A stretch of DNA of 64,000 bases from the human T2T-CHM13v2.0 reference genome, Homo sapiens. Shown in pieces: positions 1 to 64,000 of this stretch (position 1 is the first letter of the stretch; every line of letters begins with the position of its first letter). The stretch is taken from assembly GCF_009914755.1 (NCBI RefSeq), contig NC_060927.1; one strand, written 5' to 3'. A program made the translations under genes and the position numbers. Below the pieces are notes generated by a model. That model had not been told where the DNA came from. It searched no databases and saw only the letters and a program-made list of their open reading frames with translations.

Positions 1-270
1 ATTTTTGAATTTTCTATCCTTTTCTATTGATCTATTTAATCACAAATACTATACTGTTTTAACTGCAGAACTTGATAACATGTCTTAGGGTCGGCTATGC
101 TTAGTTGGTCCTCACTGCTTATGTTACTTAGGAATGTTTTCTGGCTATTCTTGCTTGTTTACTTTTCCGTTTGAATTTTATAATCAATTTGTTGTACGCC
201 AGAACAAACCAAAAAAATCCCATTAATGTTATTTTTATTGGTATTTTATTAAATGTGTTTGTCTTGGGGA
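1..270 (-). mobile_element. Old L1 (L1M/L1ME-type) ORF2 fragment
   Basis: Degenerate antisense L1 ORF2 wording (ctggctattcttgcttgtttacttttcc...tttataatcaatttgt); boundaries approximate. Confidence 0.45.
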
Positions 271-339
271 GTAAAAAAGAAGATCTATAAATCTTTTGTT
301 GATTTTAGGCAGCTGAGGCATACTGAGTAGCATGTCTTA

Positions 340-665
340 GCACGATAGAAGGAGGGTGAATTTTGTATACATGTAGCTTCAGGTTTCACTTTACTCCCTC
401 ATTAAACATGCAAACTTGAACAAGTTGATTATTTTATCTCTATTTGAGTTTTCTCATTTAGAAAGTTAAAATGATATTACTCAAGATACAGGTTGTTTGG
501 AGAATTAAACCTTCACAAGTGTGTGGGTCTTTTTCTGTTCTTTTTCTTTTTTCTCTGATACGTTTCCAGTGCTAGAATAGTGCCTGCTCCATAGTAGAAG
601 CTTAATAAATGAATGAAACATCTATTAAAGTTCTCAGCACATATTGGGCAATCAAATGTTAGTGC
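340..665 (+). mobile_element. MIR fragments with an L2/MIR 3'-end piece
   Basis: MIR-core-like gagttttctcatttagaaag...ggttgtttggagaattaaa; L2-tail-like gtgcctgctccatagtagaagcttaataaatgaatgaa. Confidence 0.5.
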
Positions 666-799
666 CTTTTAAAAATCTTTATTTCACAAACAATGCCAGC
701 GTCAAATTTATAATTATATGTTAAGCAATTTCCTTGGGATTTTCATATTATTGAAATATTTTGGATAAAAGCTAAGACTGAACATTTTTCTCTGTTGTA

Positions 800-962
800 T
801 CTATTTTATTATTTTTATTTATGTATTTATTTATTTATATTTATTTTTGAGATGGGGCCTTGCTGTGTTGCCCAGACTGGTCTCAATCTCCTAGACTCAA
901 GCGATCCTCCTGCCTCAGCCTCCCAAATCACTGGGTGTTCAGGCATAAGCCACTGTGCTCAG
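800..962 (-). mobile_element. FLAM-type Alu monomer with (TTTA)n tail
   Basis: gagatggggccttgctgtgttgcccagactggtctc...gcgatcctcctgcctcagcctcccaaa; single arm only. Confidence 0.85.
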
Positions 963-1427
963 ACTCTCTATGATGTTTACAATGAAATTTTGATGTGGTT
1001 GAATATAATTTTCTGAAGTTTAAGTTTTAATTTCATATTTTCTTTAGTTTTGTACAAATAATAGCACTATGTAGTTGCATTCCAGAAGCAACTCATGTAA
1101 ATATTCCATTAAGAGTGGACTCACAGGAATAATGAAAAGGCAGTAAGTCATATCTGTATCATCCATATGCGTGATGCATGTTAACACTGTGTGGGATTTG
1201 CAGTTGGAAGAAAATGCCCTAAACAGACATTTTTATTATTTTGACTTGTTTATGAGTGAGGTCATGTTTGTTATTAAATAGTAAAATTTACATAGTAAAG
1301 ATTGCAAAACAAACAAACAAACCCAGCCCTGAAAAACATTAATACTCTGTAATACTCTGTGAATGAGAAAATGACTAATGCACCTGTGAACAGATTCTCA
1401 ACAGTGGTAAAATTAAGCTTTAATTGC

Positions 1428-1640
1428 TGTCTCTCTCTCTCAGTAAATATTCTCTCTCTCACTAAATGAATATAATATATATTTAGAACATTCTCTATAA
1501 AGAGGAAATATAGAATATTTTAAATATATAAAACTAAAATATATATTTAGAATAATTTAATGTATTTAGAATATTCTAAATAAACAGAGGAATAATACAG
1601 AATATTATATATGTGTATATATAGTGTATGTGAAAGAGAG
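1428..1640. repeat. AT-rich low-complexity tract with iterated motifs
   Basis: Recurring tatttagaa/agagga units; perfect 20-bp palindrome tatttagaatattctaaata at 1563-1582. Confidence 0.7.
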
Positions 1641-2047
1641 ACAGATTGTTAAATTACAATAAACACAGTTTATCTTTGTATAAATAAGTTTAGGGTAGAA
1701 AAATTCATGTTGGTTTATTGATAGAAGCTCTAGCTTCTGACAGCAATTGCTGGAATATCTGGCATCCTTAATAATCCAAGAAGTTTGGGGTACTATGTGT
1801 GTATTTATAAGTACAAGATTGTCTTCCTTTAATTAACTGGAATAGTTTTTCTAATGGTGTCATGGAGGAATACCTAAACTAGTTGTAAACATAACTATTT
1901 TTTTTTTCTCAAAATGTCAAGGTTGTTTGTACAGCAACCAACACTAATTGGCTTGAAGATAGGCTTCTCTCTTGGCCTTGGCTCTTCTGGTATAAAATTT
2001 TTCCTCCAAATGGCACATATATATGATGAGATGCAACTCTATATAAT

Positions 2048-2172
2048 TGTGGTGTAGTAGAACGTGTAGACTTTGAAATCAAGGAAAAAAATCAAATTTT
2101 GGTATTATTATTTACTAACTGAATGACTGGGGCCAATCATTTAATTTCTCTAAACCTCAATTTCTTACTAAG
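2048..2172 (+). mobile_element. MIR fragment
   Basis: ggtgtagtagaa...ttactaactgaatgactggggccaatcatttaatttctctaaacctcaatttc. Confidence 0.7.
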
Positions 2173-2184
2173 GAATGGTGCAGA

Positions 2185-2525
2185 AACTTCATTGGTGCAT
2201 ACAACTTCATTGGTGAATTCTACCTAACATTTAAAGCAGAATTAATACTAACCCTTCACCAACCCTTTCAAACAATAGAAGAGAAAAGAATACTTCCCAA
2301 CTCATTCTCTAATGCTACTATTATTATCCTGACACCAAACCAGACAAAAACAGCACAAGAAAACTATAAAAAATATCTCTTATATAAATACAAAAATCTC
2401 CAACACTATACTAGCAAACCAAATCTGCAAAATACAAAAAGGATTATGTAACAGGGATAAGTAGTATTTATACTATACAAGGTCAGATTAACATAGAAAA
2501 ATCAGTTCATGCAATATACCCCGTT
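2185..2525 (+). mobile_element. Old L1M ORF2 fragment
   Basis: ggtgaattctacctaacatttaaagcagaattaatac...tacttcccaactcattct...ctagcaaaccaaatc, typical of L1 ORF2. Confidence 0.8.
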
Positions 2526-2844
2526 AAAACCCACAGAATGGGGAAAAATATTCATAATCTAAACATGCAACAAAGGACTAATATTCATCCAGTGGGCCTA
2601 GTGTTCTAGTCATTTCTTTGCCTGTCCTCAGATAAAAAGTTTCTTATAGCTTGCTTGCAGATTTTGCCTTTCTCATGCTTGTCTTGTGTAATTCCAACAA
2701 CTATGAAATAGTGCACTATCAGCAAAAAGCATATAATTCCATATATGAATGGACCATGACTTGGGGGAATTGATTTTAAGTTTTGTCAACACAGAGTGGC
2801 TATCAAGGCACTGAGACTCATTCTGAGCCTTCTTTTGCCTGTTT
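2526..2844 (+). repeat. Mosaic of three locally copied segments (donors 3702-3763, 10208-10409, 4526-4582)
   Basis: Direct base-by-base matches within the window; see findings. Confidence 0.95.
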
Positions 2845-3940
2845 TACACCAACAATGACCAAGCTGAGAATTATATCAAGAACTCAATCCCTTTTACAAT
2901 AGCTGCAAAAAAAATAAAATACCTAGGAATATACATAACTAAGAAGTGAAAGACTCTACAAGGAGAACTACAAAACAATGCTGAAATAAATTATAGGTGA
3001 CGTAAACAAATGGAAATATATCCTATGCTCATGGATTGGAAGAATCAATATCATGAAAATGACCATACTGCTTAAATTGATCTACAGATTCAATTCAATT
3101 CCTATCAAAATATCAATGCCATTTTTCATAGAATTAGAAAAAAAATTCTAAAATTCATATGGCACCAAAAGGGAGTCAGAATAGCCAAGGCAATCCTAAA
3201 CACAAAGAACAAATCTGAAGGCATCCCATCATCTGACTTCAAATTATATGACAAGGCTATAGTAACCAAAACTGCATGGTAGGGCTATAAAAGCAGATAC
3301 ATAGACCAATGAAACAGAATAGAGAACCTAGAAGTAAAGCCAAACACTTCCAGCCAACTGACCTTTGACAAAGCATACAAAAACATAAACTGGGGAAAGG
3401 ACACCCTATTCAATTAAATGGTACTGGGAAAACTGGATAGCCACATGTAGAAGAATAAATCTCAATCCCTGTCTCTCACCATATACAAAAATCAGCTCAG
3501 GATAGATGAAAAACTTAAATCTAAAACCTGGACCATAGAAACCCTAGAATAAATCCCAGGAAAAACCCTTCTAGACATTGGCAAAGTCTTCGTGATCAAG
3601 AAACTCAAAGCAAATGCAACAAAAACAAAAATAAATAAATAGGATCTAATTAAACTAAAACACTTTTGCACAGCAAAAAAATAAATAATAATAACAATCA
3701 GAAAACCCACAGAATGAGGAAAAATATTCATAATCTATGCGTGTGACAAAGGGCTAATATTCAGAATTTGTAAATAACTCAAGCAAGTCAGCACGATAAA
3801 AACAATCCCATCAAAAAGTGGGCAAATGATATGAATAGGCATTTCTCAAAAGAAGATATACAAATGGCCAAAAAACATAGGAAAAATGCTCAACATCACT
3901 AACCATCAGGGAAATGCAAATTAAAACCACAATAAGATAC
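2845..3940 (+). mobile_element. L1 (L1PB-like) ORF2 3' portion, truncated at both ends
   Basis: accaagctgagaat...aagaactcaatccc, through aaatgcaaattaaaaccacaataagatac; no 3'UTR or poly-A. Confidence 0.9.
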
Positions 3941-5629
3941 TTCATACAATTCATTAATGTATCCAAAAACTACTTCTACCCCTACAGCTATCAAAATAAT
4001 CAAATAAATTAATAAACGAGGAATGATGGTTTGGATCATAAAGCGCATGTTCATCTGTGGGACTGGCAAAAGGAAAAAAATAAGATGAAGTCAATAATAG
4101 ACAAGTTACAATTAGCAAGTGCAACCTTATACCCAAATGCAAAAATGAGGGTTAGAGTAACTATGCATATATTTTCCTTGCTTTATTATGATGATATTTG
4201 TACATATTGATGAATCTTTCCATCTCTCTTTCCCTAATATTTAATATAAGGTGTATTGGTACATGTGAATCTTATAATCAACCTTTAATAATATCAGCCT
4301 CATCCACTTTAAGTAGCAAAATATCAAAATGGGATTGTAATTTTACTGGAAGATCAATAAGCATTATTTCAAGATGAAAACAGTGACTTATAGGTTTTGG
4401 GATCTTCCCTTCTTTGGAAAATAATGAATGTATCTTATACAAGGGACAGTTACATTAGGTAGGTGGAAACATGTTGTTTCTGTTTCAGTTTGTCAGTTTA
4501 AATGTGATTGAAGGGTGTGTGTGTTAACACAGAGCGGCTATCAAGGCACTGAGACTCATTCTGAGCCTTCTTTTTCCTGTTTGTTTATTTGTTTATCATA
4601 AGGGCAACTACTGACCTGTGAAATGGAAGAAAGTCACGCCCTGAAGATGAAGACAAAGTCATCGCATCTGATTTTGTTTTCTGTCTACCTAGCTGGATAA
4701 AGTCCTACCTGCTCATGTCCTTTCCAAAGATGCGAATAAATGCAGCGCATCTAAGCCTTCGCCAGGACCTGAAGCCCAGCCTTCCAGCCAGTAGCTATTT
4801 TCTCTGCTTCCACACTTGCCAGCATTTGGAACCACATATACCTTGGCCAACCCAAGAGAGAGTTGGGGCTGCGGCTATTCGGGGTGAAAGCCCTCAGGTT
4901 TGTAGGTTAAATGGGATTTGTTACAAAAAGGTTTTCAGATAGCTTTATCCATTTAGGGAATTAAGTTCAGCGTGTTCTTAGCTACCAGTGACTTGGTCCC
5001 TGATTCCTTGTCTGCCTGTCTTTGAGGAGCACAGATTCGGTTAAATAGCTGAAAAAAAAGAAGGCAGGTACAGTTAACAAATAGCTGGCATACAGCAGGC
5101 AGCTGTGGTACAAAAATACAGTAATATACAAGCCAGTATTCTGTTTTCTCTCTTGATTTTCTCCCTGTAATCTTCCTCATCAGATCCCATGGATGGGAGC
5201 TTTTTATCACTTCAAGGAGTGCAAAATCGGCAATGAAAGGAAAAATTAATGATTTTAAAAGAAGCTAATAAAATAAAAATTAATAGTCCAGAAAATATTT
5301 GAGGGGAGGTGGAATCCAGCAGAACCAATTTTTTCTTTGTCCTTCAAATACATAAAAGTCCTCTGAGATGGAATTAGAAGAAAATTTAAGGAAACAGTTT
5401 GATGCTGGCACATATATGCATATTGGGGTAGAGGATGGGGGCTGTGCCATCCTCTTCCTCAGGTCTAACATAAAGAATAGTAAAATAACGTGTGGATCTG
5501 AGAGTAAAGCGGGCAAGTGCCCTGCTACTGTCTTGTTTGCCTTGAAAGAGCAAATCTCAAGGAGTGTTTCCTTTTCCTCAGTGGTAGAATAAGGCCATGC
5601 TGCATAGGGTCTTAGGCGTGGGTCCAAGT

Positions 5630-5850
5630 TAGCCTCAGAGAGCCCACACCCCCACCTGGCCAGTTAAACAGCATAACACTTTCCTTGTGAGGCTATTTGG
5701 ATACGGCATTGATTACTGAAAGATGGAAAGGGTTCCATGACGTGGCCGATTGGGTGGCATGGATGGTGAGCTGGCAGCCAGGTGGTGGGTGCTGCCTGCT
5801 TGTGGATTGCTGAGAGAGGAAATTCAAGACTGAGAAGTGGGCGGGACCCC
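5630..5850. promoter_or_regulatory. Candidate promoter/enhancer motif cluster
   Basis: CACACCC (KLF-like) near 5645, TGACGTGG at 5738-5745, inverted CCAAT at 5749-5753, GGGCGGG at 5839-5845, in non-repeat DNA; motif evidence only. Confidence 0.3.
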
Positions 5851-8292
5851 CCACTCATTTCCCACCACTGAATACAATTGAGAATCAGCTTCGGGAAGAA
5901 ATCCCTATAACTGAGTTTCAAACTTAAATGATGAGAAAATACTTTGAATAGTCTACTTACAAGTGACTAGATTAGATGGAAATTCAAAACAGAAACCAAG
6001 TCCCTGTATAGGGAAACAAAATTAAATATCTGCACACCTAATATATCAGCAAATATATGGTGTAGTTATAATTGCATTCTGTTTCAATTATTCTAATGAA
6101 CCTCCTTTTGTTTTAGTGAGAGATGGGAGAAAGTGTTATTTTTATTTTTAGCAAATGCAAACGTTATCTCGGCACTGGTGGGATTGAAGGGGGGTTGGCG
6201 TTAAGTCTCTTGAATAGAGTTTCTCGAAATACTAGCAGAGCATGCAATTCTAATAAGTAATACAACTATTTTAAAAGAGGTTTTGTAATTGGGCTTTAAT
6301 AATTGCTTCATATATTTTAAAACACATATTACTATTCAACAGAGATTTTTTACTTCACAATTGACTTACTTCTTCAATTTGCCTAATGATAAGCTCATAA
6401 AAAATGCTAACATTAATCATATGGCTACTATATATTACATATATATTAGTTAACTTTAAGACAAGAAAGTTACTTTTTGTAAAATTATATATATACATCA
6501 TATATATTATTATTATCCTTACTATTCCCATTATCGATATTCTCCTGATCTTCCTTCCCAGCTCAGGTGATCTGAAAGTACAAATTATTTCTTAGAAAAT
6601 AACTTTTTATGAGAAAACATATGGAGAATTTAATAAAATAAAACAAAACTAGCACTTTCCTAAGGGATTTGTAGAGCAGAAGCTTCACTTCAAATGCTGT
6701 TTTCACAAATGGCTGAAAAGTAGTTGGTTTTCTTCAGCTTCTATTTTATCTTAAACAAAGTAAGACAAAAACATTTTATCATATTATTTTCACTTGTCTT
6801 CTCACTGTAAGAACATTTTATTAGAGTTTCTTCCTCTGATGAATATGTGATTTTAGAATGGCTATGGAAGCTCAGAATCCCTCATTATTATTTGTCTGTA
6901 AACTGATACCTGAAAAGACTTTCTTGAAGTGAACATCACACAGCATCCACCTGGAGAGAGGAAAGTTTGCCCAGAAAGCAACTTGCGGTTTTTAGAAACC
7001 ATGTCTGCACCTACAATGTAAATTCAACCTGTCATTCCCAAACCACAGTCCCTTAAGACCGTAATTTACTTTACAAGGAAAAATGTTTTACTTTAACTCA
7101 CATTAAAGCCTCCTTCTATGACAGAAAGATAATTATAATAATGAACAACATCTCATCTCTGCCCTTCAGTCATTTCAGTAGAACATGTAAGCATATGCCC
7201 TACACTAGCTCTTGATCAGTCTGCCTACAGATGAGGTTGTTTTCCATTTTTCAATCACTCAGAGACATAAATTGCACATAATACTTTGTACAGATAAGCT
7301 GTATTAGATCCATTTTTAACCACAAAGGAAGGTTACTTATAAAATGGTGGCTCATGAGGGAGAATAAATGATCTTTATTGAAATGAAGGAAATTGCATAC
7401 TTCTAAATCTTAAATAATTCCAACATTGCCGAAAGCAATATAATCCCTTGGCAAATCTTGATAGATTATTTATGCTTTGGAATAGAGTCATCCAGGTGTA
7501 TGACCATCCTTGATTAATAATGAGTGTATATTCTGGATGATCATAGCACAGTATTGTGTTACAAAGCCAGCACCAATTGTTTGGAATAGAAGCAGCAAAT
7601 GTGGCTACTACTCTAATCAAAATAGATCAGCAAATAATGGCTTATCAGAGGGAAGTGTACAATATAATCGTGATTCTATATATTGGCCTTATATAATGAG
7701 ACACAGAAAAAAACCAGTCTAGATTCTGCTGATTGGTTTGAAGATAATCTTATTGTCATCCTCTTAAAGAGATGATCACGTTAGGTGGGTTTAAAAGGGG
7801 CAAATGGACACAAGAAAATGAGGAAGTTAACTCAACAAAATCGGGGTAATCATGAGTTGATATTTCAAACCTGTTCAGACTGCATTCCTCTCCTTTTTGT
7901 TCTCTTCAAGAATGCTGCCCAGGCTCTGTGACACCTTGTATCTTTTTATCAATGGTTATTGCAGAGGGCATATTAAACTGACCTCAAAGTTTGGGTTTGA
8001 ATTCATCTTGTGTTCTGTTCACCATAGACACTTCATATGTAATAGACAACATCATCTATTATATCTCGTATTCTCTGAAGGTTTTTTGTGGCTGAGGTAT
8101 GTTCAGATAATCACAGCTGGAATTCCCTGTATTTACTCTGACATTCCCTGTATTTACCCTGCATGATCTCTATAACCTTGGTGTATCCCTATCTATGAAT
8201 ATAGGTCACGTGCAGAGGAGTGCAGGCACCTATCCTGGTGTTCCTCAGAAAGAACTCAGTTGCACCTTGATGTGAAAGAAAGCGTTCACATA

Positions 8293-8413
8293 AGCCAGGC
8301 CTGATGGCCTGTGCCTGTAGTTTGAGCTACTTGGGAGGCTGAGGGGAGAGGACTCCGTGAGTCCAGGGGTTTGAGGCCAGCCTGGGCCTAGTGAAAAATT
8401 CTGTCTCTTAAAA
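8293..8413 (+). mobile_element. FAM/FLAM_A-type Alu monomer followed by (AG)n
   Basis: gtgcctgtagtttgagctacttgggaggctgagg...tttgaggccagcctggg. Confidence 0.8.
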
Positions 8414-9656
8414 GACAGAGAGAAATGGAGATAGAGAGAGAGAGAGAGATCACTTGTGCATTGATAATGTTAAAGGACCACAAGTTCTATAGAGAGACTT
8501 GAGAAAAAACAGTACTGAACTTTAGGAAAATGTTGAATCTTTAGGTTCCCTCTTTCTATCTTCCCTCACAATGCCCCTGAAACTATTATAAGTGGATTTT
8601 GTTATTGTGATGGAATAAAATGGAAGTAAAAGGAGATTGTGAAAGTTGTTTCTATATGAATGAGGCTAAGCAAATATTATCCATTAGAAAATGTATTCCT
8701 TAGAGCTAATCATGAGATATGACATGGCTTTATAATGTTTTGTATCCCAAACCTCTAAAGTTAGAATAGCTTCTGCTTTTACCAACTTAACCTTCCAATT
8801 AGGTGACATATCTGACTCGATTTGAGAAATCCTTATAAGGAAGTTGAAATAAAAAATTTATTGAGAAGTGAAAAACACAACTTTCTCCTTGATTCCCCAA
8901 ATAAGTTTTGGAGAAGCAACAGAAAGTAAGAAAAGAGCCCAGTCTAAGAGTCATTGAAGGCTTAGTCTCTCCCACAAGACTTCATTTTCTCTCTGTGTTG
9001 TCTTCGATTCACAGGGGTCTGGGGGAGGATCTATGCATTCCTCCATACCTTCCTGACTCATTGAATGTCTGTATCCTCAGAAAAAATGTATCTCAACCAT
9101 TTGTTGCTCCCTATGCGCTTCTCTTCACACACTGTTTCAGACAATAATAACACTTTATAAATGCTTTTTGATGATAATGCTTCATAAGTGGTATAGCGGA
9201 TTAGGAGTAAAGAGATATGATTTCTAGTATCTTCCTCTTATTCATTTCTTTTGGAAATAGAATTTTCATGTATCAATTTTGTATAAGAGGTGGGAGGTAA
9301 AACTTTATTTTAATGCAATTGTGTATGTGTGTGTGAGTGTGTGTATGTGTATGTGCATGTTTAAAAAGTGCTTCACATTTTCAATGCCAAAATGTCCAAG
9401 CATTATCTACTTTAATGGTGTGATTTTAAGGCGACTGATGGTACATATTAAAACCAGATATTTTGCTTTTATCCAGATATTTGAATTTTTATCTTTTTTA
9501 TTCTTTTAAAGTTTTATTTTTTATACATAGAAATAGCTCCTATAATCCCACAGATTTAAAATATATCTTCTGTTATAGAAAATTTGCAAAGTATAGAAAA
9601 AACTGGCCTTACAACCAATTTTCAAATAAAGTTGGACTTAATTTTTCCATTCTTAA

Positions 9657-9940
9657 AAGACAGCATGGTGTCTATGGATAAGTGAGGTTTGCTTGCGGCT
9701 TCAGACCCATGGTCTGTCTAGCCATTTTCCATGAAAGTGCAGTCTTGCGAGGATCAAGAAAGGCTGCCTGACTACTAGAGACATTGCCATGACAGAGGCA
9801 GTAACCTCTCTATGCCTCCTCTGTTTCTTCCTCTGTACAATGAAGATAATGTTTACCTCCAAAATTTATTGTAAAGATGAGTTGAGCTAATATGGTAAGC
9901 AATCGTGCTTGACATTATTAAACATTCATTAACATTTTAA
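9657..9940 (+). mobile_element. MIR
   Basis: cagcatggtg...aacctctctatgcctc...tctgtacaatgaagataat...ttgtaaagatgagttgagctaat. Confidence 0.65.
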
Positions 9941-10207
9941 ATGTAGGTACCACACTCAACATTCCAGTTGTGTTCTGAACATTCTTCTTTTAGCAACCAA
10001 TTTCAATACTTTCATCTGTGAAAATCCACATAAACCTTTTGGAATGGTATCTGTTTTCCCTCTGTACCACTGGTAAAGGAATTAGTGCCTCAGTTTTACG
10101 ACTCTCCATTGTTTATTTGTAGGACTTTCCAAAAAAAGTAGTATCTCCCCTTGTTCTTACTACTCTAGAATATGGTAAACTGCCTAGTTTGCCATTTGCT
10201 AAGTATC

Positions 10208-10409
10208 CATCCAGTGGGCCTAATGTTCTAGTCATTTTTTTTGCCTGTCCTCAGATAAAAAGTTTCTTATAGCTTGCTTGCAGATTTTCCCTTTCTCATG
10301 CTTGTCTTGTGTCATTCCAACAACTGTGAAATGCACTATCAGCAAATAGCATATAATTCCATATATGAATGCACCATGACTTGGGGGAATTGATTTTAAG
10401 TTTTGTCAA
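10208..10409 (+). repeat. Unique-sequence donor of the copy at 2586-2789
   Basis: 7 substitutions and 2 small indels versus 2586-2789 by manual alignment. Confidence 0.95.
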
Positions 10410-11129
10410 AAGGCAAGAAAATCTCCACGAGCAACTTTTGAAAAACGTAGCAATTAAGACCCAGCTCTAACCTCAAGAGACTGGAATTTAATGGTACTCC
10501 GTTTTCTTACAGAATACCCAGAAGTCTTTCAGAGCCATACAATAATTGTCTAGGAAGGTCAGTGCATTAAAAAGCATAATAAGTGAGTTTCTTTCCTCTC
10601 CTTCCTTTAATGTACAGCTAAGATGCTTTGTCAGTTGATTAAATCTCTAATGTCTGCTGCACTTAGTGCCACCCAGAGAGAACATTGTAAAAACTTTCCT
10701 GAAAATTTCCCAGGTTTGAGACTGGCTTTATTTCTAGGGTTTTCTCAAATGCACAGATTACAGTTTTAGATTTCTTTTCCTTTTTGAGCATAAATCAGTA
10801 GTGTTTTTGACTATACAAAAGACATCTGTGTCATATAGAGCAGTAACAAATCAAAGGATACGATGTCTGCAACCAGGTAATTGATGAGAAAATGGGTCCT
10901 TATGAACATTTGTCAGCGTGCCTTACCACAGTTGAACTTTCCAATTTTTGTATCACATCGTAGCCAAAGTATCTGTTAGCCACTTATTTTGTAATATGTT
11001 TATGTAGTTTATATCTATGTAATGTGTTTTGTAAAACATGGGAAACATTTCAGTACATTTTAACTTGAGCACATTAGAGGGTAAGTACTATTGTGCAGAA
11101 ATTCAAATGAGTTGAGATTCTTTTGAACA

Positions 11130-11670
11130 TTCACTCTTTCTTATTTAAAAACACTATAAAACTTATTTTAAAGAAATCCTGAATAGATATAGCCTTCAAA
11201 GAACTTCCACCATTGCACAGGATGTAGAACCTCTAATGAAAGTAAGACACAAAATGAAAGATATAAGTGCCAGAAGAAAGAGCTACCCAAATCGCAGGGA
11301 AATTCAGAGTGGGGAGAAATTATAGAAAACTTCACTGATAAGGAAATGCCGGAAGACTCAGTGAGGAGAGATGGAACCATGACGTGGGTATGTGGAGTCA
11401 GATGAAGGGCACTGAAAGCACCAGAGTAGTGTAAACAAAGGTAAAGATAACCTGTCATTTTATTTGAGAAGAAATTAGGCAGTAATGGTCACCACATTGT
11501 TGGGGTCTTGAATGTCAGAGGAAGGAGCTTGAACATAACTCTTGTCAGTGGAAAGCCATTGAAGACCTTTGATGAAAACATTGGTGGGAAAAGATTGATA
11601 ATTAATCTAGTCATGTTTAAAAATGATTGAATAAGCAATGGAGAAAAGGAGAACTTTAGGAGAAGTGAAG
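11130..11670 (-). mobile_element. L2 fragment
   Basis: Purine-rich antisense L2 wording (ggggtcttgaatgtcagaggaaggagcttgaac...ggaaagccattgaag). Confidence 0.6.
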
Positions 11671-11859
11671 AAAGGAATGGTATCTTTGGTATTTTTTATG
11701 GAGTATCTATGCTTGCTGCTTTTGTATTATCTCATTTACTATGTTACACTTAAAACATTCTCATTGCATGGGAAATTGAGGATCAGCACAGTTTTGTACA
11801 GGAGGATATTAAGGTTAAAAATTGAGAAGTAATTTGACAATGTATGAAGCTTTGTGCTA

Positions 11860-12170
11860 TGTTAGAAACAGCAAATTTGAAAGTCTTACAAAAGTACGTT
11901 TGGATCCTTGCTTTGCCTAGCTAACTAGCTTGGTGAAATCGTGGAATTTCTAAGAACATTAGTGACTCTCCAACCTGAAAAAAAGCTACCTTGTAGAAGT
12001 GATGTGAAGATTAAATGAGAGAACACGAATTAAAGCCACTGATACAATTTAAGTTTAAATTGTATCAGTGGCTTTAATTCCTCAAATAATTACTTGCTCA
12101 AGATCACACAACTGTAGTGAAGTGGAGTCAGAAGTCAGACTTGCATCTTTTGCTGTTAAACCAGGCTTCC
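11860..12170. mobile_element. Two opposed MIR fragments meeting at a perfect inverted repeat
   Basis: Plus-strand MIR (gtgaagattaaatgaga) on the left, minus-strand MIR (acttgctcaagatcacacaact) on the right. Confidence 0.55.
12027..12080. repeat. Perfect inverted repeat, 26-bp arms with 2-nt spacer
   Basis: gaattaaagccactgatacaatttaa-gt-ttaaattgtatcagtggctttaattc. Confidence 0.97.
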
Positions 12171-13233
12171 TTTGTATTTCACCACTTGTATTTCACCACT
12201 CTGTCTGGTGAAGGCCTAGAGGATCAGAAATGAGGATGTGGAGTTTGGGAGGGGTAGTTGCAAAGAGGAAGAGAGGAAAGACACAATTGATATTAGAGAG
12301 ATAGGATTACAAGAAATTGGCAACTGACCCAATTAGTATTGGCAGCTGACCCAATTGGTATTGGAATGTACTTTTTGCATGGACTTTTGTAGAGACTATG
12401 TTCTAGAACACATAATGGACACATTGCTGATGCCAAAACCTTGCTGGCATAATGTGATCACTGTGCAGTCACATCGAATGTTCAATGATGAACACAGGCC
12501 AAGGGAGTTGTTAGGCTGTTTCTAGTTTAGTCCTCAGTATTGCTTTATGTAACTGGCAATTTATATCTTGTTTGTGACAAAATACAACTTTGAAAAAGAC
12601 ATTTTCAGATAATAGGACGACTTCTTTGCTTCAGATTCTTCACTGCTAGAAATCTGCAGTGTCTACTCTGCTCCATATGAAAGTCAGATGAAGGAAAGTG
12701 AGTTTTCTCAAACAACATATATGACACCTGACTACGTTAAAACAGGTAATGAAAAACTGGTACTTAATATGAATAAAATAGAAAAATTGATAATACACTG
12801 GCTTGTGATATCAAGGACAGCCACCCTCTTTCACCCCGCTCCACCCACTTTTTAAAGCACAAAACTGCTCATATTGCAGGAAATGATCTTTGTACATCAA
12901 ACCCATAAATTGTTCAATCACATTTTCTTTGCTTTTAGAGTCAAGTTGCAGCATATTGTATGTGGTAATTTGGTGTATTTGGGGAAATGTCAGCTTTCTC
13001 CACCTGTGTCCACTCCATTAAATAAGCAATGCTGCTCTCACTGCACCAAGGAAAATAATTTATCATATTTCCCAACTCCAAGGTGGCTAGTGAAGGCTTC
13101 AGCTGTACTCTGAAGGTTGACAGGGGCCAGTAGGTCTAGGAGAAGGGGCAGGAGGGGCTAAGATCCTTCTCTCCTTCACATGGATGCCTTCAAAGGGAGA
13201 GGACAGCCCAGCTGTTAAGAGAACTTGTCTGTG

Positions 13234-13536
<303 letters not shown>

Positions 13537-13584
13537 GAGCTTGTTTGTCTACTGCATGTTTATACTCTAGGTTTATTCAGAAAT

Positions 13585-13675
13585 AAAGAGAGAGAGGGAG
13601 AGAGGAAGAAAGGAAAGGAAAAAAGAAAAGAAGGAAGGAGGAGGAAGGAAAGAGAGAAAAAAGGAAAGATAGAAG
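13585..13675. repeat. GA-rich polypurine tract
   Basis: aagagagagagggagagaggaagaaaggaaagg... Confidence 0.85.
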
Positions 13676-14024
13676 ACAATCTGAATGAATGAGCACTCTG
13701 ACTGCAAACTGGCATTCCACTGCAAATTTGACTAATGAAGTTGTCAATTTACTACTTAATTTAGTACCCTGAGACTGGTTTATCCATCTGTGAAATGGTA
13801 TAGCTTTATTTAACATTACTCAAAGGATGTTTTGATCATGTTAACAATGACTAACATTTTACATAGCATCCTTTCTTGAGAAAAGCAAAGTGCCGATGAC
13901 ATATTCTTCATAGACTATAAATTATCCTAGGAATGTAGATATTATATCAACTTTTCTCATCATCAACCAAACCCTTCTTTCATGAGAGGACCTCTATTTG
14001 ATGGCATTTTAAAGTTAAATTTCC

Positions 14025-14336
14025 AGCCAGGCACGGCAGCTCATGCCTGTAATCCCAGCACTTTGGGAGGCCAAGGTGGGCGGATCACTTGAGGTCAGGA
14101 ATTCAAGACCAGCCTGGCCAACATGGTGAAACCCCATCTCTACTAAAAATAGAAAAATTAGCTGGGCGTGGTGGTGCACGCCTGTAATCCCAGCTACTTG
14201 GAAGGCTGAGGCAAGAGAATCACTTGAATCCAGGAGGCAGAGGTTGCAGTGAGCTGAGATTGCACCACTGCACTCCAGCCCAGACAGCAGAGCGAGATTC
14301 CATTTCAAAAATAATAAAATAAAATAAAATAAAAAG
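14025..14336 (+). mobile_element. AluS (Sx-like)
   Basis: Full dimer, (TAAAA)n tail, exact TSD aaagttaaatttcc at 14011-14024 and 14337-14350. Confidence 0.95.
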
Positions 14337-15559
14337 AAAGTTAAATTTCCAAATCAAAGAAAAAATTCCATGTGATTATTTCTATCTTAAAAACAGGACA
14401 TAAATTGTTTTCAGATATGAGACAAGTGAAAATTCCACTTAGTCTTGAAAAATTGGCAGTCTTTACAAATGTACCTAGCATCCCTAGCTTTCCCAAGTGA
14501 CCCAAAGAGAATACCACAAATCTAATACCTCCCTTCCATAGGAACAGTTTCTTTAAAAAATCAGTAAAAGCAGTACATTTAACTAACTCTACCTGCAATG
14601 TACTATTTTTAGTAGGCTCATTTCTTATCAGTAGGCTGTTTTGTTTTCAGATAGGACCAGAGATTTCTGAATATTTAATTTTCATGTTTTCTTTATAATA
14701 GACATAATTTCCCTTGCTTTGGTCTGACCAAATAACTCTGCAATGCAGAACTTATTTGCTTCTTAAGTATTGGCTAGTATACTTTAAATTACATGCTCTT
14801 GTAATAAATTATGAGACCATGCTGTGTGTGCGTGTTGCATGTGCATGTGTGCTTTTAAAATCAGGGTCCCTTCATGTTTTGTTTCTACATAATACCTCAA
14901 TTAAATGGGGTAAGTTGACTAAAACTATTGAAAATCAGAGAGATTTTTTAAACAAATAAGACATTGAAACTTGTAAGTGATTTACGTTTATAGATTATCC
15001 AGTGCAAATGTGAACCTCTATGTAATTTTTCTGTTTTATAAGAAATAATTTCCACATTGGAAAGTCCCCTTTAAAAAAGACTTTCAAAATAGAAAAATGT
15101 AGAAATTTAGGCACTTAGCAAAATAGAGAAGTGTGTCCTGAAATTCAAAGAAAGAATCAGAAACATTTTCTTTGATTTTTACACAGTACTGGTTACCATG
15201 GTCATATCAATTCAAGGTTATTTAATGGCAAGCAACATGAAAAATTGACACAATGCAATAAAAAGTTATAAACAATTCCAGAGATACTCTGGCACTCTTT
15301 AGTGAAGTCCTATTATAATCTGTTTGACTTTGTTTTAACCTTCTACAGAATAACTGTAAGCATGTGTCTACCTACATCTGAGGGTAGCTTTTGGGATGCT
15401 CTAAAGACAGCTGATCTTAATAAAAGACTATGAAAACTCCTAAACTCTGTGATTATAAAAATGCTCCTCAATTCTGTTTAGATATGAATGAGGAAAAGGT
15501 AAAGGGCCAGTGCTATCATAATCACGGCACCATGGCAATAAGTTTTAATGTTAATTAAT

Positions 15560-16350
15560 GTATTCATTTAATTAGTTCATCAATTTATTTATTTAATGTT
15601 GAGTACCTAGCAGGTAGTAAGTACCTTCTAAATACTAAATCTTTAAATATTAATATGGCACTTCGCATAATCTTCAGAGGCTGGTCTAGTGGAAGAAAAG
15701 AATGTATGAAAAGTAACATAGATGATAAATGCCAAAAGAAAGATCTAGCTGTACAAGGAGCCATGCAAACACGAAGAATGAATGGAGTTTGGCATGGGAG
15801 GAAGAGAGAAGGGGAGGACATGGCGGGATTTCCAGAGGAGGTGTCATTTAATCTGGACCTTCCTTATTCTGTGTAATAAAAGAAAAATAAAGGGCACTTA
15901 GAGAGAGAAGCTAATCTGAACAAACTCATGGCATACCAATTTTTAAGTACAGCAAATATTTTGATATGACCGGAAGAGGTCAGATTAAGGAATATCAAGA
16001 AAAATAAGTTGGTTAGGGCTGGACTATAAGGTGATATATTTTGAGCTGCATTGAGGAATATGTTTTTGCTCATATGGGCAATCAGAAGCTATTAAATATT
16101 TAAAACAGAAAATAAACATTGGTGCATATGTATTTTAGAAAAGTAAACAGAGTATATGTGTGGATTGAAAGTGTGAGACCTGGAAGCAGGAAATCTAGTC
16201 CGGAGAGACAAGTTCAGGTGGGTAATAGTGAGATCCTAAGTTAGACACTGTTGTGTTAATAGAAAGAAGGGGAAGTTGTAGGAATTTCTTGGTGATCAAC
16301 TGAACATGACTGGGAAGAAGAGAGGCAACCATAGACAACTGTAGTTTCTA
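15560..16350 (-). mobile_element. L2 3' region
   Basis: Begins with antisense L2 tail (attcatttaattagttcatcaatttattt...gttgagtacct) followed by the typical purine-rich body. Confidence 0.65.
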
Positions 16351-16887
16351 ATACCATAGGGATACAAAGGTTTTCGTAAGTAAAGTCTATCATATTTGTC
16401 TAAGAAAGTTATATGGGTAATTGAAAGAAAAATTGACTGGTAAAATTTTTGGTATGAAAGTAATTCAAGAAAAGCAGATGTTATTTATATTTTCATTTTA
16501 ACCCATATTTTATTTGGCCAAAATCCCTTTTAAAAGAACTGAAACACAAAAGTTCATCCTTGTTTGAAGAGTTCCAACTTTCAGAGTAATGTAGAGGCTG
16601 AGTCTAGAATGGTGATGATGTTGTTGATACTGGAGACAGTCATTTTAATATTACTCTAGCAGCTCAGATAAAAGGTCAAATATACTGCCAAGTATCAGAG
16701 TTTTGAAAGAATAAGTCTCTAAGAGACTAAAATTGAAAATATAGCTGATAACATACTGTAAATTAAGAACTAGAAACTAGGAAGAATGAATCTGGTGAAA
16801 CCCCATCATTACACTTTATAATGCACAAGATGGTGCATACTGGAGTGTTTGATGAATGCCGCAATATGAGTAAACTTAAAAAAAAAT

Positions 16888-17171
16888 TTAGGGACAAGGA
16901 AGGATCTGTTACCCAGGCTAGAGTGCAATTGTGTGATCATAGCTCACTGCAGCCTCCAACTTGGGGGCACAAGCAATCCTCTAGCCTCAACCTCTTGAGT
17001 ATCTGAGACTACAGGTGCATGCCACCGTGCCGAGTTAAGTTTTTAAATTTTTTTAAAGATGGGGGTCTCGCCATAGTGCCTAGGCTGATCTAGAACATCT
17101 GGTCTCAAGTGATCCTCCCATTTCAGTCTCCCAGAGCACTGAGATTACAGGTGTAATTGCCATGCCTGGCC
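16888..17171 (-). mobile_element. AluJ
   Basis: gatcatagctcactgcagcctcc and ctcaagtgatcctccc J-type wording; TSD-like tgagtaaact/tgagaaaact. Confidence 0.9.
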
Positions 17172-18047
17172 TGAGAAAACTCTAATTCAGAATTAAAACT
17201 TTATTCAATATTCTTAAAAATCCATACTAAGTAGAAATCTTCTAAATGTTGTATCACTCCCCAAACTAATACCACTGGCCATGTTTCTATTTTCCTAACT
17301 CTTCAATTAGTGCCATCTTTCTGTAAGCTCCATCTTATCCCAGTTTCTATCATGAGCCCATCAAGGATGAGGTATTCTTACCATCTCAGCCTTTTTGTCT
17401 CCATTCTGGGGAGGGTTAGCACAACCACAGTATTTAAGCCAGCGACATGTGAGTCTGGGAGCCATCTCAGATTAGTCCCGTCAGCTGTGGACTAGATTCA
17501 GATTCTGAATCAAGTGCCTCGGCAATGATTACTTGTGTTGCTCCCAGAATTGCAACTCTTCCTGCACTTTAAGGCTTATTCTCAGAAGTGAGCTTCTCAT
17601 CTGGGTCCCTGTGTTCTCATCATTCTCCCTTCTGGACTGCAGTGCTCCTTCCCAGAACATGGAGCTGTGTCCCTGAACTCTATTTTGGTGCCTGAAACTC
17701 TAATTCCCTGTGTGTAGACAGCTGGGCAATGACCAGCAGCTGCTGCCCCAAGATTACTTGGGCTCTGCCCATCTGCTAGAACCCTTAACTCCTTACTGGG
17801 TGCCAACTGCTTTTTTGAACTGTTCTCAATATGTTGGCACTCTCACTTCTCCATGCCCTGCCACCCCAGGACTCCACATTGTTTACCTTCATGCCAGGTA
17901 CAATCTTCATCCTTTGACTTGTTCCAGTTGATCAGGGATTTGCGCCAGTCCTGATCCCGGTTCCCTTACCCTCTTTACTTTCCTTGGTTTGCTATGTGGA
18001 GACTTCATACTTTATCCTATAGCCAAAAAGAAAATGAGCAAGTACAA

Positions 18048-18110
18048 AAGAAAGGAGAGAGAGTGAGATCAAGAGCGAGAGCGAGAGAGAGAGAAAACAG
18101 AGAGAGAGTA
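18048..18110. repeat. Imperfect (GA)n microsatellite
   Basis: gagagagtgagatcaagagcgagagcgagagagagagaaaacagagagagag. Confidence 0.8.
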
Positions 18111-18231
18111 GACGGCTTTTAATAAGTTTAAGCATATAATCTACTCTTCTTAATCCCATCCCACAGGACTAGGCCTGCAGTGACAGATTGCCAGGACGCC
18201 CTCCTCTGACAAAATTGACCTTTCTTCACAG

Positions 18232-18336
18232 TCCAAGATGCAGTGGAATTATGGGGCTGTGCGTGGAGCTTTTGTGAGCCTGGCTGCCACTCTTATCAAA
18301 TGTGACAGGAAGGTCTGGTTCCGCATCCATGGCAAG
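18232..18336 (+). other. Candidate 105-nt internal exon (coding status unknown)
   Basis: Branch-like ctgac/ttgac, acceptor ctttcttcacag|, donor AAG|gtgaga, frame 0 open for 35 codons. Confidence 0.25.
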
Positions 18337-19270
18337 GTGAGACATGTGGGCAGCAGTTGCTCCATAAAAACGTACTGGGAAGCTACCTTCTACTTATAAT
18401 CCTGGTTTTGCTTCATGGGGAACAGGTCCTTTCCATTCTAATCTACTTAACACTTCTTTGAATGTTATTCAGGCCCAGTATGGAGAAACAGCAACATGGA
18501 CGTTGGCGGTGAGAATAGATGAAGCCAACTTATCTCTCAAATAAGGAGACAAGGACTTGGTAGCTAAAAATTGATATACTTAGTTGGCAAAAAGATAGTA
18601 CATATAGGCTTGATCGTCTGTTAAATATATAAAGATAAGTGGGAGTCCTTGGAGAACATCTTGCATTGTTCTGCCTTCTTCAATTAACAGATAAATGTAT
18701 GTGACCAATCTGCTAACATAATGTTCTCCTGGGTTAATCCTTATCTAAATGTGACAAGTTGTAATTATCAACAAAGCTGAAGGTCCCATTCATTGTTTTT
18801 AAATTACTTTTTAATTATATAATAAAACATGAATATATTATCTGTGTAAGAATTAAAATATTATACATAAGGCTAAAGTGCTATCTGATTATCTCTATCC
18901 CATTACTTTTGAAACTGTACATTTATTTTTTGAGGTTAAGTATCTTTCCTCTTCACAATTATTGCTTAGTGTATCCATTTGGTATTTTACAAAAAGTGTT
19001 TCTTAAGGACCTCTGGAAAGTTAAATATCCTTCACGATTTTAAGTTTGTTATAGGTAACTCAATTTTGTTTGTTTTGTGATCCCGATAACTTGCTTATAT
19101 GCAGCTCTGTGGGGGAAATGTCAGAAAGACAGAGGAAGAGGAGGTGACAGCTCACAGCTGGATGTTGTGTTTGGATTTCTCTCCAGAAGCAAAGGAATTC
19201 GTGGAGGTAGTGCCTTTGCTAAGGAAAGTACACAGCGACATTCAGTTGACAAAAATCTCAAGTTGACTAT

Positions 19271-19742
19271 TGTATTAGATTTCTAGGGCTGCCTTAACAA
19301 AATACCAGAAACTGGGTGGCTTAAAATAACAGAAATATAATCTACTGTCTGGAGGCTAGAAGTCCGAAGTCAAGGTGTTGGCAGGACTGTTCTCCCTCTG
19401 AAACCTGGAGGCGAATCTTTTCTAGTCTCTTTCTAGCTTCCGGTGTTTGTTGGTATCTTTGGTGTTCCTTGACTTGTTGCATTACTCCTATCCCCCATCT
19501 TCACATGAGATTCTCCCTGTGTCTCTTCACATTGCTTTCTCTCTGGGCATGTTTGTGTTTGTGTCCAAATTTCCTCTTTTGACAAGGACATTAGTTATAT
19601 TGAATTAGGGCCCATCCTAATGACCTCATCTTAGCTTGATCATACCTGCAACGATCTATTTTCAAATAAGGCCACATTCTGAAGTACTTGGGGTTAGGAC
19701 TTCAACATATCTTTTGAGGGGTATACAATGCAACACGTAAAA
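19271..19742 (-). mobile_element. MLT1 (MLT1C-like) MaLR solo LTR
   Basis: tgtattagatttctagggctgccttaacaaaataccagaaactgggtggcttaaa...aatgacctcatctt...ggttaggacttcaacatatc. Confidence 0.88.
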
Positions 19743-21161
19743 ACTAGAAAAGCAAAAACAAGTAAATCAGTTGGCTATAAAAATAAAGTATTTTTATCTA
19801 ATAAGAGAACCTGAGAGAAAGCGGCCTTTAATTAATAATAAAGCATTCTTGTCCAAAGAAGGGAAGCAATTCTGTTAAGTCTGCATGAAATTAATTAGGA
19901 TTTTAAAGGGATTCCGATCTCTTGAAAGTCGTATTAAGCATTAAGTGATTGATACCTCAAAAGATTTAATGTTATGGAAAATGGAAAACCATTAAACTAC
20001 ATTATACTATAAAATCATTGTGAAGAGTTCCTATTCCATTACTCAGGTACGAGTAACTTGTGAAGAGCTCAAATATGTCTTTGCTATAATGAATGTTCAT
20101 TTGTTTTCTTCTGAAAAACTAAACTTAAGGGATGCTATTTTTATTTCAGAAGTTTATGGTAAATTATTAAGTATGTAATTTAGCCTGTTAATTGGTTTCT
20201 GAAAAATTTGTGTTTCAGCACAAACTAGACAACAAGATGAATGCACTGATATAAGCCTGAAAGATGTGAATGATGGATTTTGTGCATTGTCAATAAGTCC
20301 ATTCCATCTTCTAGAGATATGGCACAGTACTCAGGTGTAAATGGATAACTCCCACATTACATTTGGGTGTTGAGTTTACTATGAAGAAATCCTAACTGGC
20401 ACACCAGCATTTGTTCTGGGCCCCATCAATTTCACAAGCTGTTTTTTTGTTTGTTTGTTTGTTTGTTTTGTTTTTTTAGCAATGCTTTGTTCAGACTTCC
20501 TTTCCAAGGAGCCTGGTCACCTTGAACACACTAACTGATATTATATTGGCCTCTAGTTTACAAAAAACTGATTGCAAATATGTTCTTTGTCCACAACATG
20601 TGGGGTTTTCACACTGCCATACCACATGCCTAAATACAGAAACTAAGCCAGTTCTAACCTGCATGTCCTGTACGATATGTAGCTTTCATTATGTGAAGTC
20701 ATCCTTACTGGCCAAATCTGGAATTGTGTCCCACCTTTCTTAAATTCTTGCTTTCTTATACCTCTTGTATTTATTTTTGGTTACCTGGCCCATGAACTTA
20801 ATCCTTCTTTTAAACCCTGAACACTCACTGTATATTGAATCAGAGCATTTAAGGGGTTAATTTGTCTTATACACCATTTCTGTGGGAAGATATCTGCTGC
20901 ATTCCAAACAATTTATAGATAGACTTAAAATCACAGTCTGTGGCTATGTTTTAGATTTTTGAGACTTTGATTGGAAAGTCATTCAATGTGAACAAAAGGA
21001 TACATGATTATGTAAAGAAAGTATAATATGGCAACCAAAGAAACTTAAAGTTGATCTATCATACTCATTTTAATTGGATTTTGTTCTATAGTAATTGGAA
21101 GTAAATAGCAAACATCTGATTAAAGTGACTCAAGGTCTTTTACTTTGAAAAAAGAATTTGT

Positions 21162-21460
<299 letters not shown>

Positions 21461-22464
21461 AGAATTTGTTCACCTAATCTTGCAGAAAAAAAGAGAAACA
21501 AACATAAGGGAGGCTATTCTGATGTGTCTCTGAAGATTCCTGAATGCCCTTTCCCTTTTTTTTCTTTGAGCTAGGATACTACCTAGGATACTTCACTTAA
21601 GTGGGGCCTTCCTGGAAAGAGAAAGAAGGGCAAAAATTGTGGCTTGCAGATACCTTCTTCCAGCTAAGTGGAGAAGATAAATGGTGGGAGATTCTTTAGA
21701 ACAGTTATTTTGATGTCCAAAGGCAAGATCTTGGATATTTAGCCTAAAGCAACCCACTGGCATACTTCCACTTTTCCTCCACAGAGAACCCCCACTTCCT
21801 GAAATATTAGCAATCGATTCCTTTTGTTTACCAATACCTTCAGGAATCATTCTCATAGTATATATTAATTTACTTATCTTTGTTTCTTGAGTTAGATACA
21901 ATGCTCTGGAATTTTGGTGATAGGTGGGGTGCCAAGTCGGGAAATGATTAAGGATGAGTAAAAAATAGTTTTAGAATATCGACCATTTTAGAAGCAGTCA
22001 GAATAGGCTGGGATCCTCAGTAGCAAAAGCTGAAGGCATCCCAGTGGGCCACATGAGGTAGTGGGTCCAAGAGAGGGAGCGAAACCCAGTTTAAGCATCT
22101 TGCTGTTCTATCTGGTCTGCACCTTCTCAAGTGAGAATTCAGTGCAATTGCCCTTTGAGAAGAAGCAGATGAAGGTGTGTCTAGTCTGAGAAAGGGAGTT
22201 TCCTGCACTTTCCTTCACAGCAGGACTAGAAGAGCCATTCTCATGCCCATACCTTCCAGATCTATTTCTTGATTTCCAGTATCTTTTACTAGACTCCCCT
22301 GTGACTCTGACATTACTTTCTCATGAAGGAACAGAATAGGGGAGTATTTAGCAGGAAATGACTTCTGGGTGCTGAAATAGTGAATATAGGATTGTTCCTC
22401 TTCCAGAGCCCTACAAGCTGCTTATACCTTTTGTGGATGATGGTACAGATTGCCAAGTTTAGTC

Positions 22465-22680
22465 AACTACAGAGATAAACAGAGAAGTGAGAAAGGAAGG
22501 GGGAGGGGGGTGTTGGCTAAAAAACTACCATTGAGTACTATGCTCACCACCCGGGTAATAGAATCACCTGTATCCCAAACCTCAGCATCAAGCAATATAC
22601 CCATATAACAACCATGCACATATACTGGCTGAATCCAAATTTTTTTTAAATAAGATTTTTAAAAGAAAATAATATAATTT
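22465..22680 (+). mobile_element. L1 3' end (L1PA15/16-like)
   Basis: aaaactaccattgagtactatgctcaccacccgggt...cccaaacctcagcatcaagcaatataccc. Confidence 0.85.
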
Positions 22681-24717
22681 AAATAATTTTTCTTCAAAGG
22701 AAAGAAAAGTTAAACCTGCCTCATCAGAACTTTGGGTGTGCAAGTCAAAAATTTAAAAGATATTTTAAAGTCTACAAATCTAATTACGAGCCCCTGTCTC
22801 CCTGAGTTGGTGTAAAGTTCAATTTGGAGTTCTGTAGTCTCTGGATTCTCATGAAGGGCCAAAACGTTAAGAAGGCCCCATTGGGCATTGATATGCTCGC
22901 CACTGGTTTTATCACCAAGATAACTTCTGTATCAGCCTGCATTTTCTTTCCATGGCTCGTGTTCCAGTGATCTCAATTATGCTTGGGGCATAAAAATTGA
23001 TAGTTCAATAAATAATTCTTCCATATTGTTAAAAATGTTTTTAGGTGTTAGGTCTTTGAGGAGTACTGCTCCTCAAATATTAAAGACAGTGTGGTATTTA
23101 TAATATTATCTTAAGCTTTTCCTATAGATTACAATATAGATGATTGGAAAAGCAAATTCACTACATATGGTTTTTAGTTTGTCACTAAATTTACTGTCAG
23201 TCTTTTTGAATGGGCGTGGTCACAAATTTAGTTGCTCTTACGTTTGATTCTCTGAAATACTGGAGAATGTTTAATATTTCTTTATCCTCAAATCAATAAA
23301 GCCGAATAAGTGTGATATTATGTTGAAATAACCTGCTATGGGCACTGGAGAAAGGAAGCCATAGCTCTGATCCCAGAACTCAGTACAAACTGCACAAGAC
23401 CATCCCCAACCCAAGTGTCATAAGGGATAGTAATGACCCTTATTGAAGATCTTGCTGTTGGGCCTGTAACTGACCCCCCTGAAATTGTGTTTAAAATGCT
23501 GTATTTATTTGCATTTCTTTGGGGAATTCGTTGATAGCTTTTCTTAATATCTCAAAACTCCCATAAGAGCCCTATATAATTGCAATATTTTTCCAAGGGT
23601 CCCCCATGCTTAGTGGATTATCATGCCTGATTATGTTACTCAGCACTCTTAAGTGTGAATTTATTCTCAGACAATGATCCTTATAAAACTGATGATTAAA
23701 TTGGATGAAGCAGCATTATTTTCGCTAGCAGAATCTAGAGGTCTGAAAATGTGCTTGCAGTTCTTGCAGTTGCTGACATGAATTCTTTTGGATTCTGAGG
23801 TGATTTAGTGTTTTTGTCCAGAAAACAAGAATCACATATTGTTCATCTTTCTAAGCCATAAAAAAGAATTGTGATGCATAACGATATTAAAATTCTATGA
23901 AAGAAACATATGACTGCAAAGTATTTCTGTTACCAAGGACTCAGAGTCACACCTCTGTTATTTTGCTTTTATGCCAAGGAGAACAAGGTCATTAAATGCA
24001 GCCCAGACCCACATATTGCATTCCCACTGGCTCAAGAGGATGCTGCCTGCAAAGAATGTAGGACAATTTAGTAAAACTGTTAAGAGCTAGCTGAAAAAGA
24101 ATTTTAAAATGCAGAGGGTAATTTGACAAAATTGAAATCTTTTATAATAGCACTGCAAAGATTAAAATAATTGTAGCACAAGATAATTCTGTCACACTTT
24201 ATCATTCTGTTCTTAACATCTGGAGATGTTATGAGGTAGATTTGGCATTCTACTATAATTTCTACCAGCATGTGTTATTATTTCTTTCCATCAACCCTGC
24301 AAGGCAAAGCTCACCCAAGTGCATTAAGTCATTCTCTGGCACATGATTTCTTTCAGTTATTTTAGAGCAGGAAATTTAATGGTACTCTAGCACTCTCCTG
24401 TGACCAGCTGAGCATAACACCTCCAGGCACTCTATGCCTTCGTCTCATAAGTAAGCTTAATGACATTAATTTGGCAAAGCAATCTAAAATTCTTTATAAT
24501 CTGTCTCTCTCCTCTTTACTCATGCTTGCATAGGTATATACACCCACATCTGACTGAGTTATAAAATGCTTTCTAGTTGAAAGCAAAATATTTTCCTTTC
24601 ATTGACACTGGAATGATAATTACTGCACTGTTGGTCATTAAACCAATAACTCTATAGGGAAATACCGCGATGAATGAACAAATTCCTTCTAAGACTTTTA
24701 ATCAAAATATCTTCAAT

Positions 24718-24768
24718 GAATATGAGTATGTGTCATAGTAAAGAATATGAGTATGTGTCATAGTAAAG
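24718..24768. repeat. Perfect 25-bp tandem duplication
   Basis: (gaatatgagtatgtgtcatagtaaa)x2. Confidence 0.95.
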
Positions 24769-25050
24769 TTGTTATTGAATTGCACATGTACATTTAAGAT
24801 ATTTACTATAACGTGGCTGGTCTATTTTCAAATAGCAACAAAAGCAAGATACAGAAAATGATGATTCATTATTCTGCCAAAGTCCTAGAGTGCTGAAATT
24901 TGCAGCCTTAGATTTAAAAAAGCAATATTCTCAGGCATTCTGTAAATACTCAGTGAGCTGAAAATGGGCCCAATTTCTTCCACACTTCCAATAGTCTGTT
25001 ATCTTACTCAGATTTTATATAGCAAAAAAAAAAAAAGGGTGGGGGGTGAC

Positions 25051-25625
25051 TCTGCTACTGTGGAAAGCAGCTTGGAGATTTCTCAAAGAACTTAAAAAGA
25101 TAACTACCATTTGACCCAGTAACCCTATTACTGGATGTATATCCAAAAGAAAACAAATTGTTCTAACAAAGAAACACATACACTCACATGTTCATCACAG
25201 CATTATTCACAATAACAAGGACATGGAATCAACCTAGGTGCATCAATGGTGGGTTGGATAAAGAAAGAGTGGTATACATACACCATGGAATACTACACAG
25301 CCATAAAAAAGAATGAAATCATGTCCTTTGAAGCAACATGGAAAGAGCTGAAGGCCATTATCCTAAGTGAATTAACACAGAAACAGAAAACCACATACTA
25401 CATGTTCTCACCTATAAATGGAGCCTAATATTGGGTACTCATGGACATAAAGAGAACAATAGAAGCAGGAACTACTAGAAAAGGGAAGGAGGAATGGGGA
25501 TAGGGTTGAAAAACTCATTATTGGGTCACAGGATCATTTGTACCCCAAAACTCAGCATCACACAGTTACCCAGCTAACAAACCTGCACATGTACCCTCCG
25601 AATCTGAAATAAAAATTGGAAAAAA
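25051..25625 (+). mobile_element. L1 3' end (L1PA16-like)
   Basis: ctgtggaaagcagcttggagatttctcaaagaac...aatcaacctaggtgc; ORF2 C-terminal relic WIKKEWYTYTMEYY; 3'UTR. Confidence 0.9.
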
Positions 25626-25639
25626 TATGGCTTTACAAA

Positions 25640-25915
25640 AGTACACCTAGATAGGAAGAATAAGTTCTAGCATTGAATAGCACTATGGGGTGACTGTAAT
25701 TAACAAAAATTAATTGTGTATTTTCAACTAGCTAGAAGAATAGATTTTGAACATTCCCAACACAAGGAAATAATACATGCTTGAGGTGATGAATATACTA
25801 ATTACCCTGATTTGAGATCGTTACATATTGTATACCTGTGTCAAAATAGCACACTGCACCTTGTAAATATGTATAATTATGTGTCAATTGAAAATAATAA
25901 AAGCAAAAAAAAGTA
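25640..25915 (+). mobile_element. L1MA-type 3' end
   Basis: taggaagaataagttctag...gctagaagaatagattttgaacattcccaacacaagg...taattaccctgattt. Confidence 0.85.
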
Positions 25916-26897
25916 AGCCAAAAGTGACTTTAGGTTAGTTAACATTTCATCAACTTTTCTATACTAACAAATCTAAAAATGTAAAATAAAAAATACATAC
26001 ATTTAGTCATCAAATTACTTTGTCTCTTGTTTCTTTTCTAGGTAGGAATAGGAATGCCAAAAAGAGAAAAAAAATGATTAGTTTTCTTTTTATTATTTGG
26101 GTCCCTATAGAAATGAATAATTTAAATAACTATTGTGATACTGTGCTTATTAAATGAGCCAGCTGACTCATTTCTTGATGAAATGAAAAGAAGAAGACAG
26201 AAGCTGCTTCTTTTCCATTTCATCCATACCTCTCATCTCAGCCTTTCATGATTTCATGCCAGAGACAACTGCTTTAGCTTTTAGGATATCACTCTTCACT
26301 TCTCCCCTCTCTAATTTCTCCATTACTACATTATTCCCATTGTGTCACTTAGCAACAAACACCTGCAATAATAATACCTGCCATGACCTAAAAGATGGAA
26401 ATGTAACTGTTTTTGGCATTTTAAATGTACAGCTAATTTTTCAATACTGTCTACCATGGCCATCTTCCTTAAATCCATCAGAATTAAATGTCTGCCGAAC
26501 TCCACATTCATTCCTGATTTGTGCAATATTACTCATAAACATCTCACCTAGAATGCTTTCTCTCTGCTTATCTCATCTTAGCTATTTCTTATCCTCCTTC
26601 CTCTGGCTGATCAGATTCTCTCTTCCTGACAAAACCTTTCCTCAAAGTTCAATCCAAAGTGATTTTTCCATAGTGAATTTCATTGGTCTGTTTTCCTCTT
26701 TAGGTAATCCATCATATTCTGTATTATGATATTTAAGAGATTAGGGAATTTTATTCACCTGAATTTCAGAAGAGCTGTTCTTCTTACAATAAGTGATCAG
26801 AGCAGGGAAATGAAAGCACATCTATGTGGACTCTGTTGGTGGGGAAGGGTGAGAAACTGAGTGTGAGGAGCAGAGGACAAGAGGCAGAGCAGGAGAG

Positions 26898-27259
26898 TGA
26901 CATGGTTTGGCTGTGTCCCCACCCAAATCTCATCTTGAATTGTAGCTCCCATAATTCCCATGCATTGTGGGAAGGACCCAGTGGGTGATAATTGAATCAC
27001 GGGGGCAGTTTTCCCCATACTTTTATGGTAGTGAATAAGTCTCACGAGTTCTGATGGTTTTTATAAGGGGAAATCCGTTTTGCTTGATTCTGATTCTCTT
27101 TTTGCCTGCTGCCATGGAAGACGTGCCTTTCACCTTTTGCCATGATTGTGAGGTCTCCCCAGCCACATGGAATTGTGAGTCCACTAAACCTCTTTTTCTT
27201 TATAAATTACCCAGTCTCCAGTATGTCTTTATCAGCAGCATAAAAAACAGACTAATACA
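26898..27259 (+). mobile_element. THE1 (C/D-like) MaLR solo LTR
   Basis: tgacatggtttggctgtgtccccacccaaatctcatcttgaattgtagctccc...cagactaataca; TG...CA ends. Confidence 0.93.
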
Positions 27260-27771
27260 CAGGGGATGAGGGAAACGTGCTGATGAGGGGACTTCATGGA
27301 TAGAGAGGAGAGCTGCCATGAAAGTGAAGTACTAGAGAGAATTAAACCATAAGAAGATATTTAGAATATTGTGTTGAGAAAAGCAGTATGTTATCTAATT
27401 TTCTATACTATTTCTAGAAGAAAGACTACTAGAAGGGTATTATTTTTCAAGGTTAGCAAAATGAAATATGAGGTGTTTTGAATACACTGAGACTAGACAC
27501 AAAAAGATGTAGGTTTATAAATAAGACATAAGATGTATTGGTAACCTTTAAATTTTTTATTTGAAGGAATATTTAAATATTTTTATGAGTTTATGATGTC
27601 ATTCTTATTTACACTCTTGAGAGGAGAAAATGTATATATTTTGTTATCTTAGAATATGTCATCTACAGAATAGGACTAATAATATAAGTTTTTCTTGAGT
27701 GCTTCTGTGGAGAGTCCAGAAAACTTTTTTGAATAAAAGGTTTCTCAATGTCAAAGTTACTTCAGAAATAG

Positions 27772-28151
<380 letters not shown>

Positions 28152-28178
28152 TCAACCTAACACTTTTAATTGCATGTG

Positions 28179-28179
<1 letters not shown>

Positions 28180-28217
<38 letters not shown>
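28180..28217. repeat. (TG)n microsatellite
   Basis: Uninterrupted TG run. Confidence 0.95.
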
Positions 28218-28221
<4 letters not shown>

Positions 28222-28721
28222 CTGGCCTTAAAGCTTAAGGGACAGCTTAGTTAAAATATCCAAAAAAGAATTAGGAAGCATATAATCTGCTCCTTTAGAA
28301 GAAGAGTTAGAATAAAGAGAGGCGGTAGTTGATAACATCAATTATGAGTTCCTTATGACATTTTTATTTTAATTCCCTTATTCAAATACCAATGCTTCTG
28401 GAGTCTATTCTGAACACATTGTGCCTAAGATGGAAGAATCTTCCCCCAAAAATGCAACTAGAGCATCAAGATCCATTTTTATGACTGAAAGCCAGACAGT
28501 GGAGTACAGTGGGTAGTTTCCTATGGTGGGTAATTTTGTGTAAGAAAAATAAAAATTTTTCCATCTTCTTTTGTTAATGAAACAGTGAGTCATGGTCTAG
28601 GAGTCTGAGGAATAGAAAGAAGTGGGAAGAACCAGAATCTATTCCTGGACCCGCCCCTGATTCATGGAGTATATTTGGACAAATCTCTAAATACTTCTCT
28701 GTTTTAGCATTGTTAGAACAT

Positions 28722-29530
28722 TGATTTATTAATTCACTCATTCATGCATGCAACATTAGTGAGTAACTGTAAGGTGCCCACATATGAAGATGAAAAGCCA
28801 TAGTTCCTGAAACACACAGTCTGGGAAGAGTCAGATATGTAAACAAGTCATTACAATTCCTTGTGATAGGAATATAATACATATCCTCAAGGTACCGTGA
28901 TGGGACAAAGATGTATGTTGACTAGGACATGCTAGGGTGGGGTTCAGAGAAGAAGAAACACCTAGGTGGGTCTTGAAAAGTAGGTTAAAGTTTATTAGAA
29001 GGGTTTGGGAAAAGAGGATTCCAAGTACAGGCAACAATATATGCAAATACATGGAAACATAACAGAACATTGCGGAGGGTACTGTAAATAGTTTAATATT
29101 AAAGCATAAGGGGGGTGGGCGGAGGCAATGGAGGATGAAATTGGGGAGAGAAAACAGTGCCAAATATTGGAGGACCTTATATGCTATGCAAAGAGTTTGG
29201 TTGAATGCTTTAATCACGATAATAATATAATCTTATTTCTGTTTTTCAGGAAGATTGCTGGTCATATGACAGCTAGATGGCAAGGTGCAGCTAGAGTTAG
29301 GCAAGCCATTTAGAAGTAAATTGCAATAATCCAGGCAGATGATGATAAGACCCTGCATCAGAACAATGGGAACGAAGAGGCTGAAGCAGATACTAATGAT
29401 GTTAAGGAAGTAAAATGTAAAAGAAATCTGTAGAACCATTAGAAATGGAAGGAATAAGGGGAATCTGGGAGAATACCTCCCAGATTTCTTGCTCAGTTGA
29501 CAGGTTACTCGCTTATGTCATTAATTTATT
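28722..29530 (-). mobile_element. L2 (L2a-like) 3' region
   Basis: ttcactcattcatgcatgcaacattagtgagtaactgtaaggtgcc...ttgcaataatccaggcagatgatgat. Confidence 0.75.
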
Positions 29531-29629
29531 ACTAGAAGAAAGATAATTAATAATATTTATGTGTGTTGAACTTTAGGTGGGTAAGCAAAAAAATGTCTTC
29601 GGAAATTTCATTTTTATTTCTCAATAGAA

Positions 29630-29920
29630 TTTTCTTTTTCTTAAATTATACTTTAAGTTCTGGGGTACATGTGCAGAACGTGCAGGTTTGTTACATAGGT
29701 TTACACATGCCATGGTGGTTTGCTGCACCCATTAATCCGTTCTACATTAGGTATTTCTCCTAATGCTATCCCTCCCCTACCCCCTAACCCTATGACAGGC
29801 TCTAGTATGTGATGTTCCCCACCCTGTGTCCATGTGTTCTCACTGTTCAACTACCACTTACCAGTGAGAACATGTGGTGTTTGTTTTTCTGTTCTTGTGT
29901 TAGTTTGCTGAGAATGATGT
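29630..29920 (-). mobile_element. L1PA (PA7-like) 3' end
   Basis: ttatactttaagttctggggtacatgtgcagaacgtgcaggtttgttacatagg. Confidence 0.92.
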
Positions 29921-31657
29921 TATTTTCTAAAGATTAACCAGTACATTTTCTAGAGTCTGGAGTGAGTCCAATGAATTTTATATTTACACATTTTCTCTCA
30001 TAGAAGGTTTACCAATGGTCTGTTTCTAAAACTTCCTTTCTGTTCACTTTTTTCTCTTTAATTTTGGTCTTACAGGAAATGACTGTGTGGCAATACAGAA
30101 TTATTACTGAAAAATTTGGAGGATGACACCTACAAATAACTTCATAAGAAAACACTCTGGACTTTCACACTGCCATTAATTGTTGTTAATTTTTTAAAAA
30201 GGAGTTTCTTTTGATTGTTGTTGCTATACTAAAAGGGAAATGTCAGCACTATTTGCCCATAGTTATACAAATTCTTCTAAATGAGTGGGTTTATCGTGTT
30301 CAAAATGAGATGATGTATGATACTGACTTAGGTTTTTCATGATTAAAAATAATTAATCCTGGTCAAAGGCTATTATTTTTGTCCAAGGTAGAAAAGAAGA
30401 AAGGGAGGAGAGAGGGAAAGCTAAATAGTGAAAGAGAGAAATAACAAAAACCTCTCTACACCATATATGAAAATTGAATGAGAGGTTTATATTCTAATAT
30501 TATTATTATTTTCTGGGTATTTTTGTATTTCTTGTTTACCCTCTGGAAAAAGAGTTCTGATTTAACAATTTCTCTTTGAACATCTTTTGTCAGTAATCAG
30601 TAATCAAGCTGACTTGAGTTGATTGCTCCAAATAAAGTATTTCTGTCAATTTGGAATTAATTGTGAAAAGGCATGTGATGCCATAACACAATTCCATCCT
30701 TTAATCTGACTACAAGAAAGAAAGCAAATCATGGCTAATTCAATCCATAATAAGCGGACCACATTTCCTAAAGGGCATTATATTTATATACTCCAGTGTG
30801 TATTACATATACTAAACTTTCAAAAATACCATCAGAAAGACTTGTGTTTTTAGTCAAAAATTAAGCTAAAAATAAATATCTATTTTAAGAATTGCCAGAC
30901 AAAATATCTCTTTATATTTTCCAATTCCACATTCTTAAAGCATCAGCTTTCCTTTTTCTGCATCATTACATCAGTTTTTGAATGCAATCAAGCTTCCATT
31001 ATTTAAGATCTGATTAGCAAATTCTATTACTCCTGTTCTCTGTTCACCTCCTTCATCTCGCCTCTGAAGAACATCACTATGATTTGATGAAAAAGTAGAA
31101 AAATATGAAGTCAAATATTAATCAGTCTAATCTGCAATTTTAATAGTCCTGGAAAAATATTTGGTGTGGAGGACTTTGAAACTAAATATTAAGGTTAAGA
31201 AAAAAAAGGATAAAAGAGAAAAAAAGAAAGCAAAAAAACCCTAAAACCAAAAATTAAAACCACCACATTTGCCTTAATATAAGAACTTGAGTTATTGTTT
31301 GCTCACCATATGCGATCAGCATAAATAGAGAGTTGGCTTTAACTAGTATGAGTGGAAAAGTATGTTTTTAATATGAAACGTTCTGTTCAATAGAAGCTAT
31401 TGTCCTTTAGCTTCTCTGCTTTTTAACATATCACATAAGTGTAAATTCTTATGAAAATTATACATTGACCAAACAATGCGATTATTACAAAAACTAGTAA
31501 GTTACTTATTTAATATTTATTTATTCTCTCTCCTATACCTTTCTCTTGTTTTTTCTTCCTTTCTGTCTACCTACCTGCTTTACTTTTTTAAAAAATGTAA
31601 AGGATAATATTTTTCTAACATTTGTTTACTTCCAATGGATAAGGTTTAATTAATTTT

Positions 31658-31895
31658 AAGAACATATGGACACGGAGGGGAACATCACACACTAGGGCTG
31701 TTGGGGGCGGGGGTGGGGGGCGGCGGCGGGGGTGGAGAGCATTAGGACAAATACCTAATCATGAGGGTCTTAAAACCTAGATGACGGGTTGATAGGTGCA
31801 GCAAACCACCATGGCACATGTATATGTAAGTAATAAACCTGCACGTTCTGCACATGTATCCCAGAACTTAAAGTAAAATTTTAGAAAATGTAAAA
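31658..31895 (+). mobile_element. L1PA (PA7/8-like) 3' end with G-rich tract
   Basis: aacatcacacact...aaacctagatgacgggttgataggtgcagcaaaccaccatggcacatg...cccagaacttaaagta. Confidence 0.92.
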
Positions 31896-32848
31896 ACTTT
31901 AACAAATGAACACAGTAAAATACTATTAAATGCTGTGAACAATGGAAGTAAATTCTGCTGGTAGGAGAATTTCCAGTTATAACTAATCTAGACCTATAAT
32001 ATTTTGGTAGGTTTAATTGAATATAAGGGTATTGAAACTTCGAGTTTTATAGTAATAGATTATTATATTTTTAGCAGATTGTAATACCAGAAGTTGTAAC
32101 ATATAATTTAATTTTATAACTTATTTTTTATTCAATGCAATCAGAAAGATTTTTTAAATTGGCTTTTTACAGAGATTCTTTTTAAGCCTCTCTTAAGTAT
32201 AATTTTCCTGAAGATTTTATAGTACATTATAGTTTACTACAATATGTCTTATATATTACTATATTGCTACAGTATATTATTTAAAACTAGCTTTTTTTCT
32301 ATTCTGAAGTTAAAAGAATCAATTCAAATTATATATAACTAAATGGCTTTATCACTAAGTGATAAAGAGCATATGGTGTTAGCTAGTTCAACATTATCAG
32401 GTGAAGAAAAGGGTGATAAAAATAATAGCTTTACTCAGAAAAGATTAATGAGAAAATGAGGTTGCCCTGACAAAATGATTTGGATTTTCTCACACCTTTT
32501 AAAAAATGCATTTAATCATTTTTATCTGAGTCTATGTTATTTATAAAAAGAAACTAATTAGAATAGCTCTCCAAAACAACATTGTTAATGCCTCAGTGGT
32601 TTTTTCATATAATCAAAGTTGTACAAACATGCTTATGATGGAATCATCTATTTCTAAAGGTTTAAATGTTGTAATGATAAAATTGTGTTTAGACTTGAAA
32701 TCTGGTAAGCTAATTCAAGTTAAGAAAAATACTATCTGTAAGAAAACTTAAAATAAAAATATGATTTTTTTCATAAAAGCTGATGACAAAAAAATTATAT
32801 TCAATTCCAGCAGGAAAAGCCCACCATTGCAGCAGGGCTTGAATAAAC

Positions 32849-34803
32849 CCACTCTGTGGGTTGTCTATCCTATTTATAATTGTTTTTGTTGCATTTACTT
32901 TTGGGTTCATGAAGTCTTTGCCTAAGCCAATGTCTAGAAGGGTTTTTCCAATGTTATCTTCTAGAATTATTATAGTTTCGGATCTTAGATTTAAGTTCTT
33001 GATACATCTTGAGTTGACTTTTTTGTGAGCTGAGAGATGAGGACCCAGTTTCATTCTCCTACATGTGGCTAGCCAGTTATCCCAGGTGTCCTTTCCCCAC
33101 TTTATGTTTTTGTTTGCTTTGTCAAAGATCAGTTGGCTCTAAGTATTCGGGTTTATGTCTGGGTTCTCTATTTTGTTCCATTGGTCTATGTGCCTATTTT
33201 TATACCAGTACCATGATGTTTTGGTGACTACAGCCTTATAATATAGTTTGAAATCAGGTAATTTGATGCCTCCAGATTTGTTATTTTTGCTTAGTCTTGC
33301 TTTGGCTATGCAGGCTCTTTTTTGGTTCCATATGAATTTTAAAATTTTTTTTCTAATGCTGTGAAGAATGATGGTGGTATTTTGATGAGAATTGTGTTGA
33401 ATTTGTAGATTGCTTTTAGCAGTATGGTCATTGCGACAATATTAATTCTACCCATCCATGAGCATGGGTTGTGTTCCCATTTGTTTGTGTCATCTATGAT
33501 TTCTTTCAGGAGTGTTTTGTAGTTTTCCTTGAGAGGTCTTTCACCTCCTTAGTTAGGTATATTCCTAAGTATTTTTTTTTTGCAGCTATTGTAAAAAGGG
33601 TTGATTTCTTGATTTGATTCTCAGCTTGGTCGCTATTGATGTATTGCAGAGCTACTGATTTGTATACATTAATTTTGTATGTAGGAACTTTGCTGAATTT
33701 ATTTATTAGTTCGAGGAGCTTTCTGGAGGAGTCTTCAGGATTTTTGAGGTACATGATTATATCGTCAGCAAAAAAATGACAGTTTGACTTCCTTTTTACA
33801 GAGGAAATAAAGGGTATTTGGATGCCTTTTATTTCTTTCTCTTGTCTGGTTGTTCTGGCTAGGACTTCCAATGCTATGTTGAAGAGGCATTGTGAGAGTG
33901 GGCATCCTTGTCTTTTTCCAGTTCACAGAGGGAATACTTTCAACTTTTCCCCATTCAGTATTATGTTGGCTGTGGGTTTGTCATAGATGGCTTTTATTAC
34001 ATTGAGCTGTGTCCCTTGTCTGCCAATTTTGCTGAGGTTTTTATTCATAAAGGGATGCTGGATTTTGTTGAATGTTTTTTCTGCATCTATTGAGATGATT
34101 ATGTGATTTTTGTTTTTAATTCTGTTTATGTGGTGTATCACATTTATTGACTTGAGCATGTTAAACCATCCCTGCACCCCTGTTATAAACCCAGTTGATC
34201 ATGGTGGATTATCTTTTTGTTATGTTGTTGGATTTGGTTAGCTAATATTTTGTTAAGGATTTTAGCATCTATGTTCATCAAGGATATTAGTCTATAGTTT
34301 CCTTTTTTAGTTATGTCCATTCCTGGTTTTTGGTATTAGGGTGATACTGGCTTTATAGAATGATTTAGGGCGGGTTCCTTCTTTCTTGATCTTGTGGAAT
34401 AGTGTCAAAAGAATTGGTACTAATTCTTTGAATTTCTGGTAGAATTTTGCTGTGAATCCATCTGATCCTGGACTTTTTTTTTGTTTGTAGTTTTTTAATT
34501 GCTAGTTCAATCTTGCTGCTTATTATTGGTCTGTTCAGGGTATCTAATTCTTCATAATTTAAGCTAGGAGGGTTGTATCTTTCCAGGAACTTATCCATCT
34601 CTTCTAGGTTTTCTAGTTTATGTACATAAATGTGTTCATAGTAGCTTCAAATGAACTTTTTGTATTTCTGTGGTTTCAGTTGTAATATCTCCCGTTTCAT
34701 TTCTTATTGGATTTTCTTTCTTCTTTTATTGGTTAACCTTGATAATAGTCTATTACTTTTACTTATCTTTTCAAAGAACCAGATTTTTGTTTCATTTATC
34801 TTC
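32849..34803 (-). mobile_element. L1PB-like ORF2 (RT region), non-inverted part of a 5'-inverted element; 3' end missing
   Basis: Minus-strand ORF relics QGWFN...[17 protein letters not shown] and FADDIIMYL (RT motif). Confidence 0.92.
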
Positions 34804-36029
34804 GGTTTAAGAACTGCTTAAAGAAGCTCTAAGTCTTGAAACAAATCCTAGAAACACATCAAAACAGAACCTCTTTAAAGCATAAATCTTACAGGACCTA
34901 TAAAACAAAAATATGATTTAAAAAACAAAAACAAAAAGCAAAAAACAAAGGTACACAGTCAACAAATAGTACAATGAATGGAATGGTACCTCACATCTCA
35001 ATACTAACGTTGAATGTAAATGGCCTAAATGCTCCACTTAAAAGATACAGAACTGCAGAATAGATAACAATTCACCAACCAATTATCTGCTGCCTTCAAG
35101 AGACTCACCTAACACATGAGTACTCACATAAACTTAAGGTAAAAGGGTGGAAAATAACATTTCATGCAAATGGACACCAAAAGCAGGCAGGAGTAGCTAT
35201 TCTTAGACAAAAGAAACTGTAAAACAACAGCAGTTAGTAAAGACAAAGAGGACATTATATAATGGTAAAAGGGCTTGTCCAACAGGAAAATATCACAATC
35301 CTAAACGTATATGCACTATGCTGGAGTATATGCTGACACTGGAGCTCCCAAATTTATAAAACAATTAGTAATAGACCTAAGAAATGAGACAGACAGCAAC
35401 ACAACAATAGTGGGGGACTTCAATACTTCACTGATAGCACTAGACAGGTTATCAAGACAGAAAGTCAACAAAGAAACAATGGATTTCAACTATACCTTGG
35501 AACAAATGGACTTAAGACATATATACAGAACAGCCTATCCAACAACCACAGGATATCCATTCTATTCCACAGCATGTGGAACTTTCTCCAAGATAGACCA
35601 TATTATATGCCACAAAATGAGCCTCAATAAATTTTTAAAAATTGAAAGTATATCAGGCACTCTCTCAGACCACAGTGGAATAAAACTGGAAATTGACTCC
35701 AAAAGGAATCTTCAAAACCATGCAAATTCATGGAAATTAAATAATTTGTTCCTGAATGGTCATTGGGTCAAAAATGAAATCAAGATGGAAATTAAAAAAT
35801 TCTTTAGTCACAATAGTGACACAACATATCAAAACCTCTGGGATACAGCAAAGGCAGTGCTAAGAGGAAAATTCATAGCCCTAAATGACTACATCAAAAA
35901 GACTGAAAGAACACAGACAGACAATCTAAGGGCACACCTCAAGGAACTAGAAAATGAGAACAAAGCAAACCCAAACCCAGCAGAAGAAAGGAAATAGCCA
36001 AGATCAGAACAGAACTAGGTAAAATTGAA
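34804..36029 (+). mobile_element. Inverted 5' segment of the same L1 (ORF1 end, spacer, ORF2 endonuclease)
   Basis: ttgaatgtaaatggcctaaatgctccacttaaaaga ORF2 start region; stops just upstream, in L1 coordinates, of where the minus segment begins. Confidence 0.9.
35311..35997 (+). pseudogene. L1 ORF2 endonuclease relic (228-aa open frame)
   Basis: [15 protein letters not shown] and [12 protein letters not shown]-type endonuclease motifs; N-terminus disrupted upstream. Confidence 0.85.
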
Positions 36030-36044
36030 TTCTTTATTACAATA

Positions 36045-36760
36045 CTTATTATTTAAGTTCTTTATAGATTCTGGATATTAGACCTTTGTCAGATGCAGAG
36101 TTTTTGAATATTTTCTCCCACTCTGTAGGTTGTCTGTTTTTGTTGTTGGTAATTTCTTTTGTTTTGCTGTGGAAAGCAGTTTGGAGATTTCTCAAAGAAC
36201 TTAGAATTACCATCCAACCCAGCAATCCCGTTGATGGGTATATAGCCAAAAGAAAACAAATTGTTCTATTGAAAAGACACATGAATCTATATGTTCATTG
36301 CACCATATTCATGATAGCAAAGACATGGAATCAACCTAGGTGCCTAGCAGTGGTGGACTGAAAAAAGAAATGTGGTACATATACACTACGGAATACTACA
36401 CAGCCATAAGAATGAAGTCATTGTCCTTTGCAGCAACATGGATGGAGCTGGAGGCCATTATCCTAAGTGAATTAACACAAGAACAGAAGACTAAATACCA
36501 CATGTTCTCACATAAATAGGAGTTAAACATTGAATACACATAGACATAAAGATGGGAACAGCAGATACTGGGGACTGCTATACAGGGAAGGAAAAGAGGG
36601 GGGCATGGGCTAAAAAACTATGTACTGGGTACTATTCTCAGTACCGGGTGATGGATCCTTTGAAATCCAAACCTTAGCATCACACAATATACCTTGTAAC
36701 AAACCTGCACATGTACCCTTTAATCTATAATAAAAGTTGAAATTAACAAAAATAATTATT
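36045..36760 (+). mobile_element. L1PA16-like 3' end with short inverted 5' segment (36045-36166)
   Basis: Antisense ORF2 piece joined through ctgtg to sense ctgtggaaagcagtttggagatttctc, then 3'UTR and A-rich tail. Confidence 0.88.
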
Positions 36761-37502
36761 GTTAATAAGAATAACAAAAATAATTGACAAAATTTCTGAA
36801 AACAGATGAACAAAAAAGTTCCCTTTCTCTCCAAGACTTGACTTAAATGACATGGAAAATACAAATAGAAGAAAGCTGTTGTCATTAGTAGACGCTCAGA
36901 ACAATATGCCATCCACATACCACAGACATTAAAGAATATTGTCTCTATATAAGATAAGATAGATGGGACAAGATAATTAAGGGTAAGAAAACAGTGTGTT
37001 TCCTGGTGAGGCAGACAGGGGATCATCACTGAAAACTTGTAACTTTTCCTAATTTGAGTGATAAAGGATGGAGAAAAGTACAGGCCAGGAGATAGATGAG
37101 AGATGCTAATTTCCAGGGAGAGGCCTATAGACAGCAAACAATAACCCATGGGAGGCAAATTTCTTTCTCAAGAGTCTAATCACTGACCTGAGGGGACTTT
37201 CTAATACGGCAGGCATCACTACCCCATGGGAGGTGAGGCAGCGCAAGGTTGTTTCCTGCATGCAAACACTGAACCAAGCAAACAAACTCTTATGCCTTTC
37301 CCCCCGATAAGGGAAATAATGAATGCAACTTCAGGCCTTGGCTGTCACCCACAAGCTTCTAGATTACATACAGAAAACAGAAACTTACAGAAAGGAGCAT
37401 AAAATTAGAGAATAATAAGAGCTTACAAGAAAGATTTCTCACACATTTGGGAAAATGTCCTGACTCACCTTGATCTCTCCTCAAACAGAGTGAGAAAAAC
37501 TA

Positions 37503-37572
37503 ATGTGCCACAGCTAGCTTGTACTGGCTTCAAAGAGCCAATTGTTTGCTTTTTAGGAATAGTGCAAGCCTC
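37503..37572 (+). mobile_element. Possible MER63-like hAT DNA transposon end
   Basis: gcttgtactggcttcaaagagccaattgtt...ttttaggaat resembles recalled MER63 terminus. Confidence 0.35.
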
Positions 37573-37579
37573 TTTTTGT

Positions 37580-39965
37580 CATGTCAGCAGTTTGAAGTCA
37601 GCTATTATGGAGTTGTAAAGTACAGTAATAACCAAAATGAAAAATTCTCTACAGAGGCTCAAGAGTAGATTTGAGCAGACAGAAGAATCATCAATCTTGA
37701 AGATAGATAAAAAAAGATTAGGCAGTCTGAAAAACAGAAAGAAAATGAAGAAATATGAGAAAAGATTCTCAGATGATTTTGAGACAACATTGAATGCACC
37801 AACATATGTGTAATGGGAGTACCAAAGGAGAGGAGAGAGGGAAAAGGGCAAAAAAAAAAAAAAAAAAAAAAAATACGTGAAGAAGTAATGCCATTTACAA
37901 TTTTGTTAAAAGAATTAAGTACACAGGAATAAACTTAGGGAAAGAAGTGCACAGCTTTTATACTAAAAATTATAAAACTTTGTTGCATGAAATTAAATAA
38001 CTAAATTAATGGAAACACATCCTATGTTTATGGATCAGAATACTTTACTATTGCTAAAATAGCAATACTCCCCAAATTAATCGGCACATTTAACATAATT
38101 GCTATCAAAATTTCCAGAAATGGAGAAGTTGATTATAAAATTTATTAAAAAGCAAAGGACCCGGAATAGCCAGAATGATCTAGAAAGAACAAAGTTGATG
38201 GACTCACACTTCCCAAGTCCTAAACTTACTACAAAGCTAGAGTAATCAAGACAGTGTGGCTGGATGCAGTGGCTCACACCTGTAATCCCAGCATTTTGGG
38301 AGGCTGAGGCAGGTCAATCATTTGAGGCCAAGAGTTTGAGACCAGCCTGGCCAACATAGTGAAATCCCATCTTTACTAAAAATACAAAACTTAGCTAAGC
38401 ATGGTGGCCCATGCATGTAATCCCAGCTACTCGGGTGGCTGATGTGGGAGAGTCACCTGAGCCTGAAGAGTTGAGGCTGCAGTGAGCTGAGATTGTGCCA
38501 CTGCACTCCAGCCTGAATGACAGAGAGAGACCCTGTCTCAAAAATAAATACATAAATAAAAAAGAGAGTATGGCTCTTGTGTTCATATGGACATATAGAT
38601 CAATGAAATAGAACCAAGACTCTAGGAGTGAACCTTTATATTTGTCGTCAATTGCTTTTTGACAAGGGTGCCAAGACAACTGAATGGGCACAAATAGGCT
38701 TTTTAACAAATGGTTCTGGGACAACTGGATAACTACATGCAAAAGAATTAAATTGGGTCCCCTACTTTATTCACACCATATGCAAAAATTAACTCAACAT
38801 GGATTATAGAACTAAATATAAGAGCTAAAACTATAAAACTCTGAGGAGAAAACAAGAGTAAATCTTAGGACCTTGGATTAAGCAATTTTTCTTAGGCATG
38901 ACACCTAAAATATAAATAACAAAAAAATAGATAAATTGAACTTTATCAAAATTAAGAACTTTTGTGCCTCAAAGCACACTATCAAGAATATGAAAAGACA
39001 ACCCATACAATGGGGAAAATTATTTGCAAGTCATATACATAATAAGAGTCTAGTATTCAGTATATACATATATAAAGAACTCTACAATTCAATAGAAAAA
39101 AAACCCAATTTTAAAATTGACAAAGCATTTGAAAATATTTTCCCAAAGAAGACATACAACTGGCCAATAGGCATAGGAAAAAAATGTGTAATATCTTTAT
39201 TCACTAAAGAAATGAAAATCAAAACCACAGTGGGATGCCATTTCACACCCACTAAAATGGCTAAAATCAAAAATACAGACAATAACCAGTGTTGATGAAG
39301 ATGTGGAGAAATTGCAACCCTCATGCATTGCTAGTGGGATTGTGAAAATGTTGCAGCCACTTTAGAAAATACAGTTTGGCAGTTTCTCAAAATGTTAAAC
39401 ATAGATTTATCATTAGTCCAAGCAAATGTATTCTTAAATATATACTCAAGAGAAATGAAAACATGTTAATAACTAAACTTGTACATTAACATATATGATA
39501 TTAATCATAATATCCAATAAGTGAAAACAACCCAAATGTCCATCAAATGATGAACGGATTTTTATAAATGCATCTTATTTGTACAATAGTGTATTATTTG
39601 GCAATAAAAATAGGGAAATGGTATTACATGCTATTGCACGAATGAATCTTGATACATCAAGCCACCCACAAAGGAACACGTGTATTATTGCATTTATATG
39701 TAACGTCCAAAGTAGGCAAATCTATAGAGACAGAATAGTGGATTACTTGGTTGCTTAAGTCTTGGAGGTGCCGGGGTGGGGAATGCCTCCTAATGGACAT
39801 AAAGTTTTTTTGGAGGGTGTTGAAAATGTTTTCAAATTAGATTGTGATGATGATTATTGTACAACTCAGTGAATACACTAAAAACCATTTAATTGTACAC
39901 TTTAAATGGATGAATTTTATGGTATGTGAAGTAGATCTCAGTAAAGGTATTTTTTTAAAAAATAA
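37580..39965 (+). mobile_element. L1MB-type element: ORF1 fragment fused to ORF2 3' part and 3'UTR, interrupted by an Alu
   Basis: ORF1-like agatttgagcagacagaagaa...atgggagtaccaaaggagagg; jump near 37890 to ORF2; relic NFIKIKNFCASK; 3' end tgaattttatggtatgtgaa. Confidence 0.85.
38258..38563 (+). mobile_element. Alu (J/early S) nested in L1MB
   Basis: Full dimer with gaggctgcagtgagc and gagaccctgtctc; TSD-like aagacagtgt/aagagagtat. Confidence 0.9.
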
Positions 39966-40174
39966 GGAAGAAAGAACATTTTTCTGAAGAGAATTTTAGT
40001 GGTGATATTGAAAATATGACAACTGATGTTATAGGCACTGATTATTGAAAGAGAAGATGGCCTCAGCTCTGAGCTGGAACCCGGAGGACCCCTGCTGGCA
40101 TAGCCATTAACTATTTTGGAACAGGTAGGTTTTCCAGGGATTACAGACAGAAGCAATTTGCCAGTGCACACAAG

Positions 40175-40265
40175 TATAGGCCCACAATCCTCAGGCTAAA
40201 TTTTTTAGAGCCAGATGTGTTTCAGAATTCAGAATTTTTCAGATCTTATAAAGATATCATGGCTA
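40175..40265. mobile_element. MER46/Tigger-like DNA transposon fragment
   Basis: gccagatgtgtttcagaattcagaatttttcagat. Confidence 0.45.
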
Positions 40266-40667
40266 CTATATTCAACTACCAAGTTATAGAAAGTACAGGG
40301 GCTCAAGGAACAGCTTAAACTTTACCATGAATATTCAATCAGCAAAATTTAGGCTGTGGGACAATCTATAAGACAAATGCCTGGATGTCTTTAATAAATA
40401 CCTTACGAAGTTAAAACAAAAAAGATGGAGAGAAAACTATTGCTTTTAAAAGGCTTGAGATAAATTAACCAATGACAATTAAATGAACCCACACACTCCC
40501 AGCCTCCCAGGGACCTCTCTCCATAAGCCATCCTCTATCTCTCTCTTACTTTCAAGTTCTCTCTCCAATTAGATCCTTTCCATCAGCAATTAAAATGCTC
40601 AAAGCTTTTCGATCTTTAAAAAGCACTCTTCACCACATCTCATCCTGACATCTTATTAGTTGCTAGG

Positions 40668-41084
40668 TTTCTTAGTCTGTTTTCTGTCCCTTTTAACAGA
40701 ATATCTGAAACTAGATAATTTGCAAAGAAATGGAATTTATTTCTTGCAATTCTGGAGGCCTGGGGATACGAGGTTAAGAGGTACATCTCGTGAAGGTGTT
40801 TCTGCTGGTGAAGACTCTCTGTTGTGTCCTGAAGTAGCACAGAGCATCACATGGTGAGAGGATTGAGCATTATAATATGCTCACTCAGGTTTTTTCTCTT
40901 ATTACAAAGCCACCAGTTCCCCTCCCATAATAACCCATTTGTCTATTAACCCATTAATCTATTAATCCATTAATGGATTAATCTATTTATGATCCAATAC
41001 CTGTTAAGGGCTCCACTTCTCAGTACTGCCACATTGGAGATTAAGTTTCAACATGAGTTTTGGAGGGGACATTCAAACCGTAGC
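40668..41084 (-). mobile_element. MST-type MaLR solo LTR within L2 sequence
   Basis: tcttagtctgttttctg...gagcatcacatggtgagagg...tttcaacatgagttttggaggggacattcaaaccgtagca. Confidence 0.85.
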
Positions 41085-41150
41085 ACTACATCTCGGCATC
41101 TCTTTCATGCGAATGTCTCTTAATCTCCATCTTTACTGCACTTCACTTAG

Positions 41151-41245
41151 TTTGGACTGCTATGGTTTTTACCTGAATATATAGTTTCTATACAGATTTG
41201 GACTGCTATAGTTTTTACCTGAATATGTAGTTTCTATACAGATTT
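41151..41245. repeat. 46-bp tandem duplication (2 mismatches)
   Basis: (tttggactgctatrgtttttacctgaatatrtagtttctatacaga)x2. Confidence 0.93.
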
Positions 41246-41267
41246 CCTGTCTTTTGGTCTTGCTCCC

Positions 41268-41563
41268 TGCTATGAGCTGAAGAGTGTCCCCTCAAAATTC
41301 ATATGTTGAAACCCTAACCACTAAAAAGATGGTATTTAAAAGTAGGGCCTTTGAGAGGTAATTGGGTTTAGATGAGGTAATGGGATTAGTACCCTTATAA
41401 GAAGAGCAAGAGAGACCAGAATTTGCTCTTTCTCTCTTCATCATCCAAGGACACAGCAAGAAGTCCACCATCTGCAATCCAGGAAGAAAGCTCTTACCAG
41501 GAACTGAATCAGTAGGCACCTTGCTCTTGAACTCAGCCTTCAGAACTATGAGAAATAAATGTC
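41268..41563 (+). mobile_element. MLT1A-like LTR, 3'-truncated
   Basis: tgctatgagctgaa...aaaattcatatgttgaaaccctaacc...cagaactatgagaaataaatgtc. Confidence 0.85.
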
Positions 41564-42499
41564 GGTCGATCATAGTCTCTCCTACATTAAACACTTCATT
41601 GACTTTCCACTCTCACAAAAATAAAAAAAAAACAACCAATTTAAATTCTTTTGCCTAGTATACTCCTATTGTGGCCTAGATGAGCTCTCCAACCACTGGC
41701 ACTCATGCCAATTGCCTTCCTAATATTTCATATTCGGTCTCACTCCTGACCTTTACATCTACTCATTACCCAAGACTCCCAACTTTAACTCATTCTTCAG
41801 CTCTCAATTTAAATGTCACCTCCTCTACAAGATTGTTCTGCCTTCACCACCCAAAACTGTCCTCCCAAAATGCTTTGTGTTTACTAATTCAAGGCATGTT
41901 CACAATCTATTAAAATAAACTATCTCAGAGGAGAATCATGCAGTATTTAATCTAAATGAATTAAACACATTGACATTTCATAAAACAAGCAAGCTGATAA
42001 GCAAACAGTCTCCATCCCTCCCTCAACAAAACCAGAAATTCAAAAAAGTAAATTATTATTTGTATAACCTACCCTTTAATTGGTAGAGAACTATTTTATC
42101 TGGTGGGTAATTGTTATGTTTCAATGCTAAGAAAAGACAAAACAAACTAAATTAGGCTTACTGATAGTTGGTACAGGATAAACACAATAATGACTGCAAT
42201 AATGACTACTACACTTTAAAAAATAAATTAAGAGGTCTTCAAAGAGATCTATTCAACACTACCTATCATTCCACATCTTTCTTGCTAATGGAATTCTGGT
42301 TAGGAAATCATGAGTTTCACATTGAAATCTCTAACCTTAGACAGCAACTCTTATACATCTAATCCAATTATAATTCTTTTCCCTTTGGAAGAGACTGGTT
42401 TGAGCATGAATATGTGACACAACACTTACCAATAACATGTAAAGAAAGTCTGAGAAGCATTATGGAAATTTCCAGCTCTTGAGAGCAGGTGATAACTCA

Positions 42500-43135
42500 A
42501 ATTTTGGTTCAACACAAAAGCTTTATTCTAGCTTTCTCACTTTCCCCTCTTTCTCATGTATATCTTGTAGGTAACCAATTTCATTAGTTTGCTGACTATG
42601 CTTTCCATGTTTCTTTTTTCCCAAATGAGCAGATGCACGTATATTCTCTTACTTAGTCTTTCTCATACAAATGTAGCAATCATACTTACTCTTTTACACT
42701 TCGCATGCTTTCATTTAATATTTGTAGCAATCACTCTAAATCAGTTCAATGAAGATCTTCCTCTTTGTTTCTTCATAGCTATATGATATGCCATTGTATA
42801 CTATGTATATTATACCATAGTTTATTCAACCACTCTCTTATTTATGTCAGTTAGATCCTTTCTAACATTTTATAATACAAATAATACTGCAACAGATAAA
42901 TTTATACATATATATGTTTTTATTGCTGGAGGGTGTATCTTTAGGGTAAGTTCCTAAAAGTGGTCAAAACATAATGTTTATGTAATTCGGTTAGACATTG
43001 TTAAATTTCCTTCCAGAAAGTTAGTATGTGATTAATTTCGGTCAGCAGTAAATTAGCATACCTAAGCCTTACAAATAATGCATTGTCTTACTTTTTTTTT
43101 TTTTTTGCCATTGTGATGGGTAAAAGATGGAAGGT
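42500..43135 (-). mobile_element. Old L1ME-type 3' fragment (continues at ~50810-50950 beyond the L1MA)
   Basis: ataccatagtttattcaaccactct...tacaaataatactgcaac...ttagacattgttaaatttccttccagaaag. Confidence 0.6.
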
Positions 43136-43149
43136 AAAAAACATTACAG

Positions 43150-46100
43150 AGATGGAGACAGAGCAAGATAACCAAATAGAAGCCTCCACTAATTGTCCTC
43201 CTGACAGGAACACCAGATTTAAAAACATGTACACACAAAAGCACCTTCATTAAAACCAAAAATCAGGTGAGTGATCACAGTACCTAGTATTAATTTTATA
43301 TCACTGAAAGAGGCACAAAAGAGGTTGAAAGACAATCTTAAACCATTGACACCACTGCTCCTCCATTCCTTAGCAGTGGCTGCATGGCACACAGAATTTG
43401 AATTCTTCGGGGAAGGAGAATGCAATGATTATGGGACTTTGCATTGGAACTCAGTGCTGCCCTTCACTGCAGAAAGGAACCCAGGCAAAACTCAGCTGAC
43501 ACGCACACAGAGAGTATTTAAATTAGCCCTAGCCAGAAGGGAAATGTCCATCCCAGTGGTTGGAACTTGAGTTCTCACAAGTCTCACCACCATAGACTAA
43601 AGTGCTCTGGGGCCCTAAATAAACTTAAAGGGCAGTCCAGGCAGCAAGGACTGCACTCTTAGATAAGTCCCGGTACTGTGCTGGGTTTGGAGCCAGTGGA
43701 CTTGGGGCGCTCATGACTTAGGAAGATAACAGCCAGTGGGAGCAAGGGAGTGCTTATGCCACCACTCCCCCAACCCCAGGCAGCACAGCTCCCAGCTCCA
43801 AAAGGGACTCCTTCCTTCTGCTTGAGGACAAAAGGAGGGAGAGTAAAGAAGACTTTGTCTTGCAACTTGAATACAAGCTCAGCCACAGCAGGATAGGGCA
43901 CCAGACAGAGCCATCAGGCCCCCATTCAAGGCCCTAGCTCCTAGATGACATTTCAAGACACACTCTGGGCCAGAAGGGAAGCTGCTGCTATAAAGGGAAG
44001 AACTAGTCTTGGCAGGATGCATTACCTACTGACTAAAGAACCCTTGGGCTCTGATAATCAGCAGCATTAGTGAGGTAGTAGATGCCATGGGTCTTGGGTG
44101 AGATTCTGAGATGTGCTGGCTTCAGATATGACCCAGGAGATTGCCAGCTGTGGTGGCTATGAGGAAAGACTCCTTCTGCTTGAGAAAAACAGAGGAAAAC
44201 ATAGATGGGACTTTGTCTTGCAGCTTAGGCACCAATTCAGCCACTGTAGGGTAGAGCACCAAGGAAGCTCTTGGAGTTCCTGATTCCTGGCCTTGGCTCT
44301 TGGGTGGCATTTCTGGACCTGCCATGGCTAGAAGGAAGTCCACTTCCCTGAAGGGTGAGTTCCAGGCCTGGCAGCACTTACCACTACCTGACTTAAGAGC
44401 TCTTGGGCCTTAAGTGAACATAAACAGTAGCCTGCAGTAATCCCATGGGCCTGTGGTAGTGGTGGCCATGAGGAGAGACTCCTCTGTCTGGGGAAAGAGG
44501 AGAGGATAGTAGAAAGAACATTGTCCTGTGGTTTTGGTGCTAGTTCAGTCACAGTAGAATAGAACACCAGGCAGATTTCTAATTTCCTAACTTTGGGCTC
44601 TGGCTCCCTGATGGTGTCTCTGGACCAGCCTGGGTCTGGGGGAACTTGCTGCCATTAAAGGAAAGACACAAGCCTGGCTGGATTTCCACCTACTGATTGT
44701 AGAGCCTTGGAGCCCTGAGTAAACATAGGCGGTAACCAGATAGGGGTTAGAGCAGGCCTTGGTTGAGAGCCAGTATTGTGCTGGTTTCAGGTCTGACCCA
44801 GCAGTCCTTGTGGTATGACCATGGGGGTGCTTGTGTTACCCCTACCACAGCTCCAGGCTGCTCAGCACAGAGAGAAACTCCCTTTGTTTGGGAGAAAGTA
44901 AGGGATGAGAACAAGTGTCTCTTCATGGCAATCAGAGAATTTTTCCAGATCTTATCGAACACCACCAAAGCAATACCTCTACAAGTCTGAAAGAGTCATA
45001 TCACTACTGGGCTCAGGGTGCCCCCTAATGCAGATCTGGCTATAGTGACCAAAAACTTAGATCACAACACCCAAGTCCCTTCAAATACCTAAAAAGCTTT
45101 CCCAAGAAGGATGAGGAAAAGAAGTCCAGACTGTGAAGACAACAATAGATACCTAATTCTTCAATGCCCAGACACCAATTAAATCCACAAACATCAAGAC
45201 TATTCAGGAAAACATGGCCTCACCAAACTAAATAAGGCACTAGAGACCAATGCTGGTGACCCAGAATATGTGACCTTTCAGACAGAGGATTCAAATTAGC
45301 TGTTTTGAGGAAGCTCAATGAAATTCAAGATAATACAGAGAAGGAATTCAAAATTCTATCGATAAATTTAACACAGAGATTAAAATAATTAAAAATAATC
45401 AAGCAGAAAAATGCAATTCCCATATCGAATAATGCATTAGAGTGTCTTAATAGCAGAATGAATCAAGCAGAAGAAAAAATTAGTGAGCCTAGAGATAGAC
45501 TATTTGAAAATACACAGTCAGAAGAGACAAAAGAAAAAATAAGAAGGGTCTACAAAATCTGTAAAATAGCATCAAAAGGGCAAATCTAAGAGTTATGGCC
45601 TTAAAGAAAAGGTAGAGAAAAAGACAGGGATATAAAGTATATTTAAAAATATAATATCAGAGAAGTTCTCAAACCTAGAGAAAGATATCAATATTCAAGT
45701 ACAAGAAGGTTATAGAACACCAAGCAGATTTAATCCAAAGGAGACTACCTGAAGGCATTTAATAATCAAACTCCCAAAGGTCAAGAATAAAGAAAGGATC
45801 CTAAAGGTAACAAGTGAAAAGAGACAGCATACAAGAGAACTCTAAAACATCTGGCAGCAGGCTTTTCAGTGGAAACCTTACAGGCCAGGAGAGAGTGACA
45901 TGACATATTTAAAATGCTGAAGGAAAAAACTTCTAACCTAGAATAGTACATCCAGTGAAAATATTCTTCAGCCATGAAAGAGAAATAGGCTTGCCCAGGC
46001 AAACAGAAGATGAGGGATTTCATCAATACCTCTGTCCTACAAAAAGTTAAAGGAGTTCTTCAATCTGAAAATACAAAGAATGTTAATGAGCAATAAGAAA

Positions 46101-49100
46101 ACATCTTTATATACAAAACTCACTGGTAGTACTAAGTACATAGAAAAACACAGACAATTATAACACTGTAATTGTGGTGTGTAAACTGCTCATATCTTAA
46201 ACAGAAAAAATAAAAGATGAACCAATAAAAAATAATAACTACAACTTTGCAAGACATAGTCCAATAAGATATAAATAGAAACAACAAAAATTAAAAAGTG
46301 GGGGGTGTCAGGACAAAGTCGAAGTTTAGAGTTTATATTAGTTTTCCCTTTGCTTGTTTGTTAGTTTATGCAATCAGTGTTGTCATCAGCTGAAAATAAT
46401 GGGTTATAAGACATTATTAGCAAGCCTCATGGTAACCTTAAATCAAAAAACATACAATGGATACACAACAAATAAAAAGCAAGACATTAAAACATAATAC
46501 CAGAAAAAAGTCATCTTCACCAAAAGGAAGACAGGAAGAAAAGAAAGAAGGACGAGAAGACCACAAAACAACAAGAAAACAAATAAGAAAATGGGAAGTG
46601 TAAGTCCTTACTTATTAATAATAATGTTTAATGAAAATGGACTTGACCCTTAATAAAAAGACAGAGTGGCTAAATGGATAAAAAGACAAAACCCAATGAT
46701 CTGTTGCCTCTAAGAAAAACACTTCACCTATAAAGACATACATAGACTGAAATTAAAGGTGTGGAAAAAGATATTCCATACAAATGCAAATAGAAACAAT
46801 AAAAGAGCAGAAATAGCTATACTTATATCAGACAAATAGATTTCAAGACAAAAAGTATAAAAATAGACAAAGAAGGCCATTATATAATGATAAAAGTGTC
46901 ATTTCAGCAACAGGATGTAACAATTGTAAATATATATGCACCCAAAACTGGAGCAACCAGATATATAAAGCAAATATTATTAGAACTAATGAGAGAGATA
47001 GACTACAATACAATAATAGCTGGAGATTTCAACACCCCACTTTCAGCAATGGATAGATCGTTCAGACAGAAAATCAACAAAGAAACATCGGACTTAATCT
47101 TCCCTATAGATCAAATGGATTTCATAGATATTTACAGAAAACTCCATTCAATGGCTGAAGAACACACATATTTTTTCCTCAACCCATGGATCATTTACAA
47201 GTGTAGACCATATGTTAGGCCACAAAACACATCTTAAAACAGTCAAAAAATTGAAATCATATCAAGTATCTGACCACATTGGAATAGAACTAGAAGTAAA
47301 TAACAAGAGGAATTTTGGAAACTGTACAAACAGATGGAAATTAAACAATATGCTCCTGAATGACCAGTGGGCCAATGAAGAAATTCAGAGGAAACCTGAA
47401 AATGTTCTTGAAATGATAATGTAAATACAACATACCAAACCCTATGAGATACAACAAAAGCATCACTAAGGATGGAAGTTTATAGCTGTAAGCACCTACA
47501 TCAAAAAAAGAAAAGCTCCACACAAGTAACCTAATGATGCATCTTAAAGAAATAGAAAAGCGAGAACAAACTGAAGCCAAAACTAGAAGAAAAGAAATAA
47601 TAAATATTAGAGCAGAAATAAATGAAACTGAAATGAATAAAATAGTACAAAAGACTAATGAAATGAAAAGTTTTTTTTTGAAAAGATAAAATTGGCAAAA
47701 CTTTAGCTAAACTAAATAAGAAAAAAATATAGAAAACCAAATAAATAAAATCAGGGTTGAAAAGGGTGACATTATACCTGATACCCCAGAAATTCAATGG
47801 ATCATTACAGGTTACTATGAGCAATTATATGCCAATAAATTGGAAGAAATAGATAAGTTCCTATACACATTCAACCTACAGAGGTTGAACCACAAAGAAA
47901 TCCAAAACCTGGACAGACCAATAATAATGAGATTGAAGCCATAATAATAATAAAAAAAAATGTCTCCCAGCAAAGAAAAGCCAGATACCCCATGGTTTCA
48001 CAGCAGAATTTAAATCTTTATTTAAAGAAGAAATAATACCAATTCTACTCAAGCTATTCCAAAAAATAGAGAAGTAGAAAATACTTCCACTCATTCTCTC
48101 AGCCAGTGTTACCCCGATACCAAAAATAAAGACACATCAAAAAAAAGAAAACTACAAGCCATTATCCCTGATGAACACTGATGCAAAAATTCTTAATAAA
48201 ATACTAAAAAATTAAATTCAACAGCCTGTTTTAAAAGATCAGCATGACCAAGTGGGATTTATCTCAGGGATGGAAGGATGATTCGACACAAACAAATCAA
48301 TCATTGTGATGTATCACATCAACAGAATGGACAAAAACCAAATGATAATTTCAATTGGTGCTGAAAAACATTTTAAAACATTTAAAAAACTGGCTTACAG
48401 AAGGAACAGACCTCAACACAATAAAAGCCATACATGACAGACTTATAGCTAGAATTACACTGAATGGGGAAAAAACTGAAAGCCTTTCCTCTAAAATCTG
48501 GAACAAGAAAAGGATGTCTGCTTTTACCACTGTTAGTCAACATACTACTGAAATTCCTAGCTAGAGCAATCAGACAAAGGAAATAAATAAAGGGTATCCA
48601 AATTGGAAAAGAAGTCACATTATCTTTGTTTGCAGATAATACAATCTTATATTTGGAAAATTCTAAAGAGTCCACCAAAAAAACTGTTACAACTAAGAAA
48701 TAAATTCAGTAAAGCTGCAAGATACAAAATCAACATACAAAAATTAGTAGCATCTCTATATGCCAACAGCATGCAATCTGGAAAATAAATCAAGAAAGTA
48801 ATCTCATTTACAATAGCTACAAACTTAAATACCTAGAAATTAGCCTAACCAAGGAAGTGGAATATTTCTACAATTAAAACCATAAAACGCTGAAGCCAGA
48901 AATGAAAAAAGGACACAAAAAAATGGAAATATAGTCCATGTTCATGAATTGGGAGAATCAACATTTTTAAAATCTCCTAACTATACCCGAAGCAATCTAC
49001 AGATTCAATGCAACCCCTACCACATTCTTCACACAATGTGGGTGATGAGATTATTCACAGAGTGAATAATCTATCAATGACACTCTTCACAAAAATATAA

Positions 49101-50800
49101 AAACAATTCTAAAATTTACATGAAATTACAAAAAACCCAGAATAGCCCAAGCCATCCTTTTTAAAAGAACAACACTGAAGGAATCACATTACCTGACTTC
49201 AAGCCATACTACAGCGGTATAGTAACCAAAACAGCATGGTATTGGCATAAAAACAGACACACAGACAAATTGAACAGAATAAAAAACCCAGGAATAAATT
49301 CATACATCTACAGTGTATTTTTTGACATAGGTGCCAAGAGCATACATTAGAAAAAGGACAGTGTCTTCAATAAATGGTGCTGGGAAAACTGGATATCCAT
49401 ATGCAGAAGAATGAAACTAGACATCCATCTCCTGCCACACACAAAAATCAAATAAAAATGGATTAAAGACTTAAATCTAGAACCTCAAACTATGAAACTG
49501 CTAAAAGAAAGCATTGGGGAAAACTCCAGGTCATTGGTCTGGGCAAAGAGTTCTTGAGTAATACCCACAAGCACAGGCAACCAAAGCCAAAATGGATAAA
49601 AGAGATCACATCAAGTTAAGAAGCTTTTGCACTGCAATGGAAACAAACAAGGTGAATTGACTCTCCTTAGAATGGGAGAAAATATTTGCAAACTACCTAT
49701 CTGAGAAGGGACTAATAACCAGAATAAATAAGAAATTCAAACAACTCAATAGGAAAAAAAAAAATCTAATACTGTGATAAAAAAATTGGGCAAAAGATTT
49801 GAATAGACATTTTTCAAAAGAAAACATACAAAGGGCAATCAGGTATATGAAAATGTGCTCAACACCATTAATCATCAGAGAAATGCACATCAAGACTACA
49901 ATAATATATCATCTCACCAGTTAAAATGCTTTCTATACAAATGACAGGCAATAACAAATGCCAGCAAGGATGTGGAGAAAAGGGAATCCTTGTACACTGT
50001 TGCTGGGAATGTCAACTAGTACAACCACTATGGAGAATAGTTTGGAGGTTCTTCAAAAAGTAAAAATATAGCTGCCATGTGGTTCTGCAATCCCATTGCT
50101 AGGTATATCCCCAAAGAAACGAAATCAGTATATCTAAGAGATATCTGCACTTCTATGTTTCTTGCAGCATCATTTACAATAGCCAAGATTTGGAAGCAAA
50201 CTTTGTGTCCATCAACAGATGAATGGATAAAGAAAATGTGGTACATATACACAAAGGAGTACTATTTATTCATGAAAAAGGATGAGATTCTTCATTTGCA
50301 ACAACATGAATGATACTGGAAGTCATTATGTTAAGTGAAATAAGCCAGGTATAGGAAGACAAATTTCACATGTTCTCACTTATTTGTGGGAGCTAAACAT
50401 TAAAACAATTGAGCTCATGAAGATAGAGAGTATAAAGATGGTTACCAGAGGCTTGGAAGAGTAGTAGGGGTTGTGGGGGAAAAGTGGGAATGCCTTAATG
50501 AGTACAAAAGATAGAAAGAACGAATAAGAACTACTATTTGATATTACAACAGGTTGACTATGGTCAATAACTTCATTGTACATTTAAAAATAATTAAGAT
50601 TATTATTGGATTTTTTGTCACACAAAAAAATTAATGCTTGAGGGAACATATACCCCATTTACCCTGATGTGATTATTACATGTTGTATGCCTATATCAAA
50701 ATATCTTAGGTACTCCATAAATATATACACCTACTATGTACCCACAGAAATTAAAAATAAATTTTTTAAAAAATATAAAGAATAAAGACAATTTAAGAAA
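43150..50800 (+). mobile_element. Full-length decayed L1MA (L1MA1-3-like): repeat-containing 5'UTR, ORF1, ORF2, 3'UTR
   Basis: 5' end gagcaagataaccaaatagaagcctcc; ORF1 relic ~45150-46070; ORF2 relics IVNIYAPKTGA/IAGDFNTPLS and DEWIKKMWYIYT; L1MA 3'UTR ccctgatgtgattattac...ctactatgtacccac; TSD-like aaaaaacattacag/aaaaaaatacag. Confidence 0.92.
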
Positions 50801-50976
50801 AAGAAAAAAATACAGTGTAACTTAATTTTTTTCCAATTATGAGTGATGTTGATCACTTCTTTATATTTAAGAGCCATTATTATTATTATTGTGTGACTAT
50901 TCTATTTATATTTGTGCCCATTTTTGTGTTGGAATTTTTGCCTTTTTACAAACATTATACAAATCTAAAAAAGTGT

Positions 50977-51087
50977 ATATTACAAAATATACTGGGCAGC
51001 TATGCAATATAAAATATACAAAATATACTACTATACTAGTATACAAAATATACTATGCAACTATATAAAATAATATAAAATATACTA
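50977..51087. repeat. AT-rich iterated filler at a rearrangement junction
   Basis: Repeated aaaatatact/tatgcaa units. Confidence 0.8.
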
Positions 51088-51457
51088 GAGATTGAAGCCA
51101 AAATAAAAAAGTCTCCCAGCAAAGAAAAGCCAGAGACCCCATGGTTTCATGGCAGAATTTAAATCTTTATTTAAAGAAGAAATAATACCAATTCTACTCA
51201 AGCTATTCCAAAAAATGGAGGAGTAGAAAATACTTCCAAACTCATTCTCTCAGCCAGTATTACCCCGATACCAAAAACAAAGACACATCAAAAAAAGAAA
51301 ACTACAAGCCATTATCCCTTATGAACACTGATGCAAAAACTCTCAAAAACATACTAAAAAAATTAAATTCAACAACCTGTTTAAAAAGATCATCATGACC
51401 AAGTGGGATTTATCTCAGGGATAGAAGGGTGATTCAACACAAACAAATCAATCACTG
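51088..51457 (+). repeat. Local copy of L1MA internal segment 47929-48306
   Basis: About 19 substitutions plus a few indels by manual alignment; shares unusual wording with the donor. Confidence 0.93.
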
Positions 51458-51890
<433 letters not shown>

Positions 51891-52732
51891 ATCATACCAA
51901 CCATAGCCAAACTTCAGGAGTTCCAGTGAGGAGTTCATTCTTCAACAGCTGTCTGATGTTTTACATTGCTAAAGTTACACAATTCAGTTTTCATCCTCAG
52001 TGATATCAAAGAAAGCAACTGGATATTTAAAGTGCTGATTTAAATAGTGATATTTATGTCTGTGTACAGAAATTAGCATTTAAAAATCATATCTTTCTAT
52101 TGAATCATAAGCTTCTTTATTGGATTTAAAAAAAAAAAAACGTAAACTGATTTTTATTGAACATACCAGAGTGCATTTATATTTCTGGGCCTGGCTTTCC
52201 CAGTGAGCAAAGAGAACAAGTTGAACACCAGGGTCACTCCCCGTATTGACATGTTTAAAAGAGCATTAAACTAAGAAAGACTATTAACAAATGACTTGGA
52301 AGGTTATTAGAATTTTTATCCTCTATAATAAAAGTCGATCTTCTCAAGTGTTTATTTTGAGATTCAATTTCAAAGGGTTTTATATAAATAATCTAGAAAG
52401 CCGGTTCGTTTCTTGCTGGAAACATTATTGTTATCACTAGAGGGAGCTGGTTTTACATAAAATTAATGTATGTAGGCCTGTATCTAGAAAAAGACAGAAA
52501 AGCACTTTGTGGTTCATGTTAAGAAAAAGAACAAAATCCTTTTCAAAATATTTTTTCTGCTAATAAATTGTACTTGTCAAGGAATTATAAACTGAAAGTT
52601 TGCTTCAAAATACTGTAATCTCTGTTCCCAAGAGAATTTTTGATACTCTAAATGTGATAGTGGAATAAACATTCTATGGGGGTATCACTTAATTTTCATA
52701 TAGTAGTATTGATGTCTGTAGTCTTTTCATTG

Positions 52733-52793
52733 TTCTTTAAATTTATCCTACTTTAATTTTCTTTAAATTTATCCTACTTTAATTTTCTTTAAA
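52733..52793. repeat. Perfect 26-bp tandem duplication
   Basis: (ttctttaaatttatcctactttaatt)x2 plus a partial unit. Confidence 0.93.
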
Positions 52794-53028
52794 ATGGAAT
52801 TTTGTCATTGTATAGTTTGAACAATATGCTAAGCAGAGTTGCAGAGTACAGAATAAGATTTTGGCTAAATTGTCTATCTATTTAATATAAAAGATATAAA
52901 CATTCTGGTGTTACTTTGAAATGCCTGATTTTCAGTGAGTGCTAAAATGAAAAGAACCATTAAGTATTTGCTTTAACTTAAATACTTTCTTACATGTAAG
53001 TACTATTGTATTGATAACTGTCTCAAAT

Positions 53029-53116
53029 TTATGTAAGTAAATTTACATAAATGTACGTAGGTCACATGCAGAGTAAACTTACGTAAGAACCAGATATTCA
53101 GCCAATAGCCAATAGC
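53029..53116. promoter_or_regulatory. Candidate D-box triplet plus tandem CCAAT
   Basis: TTATGTAA 53029, TTACATAA 53043, TTACGTAA 53079; agccaatagccaatag at ~53100. Confidence 0.3.
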
Positions 53117-54114
53117 TTTGGCTAACTGGGAACTTACTAAATTCACTGTGTTTCCTTGAGACTTTTTATTTGGAACTCTAACTACTAAGTTTTAAAATAG
53201 GGCTAATTCATCTCTCTACGCTTTCTCTGATGCATGGATATCAATGCTTATAAATTATTTATAAATCTCCTTTCAAGTTGAGCAAACCTCTAATTTCAAA
53301 ACAGGATTGAAATTGATAGAACATGTTTGACCAGGTGAATGGAGTTTTAATCGGTAAATTATTTCAGACAGTGAGGAACCGGCCTTTGTTAACTCATTGA
53401 CCCATTTAAACCTCTGCCCACCACACACACACAAATTCTTCTTGCCAAATTCAATGATCTACATCAATTTTTAAAAAATTCAGATTATGCCCTTGCTTGA
53501 TAGCATTTTTATGCTACTAAACGAAAAGATGTTTGGCATTTCTTTTATGTCATAACTTTTCACCTTTAGTCAAGTTTTTAAATTCATAATCTTGAGTAAA
53601 TATCTGTGTAGCTGTTCTTGAATCAACCAAAGAAAAATAAAAATATTACTGTCTAAGTTAACGAATGTTCATTAGTTGCTCATTAATTATAATTGGACCT
53701 ACCAATAATGAAGTAGAAAAAAGGGTAAGGATTTGATTTAAAAGACAGTTGTTTTTCTTTCAAAGAAAGAACCAACTGGAAAACAAAACAAATCTGACGA
53801 TGGCTTTTGTTTCTTACCTATTCTGGTCTCAGTAACCAGTGGTAAACAATGAGGTTTGTTGTTGTGTCTGCTAAGAAGAATATGAACAGATATTACAAGC
53901 CACAGTAAATTGTTCAGTGGGTTTTCTCTGTAGAACTTGTTGATTTGAATCATAATGGGGTTTCAAGCAACTTGATAAACCTTTGTCAAGATTTTTAAGT
54001 GGAAGAAAAAAAATGATGAAATGTACAACTTGTAGAATTTGTTTTTCCTAGTGTGGTCCCAAATGGCGCCATCCTTTCACTCTCCCAGTGTGCTCTAATG
54101 AAGAAGGGACATAG

Positions 54115-54129
54115 AGGTCATTGAGGTCA
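54115..54129 (+). promoter_or_regulatory. Consensus DR3 nuclear-receptor element
   Basis: AGGTCA-ttg-AGGTCA in non-repeat DNA. Confidence 0.4.
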
Positions 54130-54739
54130 ACGGCGAATCAGCAAGAGCTGACAAGATGTGATTCTTGGCACTTAGAATGGCTAAATGCCACCAACCCCTC
54201 CAGACTATTTTCCAAATATTTTGCATTTTACAAAGACCAAAGACTTTGACCAAACTGTTTCTCTCTCCACTCCATTTTTAGCTCTAAATTTATACTTATA
54301 AAGCAAACTCAAACCAGGACTTCTGAATAACACGTTGTTAAGCAGTTTGAAGTGGTATGGAACCTATCCTCAAATTATGTGTAGGCCTCTCAGCCCTTAG
54401 AACTGGAAGCTGGGAAGTTGATCACTATTTTCACCTTCTAGTTGGGAGACAGTGAGGTTAAGGAGACCCAACCAAGTTAAATTCAGGCTTTTTTTTAACT
54501 TGTTGTCCCTGAATGGAGTTTTGGAGGTCTTTGAAATCTTAGAAATGCTATGTAAATTTTTATGTTATGTATATGTGTGGATATTGCTGGTATATAATGT
54601 TCATGATTTTACCAGAGTCTCAAAGGGTCCACAAAAACTTAATATGTTGAAAGCAATTAAAAAAAAACAAAAAAATTATCTTCTGGAAAATGTAAGCTTC
54701 TCCACTTAATCTTCACAGCAATTCTGTAGATTGGCTGTT

Positions 54740-54945
54740 ACAGCCAATGGTTAATACAGATTCTAGAAACAGGCTGCCAAGATTCCAATTTCAGTTCTGC
54801 CACTTATTAGCTGTATGAACTGACTTTTTGTACCTCAGTTTCCTCATATGCAAAATGAAATAATAGTAGTACCTATTCCATAGGGTTATTATGAGGAATA
54901 AATGAGGTAATATTTGTAAAGTACCTATTCCTTGCTGCAAGATAA
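54740..54945 (+). mobile_element. MIR (MIRb-like)
   Basis: tctgccacttattagctgt...cctcagtttcctcatatgcaaaatg...atagggttattatgagg. Confidence 0.85.
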
Positions 54946-54952
54946 ATGGTGA

Positions 54953-54959
<7 letters not shown>

Positions 54960-54986
<27 letters not shown>
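54960..54986. repeat. (TG)n microsatellite
   Basis: TG run. Confidence 0.95.
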
Positions 54987-55224
54987 CAAAAACACTAAAT
55001 ATTAATCCCCAGGGTTTAGACGATGAAACTATGTTAAGAGATTTGCCTAAAATCACATTGCTTGTAAGAGGAAGAAATAGGTCTAAAATTCAGAGGGGTT
55101 GTTTTGTTTTCTTTTGTTTCCATTTAAATACTGCTAATCATTGGCCCTAATCAGTTCTGTGTGTGTGGTCTCTTAGCTTCCATTTCCTCTCTATTCCACC
55201 ACCCCACCCTGCCCAATGTTGTCC

Positions 55225-55520
<296 letters not shown>

Positions 55521-55785
55521 CCCAATGTTGTACTTTTAAAATCATTTTATATGCATCTTCCACCGCACTTTGCTCTCAAAACTTCAAAATCTCCCCGTTA
55601 TCTGGTTTGAATCAAACTTTAATTTAAAACAAGGAATTGTTGGAGCACTAATCTATGAGAGGTGGTGAATTACTAATGCCGTATTAAAATAAAATTTATT
55701 TACCCAAACTGCTCTCCTAGAGAGTAATTTAAAATGAGATAGAGAGAAGTTCACCCACTCCTTCCCTCCTACTGCATGTGCAGTC

Positions 55786-55843
55786 ACACACACACACACA
55801 AACACACATACACACATACACACACACAGACACACACACACAC
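55786..55843. repeat. Imperfect (CA)n microsatellite
   Basis: CA run with interruptions. Confidence 0.92.
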
Positions 55844-56231
55844 CCCTCAGACAAACTCAAATCGAATTGCTCCGGCTAATTTTAGTGCTTTTCTTTTGGT
55901 AAAAAGAGTATCTAAATTTGCGGCAAATTCAATTGTTCTGGACAAGAGAGGAGAGATTGATCCCTATCACCTAATATATAGGGCTTCTTTGTCCCTTCTC
56001 TACAGAGCAGTTAAGCTGCAAGACCCTGAAATTATTGACCAAATACTAAAAGAACAAATATTTGAAGGGGCACCAATTATTAACCTACCCAACATGACCA
56101 GCTTAGAATCCTTCCTGAGTACCCTCAAGTTTTCATCTAGCCCCGATTCAGATCACAGGTTATAAAACCTTTACTATACAATTCTGTCTCACTTGGAGTA
56201 CCTCATTACCTGGAATAGAAGTCATGTCAGT

Positions 56232-56533
<302 letters not shown>

Positions 56534-56689
56534 GCAAGTCATGTCAGCATTTCAGTCCATTAGGTTCTTTATGTCTCCTAGTCCTCATTCTTCCTCATCC
56601 AAGTTATCACAAATGAGGAGAATGGGTTTCTTTTCTATGACTACCAAATGCATTACGTAGTAGTGGAAATTCCATTGGTAAAATCATCA

Positions 56690-57130
56690 CCAATAAATGT
56701 AGTTTCAAATCCTGTTTCCTCACTTGTTTGCCACAATACCTAGAGAAATTTAAATAGATTTCACTGAGCTTCATTGTCTTCTTCATCTATCAAACTGCAA
56801 AATAGCATCTGTTTCAAGGGTTGATATAAGGGTAAAATAAAATACCATACAAAAAATATCTTGGCATAGAGCAGCTGCTCAATAAATGCTAATTTGTTTC
56901 ATTACATTGTAGCTAAAGATTTATTGTATAAATATAATTTGTTATATTCTTGAGTGTTTTACAGTTTGCAGAGAGAGCCTTTACATACATCATTGCATTT
57001 GCTCCTCATGATGAGTCTGTGAAACAAAAACTATGATCATTATCCTACCAATACAGAAATGGTGTATGATAATGATGAAATGGTTTGCCCTCCAACTACA
57101 GTTTCAGAGCTGGGACTGAAAAACATATCA
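56690..57130. mobile_element. Two MIR fragments (plus, then minus)
   Basis: gtttcaaatcctg...ctgagcttc...gctcaataaatgcta; then gtgttttacagtttgca...cctcatgatgagtctgtga. Confidence 0.65.
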
Positions 57131-57329
57131 TTTTAAAAATTTTGTCAATATTTAAGTTTATTTTTCATTCATTATCAGTGTCTCTTTTTTGTTTGTTTAC
57201 TTTTAAAATATTTTAAAATTAGCTTTAATTATAAGAAGTATTAATATATACATTATCATGGTTAAGAAAAATCTACAAAATAAATGTATATATAGGTCAT
57301 CCCCTTTCTAAGACTCTCCAAAGAGGCTT

Positions 57330-58500
<1,171 letters not shown>

Positions 58501-58553
58501 CTCTATACTATATTAACACTTGAGAAAGTTTTACTGGATTAAACAGTGTTTTT

Positions 58554-58833
58554 GTTGTTGTTGTTTTCTTTCTTCTGTTTGTTTGTTTCTTGAGACAGAA
58601 TCTCACTCTGTTGCCCAGGCTGGAGTGCAGTGGCACAATCTTGGCTCACTGCTACCCCTGTCTCCCAGGTCCGAGCGATTCTTATGCCTCAGTCTCCTCA
58701 GTAGCTGGGATTGCAGGCGTGCATGACCACACTTGGCTAATTTCTGTATTTTTAATAGAGATTGGGTTTCACCATGGTGGCCAGGCTTGTCTCAAACTCC
58801 TGACCTTAGGTGATCTCAAGTGGGAGGCCTGCC
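58554..58833 (-). mobile_element. 5'-truncated AluS with short inverted piece at its 5' end
   Basis: Antisense Alu ends ...ggtgatct-caagtgggaggcc-tgcc; TSD taaacagtg(t/a)tttt. Confidence 0.9.
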
Positions 58834-59561
58834 TAAACAGTGATTTTAAACCTAGTTTTGCCCTAAGTCACTCAACACCTGCAATTCTTAGTTTCCTCAT
58901 CTGTTAAATAAAAAGGCAGAACTAGACCACATTTTAGTCCCATTCCAGATTTTAAACTGTTGGCTATAGAGTTCTAATATGAAACTAAAACTAAATAAAA
59001 ACTTTCCCCATTTCCATGGCATCTGAAATACTAGGGCTGAATCATTTTTTTCACTTAGTATTAAAAAAACTCATGGATGATTCTTTCTTAATCATAGGTT
59101 ATTTCCTAAATTGTGTTTCCGTAAGTATAACTGAGTGAACCTCAAATAATAGTGTGAGAACGTGTGACAGTGTGATATAATGATATCAAAAAGATTCATG
59201 AAGTTTTCCCAAATGTTTTGCTTTCTATTACCTTAAAATTTTTTTGTTTCAATTAAAAATGGAGGAGTGAAAATTGGAACTGCCAGAATCTAATGTCATA
59301 AATTATTGTACATACGAAGTCACTCATAAAACTTTTATGTTTAATACTTCCTCTCCAACTGATAATTGCTTCCTGCTGTTTGCAAGAATTAATGTGAATA
59401 AAACATAAAGTATTGCCTTTTTTACATGATGGCTTTGGCTTCTCTCTTTCCACACAACCTTCTAAAAGAAAGGTCATAGAGCATGTTATAAAACAAACAC
59501 TGAACTCTGAGTGTCCTCTTTCCTTCCTTGGATAATGGCATCAATGGATATTGGCAGGTTA

Positions 59562-61066
59562 TGTTTCAGGATCTTTGGGGTGTCACTTTTCTGGCCTGAA
59601 ACCTCTGGCTGGTGGTGCCTTTGCCTGAGTTTTGCTGAGGCCCACTAGGCTGGTTCTGCCCACTCAGCCTGGCAGGCTATGCTTGGCTCACACTACTGAC
59701 CTGGATCCCACATCTGCCAAGGGCAAGTTAAATGTGGAGCAACAAGGGGTATGTGAGTGAGTTTGGGGTTTGGCCACTGCAAGTCAGACACACAGGCTGC
59801 TGCAGCAGAGCAGGAAGCTCCAGGTGCTGGTATGGGTGCCAGGTCTCTGCAAGGCTGCAGCTGGACCAGGTGCACCACAAGCAGCTTCCCCAGAGGGCAC
59901 CTGGGAATTGCACTGGCACCCAGAAGCTTGGAGACGCCAGGCACTGCAGTACCCCAAAGGGGGAGTCACAGTCCTGGCTTGGGAGCTCCCAGGTCTGGGT
60001 TCCCTAAAGGGCTGCAGCTCTTCTTTCTTCTCTTTCCTTGCAAAGTGGCAAGAAAGGGGCATGTTTCAGCCATTTGTGTAATACTTTTTTAGCTCTGCCA
60101 TTCGGCAGGTCCCTAGTTCTTGTCCTGCAACCAAGAAGAATGAGGTACGCAGACAAGTGGAGGGTGAGCAAGATGAAGAGGAGCTTTATTGAGCAATAGA
60201 ACAACTCACAGGAGAGGATCCCAATGGATAGCTCCTTTCTGCGGCCAGGGTGTCCCGACATGTGTTCATCTCCTAGCAGAGAGGAGGCCCTGGAGTGGGT
60301 TGCTCCCCTCTGCTGCTGGTCATCCCAATGTCTCCTGCTGTCAACAGAGAGGGTAGTTCATCTCTGCAGCTGCTCATCTGTCATCTGCTCAGCTCTGGCT
60401 GAGCCTGGGCTTTTATGGGCTTCAGAGGGGACGAAGCGCATGCCAGTTGGCCCATGAGTGGCCATAGGTGGCCCAGAAAAGGCACTACAAATTCCTACTT
60501 CAGTCCTTGGGACTGGCATCTTGGCCCCAGCCTTCAGACCCTCCCTGGCCTTCAGGCCTCACTGGGGACCCACCCCCTTCCACCCAGGAATCTGTCTGTG
60601 TCCTGCTGCCATTTATGGCACCCAGGCTCAGCCCCAATTTTGCTCCAAGTTCTGAGTGGGCTCCAAAGGCAGGGACAAACCAGGCAGCAAGAGCAGGCAC
60701 TTCTGAACCTGCAAGGGCAGGGGACGGGGAATGCCCTGTGAGTGCAGAGATAGCCAGCTCTGCAGCCACAGCTTAGGTGGCTGTAGCTGTGCTGGGGAGG
60801 GTGGGGCTCCTGCCTGCACCCTGGATCAGGAGGCCTGGATCCACAGCCATGACTTGGGTGGCTGCAGCTGCACCTGGGGGGGTGTGTCTCTGGGCTGCTC
60901 CCTGGAGCAGGAGGCCGAGAACCACAGCCATGACTTGAGCGGCTGCCGCCCCACCTGGGAGGGTGGGGCTCCTGCCTGCTCTGTGGAGCCAGAGGCCCAG
61001 GCCACGCCTCCCTGCTGCAGCTGGTTTGATGGCAGTGGCAGTTCCATAGGGCCTCCACTGCCATCA
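59562..61066 (-). mobile_element. MER52-type ERV1 solo LTR
   Basis: tgtttcaggatctttggggtgtcac...gcctttgcctgagttttgct; ends ctgccatca; GC-rich internal repeats; minus-strand AATAAA near 60185; 4-bp TSD-like gtta/ttta. Confidence 0.88.
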
Positions 61067-61084
61067 TTTAGAAAACTTGAATCA

Positions 61085-61772
61085 CTCTGAATTGTCCCAT
61101 TACCTCACCTCACCCCAAATTTGACTTGTCTCTAAAACATCTCTTGAACTTGATGGTGTCTCTGCACTGTCAATGTCTCGGTCTCTTGCTTGGGCTACTG
61201 ACTTGATTTCTGTCAGATCTTTGTGCCACCAGGCTTTCTCACACTTCCCTTTTTTCAAATGATCTTCCCTGAAAAACAAATTAGTTGTTTCCCTTTATGA
61301 TCTAAAGTCCTTAATTGCTTTCTTCCTCTGAATTATTGCCTTTGAAATAATGACCAAACCTCTTAGCAAGTAGTGTCTTCATGATTTGGTTTTAGGGCCC
61401 TTCTCAGTTTTATATCTAGACCTCATTTTTATATAACTTGTAGACCTATCATTCATACAAAATTATTTCCAGGGGTCTATGTCTTTGCACGTTTTTCTTG
61501 TTCTCTATTTCTGTAAAGCCCTCCCTGACTGACAACTGATGCTCATCCTTTCACTGCAACTAGAGTATAAGTTACTCTGAGAAGATTCTTCTGGCCTTCC
61601 TTGATACTTGTGTAGAATTAAGTATCCTGTCTCTAGGATACCATTGGTTTTGTACATATGTCTTTTACGGGATTTCTGTTGAACTTTAATTAATTATTTG
61701 CCTGTCTATAATTCTCCTTATACTTGGAGATCTGTTAGGTTGTTAATAGACATATATTGAATGAATAACAAA
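61085..61772 (+). mobile_element. L2 3' region
   Basis: Pyrimidine-rich L2 wording ending ttaatagacatatattgaatgaataa. Confidence 0.6.
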
Positions 61773-62435
61773 TGCCAAAGTTTAGTATTGACCCCAAATA
61801 TATATTACTGATCCTTAAGTCAAATAACATCAACAATGTTGGTGACTTAAATTAGTTCCTATGACAGAAACAAATGATGATGGGAACATTAATTAATAAT
61901 ATGGAACACAAACTGAAAAAAGCTTTGTGCATCACTAATGGCCAGCTAACTGCTTTAGACAGTAAGTGCTACGAATTCAGGAACAGAGCCTGTTTGGACT
62001 GGAGAGATCTGGTAAAGATTTCTGAAGGAGTAACTTAAGCTAAACCTTAGAAAGTATTTTGCATTTAAGAGGTAAAGAGGAAAGGAGAAAGCATTGGGAA
62101 AAGGGGAAAAGTCTAATCAAAGTCACAGAGACAGAAGAGGATAAAGAGAGTTCATAGAAGAGTGAGTTGGCAAATTAGACACATTATGCTAGGTTAAAAA
62201 AATAGAATGTGGCCACAGTATGCATGGATTCGTATGTCATACTGAGAATCACAAACCATATCTGGAAAATAGGGGTAAGTCCTAAAATGCATTTGGGAGG
62301 AGAATTTTAAAATATAAGTTGTGCTACTGGAAGAAAATATTTTGATAGGAATACCACCAGAAGGCTCCTGCAGCGGCATTTTAGAGCCTGACCTAAAGTG
62401 AAGTCACTGAAAGCGTATTTAAAAAGACTGTAGGA

Positions 62436-62726
62436 GGCCGGGCGCGGTGGTTCACACCTGTAATCCCAGCACTTTGGGAGGCCGAGGCAGACGGATCACA
62501 AGGTCGGGAGATCAAGACCATCCTGGCTGGTGAAACCCCGTCTCTACTAAAAATACAAAAACATTAGCTGGGCGTGGTGGCGGGTGCCTGTAGTCCCACC
62601 GCCTCAGGAGTCTGAGGCAGGAGAATGGCGTGAACCCGGGAGGTGGAGCTTGCCGTAGCTGAGATCGCACCACTGCACTCCAGCCTGGGCGATAGAGTGA
62701 GACTCCGTCTCAAAAAAAAAAAAAAA
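62436..62726 (+). mobile_element. AluY
   Basis: Full dimer, gaatggcgtgaacccggg, exact TSD aaaaagactgtagga. Confidence 0.95.
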
Positions 62727-62889
62727 GACTGTAGGAGAACTGACACAGTTAGTGTTTCATTAGACATGGACTATTGGTTAAAGAAAAAAAAAAACAGTAT
62801 TAAACTTAAATGATCAAGTAATAGTGGTAATATCAAAAATAGTATTCCTGAGTACTACTATGTGTCAAATACTTCACGTATATATTTAA

Positions 62890-64000
62890 AAATTTTTTAG
62901 CTTTTATTTTAGGTTTTGGGGGTACATGTGAAGGTATGTTACACATGTAAATATGTGTTTTGGGAATTTGTTGTACATATTATTTCATCAGCCAGGTATT
63001 AAGCCCAGTACCCAATAGTTATCTTTTCTGCCACCTTCCACCCTCAAATAGACCCCAGTGTCTGTCGTCTTCTTCTTTGTGTCCATAAGTTCTTATCATT
63101 TAGCTTCCACTTATAAGTAAGAATATGTGGTATCTGGTTTTCTGTTACTGAGTTAGTTTGCTAAGGATAATATCCTCCAGTTCCATCCATGTTCCTATAA
63201 AATACATGATCTCATTATTTTTTATGACTGCATAGTATTCTGTGGTGTATACATACCAATTTTCTTTATCCAGTCTGTCACTGGTGGGCATTTAGGTTGA
63301 TTCCATGTCTTTGCTATTGTGGCTAGTGCTGCAATGAACATACACATGCATGTATCTTTATAATAGAATGATTTATATTTGTGTGAGTAAAGGGATTGCT
63401 GGGTCAAATGCTAGTTCTGCTTTTAGCTCTTTGAGGAGCCACCATACTGCTTTCCAGAGTGGTTGTACTAGTTTACACTCCTATCAACAATGTATAAGTG
63501 TACCCTTTTCTCTGTAACCTCACTAGCAATTGTTATCTTTTGGCTTTTTAATAATAGCAATTCTGACTGGTGTAGATGGTATCTTGTGGTTTTGACTTGT
63601 ATTTCTCTAATGATCAGTGATAATGAGCTTTTATTCATATGCTTGTTGGCCGCATGCATGTCTTCTTTTGAGAAGTGTATATTCATCTCCTTTGCCTGCT
63701 TTTTAATGGAATTGTTTGTTTTTCTATTGTAAATTTGTTTAGCAATTTGTTTAGATGCTGAATATTAGACCTTTGTCAGATGCATAGTTTGCAAATATTT
63801 TCCCCAATTCTGTAGGCTGTGTTTACTTCATTGATGGTTTCCTTTGCTGTGCAGAAGCTCTTTAGTTTAATTAGATCACACTTGTCAATTTTTGTTTTTG
63901 TTACAATTGCTTTTGGTGTCTTTGTCATGAAATCTTTGCCCATTCCTATGTCTAAGATGGTATTGCCTAGGTGATCTTGTGGGGTTTTTATAGCTTTTGG
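62890..64000 (-). mobile_element. L1PA (older, PA13-15-like) 3' region running off the window
   Basis: ttttaggttttgggggtacatgtgaagg...; ORF2 C-terminal relics TWNQPKCPPVTDWIKK. Confidence 0.92.

What the first reader, a model, noticed from the sequence alone, without database searches (positions are those of the whole stretch)
2526..2844. Three-way templated mosaic stitched onto a broken L1
Seen: between an old L1M piece and the L1PB-like body lie three consecutive same-strand copies of nearby DNA. 2526-2587 copies 3702-3763 (inside the downstream L1; 7 differences, several CpG-type). 2586-2789 copies unique DNA at 10208-10409 (7 substitutions, 2 indels). 2788-2844 copies unique DNA at 4526-4582 (2 substitutions). 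Both internal joins sit in 6-bp microhomologies with one C/T mismatch (tattca/tatcca; tgtcaa/tgttaa). Established: chains of short templated insertions joined by microhomology are the signature of template switching (FoSTeS/MMBIR, or Pol theta end joining). Inference: this is a fixed germline fossil of serial template switching across ~8 kb. The ~3.5% divergence looks too low for an L1PB-age event, so it probably post-dates the L1 insertion and replaced its 5' part. Capture from a nascent RNA at insertion is an alternative, because all pieces are co-oriented.
Basis: partly seen in the sequence, partly recalled or inferred. Interest (0 to 1): 0.8.

Follow-up and report, generated by a model that had tools for sequence, protein, structure and literature searches.

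The report
Old chain of copied nearby DNA
A 650-base stretch beside an ancient, broken L1 element is a patchwork of four (perhaps five) same-strand copies of DNA lying within about 13 kb, best explained as a fossil of a copying machine that hopped between nearby templates; it is a clean example of a known kind of mutation.

Summary
The three copies are real, at the stated coordinates. The 204-bp and 61-bp pieces each have only one other match in the whole genome, their local donor, so they are not dispersed repeats.

New here: the "old L1M piece" (2197-2527) is itself a 91% copy of DNA 5.2 kb upstream (chr3:157477017-157477346), inside a long contiguous L1M. The chain therefore has at least four pieces (about 2181-2844) and its donors span 13.4 kb. 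A 19-nt fifth piece (2161-2179) is possible.

Two of the four piece junctions show a 6-nt overlap with one mismatch (chance 0.028 each). In both, the overlap carries the left donor's base, which points to plus-strand synthesis running left to right.

Donor-copy divergence is 6.8% pooled. The L1 body is 14-24% from its relatives, so the chain post-dates the L1.

Best reading: one MMBIR/FoSTeS-like template-switching event (0.6). Piece ages differ weakly (p=0.049), so two events remain possible. The kind is known and interest is modest. No outgroup genomes were available.

The parts
2161..2179 (+). Possible fifth templated piece (19 nt). It matches chr3:157471541-157471559 (window -8459..-8441), same strand, at 18 of 19.
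   Evidence: E 0.006 against the 84-kb neighbourhood; the pattern occurs exactly at only these two places in the genome; three control queries from the adjacent flank gave best non-self E values of 0.024, 0.099 and 0.37, so this piece is tentative.
2176..2215 (+). 18-bp tandem duplication (2.3 copies) at the left edge of the chain. It duplicates the start of piece 0.
   Evidence: TRF: period 18, 91% matches; both units resemble the L1M donor, not the younger L1 family; both units share a derived T where the donor and 13 of 16 outgroups have C.
2197..2527 (+). Piece 0: copy of an internal part of an old L1M lying 5.2 kb upstream (chr3:157477017-157477346, window -2983..-2654).
   Evidence: 91% over 332 bp, while the other 38 scored genome hits are 71-76%; the donor L1M continues past both ends of the copy, in one co-linear alignment from about -3240 to -1543.
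2526..2587 (+). Piece 1: copy of an L1 ORF2 3' segment. The most likely donor is 3702-3763 in the adjacent L1 body.
   Evidence: 7 differences; four rare variants are shared with the local donor against 29 other L1 copies.
2586..2789 (+). Piece 2: copy of unique DNA at 10208-10409. An imperfect overlap extends the match back to 2578/10199.
   Evidence: the donor is the only other match in the genome.
2784..2844 (+). Piece 3: copy of unique DNA at 4522-4582.
   Evidence: the donor is the only other match in the genome.
2845..3940 (+). Old L1 ORF2 body, 5'-truncated at the chain. It contains the donor of piece 1.
   Evidence: 72-79% identity to L1 loci; best genome hit 86%; p-distance 17.6-23.6% and ML terminal branch 0.17.
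3944..4021 (+). 3'-terminal ~75 bp of the same L1, with an A-rich end. It is joined to the body across an internal deletion of about 0.6 kb.
   Evidence: 31 other genome hits, all confined to this stretch; in 6 of 6 fetched loci the homologue lies at the 3' end of an L1 alignment.
3702..3763 (+). Donor of piece 1.
4522..4582 (+). Donor of piece 3.
10199..10409 (+). Donor of piece 2.

Best explanation
A single DNA-level repair or replication accident, long after the L1 had inserted. A free 3' end of the plus strand at about 2160-2180 primed short bursts of synthesis on nearby single-stranded templates. In order, these were DNA about 5.2 kb upstream (330 nt), the L1 about 1.2 kb downstream (62 nt), unique DNA 7.6 kb downstream (204 nt), and unique DNA 1.7 kb downstream (57 nt). 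A 19-nt stretch from 10.6 kb upstream may have come first. Synthesis then landed in the L1 at 2845 and resumed there. This is serial template switching of the MMBIR/FoSTeS type, equivalent to SDSA or BIR with repeated template switches. Shown: the pieces, their donors, the donors' uniqueness, the overlaps, the common strand, and the relative ages. Inferred: that it was one event, the direction of synthesis, and the enzymes involved. The 18-bp tandem duplication at the left edge probably arose later by slippage.
For: 1. Four adjacent same-strand copies have scattered local donors, and these are the only non-self pairs at 80% identity or more between 1500-4800 and the surrounding 84 kb.
2. Pieces 2 and 3 have no other match in the 3.1-Gb genome.
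3. The direction of copying is fixed for pieces 0 and 1: each donor lies inside a contiguous L1 that runs past both ends of the copy.
4. Junctions J2 and J3 each overlap by 6 nt with 1 mismatch (chance 0.028 each). J2 extends to 10 of 11 positions with one gap.
5. In both overlaps the mosaic carries the base of the left-hand donor. That is expected if the already-made strand primed on the next template while growing left to right.
6. Piece 0 differences split 13 on the copy lineage against 12 on the donor lineage (1 ambiguous of 26). This is clock-like decay after a single copying.
7. Pooled donor-copy divergence is 42 of 615 (6.8%). If the chain were as old as the L1 (per-lineage 0.07 or more), 86 or more differences would be expected; P(42 or fewer) is about 1e-7.
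8. The order of donors is not co-linear, so duplication followed by deletion does not fit.
9. [quoted passage not shown] The MMBIR model predicts low-processivity synthesis with multiple switches at microhomology (PMC2621351, passages read).
Against: 1. Divergence is uneven: 26 of 318 and 7 of 54 for pieces 0 and 1, against 7 of 193 and 2 of 50 for pieces 2 and 3. The four-way chi-square gives p=0.049, and the post-hoc two-group Fisher test gives p=0.014.
2. J1 has only 2 nt of overlap (chance 0.18). J4 has no exact microhomology.
3. All 4 pieces are co-oriented (p=0.06 if orientation were random), which an RNA template would also explain.
4. No excess of copy-lineage changes was seen in piece 0, so there is no trace of error-prone synthesis.
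5. A 10-mer with one mismatch lies just left of the chain (2171-2180) and again just after the L1's A-rich end (4019-4028). If it is a target-site duplication, chain and L1 would be bracketed as one insertion.
6. No pre-event allele could be examined.
Confidence: 0.6

Rival explanations
1. Two or more successive events at the same weak spot. An older one added pieces 0 and 1. A younger one inserted pieces 2 and 3 between piece 1 and the L1 body.
For: Pieces 0+1 differ from their donors at 33 of 372 sites (8.9%) and pieces 2+3 at 9 of 243 (3.7%); Fisher p=0.014, and p=0.016 without CpG transitions. The four-way test gives p=0.049.
Against: The grouping was chosen after seeing the data, and the 95% intervals for per-lineage age overlap (0.031-0.062 against 0.008-0.035). 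Two independent complex insertions at one point is a coincidence. Six of the 7 differences in piece 1 are changes in the donor, four of them A-to-G within 15 bp, which may be one local event that inflates its divergence.
Confidence: 0.2
2. RNA-templated origin. Either the L1 reverse transcriptase switched templates onto local transcripts while the L1 was inserting (a chimeric L1 insertion), or a later break was repaired by reverse transcription of one long plus-strand nascent RNA.
For: All pieces share the L1's orientation. The L1 has a normal A-rich 3' end at about 4016. A 10-mer with 1 mismatch sits at the left edge of the chain and directly after the L1 tail, as a target-site duplication would. 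Chimeric L1 insertions in sense orientation with flanking duplications are documented (PMC13174262, passages read).
Against: The ages do not fit. The chain's per-lineage divergence is 0.034 (0.025-0.046), against 0.07 or more for the L1; P is about 1e-7 for all pieces and 0.003 for pieces 0+1 alone. The overlaps at J2 and J3 carry the left donor's base, which is opposite to what cDNA growing from the L1's 3' end would leave. Three other matches of equal quality to the putative duplication occur in 1000-2900, and its left copy may belong to the 19-nt fifth piece. I saw no canonical GT...AG pair at the donor edges when reading them. No gene is annotated in the window (hub table). The later RNA-templated repair version is not excluded by the age argument.
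Confidence: 0.08
3. A local segmental or tandem duplication later whittled down by deletions, with the mosaic being what is left.
For: All pieces are local and share one orientation.
Against: The donor order (-2983, 3702, 10208, 4526) is not co-linear. At least a triplication plus four precise deletions, each ending in or near microhomology, would be needed.
Confidence: 0.04
4. Polymerase-theta end joining of an ordinary double-strand break, with repeated anneal-extend-release cycles.
For: There is microhomology at J2 and J3, and a chain of templated pieces from the neighbourhood. The possible 19-nt piece falls in the usual size range.
Against: Reported POLQ templated insertions are 2-35 bp, and 5-15 bp at reporter breaks (PMC7454005, passages read). 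Four pieces here are 57-330 bp. This overlaps mechanistically with the best explanation and cannot be separated from it by sequence alone.
Confidence: 0.08

Closest known systems
MMBIR/FoSTeS templated-insertion chains (germline 'MMB-TI' events; Hastings et al. 2009, PMC2621351; Osia et al. 2021, PMC8421209)
   Same: Several short segments copied from nearby templates are strung together, with microhomology at switch points and an eventual return to the original template. Germline events with up to five templates are reported.
   Different: The pieces here are longer (57-330 bp) and the donors further away (1.2-7.6 kb, perhaps 10.6 kb) than the within-100-bp yeast signature quoted in that paper. 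The event is old and carries 4-9% decay. All pieces are direct, whereas the model allows either orientation. Only 2 of 4 junctions show clear microhomology.
Polymerase-theta (TMEJ) templated insertions
   Same: Microhomology-primed copying of flanking or distant cis sequence, with iterated cycles.
   Different: Tract lengths here are 2- to 10-fold above the 2-35 bp range quoted.
Chimeric L1 insertions made by reverse-transcriptase template switching (PMC13174262)
   Same: Non-L1 sequence is fused in sense orientation to the 5' end of a 5'-truncated L1 that has an A-rich tail. A candidate flanking duplication is present.
   Different: The partners are unspliced local intergenic DNA rather than abundant RNAs. 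The chain is at most about half the age of the L1. The junction polarity runs the wrong way.

Membership tests
MMBIR/FoSTeS-type templated-insertion chain | Two or more templated segments from elsewhere are juxtaposed at one site | tested here: met
   Four adjacent copies have separate local donors. A fifth, of 19 nt, is tentative.
MMBIR/FoSTeS-type templated-insertion chain | Microhomology at the switch points | tested here: inconclusive
   J2 and J3 each have 6 nt with 1 mismatch (chance 0.028 each). J1 has 2 nt (chance 0.18). J4 has none exact.
MMBIR/FoSTeS-type templated-insertion chain | Templates lie nearby in cis | tested here: met
   All donors lie within -2983 to +10409 of the window, and pieces 2 and 3 match nowhere else in the genome.
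MMBIR/FoSTeS-type templated-insertion chain | All segments laid down in one event (equal age) | tested here: inconclusive
   Heterogeneity chi-square 7.84, 3 df, p=0.049. The confidence intervals overlap.
MMBIR/FoSTeS-type templated-insertion chain | A pre-event allele lacking the chain exists in outgroups | not testable with these tools
   No primate genomes are held. The genome search states that the genome has no relatives here.
Polymerase-theta templated insertion | Short templated tracts (2-35 bp as quoted in PMC7454005) | tested here: not met
   The pieces are 330, 62, 204 and 57 bp.
Chimeric L1 insertion (template switch during TPRT) | Partner in sense orientation at the 5' end of a truncated L1 with a poly(A) tail | tested here: met
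   Same strand. L1 3' end and A-rich tail at 3944 to about 4016.
Chimeric L1 insertion (template switch during TPRT) | Target-site duplication bracketing the compound insertion | tested here: inconclusive
   AGGAATGGTG at 2171-2180 against AGGAATGATG at 4019-4028. Three other matches of equal quality occur in 1000-2900.
Chimeric L1 insertion (template switch during TPRT) | Partner and L1 are of the same age | tested here: not met
   42 differences were observed, against 86 or more expected; P is about 1e-7.
Segmental duplication followed by deletions | Pieces are co-linear with the source | tested here: not met
   The order is -2983, 3702, 10208, 4526.
   The 204-bp and 61-bp pieces each gave 2 matches of 2 candidates. 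Pieces 0 and 1 are L1-derived, but their local donors stand out: 91% against 76% or less for piece 0, and shared rare variants for piece 1.

The most novel reading that the evidence does not exclude
The strict co-orientation of all four or five pieces, together with four consecutive jumps of similar size (about 5.5-6.4 kb), could mean that the templates were not exposed DNA. They could instead have been one long plus-strand nascent transcript, or a regularly folded chromatin fibre, used to patch a germline break. The locus would then be a fossil of RNA-templated or architecture-guided break repair in a primate ancestor.
Probability: 0.08. Interest if true: 0.55.

Novelty: new member of a known kind. 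Interest (0 to 1): 0.3.

Why it matters
This is a well-preserved, fixed germline example of a multi-template insertion. Every donor still survives within 13 kb, so tract lengths, jump distances, junction overlaps and even the direction of synthesis can be read from one haplotype. Such fossils can calibrate how often template-switch repair shaped primate genomes and over what distances. They also warn annotators that a fragment labelled as an independent old L1 may be a local copy. The finding does not change what is known about the mechanism.

Tried and rejected
1. Dispersed-repeat origin of pieces 2 and 3: rejected.
2. The upstream L1M piece and the L1 body as two halves of one L1. They are co-linear in L1 coordinates with a gap of about 455 bp. 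Rejected because 2197-2527 is 61-64% identical to the reference L1s and the body 77-79%, and because 2197-2527 is a 91% copy of the upstream L1M.
3. The first 18-bp unit at the left edge as a remnant of the younger L1's 5' end: rejected. It matches the L1M donor motif, not the younger family's sequence at that position, in the 7 L1 loci aligned (7 of 10 tried gave a hit).
4. Spliced-RNA origin. An AG precedes two donor left edges, but no GT follows any donor right edge. This was read by eye, not tested statistically.
5. RNA-editing or APOBEC-type bias in piece 0. Copy-lineage changes are mixed (T>C 5, C>T 3, G>A 2, A>G 1, transversions 2), so there is no single-direction bias.
6. Target-site duplication: inconclusive. 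A second look-alike at 1579-1596 (16 of 18) appears to be AT-rich chance.
7. A direct blast of 3941-4025 against six L1 reference loci gave only chance 10-15-mers. Its L1 3'-end identity was settled with six other loci.
It was rewritten.
10. No RepeatMasker or Dfam was available, so the names 'L1M' and 'L1PB' are not verified. Only relative divergence was measured.

Full report
**1. The observation**

They are 2526-2587/3702-3763 at 89%, 2582-2789/10204-10409 at 92-97% per block, and 2784-2844/4522-4582 at 95%.

I then ran blastn of 1500-4800 against an 84-kb stretch made of the 20 kb upstream plus the window. Apart from self, it gave only four pairs at 80% identity or more: those three and a new one.

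Gapped alignments of the cores, with overlaps excluded, give these counts:
- Piece 1: 7 substitutions in 54 columns (6 transitions, 1 in a CpG context).
- Piece 2: 7 substitutions and 2 indel events in 193 columns.
- Piece 3: 2 substitutions in 50 columns.

The phrase "several CpG-type" is not.

**2. The pieces are not dispersed repeats**

The whole T2T genome can be searched. The 204-bp piece gave 2 candidates, both scored: itself and 10208-10409 at 95%. The 61-bp piece gave 2 candidates: itself and 4522-4582 at 95%. The left flank 1750-2200 matched only itself.

Piece 1 is L1 ORF2 sequence. Of 412 candidates, 40 were scored, and the local donor (89%) is not better than a chr5 copy (90%). In an alignment with 29 other L1 copies, however, piece 1 and 3702-3763 share four variants that are rare or absent in the others. 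Of their 7 differences, 6 are changes peculiar to the donor (four A-to-G within 15 bp) and 1 is peculiar to the copy. I accept the local L1 as donor, with less certainty than for the other pieces.

**3. A fourth piece**

Window 2197-2527 matches chr3:157477017-157477346 (window -2983..-2654, same strand) at 91% over 332 bp. The other 38 scored hits, of 2064 candidates, are 71-76%.

The upstream partner lies inside a long, contiguous old L1M. That element gives one co-linear alignment from about -3240 to -1543 and a further one from -1137 to about -300, at 60-64% identity to six L1 reference loci. L1M homology continues past both ends of the copied stretch. In the mosaic it stops at both ends. 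So the upstream element is the donor.

Using 17 other L1M fragments as outgroups, the 26 substitutions split as 13 on the copy lineage, 12 on the donor lineage and 1 ambiguous. This is ordinary clock-like decay with no sign of error-prone copying.

**4. The left edge**

An 18-bp unit is present 2.3 times at 2176-2215. Both units resemble the L1M donor, not the younger L1 family's sequence at that ORF2 position. Both carry a T where the donor and 13 of 16 outgroups have C. The duplication therefore probably arose in the copy after the event.

Immediately to the left, 2161-2179 matches window -8459..-8441 on the same strand at 18 of 19 (E 0.006). The 19-mer occurs exactly at only these two places in the genome, with 3 further sites at one mismatch, against 9 for the reversed control pattern. 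Three control queries from the adjacent unique flank gave best non-self E values of 0.024, 0.099 and 0.37. I treat this fifth piece as possible, not shown.

**5. The L1 on the right**

Window 2845-3940 aligns to L1 ORF2 in many loci. The stretch 3944-4021 has 31 other genome matches, all confined to it. In 6 of 6 fetched loci its homologue lies at the very 3' end of an L1 alignment, about 0.6 kb beyond the point where the window's body stops. The L1 is therefore 5'-truncated at the chain, has an internal deletion of about 0.6 kb at 3940/3944, and has a normal A-rich end near 4016.

**6. Junctions**

- J1 (piece 0 to 1): 2 nt of overlap (AA).
- J2 (piece 1 to 2): TATTCA against TATCCA, extending to 10 of 11 positions with one gap.
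- J3 (piece 2 to 3): TGTCAA against TGTTAA.
- J4 (piece 3 to L1): no exact overlap. Four or five of the six bases upstream resemble what L1 relatives carry there, but the L1's own upstream sequence is gone.

Among 20,000 random junction pairs from this region, an overlap of 6 nt or more with at most one mismatch has frequency 0.028, and an exact overlap of 2 nt or more has frequency 0.18. Microhomology is therefore beyond chance at two junctions only.

In both of these, the mosaic carries the left donor's base. If the mismatches date from the event, the strand already made served as primer on the next template. Synthesis then ran 5' to 3' on the plus strand, from left to right. Later mutation of the donors could mimic this (inference).

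**7. Ages**

Donor-copy substitution divergence is 8.2% for piece 0, 13.0% for piece 1, 3.6% for piece 2 and 4.0% for piece 3. Pooled, it is 42 of 615, or 6.8%, giving a per-lineage value of 0.034 (0.025-0.046). Heterogeneity among the four pieces gives chi-square 7.84, p=0.049. Pieces 0+1 against 2+3 give Fisher p=0.014, but that grouping is post hoc.

The L1 body is 14-18% from the 39 non-self scored hits (of 8646 candidates) over its first 378 bp. Over 1.1 kb it is 17.6-23.6% from 17 relatives, and its ML terminal branch of 0.17 is the longest of the 18 tips. Sixteen of the 33 loci tried were dropped because they lacked an alignment of at least 900 bp. The relatives are not an exhaustive sample, so 0.17 is an upper estimate.

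Even taking the lowest figure (per-lineage 0.07), a chain as old as the L1 should show 86 or more differences. P(42 or fewer) is about 1e-7, and for pieces 0+1 alone P is 0.003. The chain post-dates the L1.

**8. Explanations**

The best-supported reading is one episode of serial template switching by a DNA 3' end. This is MMBIR/FoSTeS, or equivalently break-induced or synthesis-dependent repair with repeated dissociation. The model's features are a 3' tail annealing by microhomology to nearby single-stranded DNA, low-processivity synthesis, several switches, and a return to the original template (PMC2621351, passages read). [quoted passage not shown]

All-direct orientation (p=0.06 for four pieces if orientation were random) would follow if only one strand, such as the lagging-strand template of one replicon, was exposed. 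That is inference.

Polymerase theta could be the enzyme, but the tract lengths quoted for it are 2-35 bp (PMC7454005, passages read).

Two successive events cannot be excluded, given the age difference.

An L1 chimeric insertion would require sense orientation, a tail and flanking duplications (PMC13174262, passages read). Orientation and tail are met. A 10-mer with one mismatch sits at 2171-2180 and at 4019-4028, but three other matches of equal quality occur in the 1.9 kb searched. The age test and the junction polarity both speak against this reading.

Duplication followed by deletion fails because the donor order is not co-linear.

**9. What stays open**

Four questions remain: what the chain replaced, whether it was one event, whether the 19-nt piece is real, and which enzyme was involved. 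All but the last need the orthologous locus in other primates, and none was available here. The subfamily names "L1M" and "L1PB" were not verified, because no RepeatMasker or Dfam was available. Supplements of the cited papers were not opened. I found no statement about this locus in the three literature searches that ran, but none of those searches was aimed at the locus, so this is not evidence that it is undescribed.

**10. Verdict**

It is a fixed, post-L1 chain of four (perhaps five) templated pieces. Its kind is known, and this instance is a tidy one. Interest 0.3.

Noticed in passing
window 3940-4021: The L1 next to the chain has an internal deletion of about 0.6 kb. It joins ORF2 (ending at 3940) directly to the last ~75 bp of the element and its A-rich end.
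   Followed up: yes
window 2171-2180 and 4019-4028: AGGAATGGTG and AGGAATGATG sit at the left edge of the chain and just after the L1 tail, like a target-site duplication. Three other matches of equal quality occur in 1000-2900, including a 16-of-18 look-alike at 1579-1596.
   Followed up: partly
donor coordinates -8441, -2983/-2654, 3702/3763, 10208/10409, 4526 (window scale): Four consecutive template jumps have similar sizes (about 5.5, 6.4, 6.4 and 5.9 kb). There are too few to test, and this could be coincidence.
   Followed up: no
window 3739-3753: Four A-to-G changes peculiar to this L1 copy fall within 15 bp, judged against 29 other L1 copies and piece 1. This may be a clustered mutation or a small conversion tract.
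   Followed up: partly
window 2520-2523: The junction of pieces 0 and 1 has three transition differences from the donor within 4 nt (CCCG against TCTA).
   Followed up: no
window 826-988 and 8291-8417: An inverted pair (83 nt, 72% complementary) also matches several places in each fetched L1 locus, so it is a common interspersed repeat and not part of the chain.
   Followed up: partly
chr3:157476760-157479700 (window about -3240 to -300): A 2.9-kb old L1M on the plus strand, interrupted at about -1540 to -1140, is the source of piece 0.
   Followed up: yes
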